Source: an uncultured Actinomycetes bacterium | GTDB taxonomy: Bacteria > Actinomycetota > Actinomycetes > Nanopelagicales > Nanopelagicaceae | Assembly: GCA_903932695.1 (NCBI GenBank) | Contig: CAIZGZ010000103.1 | Span: forward strand, 1-25,804 | Length of the DNA stretch: 25,804 bases | Direction: 5' to 3' | Shown here: positions 1 through 25,804 of the stretch, one piece after another | How the letters are laid out: the number at the start of each line of letters is the position of its first letter | Numbering within the stretch: position 1 is the stretch's first letter | Notes under the pieces: generated by a model | Told to the model about the DNA's origin: nothing | The model's input: the letters and a program-made list of their open reading frames with translations, nothing else | Database searches by the model: none | Program-made: the position numbers and the translations under genes

Positions 1-621
1 AAAGAAGAGACCAATTGCGAGCAAGATGATTCCGCCAGCAGAGATCGCGGTGAGGGTTTTTCTCACAACCGGACGCTGGAGCAGAACTGACGATTTGTCT
101 ACTGCAAGGATGAGAACGGAATACCAGCTCATGGAGACGCACGCCTGTACACACGAGAGCGCAAAGATTCCCCAAGCAAGAGAGAAATGGCGCGGTACAA
201 ATTGAGGAATGAAGGCAACCGCAAAGACCGCTGCTTTCACATTGGTCAGATTTGTGAAGAGCCCTAAGCGATAAGCCGCGGACTTATTTGTTTTTGCAGA
301 GTCGGTGAGATTGAACTTGCCATATTCGTTGCGAAGCTCAAAGAGGGTTTGGATAGCCAACCCAGTTAAAAAAGCGACGCCGATGTATTTGAGGATCGAG
401 AAGGCAAGGTGGCTCTTTGCGAACACAGCAGAGAGTCCAACAGCAGAGAGCGAACCCCATATCACCAACCCGGTTGAGTTTCCGAGAACAGAGATGAAGG
501 CGGCTTCACGTCCGCCAAGGAGCGATTGACGAAGGATCATCGCAACTCCTTGACCGGGAACTACGGCAAGGAGAAGTGCGGTTGCGGCAAAAGCTGGGAT
601 TACCGCAAACAGATGAATCAA
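1..621 (-). CDS. LysE/RhtB family translocator (runs off the window edge, 207 codons seen)
   Basis: Not in ORF track because no stop lies in the window. Manual translation from TTG at 621 (TTGA overlap with the AKR stop): MIHLFAVIPAFAATALLLAVVPGQGVAMILRQSLLGGREAAFISVLGNSTGLVIWG...GLFTNLTNVKAAVFAVAFIPQFV...GIILLAIGLFF. It has the LysE-type PGxG and NxK..F.PQF motifs and is hydrophobic throughout. Confidence 0.88.
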   Translation of the reverse strand, partial: MIHLFAVIPAFAATALLLAVVPGQGVAMILRQSLLGGREAAFISVLGNSTGLVIWGSLSAVGLSAVFAKSHLAFSILKYIGVAFLTGLAIQTLFELRNEYGKFNLTDSAKTNKSAAYRLGLFTNLTNVKAAVFAVAFIPQFVPRHFSLAWGIFALSCVQACVSMSWYSVLILAVDKSSVLLQRPVVRKTLTAISAGGIILLAIGLFF

Positions 622-1553
622 GCACTTACTCGATTCAACAGCTCGACATCCGCTGCCTCTAACTCGACAAGTTGAACGATCTCGTGCAGTTGCGCCACGG
701 TTCTCGCACTTGCAATGGGGGTACTCACAGACGGGTTAGCTCGCAACCACGCTAGCGCGATCGCGCTGATCGAAGCACCATACTTTTTCGCGACCTGATC
801 AAGGCACTCAACGACCGCCCAGCCCTTTTCGGTCTGAAATTCAACAACGCCATCGGCGCGAACAGAATCTACGGTGAGTCCTGGACGATATTTTCCGGTG
901 AGAAATCCGCGAGCTAAACCAAAGAATGGAATCGCCGAGATACCGTAAGCTTCAAGGACGGCTTGTTGTTCGCTTTCAAAAGGGTTTCTCGCAACCAAGT
1001 TGTAGTGATCTTGAAGAGCGACATACGATGCATAGCCATCACGCTTTGAAATATCTAGCGCTTCTTGAAGTCTGGCGCCAGTGTGCTGCGATGCGCCGAT
1101 ATAGCGAATCTTTCCCACCGAAATCAACTCTGTATAACGCAACAACGTCTGCTCCATGGGAACCGTTGCGTCATCCTCGTGAGAATAATAAAGATCGATG
1201 TAATCGGTCTGTAACCGTGTGAGCGAATCATCTAACGCAGCAGAGATATTCTCTGGAGAAAGGCCCGGCCTGGTCGAGAGTTTGGCAACTTTTGTGGCGA
1301 TCACCATCTCTGACCGATTGCCACGTGACTTCATCCAACGTCCGATGATGCTTTCAGACTCTCCACCCTGATTTCCGGGTTTCCATTCTGAGTAGACATC
1401 TGCGGTATCGATGAAGTTTCCACCCGCTGCTACATAGGCATCGAGCACAGCGAATGACTCTTCTTCGTCGGCAGACCAACCAAAGACATTTCCGCCTAGG
1501 CATAGTGGATGAACAACGAGATCGGTTTCCGGGATTGCGATACGTGGCGCCAT
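618..1553 (-). CDS. aldo/keto reductase (311 aa)
   Basis: LCLGGNVFGW, IDTADVY (Asp/Tyr), IATKV (Lys), LYYSH (His), IGAS, PIASART. Start moved to ATG 1553 (MAPRIAIP), 4 nt after the esterase stop. Confidence 0.93.
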   Translation of the reverse strand: MAPRIAIPETDLVVHPLCLGGNVFGWSADEEESFAVLDAYVAAGGNFIDTADVYSEWKPGNQGGESESIIGRWMKSRGNRSEMVIATKVAKLSTRPGLSPENISAALDDSLTRLQTDYIDLYYSHEDDATVPMEQTLLRYTELISVGKIRYIGASQHTGARLQEALDISKRDGYASYVALQDHYNLVARNPFESEQQAVLEAYGISAIPFFGLARGFLTGKYRPGLTVDSVRADGVVEFQTEKGWAVVECLDQVAKKYGASISAIALAWLRANPSVSTPIASARTVAQLHEIVQLVELEAADVELLNRVSA

Positions 1554-1557
1554 AAGA

Positions 1558-2325
1558 TTAACTCCAACTCTCAACAAAGGCGAGCGACTTTTCAAATATT
1601 TCTGGGGCGTCGTTATCCAGGGTTGCAACGTGATAACTGTTATTCAGTTCTATCCGCTCTTTAGGTGTGCTGCCGATCTCGTTCATAATGATTTCGGTAT
1701 TCGAGACTGGAAGGACATGATCTTCAACGCTATGAAAGAGCAAGAGCGGTGATTGAGCATCTCGAAGATTCTTTCGAGTCTCCTTCAGCATTGCGTTAAG
1801 TTGCAGAACGCCTTTAGTGGGAAGTACGTCGTAACCCCATTCGGTAACTCCTGGTGCCTTAATGTCATCGCCTACAGACGGCATCCCAGCTTTAATGGCA
1901 GCAATAATTGGCGCGAACTTAATCGTGATTCCTGGGATGTGAATCATGGGATTGACGAGAACTAGTCCGGCGACCCGATAGCGTTCTGCAACATTAATTG
2001 TTGTCGCACCGCCCATAGAGAGACCAAAGATAAAGACCTTGGTGCAGATCTTCGAGAGTCGATCAACCTCTTCTTGAACACGCGCCGGCCATAGCTCCCA
2101 CGCGACAGAGTTCAGCTCCTGCCAGGTACGGCCATGACCAGGTAAACGCGGAACGCTCACGGTGTACCCACGTTCTTGAAAGTAGTGAGCCCACGGCCGC
2201 ATTGAGGCTGGGCTTCCTGTAAATCCATGAACGAAGATCACGCCGATCTCTTTCTTGCCGAGAGCGGAGCCCCCTTCAACGAAATAGTCTTCGAGCCAAC
2301 CTTCTGGTGCGTGTGTCGTTGCCAT
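1558..2325 (-). CDS. alpha/beta-hydrolase carboxylesterase (Est30/monoacylglycerol lipase-like, 255 aa)
   Basis: HGFTG oxyanion motif, RLPGHG, GLSMGG nucleophile elbow, EDHV (Asp), SYHVATLD (His). Start moved to ATG 2325 so it does not overlap the divergent exonuclease. Confidence 0.92.
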   Translation of the reverse strand: MATTHAPEGWLEDYFVEGGSALGKKEIGVIFVHGFTGSPASMRPWAHYFQERGYTVSVPRLPGHGRTWQELNSVAWELWPARVQEEVDRLSKICTKVFIFGLSMGGATTINVAERYRVAGLVLVNPMIHIPGITIKFAPIIAAIKAGMPSVGDDIKAPGVTEWGYDVLPTKGVLQLNAMLKETRKNLRDAQSPLLLFHSVEDHVLPVSNTEIIMNEIGSTPKERIELNNSYHVATLDNDAPEIFEKSLAFVESWS

Positions 2326-2350
2326 ACCTGCAATTCTCTCCCCTACGGCA

Positions 2351-2356
2351 TAGGGT
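2351..2356 (+). promoter_or_regulatory. putative -10 hexamer (TAGGGT), leaderless exonuclease mRNA
   Basis: TANNNT lies 6 nt before ATG 2363 and there is no SD. Confidence 0.5.
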
Positions 2357-2362
2357 TGCAAT

Positions 2363-2989
2363 ATGCCACCAGCAGAAAGATCGTTACGCGAAACGACCTT
2401 TGTCGTCGTGGATCTCGAGACCACCGGCGCGAGCCCTCACACCGGTGCCGGAATAACCGAGATTGGCGCCGTGAAAGTTACCGGCGGCGAAGTAGAAGGT
2501 ACCTTCAAGAGTTTCGTAAACCCGTTGGCTCCCATTCCAGCATTCATCACCGAACTGACGGGGATCACCGATGAAATGTTGCGATTGGCTCCGATCATCG
2601 ATGAGGTATTGCCTGACTTCCTGCAATTTTGCGGTTCGCATGAAGAGACCGTCCTGGTTGCCCATAACGCACCATTTGATATCGGATTCCTACGCGCCGC
2701 CAGCCTCGAGATTGATCTTGATTGGCCAGCTTTCGATGTGATCGACACGGTTCGTTTAGCTCGCACTGCCTTAAGTCGTGATGAAGTCCCCAACTGCAAG
2801 CTCGGCACTCTTGCGGAGTTCTACGGAACTGAAGTAACCCCCAACCACAGAGCGCTTGATGATGCACAAACGACAGTCGAGATTATGCATCGGCTCTTTG
2901 AACGAGTTGGATCGTTAGGAGTTGAGAGTTACGGAGAACTACAGAAACTTCTTGCAAAGAAGATCAAACGCGAACCGCGATTGATCTAA
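2363..2989 (+). CDS. DEDDh 3'-5' exonuclease (DnaQ/Pol III epsilon-like), stand-alone, 208 aa
   Basis: ExoI VVVDLETTG, ExoII AHNAPFDIGFL, ExoIII HRALDDA. Confidence 0.92.
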   Translation: MPPAERSLRETTFVVVDLETTGASPHTGAGITEIGAVKVTGGEVEGTFKSFVNPLAPIPAFITELTGITDEMLRLAPIIDEVLPDFLQFCGSHEETVLVAHNAPFDIGFLRAASLEIDLDWPAFDVIDTVRLARTALSRDEVPNCKLGTLAEFYGTEVTPNHRALDDAQTTVEIMHRLFERVGSLGVESYGELQKLLAKKIKREPRLI

Positions 2990-4047
2990 GCCTTGAGGCT
3001 CTGAGTGAGCTCAATCCACTTATCCAAAAGTTCTAACGCGGCTCCGCTATCGACCGCATCCTTTGCCAACTGATAACCCTGCGCAACTTGCTCGTTGATC
3101 GACTTCGAGAATTCTCCGCGATAAGCAGCAATAGCGACAGCAGCGTTTAATAAGACCGCATCTCTTGCCGGCGAATGTTCGCCCCGAAGAATGTTGAGGG
3201 TTACGCCAGCGTTATATTGGGCATCTCCTCCGGTAATGCTTTCGATGGGTGCAAAGCCAATCCCCAGATCACGCGGATCAAAGAGCTCCGCCTTCTGATT
3301 CTCGGGTTGGTGAGGAGTGATCTGAATGATGGTGCTCGTCGTCGTCAGAGTGATCTCATCTAATCCATCATCGCCGCGAAAGAGGAATCCCTCGGTGCCA
3401 CGGTCAGCAAGTACCTTGGCCATCAGGGAGAGCGCGCGGGGTTTAGCCACGCCAAGGGCGATCGCTGCGGGCTTAGCGGGATTTGCCAGCGGCCCCAAAA
3501 TATTGAATACCGATGCCTGACCTAACTCTTTACGAGCTGGAGCGGCAAAGCGCATCGCGGGATGGAACTTGGGGGCAAAGCAGAAGCCGATCCCCAATTT
3601 CTCGAAACTCGTAGCCACGCCTTGGCCATCGAGATCAATATTGACCCCCAGGGCTTCTAGGAGGTCGGCTGCGCCAGAACTTGAGGAAGCCGCTCGGGCT
3701 CCGTGTTTGACCACTTTGGCACCGGCTGCCGCAGCAATGATGGCTGCGGTGCTCGAAATATTGATCGTGTTAGCACCATCGCCTCCGGTACCGACCGGAT
3801 CCACGGCTCGAGCAGCGATAGAGATCGGGGCGGCGTGGGCAAACATCACATCGAGGAAGCTCGCTACCTCCTCCGGGCTCTCACCTTTGGCCTGGACACC
3901 CAGCAAGAAGGACTTAATGTCGTCCTTAGCCGCCTGGTTCTCCAAAATCTCGTTCATGGCCCATCTGGCCTGCTCCGGTGTGAGATCTTGGCCATCGGCC
4001 AACTCCGAAATGATCAGATCCCAGCCCGGGCTCGAGAGTGTGCTCAT
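2986..4047 (-). CDS. trpD: anthranilate phosphoribosyltransferase
   Basis: DPVGTGGDG, NISS, KHGARAAS, FHPAMR, FNILGPLANP, DGLDEIT. Confidence 0.97.
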   Translation of the reverse strand: MSTLSSPGWDLIISELADGQDLTPEQARWAMNEILENQAAKDDIKSFLLGVQAKGESPEEVASFLDVMFAHAAPISIAARAVDPVGTGGDGANTINISSTAAIIAAAAGAKVVKHGARAASSSSGAADLLEALGVNIDLDGQGVATSFEKLGIGFCFAPKFHPAMRFAAPARKELGQASVFNILGPLANPAKPAAIALGVAKPRALSLMAKVLADRGTEGFLFRGDDGLDEITLTTTSTIIQITPHQPENQKAELFDPRDLGIGFAPIESITGGDAQYNAGVTLNILRGEHSPARDAVLLNAAVAIAAYRGEFSKSINEQVAQGYQLAKDAVDSGAALELLDKWIELTQSLKA

Positions 4048-4053
4048 AGCGCC

Positions 4054-4059
4054 ATAGTA
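4054..4059 (-). promoter_or_regulatory. putative -10 hexamer (TACTAT), leaderless trpD
   Basis: TANNNT lies 6 nt before ATG 4047. Confidence 0.5.
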
Positions 4060-4149
4060 ACCACCGCGTGATCAGACTCACCCAGTATTAGGGGGCCAGA
4101 CCTGCGTTCCAAGTAGGGAAAATAGGGCGAATTCGGGAATAATGCGCGT

Positions 4150-4773
4150 GTGACCACACTTGAAGCTCCAGTTAAAAACAACCGCCCGAATATTGTCGCG
4201 GTTGGAACGATCGTTTGGCTCTCTTCTGAGTTGATGTTCTTCGCCGCACTCTTTGCCATGTACTTCACCACGCGTGCAGTTCAAGGTCCAAAGGTCTGGC
4301 TTGAATCAACCGGAATGTTGAACGTGAAGTTTGCGACCATCAACACCACCGTCTTGGTGCTCTCATCGGTGACCTGCCAATTCGGCGTCTTCGCTGCTGA
4401 GCGTTTTCAAGCTCGCCGCACTGGATCGATCTGGAAGTTCTCCAAGTGGGGTATGCGCGAGTGGTTCGCACTCACATTCCTCATGGGTGCTTTCTTCATC
4501 GGCGGTCAGATCTATGAGTATGCAAACTTGGTTCGCGATGGTCTCTCACTCTCATCACGCGCATATGGTTCGGTCTTCTATTTAGCTACCGGCTTCCATG
4601 GTCTGCACGTGACAGGTGGATTGCTTGCCTTCCTCATTGTCTTAATTCGAGTCAACAAAGCGAGAAAGTTTGGTCATTCACAGGCTACAACCGCAATCGT
4701 GGTCTCGTACTACTGGCACTTTGTAGACATCGTCTGGATTGCGCTCTTCTCAACTATCTATTTGATTAAGTAA
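4150..4773 (+). CDS. ctaE: cytochrome c oxidase subunit III
   Basis: [31 protein letters not shown]; directly upstream of qcrCAB; GTG start. Confidence 0.97.
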
Positions 4774-4799
4774 CTGCGGAACTACGAGAAAAGATAAAT

Positions 4800-5606
4800 A
4801 TGACAAAGCGAATGAAGAAATTTTCTGCTCTGCGTCGCAAGCGCATCGCAGGCCCAATCCTCGTTGTGGCTGCACTCTTTACGATCGGAACAGCATTCGG
4901 AGTCGCGTCTGCGCTGCCGAGCGCTCAGCAGGTCACCAGCTCATCGACCTCTCCGCTCGTCTCTCAAGGCAAAGCGCTCTTCCTTCGAGGTTGCTCTTCA
5001 TGCCACGGACTTAATGCAGAAGGCGGAACAATCGCGCCATCATTGATCGGCGTTGGCGCAGCAGCCGTTGATTTCCAGGTTGGAACCGGTCGCATGCCGA
5101 TGGCAGATATGAGCCAGCAAGCAATGCAGAAGACTCCGCTCTATACCCCAGCAGAGACCGCAGCCCTTGCAGCGTACGTTGCATCACTCGCCCCTGGCCC
5201 TGCTTCTGTTACTAACGAAAACCTCAATTGGCAACGTGATGGCAACGTCGCAAACGGCGGACAACTCTTTAGAACTAACTGCGCCATGTGTCACAACTTT
5301 GCCGGACAAGGTGGAGCCCTTACTAACGGAAAGTACGCACCATCATTGATGGGCGTTCAACCAAAGTATGTCTACGAAGCAATGGTCACCGGTCCCCAGT
5401 CAATGCCTAAATTCACCGATGCAACAATCACACCTCAAGAGAAGCTCGACATCATCTCTTGGTTGCAAAGTGCTAATCATGAACAGAACCAAGGTGGAGC
5501 ATCACTCGGTCGCGTCGGTCCTTTCACAGAAGGTCTCGTCGCTTGGACACTCGCTATCGGATTACTTATTGGAGTTTCCGTATGGCTCGCATTGAAGGCG
5601 AAATAA
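4800..5606 (+). CDS. qcrC: cytochrome bcc complex diheme cytochrome c subunit
   Basis: Two CxxCH motifs (CSSCH, CAMCH), Met ligands in GRMPM and QSMPKF, N- and C-terminal TM helices. Confidence 0.97.
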   Translation: MTKRMKKFSALRRKRIAGPILVVAALFTIGTAFGVASALPSAQQVTSSSTSPLVSQGKALFLRGCSSCHGLNAEGGTIAPSLIGVGAAAVDFQVGTGRMPMADMSQQAMQKTPLYTPAETAALAAYVASLAPGPASVTNENLNWQRDGNVANGGQLFRTNCAMCHNFAGQGGALTNGKYAPSLMGVQPKYVYEAMVTGPQSMPKFTDATITPQEKLDIISWLQSANHEQNQGGASLGRVGPFTEGLVAWTLAIGLLIGVSVWLALKAK

Positions 5607-5607
5607 T

Positions 5608-6609
5608 ATGAGCACACAGATCGAACGTTTCGAAGATCCAGGACTACCAGAGCATGTTCATCGTTCAACCGATGTAGATGAGGCGGCTCAACGTCGCGCG
5701 GAGATTCAAATCTCCTCGCTCTTCCTTCTCTCTGCAGTTGGAACAGTTCTCACCATCGCCTCGTACATCTGGGTTCACCCTCAGGTCTATATCTACATCC
5801 CCATTCTTGGCAGCACCAATGTCCAACAAATGTGTATTGGTCTCGGTCTCACCGTTGCGACTCTCACAATTGGTCTAGGAGCAATCCAGTGGGCGAAGCG
5901 TTTGATGCCTGACACTGAACAGGTTCAAGAGCGCCACGAATTTCGTTCGACTGAGAAAGAGCGCGATGCTCTTAATAAATTGGTAAAAGAGCGCGTTGAT
6001 GAAGTGGGAATTGCACGCCGCCCATTGATCAAGCGAACACTCGCACTCGCACTCGGTGTCGTGGGTCTCTCCCCTCTCGTGCTTCTTCGCGACTTAGGCC
6101 CAATGCCTGGAAAGCAATTAGAGAAGACTGATTGGAGCGCAGGCACTCGCCTCATGCTCGATCCGGCAAATACCCCAATTCGTCCCGGCGATCTCGAAGT
6201 TGGCGCCGTTGCACAAGTCCTTCCTGAACTTCCAGCAGGCAAAGAACGCACTCTTGAAAATATCGGCACAGACGCGGTTCTCTTGATCCGTCTTCGTCCA
6301 GAGGATTTCAACCTCGATCCTGAGCGCCTATCGTGGACACACGACGGCATCATCGCCTTCTCGAAGATCTGTACGCATATGGGTTGTGCTGTTGCACTCT
6401 ATGAGCAACAGACCCACCACCTCCTATGCCCTTGCCACCAGTCGACATTCGACGTCACTCGCGCTGCAAAGGTGATCTTCGGACCAGCTGCACGTCCACT
6501 ACCGCAGCTTGCAATCACCGTCGATGCCAATGGCTATTTGGTAGCAAAGCAACCATTCACTGTCCCAATCGGACCAAGCTTCTGGGAACGGAACTCACAA
6601 AATGGCTGA
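5608..6609 (+). CDS. qcrA: cytochrome bcc complex Rieske iron-sulfur subunit
   Basis: CTHMGC and CPCHQSTF boxes; three N-terminal hydrophobic helices with RR before the third, as in actinobacterial Rieske proteins. Confidence 0.97.
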   Translation: MSTQIERFEDPGLPEHVHRSTDVDEAAQRRAEIQISSLFLLSAVGTVLTIASYIWVHPQVYIYIPILGSTNVQQMCIGLGLTVATLTIGLGAIQWAKRLMPDTEQVQERHEFRSTEKERDALNKLVKERVDEVGIARRPLIKRTLALALGVVGLSPLVLLRDLGPMPGKQLEKTDWSAGTRLMLDPANTPIRPGDLEVGAVAQVLPELPAGKERTLENIGTDAVLLIRLRPEDFNLDPERLSWTHDGIIAFSKICTHMGCAVALYEQQTHHLLCPCHQSTFDVTRAAKVIFGPAARPLPQLAITVDANGYLVAKQPFTVPIGPSFWERNSQNG

Positions 6610-8206
6610 TAAGAAGAACGCACCTACAACTCGCACCGGCAAGCTTGCTAACGCAGCTGCTAACTATGCCGATGAGCGCCTAGGAACAGCTGGTTATCTG
6701 AAGAAGAATCTCAACAAGATCTTCCCAGATCACTGGTCGTTCATGCTCGGAGAAGTTGCTCTCTACTCCTTCGTCATCTTGCTTCTTTCTGGAACATTCC
6801 TGACATTCTGGTTTGATCCATCACAGCGTGATGTCGTCTATAACGGCGCATACACTCCGCTCTCTGGCGTGAGCATGTCTGCCGCTTATGCATCAACCCT
6901 CCATCTCTCCTTTGATGTCCGTGGCGGTCTCTTGATGCGTCAGATCCATCACTGGGCAGCCCTCATCTTCATGGTGGCGATCGTTGTTCACCTCTTCCGC
7001 GTCTTCTTCACCGGTGCTTTCCGTAAGCCTCGTGAGACAAACTGGTTGATCGGTATCGGTCTACTCACATTCGGAATCATTGAAGGCTTCTTGGGCTACT
7101 CACTTCCGGATGACCTCCTTTCTGGAACCGGTATCCGCATCGCCGAGGCGATCTTGCAGGCTATTCCAGTCGTAGGTTCATACTTGGCATTCTTTGCCTT
7201 TGGCGGACCTTTCCCAGGAACTGCATTCATCCCTCGCGTCTACATGGTTCACATTCTGCTTCTCCCAGCTCTCTTCTTGGCGCTGATCACCGTTCACCTC
7301 ATGATGGTCTGGTACCAGAAGCACACTCAATTCCCTGGCCCAGGACGTAAAGAGTCAAACGTTGTTGGCTATCCGCTCATGCCGGTCTATATGGCTAAAG
7401 CTGGCGGCTTCTTCTTCATCGTCTTCGGTGTTACCGCATTCCTCGGCGCTGTTGCTTCCATCAACCCAATCTGGCTCTACGGTCCATACACTCCTGGCCA
7501 GATTTCAGCTGGTTCGCAGCCGGACTGGTACATGGGCTGGCTCGATGGTCTCGTTCGTATGGCTCCCCCACTAGAAACACACTGGTTGGGTCACACAATC
7601 TCATGGAACATTCTGCTGCCAAGCTTGGTTCTTCCTGGTTTGATCTTCGTGGGAATGACCTTCTACCCATTTATTGAAGCGTGGATCACCGGCGATAAGC
7701 GTGAACACCACATCTTGGATCGTCCTCGCAACGTACCTAACCGCACAGCGCTTGGTGCTATGTCGATCGCTTTCATGGTGATCGCACTCGCCAACGGTGG
7801 TAACGACATCATCGCCACACACTTCCACCTCACAATTAATGGGATCATGTGGTTCACCCGTATCGGGCTCTTCACCGTGCCACCCATCGTATTCATTATT
7901 ACTAAGCGCATCTGTCTCTCGCTTCAGCGGGCAGATCGTGACCTCGTGCTTCACGGTCGCGAGACCGGTCGCCTGGTAATGATGCCAAGTGGCGAGATGA
8001 TCGAAGTCCACGAACCAATCTCCGCGGAGAAGAAGTGGGTTTTGACCCAACATCAACAGCCGGATGCACTTCCGGCTCCACTGCCTGAGGCAGAGTTGGT
8101 TGGCCTTAAGGGTCGCCTACGCAAGCGCATGAATGAAGCACACAATGTTCAGGTGCCAGCTGCAACCGTGACTGATCTCAAAGAACTTGGAGATGGTCAC
8201 CACTAA
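6602..8206 (+). CDS. qcrB: cytochrome bcc complex cytochrome b subunit
   Basis: FPDHWSF, IHHWAA...VHLFR and VHILL...VHLMM heme ligands, QPDWY Qo motif, actinobacterial C-terminal extension. Confidence 0.97.
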   Translation: MADKKNAPTTRTGKLANAAANYADERLGTAGYLKKNLNKIFPDHWSFMLGEVALYSFVILLLSGTFLTFWFDPSQRDVVYNGAYTPLSGVSMSAAYASTLHLSFDVRGGLLMRQIHHWAALIFMVAIVVHLFRVFFTGAFRKPRETNWLIGIGLLTFGIIEGFLGYSLPDDLLSGTGIRIAEAILQAIPVVGSYLAFFAFGGPFPGTAFIPRVYMVHILLLPALFLALITVHLMMVWYQKHTQFPGPGRKESNVVGYPLMPVYMAKAGGFFFIVFGVTAFLGAVASINPIWLYGPYTPGQISAGSQPDWYMGWLDGLVRMAPPLETHWLGHTISWNILLPSLVLPGLIFVGMTFYPFIEAWITGDKREHHILDRPRNVPNRTALGAMSIAFMVIALANGGNDIIATHFHLTINGIMWFTRIGLFTVPPIVFIITKRICLSLQRADRDLVLHGRETGRLVMMPSGEMIEVHEPISAEKKWVLTQHQQPDALPAPLPEAELVGLKGRLRKRMNEAHNVQVPAATVTDLKELGDGHH

Positions 8207-8227
8207 GTACGGAATCTCGAAGTAAAG

Positions 8228-8262
8228 AAAGCCCCGATGCGCAGATGCCGTCGGGGCTTTTT
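8228..8262 (+). terminator. intrinsic terminator after qcrB (probably bidirectional)
   Basis: AAAGCCCCGA (8228-8237) pairs with TCGGGGCTTT (8251-8260), followed by a T run. Confidence 0.85.
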
Positions 8263-8269
8263 ACTGCCC

Positions 8270-8275
8270 TAAACT
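8270..8275 (+). promoter_or_regulatory. putative -10 hexamer (TAAACT), leaderless GNAT mRNA
   Basis: TANNNT lies 6 nt before ATG 8282, immediately after the qcrB terminator. Confidence 0.55.
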
Positions 8276-8281
8276 AGAGAG

Positions 8282-8773
8282 ATGAAGAGCAGCCAGGCGC
8301 CAGAGATTCGCAGCGCAACCATTGATGACACAGAACTTATCCATGATCTGATCTATCAACTTGCGGTCTATGAAAAGGCACCAGAGTTGGCCCTCGCTAC
8401 AGTAGAGCAGATTCGAGCAGCCTTCTTTGGGCAATCCCCTGCAGTCTTCTGCAATCTCGTTGTGACCGAGAGTGGTGAAGTTGCCGGACTCGCTATCTGG
8501 TTCCTCAATTTTTCAACGTGGACTGGAACCCATGGCATCTACCTCGAAGATCTCTTTGTGCTCCCCCAATATCGCGGTCGTGGTTACGGTAAAGCCTTGC
8601 TCAAGCACCTTGCCGGGCTCTGTCTTGAGCGTGGGTACCATCGCTTTCAATGGTGGGTTCTCGATTGGAATGCTCCCGCCATCGCCTTCTATCAATCCCT
8701 GGGAGCCATTCTGATGGACGAGTGGACGGTGATGAGGGTTGAAGGGCAAGCGCTCAGCGAGCTCGCCAGGTAG
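8282..8773 (+). CDS. GNAT family N-acetyltransferase (spermidine/spermine acetyltransferase-like)
   Basis: LAVYEK, NFSTWTG..GIYLEDLFV, acetyl-CoA motif QYRGRGYGKALL, VLDWNAPAIAFY. Confidence 0.92.
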   Translation: MKSSQAPEIRSATIDDTELIHDLIYQLAVYEKAPELALATVEQIRAAFFGQSPAVFCNLVVTESGEVAGLAIWFLNFSTWTGTHGIYLEDLFVLPQYRGRGYGKALLKHLAGLCLERGYHRFQWWVLDWNAPAIAFYQSLGAILMDEWTVMRVEGQALSELAR

Positions 8774-8889
8774 AGCGCTCTCAGGATACTTTCACCAATT
8801 CTCCAGTCTCGTATGAGGCGGACTTCAGTGTTACCCCAGCGTGCCATCCGATAGTTCTCCTATATCGAGTGAAGTTCAGGAGGATAGAG

Positions 8890-9009
8890 ATGGGTCAGAT
8901 TCTTTCTTATGTTGAGGTCTTTATTGGACTGCTCTCGCTCATTCCCGTGACATATGTCGGGCTGGTCGTCACCGTGGCTACCATCTCCAAACACGCAGTC
9001 CACAGATAA
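8890..9009 (+). CDS. putative small single-pass membrane protein (39 aa): MGQILSYVEVFIGLLSLIPVTYVGLVVTVATISKHAVHR
   Basis: Perfect AGGAGG at 8878-8883, 6 nt before ATG 8890; long hydrophobic core with a basic/His tail; TAA at 9007-9009, 19 nt before a strong terminator. Below the ORF-track size cutoff. Confidence 0.65.
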   Translation: MGQILSYVEVFIGLLSLIPVTYVGLVVTVATISKHAVHR

Positions 9010-9028
9010 TCGCGCAGATAGCACCATA

Positions 9029-9073
9029 AAGCACAAGACCCCGCTCTCACGTACGGAGCGGGGTCTTGTGCTT
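9029..9073. terminator. bidirectional intrinsic terminator between the sORF and ctaF
   Basis: Perfect 18-bp inverted repeat AAGCACAAGACCCCGCTC (9029-9046) / GAGCGGGGTCTTGTGCTT (9056-9073) with a 9-nt loop, between convergent genes. Confidence 0.88.
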
Positions 9074-9084
9074 ACTTGAACTAA

Positions 9085-9489
9085 TTAATGGTGGCTGCTT
9101 GACGCAGTAGGGCCTTCATACTCGAGCACGAAGCCAAGGATCGAGATAATCAATGAGCCAAGTGCAATCACAGTGAGCCACCAACCGAGAACCAAACCGA
9201 GTCCCATGGCACACGCTGATAGTCCCAGCGGCAATGGCCACCATGAATGTGGTGAGTAGAAGCCAAGCTCTCCGGCGGAATCCGCGATCTCGCCCTCAAG
9301 ATTATCTTCAGGCAACATTCCCTGGCGCTTATCGCTAAACCAGAGATAGAAACCCACCAACGAAGCGAAGCAGGCTGCTAGGGCAATACCGGTGATACCG
9401 AGGGCTTCTCCACCTACCTTGTAGTAGATGACGTCAACGATCGCATAGAAGATCGCTAACCCAACAAAGAGTCTGTAGGCGGTTTTCAC
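9085..9489 (-). CDS. ctaF: cytochrome c oxidase subunit 4 (actinobacterial CtaF)
   Basis: LPEDNLEGEIADSAGELGFYSPHSWWPL signature; hydrophobic; GTG start directly after the ctaD stop. Confidence 0.95.
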   Translation of the reverse strand: MKTAYRLFVGLAIFYAIVDVIYYKVGGEALGITGIALAACFASLVGFYLWFSDKRQGMLPEDNLEGEIADSAGELGFYSPHSWWPLPLGLSACAMGLGLVLGWWLTVIALGSLIISILGFVLEYEGPTASSSHH

Positions 9490-11157
9490 TTAGTGGCCTT
9501 CCGTATGGATATCTGGGTAGTGAAGGTCGAATGCTGGGCGCTCAGAACGGATGCGCGGCATTGACAAGAAGTTGTGGCGAGGTGGCGGACATGAAGTCGC
9601 CCACTCGAGCGATGCGCCATAACCCCAAGGATCATCGACTGTGACCTTTGGTGCCTTACGGCTGATCCAGACGTTGAGGAGGAATGGGAGCATGGAGAGC
9701 GCCAAGAGGAATGATCCGATGGTGGAGACCATGTTGAGAGTGGTAAAGCCATCAGATGCTAGGTAGTCCGCGTAACGGCGAGGCATTCCCTTGATTCCAA
9801 GCCAGTGTTGAACAAGGAAGGTGAGGTGGAAGCCGAAGAAGAGGGTCCAGAAGTGGATCTTTCCAAGACGCTCGTTGAGCATATGGCCAGTCATCTTTGG
9901 CCACCAGAAGTAGAAGCCGCCGAACATTGCGAACACCACTGTTCCAAAGAGAACGTAATGGAAGTGAGCTACAACGAAGTATGACGCTGAAACCGCAAAG
10001 TCCATTGGTGGGCTAGCAAGAATAATTCCGGTCAATCCACCGAAGAGGAATGTGACGAGGAAGCCGAGAATAAAGAGCATTGGTGTCTCAAAGGTAACTG
10101 CACCACGCCACATAGTTCCGATCCAGTTGAAGAACTTCACGCCGGTAGGAACACCGATCAAGAAGGTCATAAAGGAGAAGAATGGCAAGAGCACTTGTCC
10201 GCTCGCGAACATATGGTGCGCCCACACTGCGACAGAGAGAGCTGCGATACCAATTGTTGCTGCGATCAAACCCTTGTAACCAAAGATTGGCTTACGGCTA
10301 AAGACCGGAAGAATCTCACTGGCGATACCGAAGAATGGCAGAGCCAAGATATAGACCTCTGGGTGGCCGAAGAACCAGAAGAGGTGTTGCCAGAGCATCG
10401 CTCCGCCATTTGCTGGATCGAAGAGATGTGAACCGAAGATACGGTCCGACTCGAGTCCGAGCAACGCAGCTGCTAGTGGTGGGAAAGCAAGTAGAACCAA
10501 GATTGATGTGAGGAGAACGTTCCAGGTAAAGATCGACATACGGAACATCGTCATTCCTGGTGCGCGCATTGTGAAGATCGTCGTAATGAAGTTCACGCCA
10601 CCAAGAATTGTTCCCAGACCTGAAATTGCAAGACCGATAACCCAAAGATCGCCACCAATTCCAGGTGAGTACTGTGAGTTAGCAAGTGGTGCATATGCGG
10701 TCCAGCCGAAAGATGCCGCTCCGCCTGGGCTTAAGAATCCGCCGAAAGCCATGAGCCCACCGAAGAGGTAGAGCCAGTACGAGAGCATGTTGAGTCGTGG
10801 GAATGCAACGTCAGCCGCACCAATCTGTAGCGGCATGATCACGTTCGCAAAGCCAACAAAGAGTGGTGTTGCAAACATCAGGAGCATAAGCGTTCCGTGC
10901 ATTGTGAAGATCTGGTTGTACTGCTCAGTCGACATAAATTGCAGACCAGGGCGAGCCAATTCAGCACGAAGCATCAGCGCAAGTACGCCGGCTACGAGGA
11001 ACCAGATAAATGATGTCGAAAGGTAGAGATAACCGATCGTCTTGTGATCGGTCGAGGTCACCCACTTAACAAAGAGTCGACCCTTGCTCGCGCTCTTCGC
11101 CTTTGGCTGGGTATAACCAGCTGAGGTCGCGATCTGTGGTTCTGCGAATGTAGTCAT
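9490..11157 (-). CDS. ctaD: cytochrome c oxidase subunit I (aa3, A1 type)
   Basis: [58 protein letters not shown]- and K-channel residues are present. Confidence 0.98.
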
Positions 11158-11921
11158 TATGCAGCCGCCTTAAGTGTGTTGATATAGGACTGATACTGAG
11201 CTGGAGTTACAACCTTGACTGAGAAGAGCATTTGAGAGTGGTTGCGACCACAGAGGATGTTGCAACGACCTGGATAAGTACCGAGCTTGGTGCCCGCAAA
11301 CTCCAGATGATTGGTTACTCCTGGGAGAGCTTGTACTTGAATCATGAACGCTGGGATCCAGAAACCGTGATCGACATCTGTAGAGGTGATCGTGAAGAGA
11401 ACTTTCTGGCCAAGTGGCATGTAGATCACTGGTGGTTGCGCAGGGGTGCCAGTGACAACAGTGTTAGGGCCAGTGCCGGCGTCGTCATAACCGATCTGCC
11501 ATGACCACTGTTGTGCATTGACATGAATATTATGAGGAGCCGTCGAATATGAATCGACCTTGGTGATCTTTGATTCATCACGCGCGGTATAGAAGAAGAG
11601 CCCTGCGACGATAATGAAAGGGATTAGCGTGTAAGCGATCTCAACTGGGACGTTGTATTGGGTCTGCTTAGGAAATTCTTCGCTCTTCTTACGATGAAAG
11701 AAGACCGGCCACATGATGAGAACAAAAGTGAATACTCCGACAAATCCGGCAGCGATCCATGACCAGTACCAGAGCGGACCGGAGATGGTGTTGACGCTCG
11801 AGACATTCTTATCAAAGCCAAGACCTGAGTAGTTCTTGAGGGATAGACGCGAGACGACATACAAGGTCAGAGCCACAAGCGTGGCGATGAGGATTCGGGC
11901 GGAACGCTTATTTTGACGCAT
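11157..11921 (-). CDS. ctaC: cytochrome c oxidase subunit II (254 aa)
   Basis: Two TM helices plus an N-terminal hydrophobic segment, [14 protein letters not shown] and [12 protein letters not shown] CuA ligands. TAATG overlap with ctaD. Start moved to ATG 11921. Confidence 0.95.
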
Positions 11922-11927
11922 GGGAGA

Positions 11928-11933
11928 AGAATA
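11928..11933 (-). promoter_or_regulatory. putative -10 hexamer (TATTCT), leaderless ctaCDF
   Basis: TANNNT lies 6 nt before ATG 11921. Confidence 0.55.
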
Positions 11934-11966
11934 ACTGCCCCGCTCGCATCTACGCCTCACAGGGGG

Positions 11967-11972
11967 TACCGT
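11967..11972 (+). promoter_or_regulatory. putative -10 hexamer (TACCGT), leaderless desulfurase-like gene
   Basis: TANNNT lies 7 nt before GTG 11980. Confidence 0.45.
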
Positions 11973-11979
11973 TCTAAGC

Positions 11980-13050
11980 GTGGGTTCAATCACAGGCTTA
12001 GGGAGCCACTTTCAGAGCGAGCTCCCCCTTCATCCCAAGGCGGCGGAGTTCCTCGACGAGGCCTTTTCCGGTGGCTGGGCTAGCCCGGCCAAGATCCACC
12101 AACCTTCTAGGCGCACCGCGCGGCTGCTCAACGAAGCCAAGGAGATCTTTGCCCATCGACTCGATCTCAATCTCGATGAGATCCACTTTCTAGGCGATAC
12201 TCCCCTCGCCTTCCACCTGGGAATCTCCGGGTTGCTCGCGCCAGCCGGACGGGTCTTCTACCCTCAGACCGCGCGCTCGATGGCCTACGCGGTGGCGCAC
12301 TCCCATCCCAACCAGATGATCCCGGTCGACTCCCATGGCCTCTGGCAGGTTCCAAGCCCCGAGAGCGGAGCGAACGACCAAGACCTCTTCGTCTGGCAAG
12401 AGGTCAATCCAGAGACTGGCGTGAAAGTACCCGCGAGCCAGGAGTTTGTCGGAAAGATCTTTGTCGACGCAGTGAACTCGCATGAACCGATCTCTCACCC
12501 ATGGCATGGCGCGATCTGGGATTCACGGGCTTGGCAGGGTCCAGCTGGACTCTCCCTCTTCGCGCTCAAACGAAGCGCCGAATGGACGAATCCTCTTCCC
12601 CACAATGACACGAAGCCGACATCCGGGAATTTCTCTATTCCGTTAACTGTGGCAAGTGCGATCGCACTGGAGTCATACGCTGCCGAATACACCGAGGCTA
12701 CTTCGCATCTCGCAGCGCTTAATCAGCAAGTCAGAAAATTTGTTGCTGAGCATTTTCCAGGCGGCCATGTTGCAGCCACAAGCGACATAGCCATGCCCCA
12801 TCTGATTACTTTCACTATTCCGGGGGTTGATTCCCAATGGTTAGTCAATGAACTTGATCGTCGCGGAATCAGTGTTGATACCGGATCAGCGTGCATCTCC
12901 ATGAACATGCAACCAAGTCATGTCCTTGCCGCAATGGGTCTTCCCGTAACCGGAAACATTCGATTGAGGTTGCGAGCCGATCACAGTGAAGCTGAGCTTC
13001 ACCTACTCCTTCGTGCAGTGAAAGAAGTTAGCGACCAATTCTTGGCATAA
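11980..13050 (+). CDS. class V aminotransferase-fold, cysteine desulfurase (NifS/IscS)-like protein with degenerate PLP site
   Basis: N-terminal PLHP...WASPAKIH...AR.LL; QEVNPETGV; GISVDTGSAC...PSHVLAAMG...NIRL. The canonical SAHK lysine motif reads DSRA. Confidence 0.85.
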   Translation: MGSITGLGSHFQSELPLHPKAAEFLDEAFSGGWASPAKIHQPSRRTARLLNEAKEIFAHRLDLNLDEIHFLGDTPLAFHLGISGLLAPAGRVFYPQTARSMAYAVAHSHPNQMIPVDSHGLWQVPSPESGANDQDLFVWQEVNPETGVKVPASQEFVGKIFVDAVNSHEPISHPWHGAIWDSRAWQGPAGLSLFALKRSAEWTNPLPHNDTKPTSGNFSIPLTVASAIALESYAAEYTEATSHLAALNQQVRKFVAEHFPGGHVAATSDIAMPHLITFTIPGVDSQWLVNELDRRGISVDTGSACISMNMQPSHVLAAMGLPVTGNIRLRLRADHSEAELHLLLRAVKEVSDQFLA

Positions 13051-14017
13051 TTTTGCTGGCAACATCGTTTGCAGCAGCTTCGCCGTAACACCCAGTAAAT
13101 CGCTCCATAAAGAGTTGGTGATCGAAGCGATACTCCTGAGTGCCCTTTGTTTCAAGGCAGAACGTGGCGAGCATCGAGCCAAGTTGAGCACATCGCTCAT
13201 GCGATAGTCCCCAAGAGAGTCCGGCCAAGAAGCCAGATCGGAATGAATCGCCAACACCCGTTGGATCTACCTTGCTCTCTTCTTGAGGAGTTCCAACAAC
13301 GATCGTCTCTTTGCCATGTTCTTCGATACGAGCACCTTTAGAGCCCAATGTCACAACCCTGACTTTCACTTCATCAAAGAGTTCGGCATCGCTCCACCCG
13401 GTCTTTTGCAAGATGAGAGCGAGTTCGTACTCGTTCAAAAATAAGTATGTAGCGCCATGAATCAAACGCTTAATGGCATCGCCATCCATGCGCGCAAGTT
13501 GCTGTGATGGATCTGCAGCCACCGGAATTCCCAGCTGTACAGCGGTTTCGGTGTGACGAATCATCGCCTCTGGATCATCGGGCGAGATGATGAGTAGATC
13601 GATCGGACCGGCGCTTTCATGAATCGCTGCTACATCGATCTCTCGGGCTTCTGACATCGCGCCTGGGAAGAATGAAGCGATTTGATTCAACTCTTCATCG
13701 GTGGTGACCATAAAAGTTGCGGTATAGAGATCTGTCGAAATTTTGCAGTGGTCGGTATTTACTCCGTGGCGTGTAAGCCAATCGTTGTAATCAGCCCAAT
13801 CCTTGCCAACTGCAGCAACCAAGATCGGATTGAGACCCAGTGCTCCCATTCCAAATGAGATATTGGCGGCGCAGCCACCGCGATAGATATCGAGTCCATC
13901 AACGAGAAATGAGAGTGAGACGTTGGCGAGTGATCCCGCAACGAGAGAGTCGGTGAAGCGACCCGGAAAGGTCATTAAGTGATCGCGCCCAACCGAGCCC
14001 GCTACTGCAACTTTCAT
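13028..14017 (-). CDS. adoK: PfkB-family carbohydrate kinase, actinobacterial adenosine kinase type
   Basis: GSVGRDHLM.FPGRF, RGGCAANI, ADPSQQLARMDG, FLNEYE, DPTGVGDSFRSG; syntenic with M. tuberculosis adoK (Rv2202c). ATG 14017 is preferred over TTG 14020. Confidence 0.88.
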   Translation of the reverse strand: MKVAVAGSVGRDHLMTFPGRFTDSLVAGSLANVSLSFLVDGLDIYRGGCAANISFGMGALGLNPILVAAVGKDWADYNDWLTRHGVNTDHCKISTDLYTATFMVTTDEELNQIASFFPGAMSEAREIDVAAIHESAGPIDLLIISPDDPEAMIRHTETAVQLGIPVAADPSQQLARMDGDAIKRLIHGATYLFLNEYELALILQKTGWSDAELFDEVKVRVVTLGSKGARIEEHGKETIVVGTPQEESKVDPTGVGDSFRSGFLAGLSWGLSHERCAQLGSMLATFCLETKGTQEYRFDHQLFMERFTGCYGEAAANDVASKIMPRIGR

Positions 14018-14040
14018 CAATAAACCGGAGCTGGTTCTAA

Positions 14041-14406
14041 TTAGTTAAATGAATCGCCGCATGCGCATGAACCTTGCGCATTTGGATTATCAATAGTGAA
14101 ACCCTGCTTCTCGATGGTGTCCACGAAATCAATCGATGCACCCATGAGATACGGCGTACTCATCTTGTCTGTGACAACCTTGACGGTTCCAAAGGTCGAG
14201 ACGGTGTCGCCATCAAGGGCACGGTCATCAAAGTAGAGCTGGTAGCGAAGGCCAGAGCAGCCACCTGGTTGCACCGCAACACGGAGCGAGAGGTCATCGC
14301 GACCCTCTTGCGCGAGCAACGCCGCAACTTTCGTTGCTGCGACATCGGTTAGCAAAATACCGGTGCTCGTTGAGATGGTTACATCCTGTGTTGTCTCTGT
14401 GCTCAT
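14041..14406 (-). CDS. erpA: A-type Fe-S cluster carrier (HesB/IscA/ErpA family, 121 aa)
   Basis: PGGCSGLRY and CACGDSF supply the three conserved Cys. Start moved to ATG 14406. Confidence 0.93.
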   Translation of the reverse strand: MSTETTQDVTISTSTGILLTDVAATKVAALLAQEGRDDLSLRVAVQPGGCSGLRYQLYFDDRALDGDTVSTFGTVKVVTDKMSTPYLMGASIDFVDTIEKQGFTIDNPNAQGSCACGDSFN

Positions 14407-14413
14407 GGCCAAA

Positions 14414-14419
14414 AGAATA
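14414..14419 (-). promoter_or_regulatory. putative -10 hexamer (TATTCT), leaderless erpA-adoK
   Basis: TANNNT lies 7 nt before ATG 14406. Confidence 0.55.
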
Positions 14420-14498
14420 CCCTCAAAATCCACGGAACGCCGCGCAGGCGAGAGCCAAGATGTGGCGACCCGTCACGGAATAGTTAGATAATAGGAAT

Positions 14499-15650
14499 AT
14501 GGCATTTAACGGCTTGACCGAACTCCTGCTGCTAGGACGCGAAAGTGACCTCACCAGCGAACGAGGTGTCTCCTGCGAAGGCGAATTGCCTGCGCCATCC
14601 GACCCTGAGTTGGTCCAGCGAGCGATCAACGCCCGCAAGAAATTAGGCGATCGGGCCATGATCCTGGGCCACCACTATCAACGAGATGAAGTCATTGAAT
14701 TTGCCGATATCACCGGCGACTCGTTTAAGTTGGCTCAAGCAGCTGCCGCAAACCCGGATGCAGAACTCATTCTCTTCTGCGGTGTTCACTTCATGGCCGA
14801 GAGCGCCGACATTTTGACCAGCGAGAAGCAGGCTGTGATCTTGCCCGATTTGGCGGCTGGCTGTTCGATGGCAGATATGGCTGCCGCGCATCAAGTAGAA
14901 GCAGCATGGGCTCACTTCGAAAAGCTCGGAATCGCGACGCGCACTCTCCCAATTACCTACATGAATTCGACCGCAGCTATTAAGAGTTTCACCGGAGAGC
15001 ATGGCGGCGCGGTCTGTACCTCTTCTAATGCCGAACGCGCGATGAGTTGGGCCTTCTCACAACGAGAGAAGATCTTCTTCCTGCCAGATCAACATTTAGG
15101 TCGCAACACTGCGATAGAAAAACTCGGGCTCTCCCTCGACGACTGCGTGGTCTGGAATCCCTGGAAGCCCAACGGTGGATTGAGCGATCAGCAACTTCTC
15201 GATGCCAAGGTGATTTTGTGGCGCGGACATTGCTCCGTTCATGGCCGCTTCTCTCGAACCAATGTCGATGAGATTCGCCAGAAAGTGGCGGGCGTGAAAG
15301 TTCTGGTTCACCCAGAGTGCACACACGAAGTCGTTAGTGCAGCTGATGTCGTTGGTAGCACAGAAGCAATCATCCGCACCGTGGCCGAATCCGCGCCTGG
15401 CAGCGCTTGGGCGATCGGCACCGAACTCAACTTGGTTCAACGGCTCGCCAAGACCTACACCGATAAGCAGATCTACTTCCTCGATAAGACCGTCTGCTAT
15501 TGCTCGACCATGAATCGCATTGACCTTCCTCACCTGGTCTGGGCGATGGAGACGCTCAATCAAGGTCGAATCATCAATCAGATCTCGGTCGACACGAATA
15601 CCGCTTATCACGCGAGAGTTGCACTCGAGCGAATGCTGGCTCTACCGTAA
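14499..15650 (+). CDS. nadA: quinolinate synthase
   Basis: LGHHYQ, CGVHFMAE, GCSMA, YMNS, GHCSVH, HPEC, IGTE, CSTMN. Confidence 0.97.
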   Translation: MAFNGLTELLLLGRESDLTSERGVSCEGELPAPSDPELVQRAINARKKLGDRAMILGHHYQRDEVIEFADITGDSFKLAQAAAANPDAELILFCGVHFMAESADILTSEKQAVILPDLAAGCSMADMAAAHQVEAAWAHFEKLGIATRTLPITYMNSTAAIKSFTGEHGGAVCTSSNAERAMSWAFSQREKIFFLPDQHLGRNTAIEKLGLSLDDCVVWNPWKPNGGLSDQQLLDAKVILWRGHCSVHGRFSRTNVDEIRQKVAGVKVLVHPECTHEVVSAADVVGSTEAIIRTVAESAPGSAWAIGTELNLVQRLAKTYTDKQIYFLDKTVCYCSTMNRIDLPHLVWAMETLNQGRIINQISVDTNTAYHARVALERMLALP

Positions 15651-15654
15651 AGGC

Positions 15655-16167
15655 ATGACAAAGAACTCTCCTACCCCAAAGCGCAAAGATGCCGAGAAGG
15701 CCAACAAGGTCAACTCCATCACTGCTCCGGTTTCCAAAGATGGCCGTAAGCGTGATCGCGAAGCGCTCAAGGCTCAGCGTTTAGCTACCCGCGCCGCCTA
15801 CATGCGTGGCGAAGAGAGTGCTCTTCCTGTCCGCGATCGAGGTGCCACTCGTCGCTTCGTGCGCAACTACATCGACTCACGACGCAGCATCGGTGAATAC
15901 TTCTTGCCTGCTGTGGCTTTTGTATTAGTTCTCTCTGTGGTTCACAACAAGTTCGTCTCACTCATTGCGATTCTCTTCATGTACGTTGCAATGCTCTACA
16001 CAATTATCTCGGGCTTCTTTATGACCCGTCGCATTCGAAAGATTGTTGCAGAACGCTTCCCTGGTGAATCAGCCAAGGGACTTGGCATGTATGGCTGGTT
16101 GCGTTCGACGCAGATGCGCAAAATGCGCGCACCTGCGCCTCAAGTCAAACTTGGCGACGAGATTTAA
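15655..16167 (+). CDS. DUF3043 family membrane protein (170 aa)
   Basis: Basic N-terminus, LPVRDRGATRRFVRNYIDSRR, two TM helices, Y...RSTQMRKMRAPAPQV. ATG 15655 lies 4 nt after the nadA stop. Confidence 0.88.
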   Translation: MTKNSPTPKRKDAEKANKVNSITAPVSKDGRKRDREALKAQRLATRAAYMRGEESALPVRDRGATRRFVRNYIDSRRSIGEYFLPAVAFVLVLSVVHNKFVSLIAILFMYVAMLYTIISGFFMTRRIRKIVAERFPGESAKGLGMYGWLRSTQMRKMRAPAPQVKLGDEI

Positions 16168-16176
16168 TTCATCGCG

Positions 16177-17178
16177 TTATGCGCGAGGGTTAGGACTCTC
16201 GTTCTTTGCGGGATCTGTCTCAGGAATGGATCCCAACGCCTGATCGATCGCAGCAAGAGTCGCAGCATCAAGCTTTACACCCGACGCCTTCACGTTCTCT
16301 TTTACCTGAGAAGGCTTACTTGCTCCCATGATCACGGACGAGACATTGGGATTTGCTAGCGCCCAGGCGAGGGCGAGTTGCGACATAGATAAATCGTGCG
16401 CATCTGCAATTGGCTTGAGCTTCTGAACTGCCTCAAGCACATCATCGCGCATCCAACGCGAGATCATTCCAGCGCCAGATTTCTTATCGGTTGCGCGTGA
16501 GCCAACAGGTGGCTTCTTGCCCGGTAGATATTTTCCAGTCAAGATTCCTTGAGCGATCGGTGACCAGACGATCTGGCCGATCCCCTCTTTCTGAGAAAGT
16601 GGCACAACCTCTTTTTCGATCACACGCCAGAGCATTGAGTATTGAGGCTGGCTTGAGACAAAGCGGGTCCAACCATGAGCCTTCTGGATCTCGAGTGCGC
16701 TCTTGATCTGCGAAGCGTTCCACTCCGAGAAGCCGATGTAATGAACTTTGCCTTGGCGTACAAGATCTTCGAATGCTTGGAGCGACTCTTCGAGCGGTGA
16801 TTCAAAATCGAAGCGATGCATTTGATAGAGATCGATGTGGTCGGTACCGAGGCGCTTGAGTGAAGCATGGACCGATTCCATGATGTGCTTACGTGAGAGT
16901 CCGCGGTCATTCTTGCCGGTTCCAGTCGGCCAGTAGACCTTCGTGAAGAGTTCGTATGACTCACGGCGCACTCCTTTGAGCGCTTTGCCGAGGACTACTT
17001 CCGCGCGGGTGCCGGCGTAGACGTCGGCGGTATCAAAGGTGGTGATCCCGGAATCGAGAGCAGCTTTGACGCATTTGATAGCGGCATCTTCCTCGACCTG
17101 GGAGCCATGAGTGATCCAGTTGCCGTAAGAGATCTCTGAGACGTACATTCCTGATGAGCCGAGGCGACGATATTCCAT
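16177..17178 (-). CDS. aldo/keto reductase (Kv-beta-like subfamily)
   Basis: YGNWITHG, FDTADVY, FTKVYW, GLSRKHI, YQMHRFD, GFSEW, SQPQYSML, WSPIAQGILTGKY. Confidence 0.95.
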   Translation of the reverse strand: MEYRRLGSSGMYVSEISYGNWITHGSQVEEDAAIKCVKAALDSGITTFDTADVYAGTRAEVVLGKALKGVRRESYELFTKVYWPTGTGKNDRGLSRKHIMESVHASLKRLGTDHIDLYQMHRFDFESPLEESLQAFEDLVRQGKVHYIGFSEWNASQIKSALEIQKAHGWTRFVSSQPQYSMLWRVIEKEVVPLSQKEGIGQIVWSPIAQGILTGKYLPGKKPPVGSRATDKKSGAGMISRWMRDDVLEAVQKLKPIADAHDLSMSQLALAWALANPNVSSVIMGASKPSQVKENVKASGVKLDAATLAAIDQALGSIPETDPAKNESPNPRA

Positions 17179-17185
17179 GTTTCGA

Positions 17186-17191
17186 AGGCTA
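17186..17191 (-). promoter_or_regulatory. putative -10 hexamer (TAGCCT), leaderless AKR
   Basis: TANNNT lies 7 nt before ATG 17178. Confidence 0.5.
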
Positions 17192-17234
17192 CCCCGCGTG
17201 GCGAGCTATGGCTACACGAATATTGGGGAAAAGA

Positions 17235-17243
17235 TGCTAATTT
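17235..17243 (+). promoter_or_regulatory. putative extended -10 promoter (TGcTAATTT) for the riboswitch-btu transcript
   Basis: TGn-TANNNT lies about 7 nt before the first riboswitch hairpin at about 17250. Confidence 0.5.
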
Positions 17244-17249
17244 TCGGTC

Positions 17250-17397
17250 AGCGCCGCGTCACACCGGTGCGAGTATCAAATGGAGCGAAGTTGGTGAGAA
17301 TCCAACACTGTCCCGCAACTGTAAGGAACTCCCACATTGGGGTTCTAAGTCAGGTCGCCTCTTTTGGTACTGAAGTATCCGACCTCGGAGGAAGGTT
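17250..17397 (+). ncRNA. cobalamin riboswitch (short, class II-like)
   Basis: Core GAAGTTGGTGAGAATCCAACACTGTCCCGCAACTGTAA (P4 T-loop and L5), short P6 hairpin 17326-17345, AAGTCAGG junction, P3 pairing GAGCGA/TCGCCTC, and P13 hairpin ACCT-CGGAGGA-AGGT; upstream of a BtuF-like gene. Confidence 0.92.
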
Positions 17398-17445
17398 GGG
17401 CCTTATGATCGTTACCAAGTGGCGATTTGAAAGTCCAAACAATTC

Positions 17446-17472
17446 CTCCCTCGACTCTTGAGGGAGTTTTTT
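17446..17472 (+). terminator. terminator / SD-sequestering hairpin of the btu leader
   Basis: CTCCCTC (17446-17452) pairs with GAGGGAG (17460-17466) and is followed by T6. The 3' arm is also the btuF SD, 6 nt before ATG 17473. Confidence 0.7.
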
Positions 17473-18351
17473 ATGACCGCAATACATAGTTCGAAGATTC
17501 GAAGCGGTGTACTCACTGCGCTCGTCACAATCACAGCGGCCGTTACTGCTACTGGCGTGATTACGGCAACGGAGGCACAAGCAGCTCTCCCAGCTCGCAT
17601 CATCTCGCTTTCACCTAGCGCTACTGAGATTCTCTATGGCATTGGTGCTGGCTCGCAGGTGATTGCAGTCGATGACAACTCGGATTTCCCGGCCAATGCG
17701 CCGCACACCAAGCTCAGCTCTTTCTCGCCAAACGTCGAGGCAATCGCTGCGCTTCATCCAGATCTGGTCGTCTTGCAGAGTACCGCTACTAAAGCCACGG
17801 CAGTTGCTGCCGGTCTCAAGAAATTGAAGATCAACGTCTATATCGAGACGACACCAACTACGATCGATCAGGCCTATGCCGAGTACACCCAATTGGCAGC
17901 GTTGACCGGACACTCTTCACATGCTCGTGTGCTGATAGCCACGATGAAGTCGAAGATCTCCTCAATTGTGATGCGAGCCAAAAAGAGCAGCTCGATCAGT
18001 ATCTTTCACGAGATCGATCACACCCTGTATTCGGCAACGTCATCAACCTTTATTGGTCACGTCTACAAAGATTTTGGTCTGACAAATATTGCGGATGCGG
18101 CCAACAATGGCGACTACCCACAATTGACCTCTGAGTACATCGTCGCAACAAATCCAAGCGTGATCTTCCTCGATGACTCCAGTGATGGACAGAGCCCAAC
18201 GACCGTAGCCGCACGTCCAGGCTGGAGCACGCTCTCGGCCGTCACGAATAAGCGAGTCGTTGTTCTCCCGCTCGATATCGCTGATCGTTGGGGACCACGC
18301 TTGGTAGATCTCTACACCTTCATTGCTAACTCACTCACAAACATCAAGTAA
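17473..18351 (+). CDS. btuF: cobalamin ABC transporter substrate-binding protein (292 aa)
   Basis: RIISLSPSATEILYGIG, PNVEAIAALHPDLV, RWGPRL; signal peptide ending AQA; downstream of a cobalamin riboswitch. Confidence 0.88.
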   Translation: MTAIHSSKIRSGVLTALVTITAAVTATGVITATEAQAALPARIISLSPSATEILYGIGAGSQVIAVDDNSDFPANAPHTKLSSFSPNVEAIAALHPDLVVLQSTATKATAVAAGLKKLKINVYIETTPTTIDQAYAEYTQLAALTGHSSHARVLIATMKSKISSIVMRAKKSSSISIFHEIDHTLYSATSSTFIGHVYKDFGLTNIADAANNGDYPQLTSEYIVATNPSVIFLDDSSDGQSPTTVAARPGWSTLSAVTNKRVVVLPLDIADRWGPRLVDLYTFIANSLTNIK

Positions 18352-18357
18352 TCGCTC

Positions 18358-19386
18358 ATGACTCAGGCAGAGAGCACAACTATTGCTCGCATTTGGAATT
18401 GGCGTATCACTGCGCTCTCTGCCGTCGTGCTCTTTCTCATCGCGATTGCTGCGGTAGCGATTGGACCTATCCATATTGGCTTTCTCGAGGTCTGTAAAAC
18501 CCTGCTTGGTGCGCCAGGCGGAGCACACGGGCAATCACGCATCGTCATCATGCAACTACGGTTACCGAGAGTGATTCTTGCGGCCTTAGTTGGTAGCGCG
18601 CTTGCCACAAGTGGCGCCGTCTATCAAACCGTCTTTCACAATCCACTAGCTGATCCATATCTTTTGGGAGCGGCGAGTGGCGCAGGGCTTGGTGCAACAA
18701 TCGCACTCACCAGTACCCACCAAAATATGGCTGCGCTCTTGCCGATCTTCGCCTTTCTCGGTGGAGTTCTTGCGGTGCTTACCTCGTTCTTCGTTTCAGG
18801 TAAATTTTTTGCAGAACCAAATACGCTTCTACTTTCAGGAATCGCAGTTGGTTCATTCGCAACCGCAATCCAGACCTACCTCCAACAGCGCAACAGTGCC
18901 GCCCTACGTCCGGTCTACTCCTGGATCTTGGGTGATCTCACATCTGCGTCATGGAGCGTCGTTGGTTGGTCTTCGGTCTACATCGCAATCGCTTTACTCG
19001 TGCTCTTCAGCGTTGCTAAACAACTCGATGGGTTGATGCTCAGCGATGAAGAGGCTTTCTCGTTAGGCATTAATCCCAATCGATTACGGTTAATAGCGGT
19101 CGCTGCCGCAACCCTCGCTACCGCCACAGCAGTCTCCGCATCAGGCTTGATCGGCTTTGTCGGAATAGTCGTACCTCATTTAGTGCGAGGTATTACGCGC
19201 CGCGTCACCAATCGTTCACTCGTCGCGATAGCAATGATTGGCGCCGCGTTTCTTGTACTTGCAGATCTAGGTGCTCGAACGCTGCTCTCCCCCGCAGAAC
19301 TCCCCATCGGTGTTATTACCGCCTTTGTTGGCGCACCATTTTTCCTCGTGGTTCTTCGCAACCGCAGAAAGTTAGGCAGCTCATGA
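18358..19386 (+). CDS. btuC: FecCD/BtuC-family ABC permease
   Basis: LRLPRVILAALVG, FHNPLADPYLLG, GLIGFVGIVVPH, ELPIGVITAFVGAPFF. Confidence 0.9.
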   Translation: MTQAESTTIARIWNWRITALSAVVLFLIAIAAVAIGPIHIGFLEVCKTLLGAPGGAHGQSRIVIMQLRLPRVILAALVGSALATSGAVYQTVFHNPLADPYLLGAASGAGLGATIALTSTHQNMAALLPIFAFLGGVLAVLTSFFVSGKFFAEPNTLLLSGIAVGSFATAIQTYLQQRNSAALRPVYSWILGDLTSASWSVVGWSSVYIAIALLVLFSVAKQLDGLMLSDEEAFSLGINPNRLRLIAVAAATLATATAVSASGLIGFVGIVVPHLVRGITRRVTNRSLVAIAMIGAAFLVLADLGARTLLSPAELPIGVITAFVGAPFFLVVLRNRRKLGSS

Positions 19387-20156
19387 TGACTACCGGCGCG
19401 ATCACGATCACCGACCTCACCGTTCGTTATGGGGATTCGACCATCCTTGATGATCTCAGCGCCCAGATTCCCCATGGACAATGGACCTGCCTCGTAGGCC
19501 CGAACGGAGCCGGCAAGACCACTCTTCTTAAAGCCTTACTTGGAATCACTCCCTATGTCGGTTCGATTCAAGATCGAGGCAGTGAGGTCTTTAACAACCA
19601 TCGCAGAAATATCGCATTCGTTCCTCAATCACCCGCCATCCCGCAGGGAATGACGGTGAGTGAATATGTCGCCCTTGGTCGTTCAAAGCGCGATGGCTGG
19701 GGAAACGAGAGTAAAAGATCTCGCGCCATCATTGAGGAGATTTTGATCCAGACCTCACTCTTTGGAATGCAGCGCAATTTCATCTCTCAACTTTCGGGTG
19801 GTGAGATGCAACGAGCTCTCATTGCCCGCGCTCTTGCCCAAGAGCCTGATGTGATTTTGCTCGATGAACCAACCAGCGCGTTAGACCTGCACCATCAAAT
19901 CTCGGTTCTCAATAATATTGAGTTGCTCAAGGCACGCGGTGTAACAATCATTTCGACGATGCACGATATTACGCTGGCCGCAATGTATGCCCAGAACATC
20001 GTGGTGATGCAGAAGGGCAAGATCTTGCTCGCTGGTGACTCTGGTTCTGTGATTCACTCAGCTGAACTGAAGCGTGCCTTCGATAATCGAATCGATGTCT
20101 TTACGTTGGATTCTGGCCGACCAGTGATTGTTGCTACGAAAGAAGATAACTCTTAA
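19383..20156 (+). CDS. btuD: ABC transporter ATP-binding protein (BtuD/FepC-like)
   Basis: GPNGAGKT, LSGGE, LLDEPT, STMHD; ATGA overlap with the permease. Confidence 0.9.
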   Translation: MMTTGAITITDLTVRYGDSTILDDLSAQIPHGQWTCLVGPNGAGKTTLLKALLGITPYVGSIQDRGSEVFNNHRRNIAFVPQSPAIPQGMTVSEYVALGRSKRDGWGNESKRSRAIIEEILIQTSLFGMQRNFISQLSGGEMQRALIARALAQEPDVILLDEPTSALDLHHQISVLNNIELLKARGVTIISTMHDITLAAMYAQNIVVMQKGKILLAGDSGSVIHSAELKRAFDNRIDVFTLDSGRPVIVATKEDNS

Positions 20157-21274
20157 CGCACGTGCGAGGGTACGAATGGGACTTTGGTGACTTCGACTTC
20201 GCAAATTCGACCGCGAATATCGATCGAGAGCTTTGCGCCATAACTGATCTCAGGTGAGATAAGCGCCAACCCGATACCAACTTTCAGGGTCGGTGAGAAT
20301 GTTCCACTCGTCACAACCCCAACTACAGCGCCAGAGCTATTGAGCAGGCTCATCTCTGCGCGGGGAATTCCGCGATCGAGAGCTTTGATGCCTCGCGAGA
20401 TACGAGTGACGCCACTGCTTTTTTCCTTCATCAGGGCTTGGAATCCATGCATATGCCCTTTGGCGAGGGCTACCGCCCAGCCGGCGTTGGCTTGAAGAGG
20501 TGAGATTGAGAGCGAGAGCTCGTGTCCGTGCAATGGGTAACCCATCTCGGTTCGCAACGTATCGCGCGATCCAAGGCCACAGACTTGGCCGCCAAGTGAC
20601 GCTACGGCTGACACCAATTTATTCCAGAGTGGAAGCGCCTCGTTCCAAAGAGGGATCAGTTCATAGCCATACTCACCTGTGTAGCCCGTTCGGCAGATAA
20701 TCATTGAGTCGACTTCAGTGAAGGACATATAGTCAAGGTCGACCTTGATCCCAATTGCTGCAAGAAGTTCATCGCTCTTTGGGCCTTGGATTGCAAGCAC
20801 GCCATACTTCTTATGGTCATTCGTGATCGTGAGCCCTAGATCGTTCGCTGCTACCAATACTTGGAAGACCGATTCACAATTTGCCGCATTGGGGATGATG
20901 AAAAATTTCTCGTCGTCATAGCGATAGACGATCAAGTCATCGATCACACCACCGTCTTGCGTACACAAGAGGTTGTACTGAGCGCTGCCATGACCGATGC
21001 GATTGAGATCATTGGTAAAGATCTTGTTTAAGAAAGCTAAGGCTCCGATTCCATGCACCGAAATCTTTCCCAAATGAGAGACATCGAATATTCCCACTGA
21101 AGATCGAACCGCTTGATGTTCATTTAATACTCCACCAGCGGCGATCTCACCCTGATCGCCAATCGCTTTGGGGTATTCGATTGGCATCTGCCAGCCACCA
21201 AAATCGGCTAACTTGGCGCCGGCCGCTATGTGCCATGCGTAGAGCGGAGATTCGAGCGCGCCTGAATTTTCCAT
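20153..21274 (-). CDS. gcvT: glycine cleavage system aminomethyltransferase T
   Basis: FGGWQMPIEY, IFDVSHLG, GGVIDDLIVY, RTGYTGE.GYE, GSRDTLRTEMGYPLHG, GVVTSGTFSP. Confidence 0.97.
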   Translation of the reverse strand: MENSGALESPLYAWHIAAGAKLADFGGWQMPIEYPKAIGDQGEIAAGGVLNEHQAVRSSVGIFDVSHLGKISVHGIGALAFLNKIFTNDLNRIGHGSAQYNLLCTQDGGVIDDLIVYRYDDEKFFIIPNAANCESVFQVLVAANDLGLTITNDHKKYGVLAIQGPKSDELLAAIGIKVDLDYMSFTEVDSMIICRTGYTGEYGYELIPLWNEALPLWNKLVSAVASLGGQVCGLGSRDTLRTEMGYPLHGHELSLSISPLQANAGWAVALAKGHMHGFQALMKEKSSGVTRISRGIKALDRGIPRAEMSLLNSSGAVVGVVTSGTFSPTLKVGIGLALISPEISYGAKLSIDIRGRICEVEVTKVPFVPSHVR

Positions 21275-21280
21275 AGCGCC

Positions 21281-21286
21281 AACTTA
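21281..21286 (-). promoter_or_regulatory. putative -10 hexamer (TAAGTT), leaderless gcvT
   Basis: TANNNT lies 6 nt before ATG 21274. Confidence 0.55.
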
Positions 21287-21329
21287 TCTCAACTTCACAA
21301 TTTCTCGCCGGAGGTGAGAGGATTGAGGA

Positions 21330-22826
21330 ATGGCAACCGTGAAATTAACTGAAAAGCAGAGCGCACCCCTTCTCGTAGTAGGTGTAGCTACCAAAGATTC
21401 CAAGCTTGTGATCGAGAGCAATATCGCTGCAATAGGCGGAAAGCTCGACACCAAGAGTCTGTTGGCAATCCTGGCTGACCTTGGCGCGAGTGCGAAGGCA
21501 GGAGTTGTCACGAAGGTGCCTTTTTCTGAGCCAAAGATGGTCTATGTCGTTGGCCTGGGCGATGCTCAAAAGAGTTATGACCATGAACTTCTTCGTCGCG
21601 CCGCTGGTAGCGCAACTCGAGCACTCGCGGGTGCCACTGCCGCAGACTTCGCGCTCCCTCATTCGTCGACCGCTGAACTTGCTGCAATCGCCGAAGGCAT
21701 CACGCTTGGCGCATACTCCTTCATCGAATTTCGTTTCTCTACAAAGGCCGAACAGAAGGCCCCACTCAAGAGTGCGGCGATCATCTCAACCCTCTCTTCA
21801 ACCGCACCGGCAAAGAGCGCACTCAAGCGCGCGGAAGTTATTGGAAAGTACACCGCTCTTACGCGCGATCTCATTAATACTCCGCCGAGCCACCTCACGC
21901 CAGCGTCATTTAGCGATCGCTTAAAGAAGGCGGCATCGGGAACTGGTCTTAAGGTTGAAATTCTCAATGAGACCCAACTTCGCGCTAAGGGTTACGGCGG
22001 AATCTCTTCTGTCGGGCAGGGCTCGGCCAACCCACCTCGCCTCTTACACATCTCGTACAACCCACCTAAAGCGAAGAAGCGCTATGCCTTTGTTGGTAAG
22101 GGAATCACCTTCGATTCAGGTGGCTACGCCCTCAAGCCGGCTGCGGGCATGGAAGATATGAAGACCGATATGAGTGGTGCCGCGGCGGTAAGCGCCGCAA
22201 TTATCGCGATCTCAGAGCTCAAGATTCCGGTAGCAATCGAGGCCTATGCCTGCCTTGCTGAAAATATGATCAGCGACCATGCAACACGACCAAGCGACGT
22301 CATCACCATCTACGGTGGTAAGACCGTTGAAGTTCTGAACCCAGATGCTGAGGGTCGCCTCGTTCTAGCCGATGGCCTGGTCCGCGCTGCCGAAGATGGC
22401 AAGAAGCTAGGACGACTCGATGGCATCATCGATGTTGCCACACTGACTGGAGCCCAAGTTGTGGCTCTTGGTACTCGCACCTCTGCCGTTATGACAAATG
22501 ATGCACTTCTTCAAGAAGATTTCCTCACTGCGGCCGAATTGGCTGGCGAGGCCTTCTGGCCCATGCCGCTACCGGAAGAGTTGCGCGCCTCCTTGGACTC
22601 ACCAATCGCCGATATCGCCAACATTGGCGATCGAATGGGCGGCATGTTGGTAGCTGGCATCTTCCTCAAGGAATTTATCGCCCCAGATCAGCCTTGGGTC
22701 CACCTTGATATCGCCGGGCCTGCCAATAACACCGCCGAAGCTCATGGATATACCCCGGTCGGAGGCACCGGCATCGCCCTTCGCTCATTGATCACAATGG
22801 CCGAACTGGCGGCAGCCCAGGCCTAG
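21330..22826 (+). CDS. pepA: leucyl aminopeptidase (M17)
   Basis: VGKGITFDSGG, MKTDMSGAA, NPDAEGRLVLAD, DVATLTGA, HLDIAG. Confidence 0.96.
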   Translation: MATVKLTEKQSAPLLVVGVATKDSKLVIESNIAAIGGKLDTKSLLAILADLGASAKAGVVTKVPFSEPKMVYVVGLGDAQKSYDHELLRRAAGSATRALAGATAADFALPHSSTAELAAIAEGITLGAYSFIEFRFSTKAEQKAPLKSAAIISTLSSTAPAKSALKRAEVIGKYTALTRDLINTPPSHLTPASFSDRLKKAASGTGLKVEILNETQLRAKGYGGISSVGQGSANPPRLLHISYNPPKAKKRYAFVGKGITFDSGGYALKPAAGMEDMKTDMSGAAAVSAAIIAISELKIPVAIEAYACLAENMISDHATRPSDVITIYGGKTVEVLNPDAEGRLVLADGLVRAAEDGKKLGRLDGIIDVATLTGAQVVALGTRTSAVMTNDALLQEDFLTAAELAGEAFWPMPLPEELRASLDSPIADIANIGDRMGGMLVAGIFLKEFIAPDQPWVHLDIAGPANNTAEAHGYTPVGGTGIALRSLITMAELAAAQA

Positions 22827-22838
22827 CCTGACTGATTT

Positions 22839-22892
22839 CGCCCTGCTCACCTACCCGCCAAATCGTGGCAGGATTACCCCGTGAGCGGGGCG
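22839..22892 (+). other. GC-rich stem-loop between pepA and lpdA
   Basis: CGCCCTGCTCAC (22839-22850) pairs with GTGAGCGGGGCG (22881-22892), 12 bp with one G-U, plus an inner imperfect helix; no U-tract. Confidence 0.55.
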
Positions 22893-22954
22893 CTAAGCCT
22901 CCTCAGTCTTGGCTTCGCATCTGCAGTTGAGTGAAGGATCGGAAAGGGAGATTT

Positions 22955-24322
22955 GTGAACGATTTCGATGTAGTAATCCTTGGTGGCGGTAGTGGCGGTT
23001 ATGCCTGTGCTCTACGAAGCGCACAACTCGGACTCTCAGTCGTTCTGATCGAGAAAGATAAACTCGGTGGCACCTGTCTCCATCGCGGTTGCATCCCAAC
23101 AAAGGCGCTACTCCATGCCGGTGAGATCGCCGAGAACACAAAGCATGCTGCGGAATTCGGCGTCAACGCACAATTCCTTTCGATGGATATGTTGGCCGTG
23201 AATGCTTACAAAGATGGCGTGATTGCAAAGTTGTACAAGGGCCTTCAAGGTCTCGTGAAGTCTCGCAATATCACCTACGTCGAAGGCCACGGAAAGCTCG
23301 TCGCCAAGAACCAGGTCGAAGTTAACGGAACTATCTACACAGGAAAGAATGTCGTTCTTGCGACCGGTTCATTCCCCCGCACCCTTCCTGGCCTAGAGAT
23401 TGATGGCAAGCAGATCGTCACAAGCGAAGAGGCGATGTCCTTCGACTTCGTTCCTAAGTCTGCGATCGTGCTCGGTGGCGGAGTTATCGGTTGTGAATTT
23501 GCGTCGGTCTGGAGTTCATTCGGTGCAGATGTCACTATCATCGAAGGTCTCCCTCGACTGGTCGCTCTCGAAGATGAATCTTCCAGCAAGCAGCTAGAGC
23601 GCGCCTTCCGTAAGCGCGGAATCAAATTTGAAACTGGAATTAAGTTCCAATCAGCGAGCAAGGGTCCAAATGGCGTTACCGTCACTTTAGAAAATGGCGC
23701 GACGCATACCGCCGAGGTCCTTCTTGTTGCAGTTGGACGCGGCCCAGTTACCTCGAATATTGGCTACGAAGAACAAGGTATTGCGATGGAGCGCGGCTAC
23801 ATCACTGTTGACAATAAATGTCGTACCAGCGTCCCAGGAGTATGGGCAGTAGGCGACATCATTCCAACGCTGCAATTAGCTCACGTCGGTTTTGCTGAAG
23901 GTATTTTGGTTGCGGAAGAGATCTCGGGTCTGAATCCTCGCCCAATCAATTACGACGGAGTTCCACGCGTTACCTACTCCGAGCCAGAAGTCGCTTCGGT
24001 TGGCCTCACCACTGCAACCGCAAAAGAGCGCGGTTACGATGTCGTGGAAACCACTTACGACTTAGCTGGAAACGGTAAGGCGCACATCCTCAAGACTTCT
24101 GGCTCGATCAAATTGGTCGCTGCCAAGAATGGTCCTGTCCTAGGAATCCACATGGTCGGTGCACGCGTCGGTGAACTTCTTGCAGAAGCACAATTAATTT
24201 ACAACTGGGAGGCAGAGGCGAGCGATGTTGCGCCTCTCATCCATGCGCACCCAACTCTCTCTGAGGCGATGGGCGAGGCACACATGGCACTTGCAGGCAA
24301 ACCACTTCACGCTCACGGGTAA
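22955..24322 (+). CDS. lpdA: dihydrolipoyl dehydrogenase (E3, 455 aa)
   Basis: GGGSGG, GGTCLHRGC redox disulfide, GGGVIG, HAHPTLSE. GTG 22955 after AAGGGAG is preferred over GTG 22931. Confidence 0.96.
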   Translation: MNDFDVVILGGGSGGYACALRSAQLGLSVVLIEKDKLGGTCLHRGCIPTKALLHAGEIAENTKHAAEFGVNAQFLSMDMLAVNAYKDGVIAKLYKGLQGLVKSRNITYVEGHGKLVAKNQVEVNGTIYTGKNVVLATGSFPRTLPGLEIDGKQIVTSEEAMSFDFVPKSAIVLGGGVIGCEFASVWSSFGADVTIIEGLPRLVALEDESSSKQLERAFRKRGIKFETGIKFQSASKGPNGVTVTLENGATHTAEVLLVAVGRGPVTSNIGYEEQGIAMERGYITVDNKCRTSVPGVWAVGDIIPTLQLAHVGFAEGILVAEEISGLNPRPINYDGVPRVTYSEPEVASVGLTTATAKERGYDVVETTYDLAGNGKAHILKTSGSIKLVAAKNGPVLGIHMVGARVGELLAEAQLIYNWEAEASDVAPLIHAHPTLSEAMGEAHMALAGKPLHAHG

Positions 24323-24334
24323 TAGGAGATCACA

Positions 24335-25804
24335 ATGTCTTTTTCAGTCACAATGCCAGCACTCGGTGAGAGCGTTACCGAAGGCACCGTTACTCGTTGG
24401 CTTAAGGCCGAAGGCGAGTTTGTTAATGTTGATGAACCACTCCTTGAAGTATCTACCGACAAAGTAGATACCGAGATTCCTTCGCCTGCATCAGGAATCC
24501 TTACTCGTATTGTTGTTCCGGTTGACTCAACTGTTGCTGTTGGAGCTGAACTCGCCGTCATCGGTGATGCTTCAGAAGCCAACGCTCCCGTTGCCGCGGC
24601 TCCAGCTGCCGCAGTCGAAACACCGGTTGTTGCTCCTGTTGCTCCTGCCCCAGTTGAACCTGTAGCACCGGTTGCACCAGTTGCTCCAGTCGCTGGCTCT
24701 TCCGCTGGTGTTGTCGTCACCATGCCAGCTCTCGGTGAGAGCGTCACCGAAGGCACGGTTACTCGTTGGCTTAAAAATGTGGGCGAGACAATCAACGTGG
24801 ATGAGCCACTTCTTGAAGTTTCCACCGACAAGGTAGATACCGAAATTCCTTCGCCTGCCACAGGCACCATCTTGGCGATCGATGTTCCCGTTGACTCGAC
24901 TGTTGCAGTAGGCGCACGTCTAGCGCTCATTGGAGCAGCGGGTGCAGTTGCCGCACCGGCTACCCCAGTTACTCCAGCTCCTGTAGCGCCACCAGTTACT
25001 CCAGCTCCTGTAGCGCCACCAGTTGCACCTGTTGCACCTGTTGCACCAGCTCCAGTAGCGGCACCGGTAGCACCTGTTGCACCAGCAACTCCTGTTGCTC
25101 AACTCGACGATGCGTATGTCACCCCTATTGTTCGCAAACTCGCTAACGAGCTTGGCGTCAATCTCGCTTCCGTAAAAGGAAGTGGCATCGGCGGTCGCAT
25201 TCGTAAAGAAGATATTGAAGCTGCGGCTAAGCCCGCACCAACATCTGCAGTCGCTGCGCCAGTTTCTTCAAACGCCAAGGCGACAGCGCCGGTCGCGGTC
25301 TCACCACTTCGTGGCACAACCGTCACCATGTCGCGTTTGCGCAAGGTGATCGCAGCTCGCATGGTTGAGTCGCTACAAGTAAGCGCACAACTCACTACTG
25401 TGATCGAAGTAGATGTCACAAAGATTGCTCGACTTCGCGCAACCGCTAAGAGCTCGTTCCAGGAGCGTGAGGGCGTCAATCTCACCTTCTTGCCATTCTT
25501 TGCCGTCGCTGTCTGCGAAGCTCTCAAGCAGCATCCGGTCGTCAACGCTTCTATTGATGGAGATCAAGTTACTTATCACGGTGCAGAACACTTGGGTATC
25601 GCGGTTGATACCGAGCGTGGTCTCCTTGTTCCAGTTATTCGTGATGCCGGTGACCTCAATATCGGTGGCGTTGCTCGAAAGATCTCTGACGTCGCTGCTC
25701 GCACTCGTGACAACAAGATTTCGCCAGATGAACTCGGTGGCGGAACATTCACCATCACCAACACAGGCAGTCGCGGCGCTCTCTTTGATACGCCAATCAT
25801 CAAT
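24335..25804 (+). CDS. sucB: dihydrolipoamide acyltransferase E2 (SucB/DlaT) with two lipoyl domains; runs off the window
   Basis: Not in ORF track because no stop lies in the window. AGGAG then ATG 24335. [24 protein letters not shown]...[14 protein letters not shown] occurs twice, then Ala/Pro linkers, E3-binding [10 protein letters not shown]...[12 protein letters not shown], and catalytic-domain [12 protein letters not shown]...[11 protein letters not shown]. Confidence 0.95.
24353..24910 (+). repeat. internal duplication of the lipoyl domain (copies start at 24353 and 24722, offset 369 nt)
   Basis: ATGCCAGCACTCGGTGAGAGCGTTACCGAAGGCACCGTTACTCGTTGGCTTAA versus ATGCCAGCTCTCGGTGAGAGCGTCACCGAAGGCACGGTTACTCGTTGGCTTAA. 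Confidence 0.85.
24965..25024 (+). repeat. exact in-frame 27-bp tandem repeat (x2 plus partial) in the E2 linker, encoding PVTPAPVAP
   Basis: CCAGTTACTCCAGCTCCTGTAGCGCCA at 24965-24991 and 24992-25018, then CCAGTT; followed by 9-bp GTTGCACCT units. Confidence 0.9.

Follow-up and report, generated by a model that had tools for sequence, protein, structure and literature searches.

Sequence comparison supports a coordinated two-subunit loss of the Mg2+/Mn2+ site in the cytochrome c oxidase of Nanopelagicaceae, an A1 enzyme canonical in other respects

The Mg2+/Mn2+ site of known oxidases and the Nanopelagicaceae locus

A non-redox Mg2+/Mn2+ site is conserved among A-type cytochrome c oxidases, although it is not required for catalysis. 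In studies of the 1990s and 2000s by Hosler, Ferguson-Miller, Witt and Ludwig, aa3 oxidases of Rhodobacter sphaeroides and Paracoccus denitrificans mutated at this site reportedly lost Mn/Mg binding, and the mutated positions (H411 and D412 of subunit I; E254 and D229, or E218 and D193, of subunit II) are those which we take to be altered in the clade described here. These mutants are single laboratory changes in enzymes adapted to the metal, whereas the clade carries a charge-balanced set of several residues fixed in nature. The haem-copper quinol oxidases, such as E. coli bo3 and B. subtilis aa3-600, are A-family members with no Mg site, but they have no CuA and oxidise quinol, while the enzyme studied here has a complete CuA and adjoins a bcc complex; they were also found among the more distant solved-chain matches of its subunit I. 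The role of the ion has been disputed for about 30 years, the evidence being drawn from enzymes with one point mutation each and from ba3, a distant enzyme of the B family. With its water cluster, it has been considered as a structural element clamping subunit I to subunit II, as a part of the water and proton exit or as a store for pumped protons (PMC12901375, PMC10194837). In the bovine enzyme, subunit II E198 serves both metals, Mg through its carboxyl and CuA through its carbonyl (PMC10194837), and 23 residues of the water cluster have been listed with their ba3 equivalents (Table 1B of PMC12901375).

The closest described systems are the actinobacterial bcc-aa3 supercomplexes of M. smegmatis (6ADQ, 6HWH, 7RH5), M. 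tuberculosis (8HCR) and C. glutamicum (7Q21, 7QHM). The solved mycobacterial CtaD chains read DFHVTDSYF in the subunit I part of the site, and the CuA loop reads C[AT]EMCG or CVEMCG in the mycobacterial and corynebacterial CtaC chains. Either Mn2+ or Mg2+ has been modelled at the site in the C. glutamicum structures; in the cryo-EM study with Mn2+ in the conserved site, Asp391 of CtaD and Glu287 of CtaC take part in a hydrogen-bond network, and Glu287 was proposed as the proton exit (PMC8795186).

The window analysed here is the whole 25,804-nt contig CAIZGZ010000103.1 of assembly GCA_903932695.1, from an uncultured member of the Nanopelagicaceae, and contains both the oxidase genes and those of the partner bcc complex. 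The single ctaD copy of the genome (9490-11157, minus strand) encodes a 555-residue subunit I (Pfam COX1, E 4.9e-161) that aligns end to end with its orthologs in the solved supercomplexes, with E values down to 3e-271 (M. smegmatis chain 6adq_F). Upstream, and overlapping the ctaD start by one base of its stop, lies ctaC (11157-11993, minus strand; Pfam COX2), coding for subunit II with its CuA domain. This GTG-initiated frame has 278 codons, although translation probably begins at the ATG at 11921, giving 254 residues, and the CtaC homologues are mostly 248-255 residues long. The ctaF gene for the actinobacterial subunit IV follows immediately 3' of ctaD (9085-9489, minus strand; Pfam Cyt_c_ox_IV, E 6.6e-40). 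On the plus strand, positions 4150-8206 are occupied by ctaE for subunit III (4150-4773; Pfam COX3), qcrC (4800-5606; dihaem cytochrome c), qcrA (5608-6609; QcrA_N and Rieske) and qcrB (6602-8206; cytochrome b). The locus thus resembles the solved actinobacterial systems in its ctaC-ctaD-ctaF order with ctaE-qcrCAB nearby, its haem, CuB and CuA ligands, its D and K channels and its subunit IV family, and in both the CtaD and CtaC trees its genes are nested within the actinobacterial orthologs. From sequence and gene context, the enzyme is assigned as an actinobacterial CtaCDEF aa3-type (A1) cytochrome c oxidase of the bcc-aa3 supercomplex. Its CtaC is 60-80 residues shorter than the mycobacterial and corynebacterial chains and has no counterpart of their internal insertion.

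Replaced and retained residues

In CtaD, minus-strand positions 9985-10002 encode D386, Phe, A388, Val, S390 and A391, aligned with bovine D364 through H368 and D369 (codons for Asp at 10002-10000, the first Ala at 9996-9994, Ser at 9990-9988 and the second Ala at 9987-9985). A391 stands where subunit I normally contributes its Asp to the Mg/Mn site. The initial annotation had also counted the Ser at the H368 position as part of the loss, but this residue is shared by essentially all sampled actinobacteria and is therefore not special to this gene. Likewise, the His that it regarded as usual two residues upstream, where A388 now stands, is common in actinobacteria, but His, Gln, Pro, Ala or Asn all occur there in those that keep the Asp, so that its replacement is not specific to the clade.

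In CtaC, the CuA loop (11229-11264, minus strand) reads C244, N245, I246, L247 and C248, followed by Gly, Arg, Asn, H252, Ser, Gln and M255 (first Cys codon at 11264-11262, Ile codon at 11258-11256). I246 lies at the Mg-binding Glu (bovine E198) and N245 at an Ala/Ser position (bovine S197). Neither carboxylate of the non-redox site, the Asp of subunit I or the Glu of subunit II, is thus present, and the second-shell Asp and Lys are replaced as well: Q219, Val and Q221 (11331-11339, minus strand) take the place of the conserved Lys and Asp (bovine K171 and the water-cluster residue D173), K171 itself adjoining listed cluster residues. The solved actinobacterial enzymes have Asp in subunit I and Glu, Lys and Asp in subunit II where this one has Ala, and Ile, Gln and Gln. 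In addition, the CuA ligand H209 (bovine H161) is followed by G210 at the S162 position (11364-11369, minus strand), and A318 of CtaD (10204-10206, minus strand) aligns with T294, both being positions of the published cluster list (Table 1B of PMC12901375). Translation of both reading frames hence bears out the Ile and the Ala that had been noticed from the sequence, and the changes to the water cluster go further than was first noted, with D173 to Gln, Asn at the S197 position, S162 to Gly and Ala at the T294 position.

Several of these residues recall Thermus thermophilus ba3 (B family; 1EHK, 1XME, 3S8F), whose water cluster over the haem a3 propionates is free of Mg. Three cluster positions are identical between ba3 and the clade, namely the Gly after the CuA His (G115), the Asn after the first CuA Cys (N150) and the Ala at T294 (A286), and the E198 and D369 positions are non-acidic in both (Q151 and N377 in ba3; I246 and A391 here). 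The resemblance proposed initially from the CN..C loop is consequently wider than that loop; the Gly, Asn and non-acidic residues at S162, S197, E198 and D369 (G210, N245, I246, A391) nevertheless point to a likeness of mechanism and not to membership of the B family. Indeed, ba3 lacks a D channel, has a divergent subunit I and carries only one helix in its short subunit II, whereas the present enzyme keeps GHPEVY and the D91, N80 and N98 equivalents, its subunit II aligns to the N-terminal transmembrane region and CuA domain of the two-helix actinobacterial CtaC, and its nearest solved chains are actinobacterial CtaD. Furthermore, ba3 has Gln and Asn where this enzyme has the hydrophobic Ile and Ala, and E126 where it has Gln. 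The likeness to ba3 is convergent and not due to descent.

A different view of the same residues is that the site was remodelled and still binds Mg2+, Ca2+ or Na+ nearby through Q219, Q221, N245, D386, the haem propionates and, in the source genus, D208. Three oxygen-donor side chains do appear together around the old site; an Asp at the L160 position, adjoining the CuA His, is found in the source protein (D208) and in 50 of the 121 nearest CtaC sequences; the Asp at D364 is kept in 12 of 17 clade loci; and cbb3 oxidases hold Ca2+ in the equivalent water cluster by means of different ligands (PMC12901375). However, both direct carboxylate ligands have become non-coordinating Ile or Met and Ala, D208 is missing from most of the clade (Val in 69 of the 121), D364 is itself Asn in several members, and Thermus ba3, the nearest structural parallel with the same Gly, Asn and Ala, is metal-free there (PMC12901375). 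A remodelled site was accordingly judged improbable.

In agreement with the initial annotation, all haem, CuB, CuA, D-channel and K-channel residues are unchanged in the alignment. CtaD has the equivalents of H61, N80, D91, N98, H240, E242, Y244, H290, H291, K319, H376, H378, R438 and R439, including the A1 signature GHPEVY (E242 and Y244 being E267 and Y269), D116, N105 and N123 for D91, N80 and N98, and K341 for K319, and the six His that bind haem a, haem a3 and CuB do not vary, where tabulated, in any of the 90 aligned CtaD sequences. The CuA ligands H161, C196, C200, H204 and M207 are present as H209, C244, C248, H252 and M255.

Neither a second haem-copper oxidase nor a cytochrome bd was found in the source assembly, a 94.8% complete MAG of 226 contigs, so that its status as the only oxidase is provisional; most genomes of the source genus possess a second oxidase operon. 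In many complete genomes of aerobic relatives, on the other hand, the ctaD-type enzyme is the sole haem-copper oxidase, and all cultured Nanopelagicales isolates encode cytochrome c oxidase with O2 as terminal acceptor (PMC12817590). As the only terminal oxidase found here and the only haem-copper oxidase of many such relatives, the enzyme is most reasonably regarded as functional. A decaying or non-functional oxidase could be suspected from the loss of a pair of residues invariant in all other sampled actinobacterial orthologs, but it is hardly credible beside intact redox ligands and channel residues, frames that are open in about 200 genomes, synonymous turnover alongside a conserved protein sequence and the dependence of many complete aerobe genomes on this single haem-copper enzyme. 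Gene decay was rejected on account of the open frames and intact ligands, and an assembly or sequencing artefact by the recurrence of the same state in about 190 genomes.

Distribution and single origin of the substitutions

The full substitution set occurs in 12 of the 13 sampled Nanopelagicaceae genera. Among 201 genomes of the family, the CtaD Ala pattern was present in 188 and the CtaC CN..CG..H..M pattern in 195. The exception is one sister genus, with neither pattern in its three genomes, which keeps the canonical Asp, Glu, Lys and Asp. Whether such substitutions are common in actinobacterial aa3 oxidases, a point on which the initial annotation had made its reading depend, could be answered from wider samples: the CtaD Ala form was found in none of 286 genomes of the class sample outside the family (Asp in 245) and in none of 400 other genomes in the phylum sample.

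Residues were also compared column by column between 17 clade loci, three sister-genus loci and 70 other actinobacterial CtaD, 51 of these with adjacent CtaC. At D369, Ala occupies all 17 clade loci and Asp all three sister and all 70 other loci; at E198, the clade has Ile (13) or Met (4) against Glu in the three sister loci and in all 51 others, which upholds the motif that the initial annotation gave as usual for actinobacteria. D173 is Gln in 17 clade loci and Asp in the sister genus (3) and the others (51), and K171 is Gln in 17 and otherwise Lys (3 sister, 50 others), with Arg once. The remaining columns show the same separation, with Asn (17) against Ala (3 and 46) at S197, Gly (16) against Ser (3 and 42) at S162, and Ala (16) against Val (3 and 56) at T294. 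Moreover, the query and its 120 best CtaC homologues all read CN[ILM]LC at the CuA loop (121/121).

The substitutions arose once, in the common ancestor of most Nanopelagicaceae. Both the CtaD and the CtaC tree require a single change, with the canonical genus as sister to the clade, and in the CtaC tree the clade and this genus lie inside actinobacterial CtaC with SH-aLRT support of 96 and 100. Acquisition of the CuA subunit from a lineage whose subunit II was ba3-like and free of Mg, with later adaptation of CtaD to it, might be suggested by the ba3-like CN..C loop and HG motif and by the non-Glu CuA loops seen in 42 of the 144 nearest 50%-identity clusters bearing a CuA motif. Yet the CtaC tree mirrors that of CtaD, and a second CtaC paralogue of this family accounts for several of the non-Glu clusters, making such an acquisition very improbable; xenologous replacement of ctaC was rejected on the two trees, given one change on each and a canonical sister genus.

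The stem branch of the clade measures 0.031 in the CtaD tree, with almost no other change in the protein. Conserved ancestral residues were lost at 2 of 548 CtaD positions, both in the water-cluster list, and at 6 of 250 CtaC positions, three of them in the list along with the adjacent Lys. The joint hypergeometric probability of this enrichment is about 7e-7, a value that treats sites as independent and draws on a list picked with the first two hits already known. At the new residues, every synonymous codon for Ala (four), Gln (two) and Asn (two) is in use, and such free synonymous variation indicates that the new state is under purifying selection. With the paired change in 12 genera, its absence from the sister genus and the 286 other genomes of the class, its place on one branch of both trees, the neutralising cluster changes, the enrichment and the synonymous turnover, the earlier proposal of a coordinated and selected loss across both subunits of an otherwise canonical A1 oxidase is supported.

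How the loss began is a separate matter. It may have been real but neutral, a first disabling mutation having drifted to fixation in a small, streamlining ancestor, the rest being compensatory and reversal needing several simultaneous changes. Such a history concerns the cause only and is compatible with the mechanism proposed below. Site-directed Rhodobacter and Paracoccus mutants of the Mg/Mn site are reported to keep substantial oxidase activity, so the metal may be dispensable; clade genomes span 1.1-2.2 Mb compared with 1.8-1.9 Mb in the canonical sister genus; and four loci of other freshwater actinobacteria (L019, L038, L071, L082) retain the Asp, and the Glu where ctaC lies within the locus, showing that habitat alone does not force the loss. 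Against neutrality stand the strong constraint outside the clade implied by the invariant Asp and Glu of all other sampled actinobacterial orthologs, the short stem branch and the convergence of three residues on ba3 identities. A neutral loss is therefore possible but somewhat doubtful.

Proposed mechanism and its significance

It is likely that the Mg2+/Mn2+ site at the interface of subunits I and II was removed together with its charged second shell in the ancestor of most Nanopelagicaceae, as a compensatory cascade, and we infer that the enzyme of the clade lacks the metal. The D369, E198 and D173 carboxylates and K171 would have given way to Ala, Ile or Met, Gln and Gln, with Asn, Gly and Ala gained at the S197, S162 and T294 positions. 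In terms of formal charge, Mg2+ with two carboxylates on the one hand and a Lys-Asp pair on the other would each be exchanged for neutral residues, so that the pocket should stay roughly neutral without the metal. Small hydrophobic packing by Ile and Ala would fill the metal position, and the amides of the two Gln and the Asn may keep in place the cluster of waters over the haem a3 propionates, on the model of Thermus ba3 with its Mg-free cluster, while the backbone carbonyl at position 198 could still serve CuA. Electron entry, O2 reduction and proton uptake by the D and K paths would be unaltered; pumped protons and product water would presumably leave by a water-lined, non-carboxylate route and not through an exit Glu as proposed for Corynebacterium. 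A cascade that followed a first hit abolishing metal binding appears the most likely cause.

An adaptive origin was considered as well. These bacteria inhabit very dilute water and lack an outer membrane, and the removed metal and carboxylates would be reachable from the outer face; their removal could then make assembly and stability of the oxidase independent of external divalent cations and alter the proton and water exit, with a measurable effect on H+/e- or back-leak. This adaptation to dilute water is tentative and, on present evidence, unlikely. Metal economy, offered at first as a possible driver, was rejected as implausible since one ion per enzyme is negligible beside ribosomal and nucleotide-bound Mg.

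The Nanopelagicaceae are the most abundant family of freshwater bacterioplankton, and no earlier description of the variant was found in the literature searched. Here, a natural A1 enzyme with intact D and K channels appears to have had its metal ligands and charged shell removed as a set, in a state kept under selection, which defines a recipe of roughly six residues for a metal-free site. The clade and its canonical sister genus, the latter as natural control, offer a natural test of what the metal site does, and if the adaptive reading were true the two would lend themselves, as a natural pair, to deciding what the Mg-water cluster is for. Cultivable relatives allow metal content, stability and H+/e- to be measured (PMC12817590).

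For annotation, the clade is a caution against using Mg-site residues as universal markers of A-type oxidases. The coupling between the D369 and E198 columns is also not universal among haem-copper oxidases. Five proteins with a non-Glu CuA loop (P0129, P0136, P0143, P0177, P0189) lie on contigs of 1.5-3.6 kb that end before the subunit I motif. Scanning contigs with another such protein (P0130) returned only the second CtaC paralogue of the same family and no independent lineage, and the scan with P0136 gave one informative independent lineage. This is another freshwater actinobacterial lineage (L111 and L112), in which E198Q, K171S and D173Y occur in subunit II but H368 and D369 are kept in subunit I. 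Conversely, the second oxidase of the relatives has Gly at D369 and retains the Glu.

Ligand positions of the Mg/Mn site in the window

The ctaC (11157-11993), ctaD (9490-11157) and ctaF (9085-9489) ORFs of the window lie on the reverse strand, and ctaE, qcrC, qcrA and qcrB (4150-8206) on the forward strand. One base, at 11157, belongs both to the stop of ctaC and to the start of ctaD. From the GTG at 11993 the ctaC ORF encodes 278 aa, but with most homologues at 248-255 aa translation more probably begins at the ATG at 11921 (residue 25, MRQNK...).

Translation reproduced, codon for codon, the CtaD motif and the CtaC CuA loop in which the initial annotation had seen an apparent coordinated loss of the non-redox Mg2+/Mn2+ site. 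By alignment, bovine D364, H368 and D369 correspond to CtaD residues 386, 390 and 391, an assignment resting on helix X, which aligns without gaps from the two haem His residues to the motif, and bovine E198 corresponds to CtaC residue 246. The aligned positions read DFHVTDSYF in solved mycobacterial CtaD chains, and the aligned CuA loop reads CxEMCG in solved mycobacterial and corynebacterial CtaC chains. The metal ligands and channels said to be intact are all present in the alignment columns of the window proteins, namely the equivalents of the haem and CuB ligands (H61, H240, H290, H291, H376, H378), of the CuA ligands (H161, C196, C200, H204, M207), of the D-channel residues (N80, D91, N98, E242), and of Y244, K319 and the Arg pair R438/R439.

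Bovine E198 binds Mg through its carboxyl and CuA through its carbonyl, and moves with the redox state (PMC10194837). In C. glutamicum, Mn2+ occupies a cavity filled with water, together with Asp391(CtaD) and Glu287(CtaC), the latter being the proposed start of a proton exit route (PMC8795186), and Mg2+ was modelled at the same place in a second structure (bioRxiv 2021.06.16.448340). Two further substitutions had been counted towards the loss, Ser at the H368 position and the missing His upstream of it. The former is phylum-wide (S59, T9 of 70 actinobacterial CtaD), and the upstream position is taken by Gln, Pro, Ala or Asn in many actinobacterial CtaD with the Asp retained; judged on these columns, both lie outside the clade-specific event.

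Distribution and ancestry of the substitutions

Among 80 loci fetched with CtaD, DFAVSAS and CN[IM]xC were paired in the 10/10 nearest, while Asp was found in the 70/70 remaining CtaD and CxExC in the 51/51 with adjacent ctaC, as the initial annotation expected of actinobacteria in general. CN[ILM]LC was present in the query CtaC and its 120 best homologues in a 5.8-billion-protein collection. DNA-pattern searches of an order sample of 201 genomes (13 genera, all of one family) recovered the CtaD Ala segment in 188 and the CtaC pattern CNxxCGxxHxxM in 195. The sister genus g8 (1.8-1.9 Mb genomes) matched neither pattern (0/3 each) and has DFPVSDSYF and CAELCG, which is the ancestral state; most of the misses outside g8 are explained by incomplete genes or by minor deviations, for example YFIV or Asn for the first Asp. 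At class level the Asp pattern was detected in 245/286 non-family versus 0/15 family genomes and the Ala pattern in 0/286 versus 15/15. Four of the 286 genomes (G620, G648, G654, G644) are flagged as unpublished and contribute to the Asp tally only, the counts being 241/282 and 0/282 when they are set aside. The Ala pattern was found in 0/400 genomes of a phylum-level sample.

At the level of sequence, uniqueness is shown for actinobacterial CtaCD orthologs and not for all bacteria, since the D369 and E198 columns are uncoupled in some other oxidases and Glu-free CuA motifs occur elsewhere. Two loci of an uncultured freshwater actinobacterial lineage (L111/L112, ~4000-6900) have a subunit II with CSQLCG, Gln at E198, Gly at S162, Ser at K171 and Tyr at D173, while subunit I keeps a bovine-like His-Asp (DFFTHDTYF); on these motifs, theirs is a partial and independent remodelling of the same cluster. 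A second oxidase of same-genus relatives has Gly at D369 and keeps the Glu. Of the 144 clusters with a CuA motif among the 150 nearest 50%-identity CuA-domain clusters, 42 are Glu-free, including a second CtaC paralogue of Nanopelagicaceae, others being on contigs too short to show subunit I.

In the CtaD tree (44 sequences) the family was recovered with SH-aLRT 100, and the three Asp-bearing g8 sequences were sister to all 17 Ala-bearing ones (support 81), one change from Asp to Ala being enough. The CtaC tree has a matching topology (family 96, non-Glu clade 100), so that acquisition of a foreign ctaC in place of the native one is excluded. The stem is short for CtaD (branch length 0.031) and long for CtaC (0.33).

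Other changes are common to the whole family, g8 included. The Pro beside the D-channel entrance Asp is Ala (GAAD; 10813-10815 in the window), GAPD being found in 70/70 other actinobacteria, and a second CtaD change is Ala to Gly at residue 335. The family CtaC is without the ~50-residue CuA-domain insertion of solved mycobacterial and corynebacterial chains and without the C-terminal tail of many other actinobacteria.

Remodelling of the surrounding water cluster

The 23 residues of the bovine Mg-containing water cluster, tabulated with their Rhodobacter, Paracoccus, yeast and Thermus ba3 equivalents in a 2026 review (PMC12901375, Table 1B), were mapped together with the neighbouring Lys onto the CtaD and CtaC alignments. 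In subunit I, D369 is Ala in all 17 clade sequences (Asp in 3 of g8 and 70 other actinobacteria), T294 is Ala in 16 and Thr in 1 (Val in 3 and 56), and D364 is Asp in 12 and Asn in 5 (Asp in 3 and 70). In subunit II, E198 is Ile in 13 and Met in 4 (Glu in 3 and 51), D173 is Gln in 17 (Asp in 3 and 51), K171 is Gln in 17 (Lys in 3 and 50, Arg in 1 other), S197 is Asn in 17 (Ala in 3 and 46), S162 is Gly in 16 and Ser in 1 (Ser in 3 and 42), and R178 is mostly Val (Arg in 3, variable elsewhere). Across 121 CtaC (query and 120 best homologues), the K171 and S197 positions are Gln and Asn, respectively, in 121/121, D173 is Gln in 112 and Glu in 9, and S162 is Gly in 117. The proposed coordinated loss in both subunits is thus upheld by the paired D369/E198 changes and extends to further cluster positions.

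Under a strict rule (ancestral residue at least 80% conserved elsewhere, common to all g8 and missing in the clade), 2/548 CtaD positions were retained (V318A, D391A), both in the published list, and 6/250 CtaC positions, three in the list and a fourth being the adjacent Lys. The joint hypergeometric p for cluster enrichment (~7e-7) is a rough figure, as the sites are non-independent and the list was consulted once the first hits were known. Across the family Ala391 is encoded by all four Ala codons, the two new Gln and the new Asn each by both of theirs, and the Ser after Ala391 alternates between TCN and AGY; codon use is thus thoroughly mixed at silent sites with the amino acids unchanged, which points to purifying selection on the new state.

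D364, the haem a3 propionate partner, is Asn in L087 and L095-L098, clade loci of at least three genera (LNF[AS]VSAS), which suggests that the surroundings of the former metal site are still losing negative charge; the window keeps the Asp (codon 10002-10000). At the position of bovine L160, the residue preceding the CuA His, the window has Asp208 (11370-11372), a genus-level new carboxylate beside the former site; Asp is found there in 50/121 of the nearest CtaC, the remaining clade members having Val or Ile and most other actinobacteria Ile.

The likeness to Thermus ba3 pointed out in the initial annotation proved closer than was known, the Gly after the CuA His (G115), the Asn after the first CuA Cys (N150) and the Ala at T294 (A286) being identical. 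At E198 and D369, Thermus ba3, which has no Mg, carries Gln and Asn, and the clade enzyme Ile/Met and Ala. With Ile/Met and Ala at the two direct ligand positions canonical metal binding would be abolished, and the change of Asp173 and Lys171 to Gln would remove charges once balanced by the metal, leaving a near-neutral pocket. Water would still be ordered, as in ba3, by amides, the retained Arg pair, Tyr129, Gln232 and the haem propionates, and protons and product water would leave by a water file to which the CuA loop contributes no protonatable carboxylate.

Most likely, one disabling change was followed by compensatory neutralisation. Metal economy, offered earlier as a motive, lacks credibility, the saving being a trivial one of a single ion per enzyme. 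A conceivable advantage in dilute water is that a site accessible from the outside would no longer depend on divalent cations in the surroundings, a rationale weakened by other freshwater actinobacteria of the sample that keep the site (L019, L038, L071, L082). Full-text searches on Nanopelagicales cytochrome c oxidase and Mg-site residues returned no description of the clade's Mg-site state.

Oxidases of the host genome and its relatives

The closest loci in a species-level genome collection are from Nanopelagicaceae-type freshwater MAGs and isolates. The window's own MAG (1.19 Mb, 226 contigs, 94.8% complete) has one ctaD and one ctaC, and neither a second haem-copper oxidase nor cytochrome bd was found in it. 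Cytochrome c oxidase, with O2 as terminal acceptor, is encoded by every Nanopelagicales isolate, and cytochrome bd by some only (PMC12817590). As many single-contig genomes of the family sample have one haem-copper oxidase subunit I only, the clade oxidase, judged from gene content, must be a working enzyme.

A second haem-copper oxidase operon (L083 4366-8369, L084, L085, L092-L094) is present in most same-genus genomes and in some of the other genera, but no copy was found in the assembly that holds the window. Its subunit I (~630 aa, 41% identical, YLHGSMY/FVTAHFH) keeps His368 and has Gly at the D369 position, its subunit II reads CAELCGLYHAYM with Glu, Lys and Asp kept, and a gene resembling COX3 and, upstream, one for a 247-aa protein go with the operon. 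In some members of the family a further CuA subunit II, a stand-alone paralogue of ~210-227 aa that is absent from the window, is encoded beside qcrCAB or a few kb from ctaCD (L102 3501-4130; L103 960-1589; L104 and L105, about 7001-7660). It is of the non-Glu type (CNIQCGRGH or CNFVCGREH), with the Lys/Asp positions altered or swapped, and probably accounts for the double CtaC-pattern matches in one genus of the family.

What the first reader, a model, noticed from the sequence alone, without database searches (positions are those of the whole stretch)
11980..13050. Cysteine-desulfurase-like protein lacking the PLP lysine but keeping the persulfide Cys loop
Seen: the Schiff-base motif reads W-D-S-R-A-W-Q-G-P-A-G (Ala184 at 12529-12531, where S-A-H-K-W/F-G-G-P has Lys). 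The PLP-stacking EHxxV is replaced by TARSMAY, and the phosphate-binding SGTE region reads GDTP. The C-terminal GISVDTGSAC(305)...PSHVLAAMG loop is well preserved and the ORF is full length. Established: NifS/IscS need the Lys-PLP aldimine to mobilise sulfur onto the GSAC cysteine. Inference: this is a pseudoenzyme that may act as a persulfide relay, scaffold or regulatory partner. It sits at a syntenic position near an A-type Fe-S carrier, NadA ([4Fe-4S]) and the Rieske gene, divergent from ctaCDF. This could be an unrecognised Fe-S/sulfur-transfer component.
Basis: partly seen in the sequence, partly recalled or inferred. Interest (0 to 1): 0.66.

Follow-up and report, generated by a model that had tools for sequence, protein, structure and literature searches.

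The report
Cofactor-less NifS-like partner of NadA
This freshwater actinobacterium keeps a well-conserved copy of a sulfur-mobilising enzyme that has lost its vitamin-B6 site but kept its sulfur-carrying cysteine, and it is inherited and lost together with the iron-sulfur enzyme NadA, which makes the NAD precursor quinolinate, so it most likely helps mature NadA without doing the usual chemistry.

Summary
ORF 11980-13050 (+) encodes a 356-aa protein with the IscS/NifS (type I cysteine desulfurase) fold. It has Ala184 where the PLP lysine sits and Arg99 where the stacking His sits, and the phosphate loop is degenerate. The Cys305 loop, Asp163 and Arg328 are intact.

This is not a local accident. 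All 97 Candidatus Nanopelagicaceae (acI) orthologues examined lack the lysine and all keep the cysteine. dN/dS is about 0.1, against 0.014-0.07 for neighbouring genes.

Positional orthologues (ctaFDC<>X<pfkB<hesB>nadA) occur across Actinomycetes. Most keep SAHKWGGP, but several other families have also lost the lysine.

The gene tracks NadA. In 151 Nanopelagicales genomes, 116 have both and 35 have neither. In two lineages X and nadA were removed by separate deletions that left the genes between them in place.

The best reading is a PLP-free, NadA-dedicated sulfur-relay or cluster-assembly partner. It combines two known ideas: the lysine-less IscS of Archaeoglobus fulgidus and the NifS-NadA / NadS pairs of Bacillus and Corynebacterium. 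I class it as a new variant of a known kind, of moderate interest, with no biochemistry yet. The scan had already noted lysine-less desulfurase homologues on other DNA, one of them beside ctaC.

The parts
11980..13050 (+). X: a 356-aa NifS/IscS-fold protein without the PLP lysine (stop codon included)
   Evidence: AF2 model pLDDT 92.6. Foldseek TM 0.85-0.88 to Nfs1, Mtb IscS, Tm NifS and Af IscS.
12193..12204 (+). G72-D-T-P75, at the position of the S-G-T PLP-phosphate loop
   Evidence: Lysine-bearing orthologues have S73-G74-T75 at 90% or more. Nanopelagicaceae have E/P/variable here.
12271..12276 (+). A98-R99, replacing the E-H motif (PLP-stacking His)
   Evidence: Column 99 is R58/K4/L1 in 63 family members and H in lysine-bearing orthologues.
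12466..12468 (+). Asp163, the column of the Asp that pairs with the PLP ring nitrogen; retained
   Evidence: D in 61 of 63 family members and in the outgroups.
12529..12531 (+). Ala184 codon (gct) at the Schiff-base lysine column
   Evidence: The column is S43/A13/T5/I1/L1 in 63 family members, with no Lys in any.
12865..12963 (+). Cys-loop and C-terminal motif G296...G302-S-A-C305...P312-S-H-V-L...G325-N-x-R328
   Evidence: G302, S303, C305, S313, V315, G325 and R328 are invariant in 60-63 family members and kept from the lysine-bearing orthologues. The loop has low pLDDT, as expected for a mobile loop.
11922..11979 (.). 58-bp divergent intergenic region between ctaC and X, with a TACCGT box 7 nt before the GTG (leaderless-type layout)
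   Evidence: The region is conserved in close relatives L082, L083 and L102. Calling it a promoter is an inference.
9085..11921 (-). ctaF-ctaD-ctaC (aa3 oxidase), divergent from X; context only, not coupled to X
   Evidence: This operon is retained intact in genomes that lost X.
13028..14020 (-). PfkB-family kinase, convergent with X and overlapping it by 23 bp
   Evidence: PF00294. It is retained in X-less Planktophila.
14041..14433 (-). A-type Fe-S carrier (HesB/ErpA-like)
   Evidence: PF01521. It is retained in all X-less genomes examined.
14499..15650 (+). NadA, quinolinate synthase ([4Fe-4S] enzyme); the proposed client of X
   Evidence: PF02445, 331.7 bits. Its presence and absence match X exactly in 151 genomes of the order.

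Best explanation
X is the Nanopelagicaceae form of a NifS-like protein conserved across Actinomycetes. It sits beside ctaC and about 1.4 kb (two genes) from nadA. In this family it has lost the PLP Schiff-base lysine, the stacking histidine and the phosphate loop. By established desulfurase chemistry it therefore cannot abstract sulfur from free cysteine. It has kept the mobile loop cysteine (Cys305), the fold, and the Asn143/Asp163/Arg328 core. I propose that it acts as a non-catalytic partner dedicated to NadA. It would dock on apo-NadA and use Cys305 in one of two ways: to carry a persulfide received from one of the genome's two intact desulfurases (SufS next to SufU, or IscS next to MnmA), or to serve as a transient ligand while the [4Fe-4S] cluster is built or repaired on NadA. 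What is shown: the substitutions, their family-wide fixation, purifying selection, the fold, the synteny, and co-inheritance with NadA. What is inferred: that PLP is absent, that NadA is the client, and that Cys305 relays sulfur or ligates a cluster.
For: 1. Active-site anatomy. Lys184 is replaced by A/S/T/I/L, and His99 by R/K/L, in 63 of 63 full-length family members. Cys305, Arg328, Asn143 and Glu145 are invariant, and Asp163 is 97% conserved. The same holds in 32 named Nanopelagicaceae records.
2. Selection. dN/dS is 0.13-0.17 against a 91%-identical relative, where neighbouring genes give 0.014-0.07. The median is 0.108 in 8 Planktophila pairs, against 0.014-0.032 for NadA, PfkB, HesB, CtaC and CtaD.
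3. What stayed conserved. Of 105 columns conserved in 67 lysine-bearing orthologues, the 37 kept in the family include the whole Cys-loop motif. The SGT loop, the EH motif and S-A-x-K are among those lost.
4. Fold. The model has pLDDT 92.6 and type I desulfurase structures are the best structural matches.
5. NadA link within the order. X and NadA are found in the same 116 of 151 genomes and are both missing from the same 35.
6. NadA link at locus level. In 63 Planktophila-type loci the layout is either ctaD-ctaC-X-pfkB-hesB-nadA (37 loci) or ctaD-ctaC-pfkB-hesB (26 loci), with no mixed state. The 26 form one clade.
7. A second, independent co-loss. In another genus the locus reads ctaC-hesB-DUF3043. 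In both lineages X and nadA were excised separately around retained genes.
8. Pathway loss. X-less genomes also lack NadC.
9. NadA link across the class. All 185 X-positive genomes among 301 carry the window-type NadA. Families that are only partly positive have equal tallies for the two genes.
10. Sulfur donors. The genome has possible persulfide donors, SufS-SufU and IscS-MnmA.
11. Precedents. A. fulgidus IscS has Lys replaced by Asp, has no desulfurase activity, and its Cys ligates the [2Fe-2S] cluster on IscU (PMC7585200). It is the best PDB match of the family profile, E 1e-42. B. subtilis NifS assembles the NadA cluster directly (PMC13066941, citing J Inorg Biochem 2026 274:113095). C. 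glutamicum has NadS in the ndnR-nadA-nadC-nadS operon (PMC11995493, PMC2807442, PMC2330246).
Against: There is no biochemical or expression evidence. No RNA run holds the locus.

Only two clearly independent co-loss events support the NadA link. X and nadA lie about 1.4 kb apart, so in fragmented MAGs they can go missing together for trivial reasons.

X is not in the nadA operon. It is separated from nadA by two oppositely oriented genes.

In a gene tree, X is a clade of its own and does not group with the one NadS taken from a nadABC operon.

X evolves 1.7-3.5 times faster relative to PfkB than its lysine-bearing orthologues do, so much of the protein is under weak constraint.

Retention of Asp163, Asn143 and Arg328 could mean that some ligand still binds in the old pocket.

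Confidence: 0.55

Rival explanations
1. X is a general, PLP-free sulfur-relay or Fe-S scaffold protein, for example a partner of the adjacent A-type carrier or of SufS/SufU. It would serve many clients, and NadA would simply be its most sensitive one.
For: An A-type carrier lies between X and nadA in conserved synteny across the class. The A. fulgidus precedent works with a general scaffold, IscU (PMC7585200).
Against: Genomes that lost X keep the A-type carrier, ctaCDF, and presumably their other Fe-S proteins, while always lacking NadA. A general factor should not be dispensable exactly when NadA is lost. No IscU-type gene lies next to X; the only NifU_N homologue sits beside SufS.
Confidence: 0.17
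2. X is still an enzyme. It would bind PLP non-covalently or use another cofactor or ligand in the old pocket, with Arg99, Asp163, Asn143, Arg328 and Cys305 carrying out a different reaction, such as sulfurtransferase, lyase or persulfide reductase chemistry.
For: Asp163, Asn143, Glu145 and Arg328 are invariant, or 97% conserved in the case of Asp163. Arg99 is a new residue conserved at 81-92% in the pocket, which looks like a new constraint rather than decay.
Against: Five of the classical PLP contacts are changed: Lys, His, the SGT loop, the Ser two positions before the Lys, and the Gln column. The Lys column itself is unconstrained (S/A/T/I/L here; D/S/L/G/M/H in other families). Lys-to-Ala variants of desulfurases are inactive by established knowledge. 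In A. fulgidus IscS, restoring the lysine did not restore activity; this last point is from my memory of the 4R5F study and was not checked here.
Confidence: 0.12
3. X is a slowly decaying relic of a once-active NadA-linked desulfurase. It would be retained by inertia or through its position in a shared promoter region, and it is on its way to loss.
For: X is the fastest-evolving gene of the locus, at 28-50% identity within the family against 70% or more for NadA. It has been deleted cleanly in two lineages.
Against: dN/dS of about 0.1 appears in nine independent close comparisons. No stop codons or frameshifts occur in about 100 family orthologues from genomes of only 1.1-2.2 Mb. Thirteen columns are invariant, including the entire Cys loop. 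Both deletions coincide with loss of NadA.
Confidence: 0.08
4. X serves the aa3 cytochrome oxidase encoded divergently from it, for example in handling thiols or copper for CuA assembly.
For: X shares a 58-bp divergent intergenic region with ctaC, and this arrangement is conserved across the class.
Against: ctaC, ctaD and ctaF are retained with 80-89% identity in every X-less genome examined.
Confidence: 0.04

Closest known systems
Archaeoglobus fulgidus IscS (AF0564; PDB 4HVK, 4EB5, 4EB7; D199K variant 4R5F), and M. acetivorans IscS1
   Same: It has the type I desulfurase fold, the PLP lysine is naturally replaced, and the loop cysteine is kept. It has no desulfurase activity, and the cysteine serves as a cluster ligand (PMC7585200). 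It is the best PDB sequence match of the family profile (E 1e-42) and a top structural match (TM 0.86).
   Different: It is archaeal. It is encoded next to, and works with, the scaffold IscU. It keeps the stacking His (SAVEHMSV in the alignment) and has Asp at the lysine column. X is bacterial, has no adjacent IscU, has also lost the His (to Arg), and follows NadA instead.
Bacillus subtilis NifS-NadA donor-acceptor pair
   Same: A dedicated NifS-type protein is paired with quinolinate synthase and acts directly on NadA rather than through a general scaffold (PMC13066941). Genetically, nifS is required for NAD synthesis (Sun & Setlow 1993, as cited in PMC2807442).
   Different: BsNifS is an active PLP enzyme. 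X lacks the residues needed for that chemistry. Orthology between the two was not tested, because no BsNifS sequence was available in the tools.
Corynebacterium glutamicum NadS (cg1214), and the nrtR-nadA-(nadB)-nadC-sufS operons of Actinobacteria
   Same: It is an actinobacterial NifS-type gene genomically tied to nadA and thought to mature the NadA cluster (PMC11995493, PMC2807442, PMC2330246).
   Different: NadS lies in the nad operon under NdnR/NrtR control. The one operon-encoded NadS I fetched (L271) keeps the His-Lys dipeptide and falls outside the X clade, with or near IscS. X sits beside ctaC, outside the nad operon.
Lysine-bearing positional orthologues of X in Streptomyces-size genomes, Nocardioides, Kribbella, Catellatospora, Streptosporangiaceae and others
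   Same: They have the same synteny (ctaFDC<>X<pfkB<hesB>nadA), the same clade (100 SH-aLRT) and the same Cys-loop motif.
   Different: They keep SA(H/R)KWGGP, EH and the SGT loop, and they evolve at the same pace as PfkB. No paper in the searched library mentions SCO2157, my recalled (unverified) tag for a Streptomyces member; I did not search for other members.

Membership tests
Type I cysteine desulfurase (IscS/NifS; PF00266, TIGR03402) | Fold-type I, class V aminotransferase fold with a small C-terminal domain | tested here: met
   AF2 pLDDT is 92.6. Foldseek gives TM 0.85-0.88 to Nfs1, IscS and NifS. The profile scores E 1e-36 to 1e-43 against PDB IscS/NifS chains over the full length.
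Type I cysteine desulfurase (IscS/NifS; PF00266, TIGR03402) | Schiff-base lysine in the S-x-H-K-x-x-G-P motif | tested here: not met
   Ala184 occupies this column. No Lys occurs here in 97 family sequences.
Type I cysteine desulfurase (IscS/NifS; PF00266, TIGR03402) | PLP-stacking His (E-H) and the phosphate-binding S/G-G-T loop | tested here: not met
   Arg99 replaces the His and G-D-T-P replaces the loop. The family consensus is D-R and G-E-P.
Type I cysteine desulfurase (IscS/NifS; PF00266, TIGR03402) | Catalytic cysteine on a long mobile loop (SSGSAC), and the substrate-carboxylate Arg | tested here: met
   Cys305 and Arg328 are invariant. The loop has low pLDDT in the model.
Type I cysteine desulfurase (IscS/NifS; PF00266, TIGR03402) | Score above the curated family cut-offs | tested here: inconclusive
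   The Pfam score is 26.9 against a cut-off of 21.5, but only residues 214-339 match. The NCBIfam NifS equivalog scores 67 against a cut-off of 530.75, so that is not met.
PLP-free IscS of the A. fulgidus type | Lysine naturally replaced while the loop Cys is kept | tested here: met
   PMC7585200.
PLP-free IscS of the A. fulgidus type | Encoded with, and acting on, an IscU scaffold | tested here: not met
   The neighbours of X are ctaC and pfkB. The only NifU_N gene in the genome is next to SufS on another contig.
PLP-free IscS of the A. fulgidus type | Absence of PLP and of desulfurase activity in the purified protein | not testable with these tools
   This needs purified protein.
NadA-dedicated NifS (BsNifS / Cg NadS) | Genomic and phyletic coupling to nadA | tested here: met
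   In 151 genomes, 116 have both and 35 have neither. Two lineages lost both through separate deletions. All 185 X-positive genomes in the class sample have window-type NadA.
NadA-dedicated NifS (BsNifS / Cg NadS) | Co-transcription with nadA/nadC under an NAD-responsive repressor | tested here: not met
   X is separated from nadA by two genes on the other strand. No shared operator was seen in the two upstream regions on a brief look. Regulation itself was not tested.
NadA-dedicated NifS (BsNifS / Cg NadS) | Common ancestry with operon-encoded NadS | tested here: inconclusive
   The X clade (100 SH-aLRT) excludes the single NadS sampled (L271), which sits with or near IscS in a poorly resolved part of the tree.
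NadA-dedicated NifS (BsNifS / Cg NadS) | Active sulfur mobilisation from cysteine and delivery to NadA | not testable with these tools
   The sequence argues against mobilisation. Delivery needs an assay.

The most novel reading that the evidence does not exclude
A whole orthogroup of actinobacterial NifS-like proteins, always found with one subtype of quinolinate synthase, does its essential job through the loop cysteine and protein docking rather than through PLP chemistry. On this reading PLP has been lost and the protein kept for a very long time in Nanopelagicaceae and several other families. NadA maturation would then use a dedicated, non-catalytic persulfide-relay or cluster-capping protein fed by SufS or IscS. 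This would be a trans-persulfuration route between a desulfurase and a desulfurase-like protein, which has not been described in bacteria.
Probability: 0.3. Interest if true: 0.72.

Novelty: new variant of a known kind. Interest (0 to 1): 0.55.

Why it matters
It would show that a dedicated maturation factor for one Fe-S enzyme can survive the loss of its own catalytic cofactor. That separates the delivery or docking role of NifS-type proteins from their role in mobilising sulfur.

It also bears on annotation. Databases call these proteins 'cysteine desulfurase' or 'PLP-dependent enzyme', which is probably wrong for the most abundant freshwater bacterioplankton lineage and for several other actinobacterial families.

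X together with nadA marks which acI lineages can make NAD de novo and which are niacin auxotrophs. This is relevant to their cultivation and to metabolic dependencies in lakes.

Cultured Planktophila strains, and the lysine-bearing orthologues in tractable genera such as Streptomyces and Nocardioides, make the idea directly testable.

Tried and rejected
- **Misalignment hiding the lysine: rejected.** phmmer, a 60-sequence profile and MAFFT with lysine-bearing orthologues all place A/S/T at the K column, next to the invariant W-x-G-P.
- **A second lysine taking over: unlikely.** The only frequent one is K38, which is Arg in lysine-bearing orthologues. The distance to the pocket could not be measured, because no model coordinates are given.
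- **Incipient pseudogene: rejected**.
- **Link to cytochrome oxidase or to the A-type carrier: rejected** on phyletic grounds.
- **Many independent lysine losses: softened.** The replacement residues differ (A/S/T, D, L, G, M, H), but in the gene tree the 19 lysine-less sequences included lie on one side of a weakly supported branch (85). A single old loss for most of them therefore cannot be excluded. The Nocardioides AX2bis (Lys to His) sequence was not in that tree, so I cannot say whether its loss is separate.
- **Apparent 'NadA without X' genomes in the class sample.** Five of five tested turned out to have diverged ctaC-adjacent X genes that the single-sequence search had missed.
- **Transcription evidence: none obtainable.** Only DNA runs hold the locus.
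- **Shared operator upstream of X and nadA: nothing convincing**.
- **The search for related loci with the 60-row alignment failed** because no stretch was conserved enough. It was repeated with a 7-row alignment.
- **Literature searches for 'SCO2157' and for 'pseudoenzyme' plus desulfurase found nothing**.
Full report
**Observation**

The ORF listing gives one ORF at 11980-13050 (+) of 356 aa. GTG at 11980 is the only start codon in the open frame. The DNA reads tgg gat tca cgg gct tgg cag ggt cca, that is W-D-S-R-A-W-Q-G-P, with the Ala184 codon at 12529-12531.

- Pfam recognises only the C-terminal third (PF00266, 26.9 bits, residues 214-339).
- NCBIfam NifS and IscS models score far below their cut-offs (67 against 530).
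- The best solved relative is T. maritima NifS (1ecx, E 1e-13). Its alignment sets fsahKfhGPkG against wdsrAwqGPaG.

**What the protein is**

An AlphaFold2 model built on 60 orthologues is confident (pLDDT 92.6, pTM 0.90). Only the N-terminus and residues 301-310, the cysteine loop, are of low confidence. Foldseek finds type I cysteine desulfurases throughout the top of the list: human Nfs1, M. tuberculosis IscS, T. maritima NifS, A. fulgidus IscS and E. coli IscS, at TM 0.85-0.88. A profile of the family matches these over its full length. The best hit (E 1e-42) is A. fulgidus IscS2, PDB 4EB5/4R5F.

The host genome is a 1.19-Mb MAG with 94.8% completeness and 5.3% contamination. It also encodes a canonical SufS next to a SufU/NifU_N gene, and a 398-aa IscS-like protein next to mnmA. 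X is therefore a third, deviant paralogue.

**How widespread the deviation is**

Record titles of related loci identify the family as Candidatus Nanopelagicaceae, the acI lineage (Planktophila, IMCC25003 and others).

X was found in 22 of 24 congeneric genomes and in 16 of 18 genera of the family. In 63 full-length family sequences:
- the lysine column is S43/A13/T5/I1/L1;
- the stacking-His column is R58/K4/L1;
- N143, E145, G147, G187, P188, P205, G302, S303, C305, S313, V315, G325 and R328 are invariant;
- D163 is 97% conserved.

Thirty-two further named Nanopelagicaceae records show the same pattern. No orthologue contains a stop codon or frameshift.

**Selection**

Against a 91%-identical metagenomic relative, X has dN/dS of 0.13 (NG86) to 0.17 (YN00). 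Both halves of the protein are below 0.2. The neighbouring genes give 0.014-0.07.

In eight close Planktophila pairs the median is 0.108, against 0.014-0.032 for NadA, PfkB, HesB, CtaC and CtaD.

X is thus clearly under purifying selection, though it is the least constrained gene of the locus. Relative to PfkB it diverges 1.7-3.5 times faster in Nanopelagicaceae, whereas the ratio is about 1.0-1.2 among lysine-bearing orthologues.

Of the 105 columns conserved at 90% or more in 67 lysine-bearing orthologues, 37 are kept in the family. Those kept include the complete S301-G-S-x-C305 ... P312-S-H-V-L-x-A-M-G ... G325-x-x-R328 segment. The S73-G-T75 loop, E98-H99, S181, A182, K184 and G186 are among the 68 not kept. 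This is the pattern expected if the cofactor site was released from constraint while the cysteine loop was not.

**Orthologues elsewhere**

The arrangement ctaF-ctaD-ctaC <> X < pfkB < hesB > nadA > DUF3043 is conserved across the class. This covers Nocardioides, Kribbella, Catellatospora, Streptosporangiaceae, Micromonosporaceae and a family with genomes of Streptomyces size. Most of these positional orthologues keep SA(H/R)KWGGP and SAVEHS.

X-type sequences form one clade (100 SH-aLRT). That clade is separate from the mnmA-linked IscS and from a NadS taken from a nadABC-type operon.

The lysine is also missing in other families:

| Replacement | Where |
|---|---|
| Lys to Asp | five genomes of one family |
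| Lys to Asp | Actinotalea sp. C106 |
| Lys to Ser | two further families |
| Lys to Leu | two further families |
| Lys to Gly | one further family |
| Lys to Met | one further family |
| Lys to Ala, with His to Arg | a 2-Mb genome whose NadA is as close to the window's as those within the family (72% identity) |
| Lys to His | Nocardioides sp. AX2bis |

All of these keep GSAC and PSHVL. In the gene tree the 19 lysine-less sequences included lie on one side of a weakly supported branch (85). One old loss followed by free drift of that column is therefore as possible as several separate losses. Either way, the protein has been retained without the lysine across deep divergences.

**Which neighbour matters**

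In a sample of 151 Nanopelagicales genomes at 85% completeness or better, X and NadA (PF02445) are found in exactly the same 116 genomes and are missing from the same 35. The per-genus tallies are identical. I compared the two printed lists handle by handle.

Because the genes lie about 1.4 kb apart, joint absence in fragmented MAGs is weak evidence. The informative cases are loci where the flanks are present.
- In 63 loci of the Planktophila-type genus, 37 read ctaD-ctaC-X-pfkB-hesB-nadA-DUF3043 and 26 read ctaD-ctaC-pfkB-hesB-DUF3043. None is mixed.
- On a tree built from CtaD, CtaC, PfkB and HesB, the 26 form a single clade (99 SH-aLRT). That counts as one evolutionary event, on a short branch.
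- In a second genus the locus reads ctaC-hesB-DUF3043, so X plus pfkB and nadA are gone while hesB is kept.

In each lineage, two separate deletions removed X and nadA around retained genes. The two complete X-less genomes searched (G158, G159) show no NadC match; the two g22 MAGs (G045, G077; 92% complete) show only marginal QRPTase_C matches (24.4 and 20.1 bits against a 23.1-bit cut-off, in 484- and 492-aa frames), which I did not examine. The window's genome has a clear NadC at 203 bits. On that evidence the whole de novo NAD branch appears to be lost in the X-less lineages. The oxidase genes and the A-type carrier persist in every X-less genome, so they are not the partners that decide whether X is kept.

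At class level (301 genomes at 95% completeness or better):
- All 185 X-positive genomes carry the window-type, about 380-aa NadA.
- Families that are only partly positive have equal tallies for the two genes (11/25, 4/13, 24/25).
- All 5 NadA-carrying X-negative genomes I checked, from 5 families with no X match in the class sample, have a different NadA type that is only 27-30% (four genomes) or 51% (one) identical to the window's. One of them has a NadS in the nad operon.
- Seventeen genomes appeared to have the window-type NadA without X. In five of five checked, the family profile found a diverged, ctaC-adjacent X.
- These tallies include one unpublished genome (G264), and includes another (G030). 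No specific claim rests on either.

**Mechanism**

It is established that type I desulfurases need the Lys-PLP aldimine and the lysine as a base to form the enzyme persulfide on the loop cysteine. Without the Lys, the His and the phosphate loop, X should neither bind PLP covalently nor desulfurate cysteine. That is an inference from sequence.

The literature offers two working models.
- A. fulgidus IscS carries Asp in place of the lysine, lacks desulfurase activity, and donates its loop cysteine as the fourth ligand of the [2Fe-2S] cluster on IscU. M. acetivorans IscS1 also lacks the lysine (PMC7585200).
- B. subtilis NifS forms a dedicated pair with NadA and assembles its [4Fe-4S] cluster directly on the enzyme (PMC13066941, citing Jones et al. 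2026).
- In addition, Corynebacterium has NadS in the ndnR-nadA-nadC-nadS operon (PMC11995493, PMC2807442), and other Actinobacteria have nrtR-nadA-nadB-nadC-sufS operons (PMC2330246).

X combines these two models. It is a NadA-coupled NifS-type protein that has lost its cofactor. I therefore propose that X docks on NadA and uses Cys305 either as a persulfide carrier charged by SufS or IscS, or as a transient cluster ligand or cap. The conserved Arg99 may fill the empty cofactor pocket opposite Asp163. That last point is speculative, because model coordinates could not be read.

**Comparison and novelty**

X fails the defining catalytic features of a cysteine desulfurase and should not be annotated as one, although public sources do so. 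It matches the A. fulgidus type in its loss of the lysine but not in its partner. It matches the NifS/NadS type in its coupling to NadA, but not in activity, operon position or, as far as tested, clade.

No paper in the searched library mentions SCO2157, my recalled tag for a Streptomyces member, and a search combining 'pseudoenzyme' with cysteine desulfurase, PLP and 'lacks' also found nothing. Earlier notes of this scan recorded lysine-less desulfurase homologues on other DNA. One of them lies beside ctaC with Asp at the lysine column, which agrees with what I saw in other actinobacterial families.

**Verdict**

This is a real feature under selection and a new variant of a known kind. Interest is moderate (0.55), limited by the archaeal precedent and by the lack of any biochemical test. 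It is raised by the clean coupling to NadA, by the abundance of the host lineage, and by the fact that the idea can be tested in cultured strains.

Noticed in passing
window 14499-15650; loci L267-L271: Actinomycetes carry two clearly different NadA types. The window's ~380-aa type sits beside hesB and always occurs with an X orthologue. A second type is only 27-30% identical and was the only type found in the four such X-negative genomes I checked. An intermediate type (51% identity) lies in a nad operon with its own NifS-like NadS.
   Followed up: partly
L182-L207 (X-less Planktophila clade), L100-L101: A whole clade of the Planktophila-type genus and another genus have lost nadA and X. The two Planktophila genomes checked have no nadC match, and the two from the other genus show only marginal hits. 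These lineages are probably niacin/NAD-precursor auxotrophs. The deletions left pfkB-hesB or hesB in place.
   Followed up: partly
window 11157-11993: The mechanical ctaC ORF (278 aa, GTG at 11993) overlaps the start of X. Relatives have a 254-aa CtaC, which fits the ATG at 11921 and leaves a 58-bp divergent intergenic region.
   Followed up: partly
window 11960-11979 and 14480-14498: TACCGT lies 7 nt before the GTG of X, and GATAAT lies 6 nt before the ATG of nadA. Neither start has a Shine-Dalgarno sequence. The layout looks like leaderless mRNAs and is conserved in close relatives.
   Followed up: partly
window 13028-13050: X and the convergent pfkB-family kinase overlap by 23 bp at their 3' ends, so no terminator can lie between them.
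   Followed up: no
window 14041-14433 and 15520-16167: The hesB ORF (130 aa) and the DUF3043 ORF (215 aa, overlapping the nadA 3' end) are longer than the genes called in relatives (121 aa and 170-185 aa). Their true starts are probably further downstream.
   Followed up: no
L034 (G032), L171, L157: Some lysine-less orthologues outside the family still keep the E-H stacking motif, and one has His at the lysine column. The cofactor site therefore seems to decay stepwise.
   Followed up: partly
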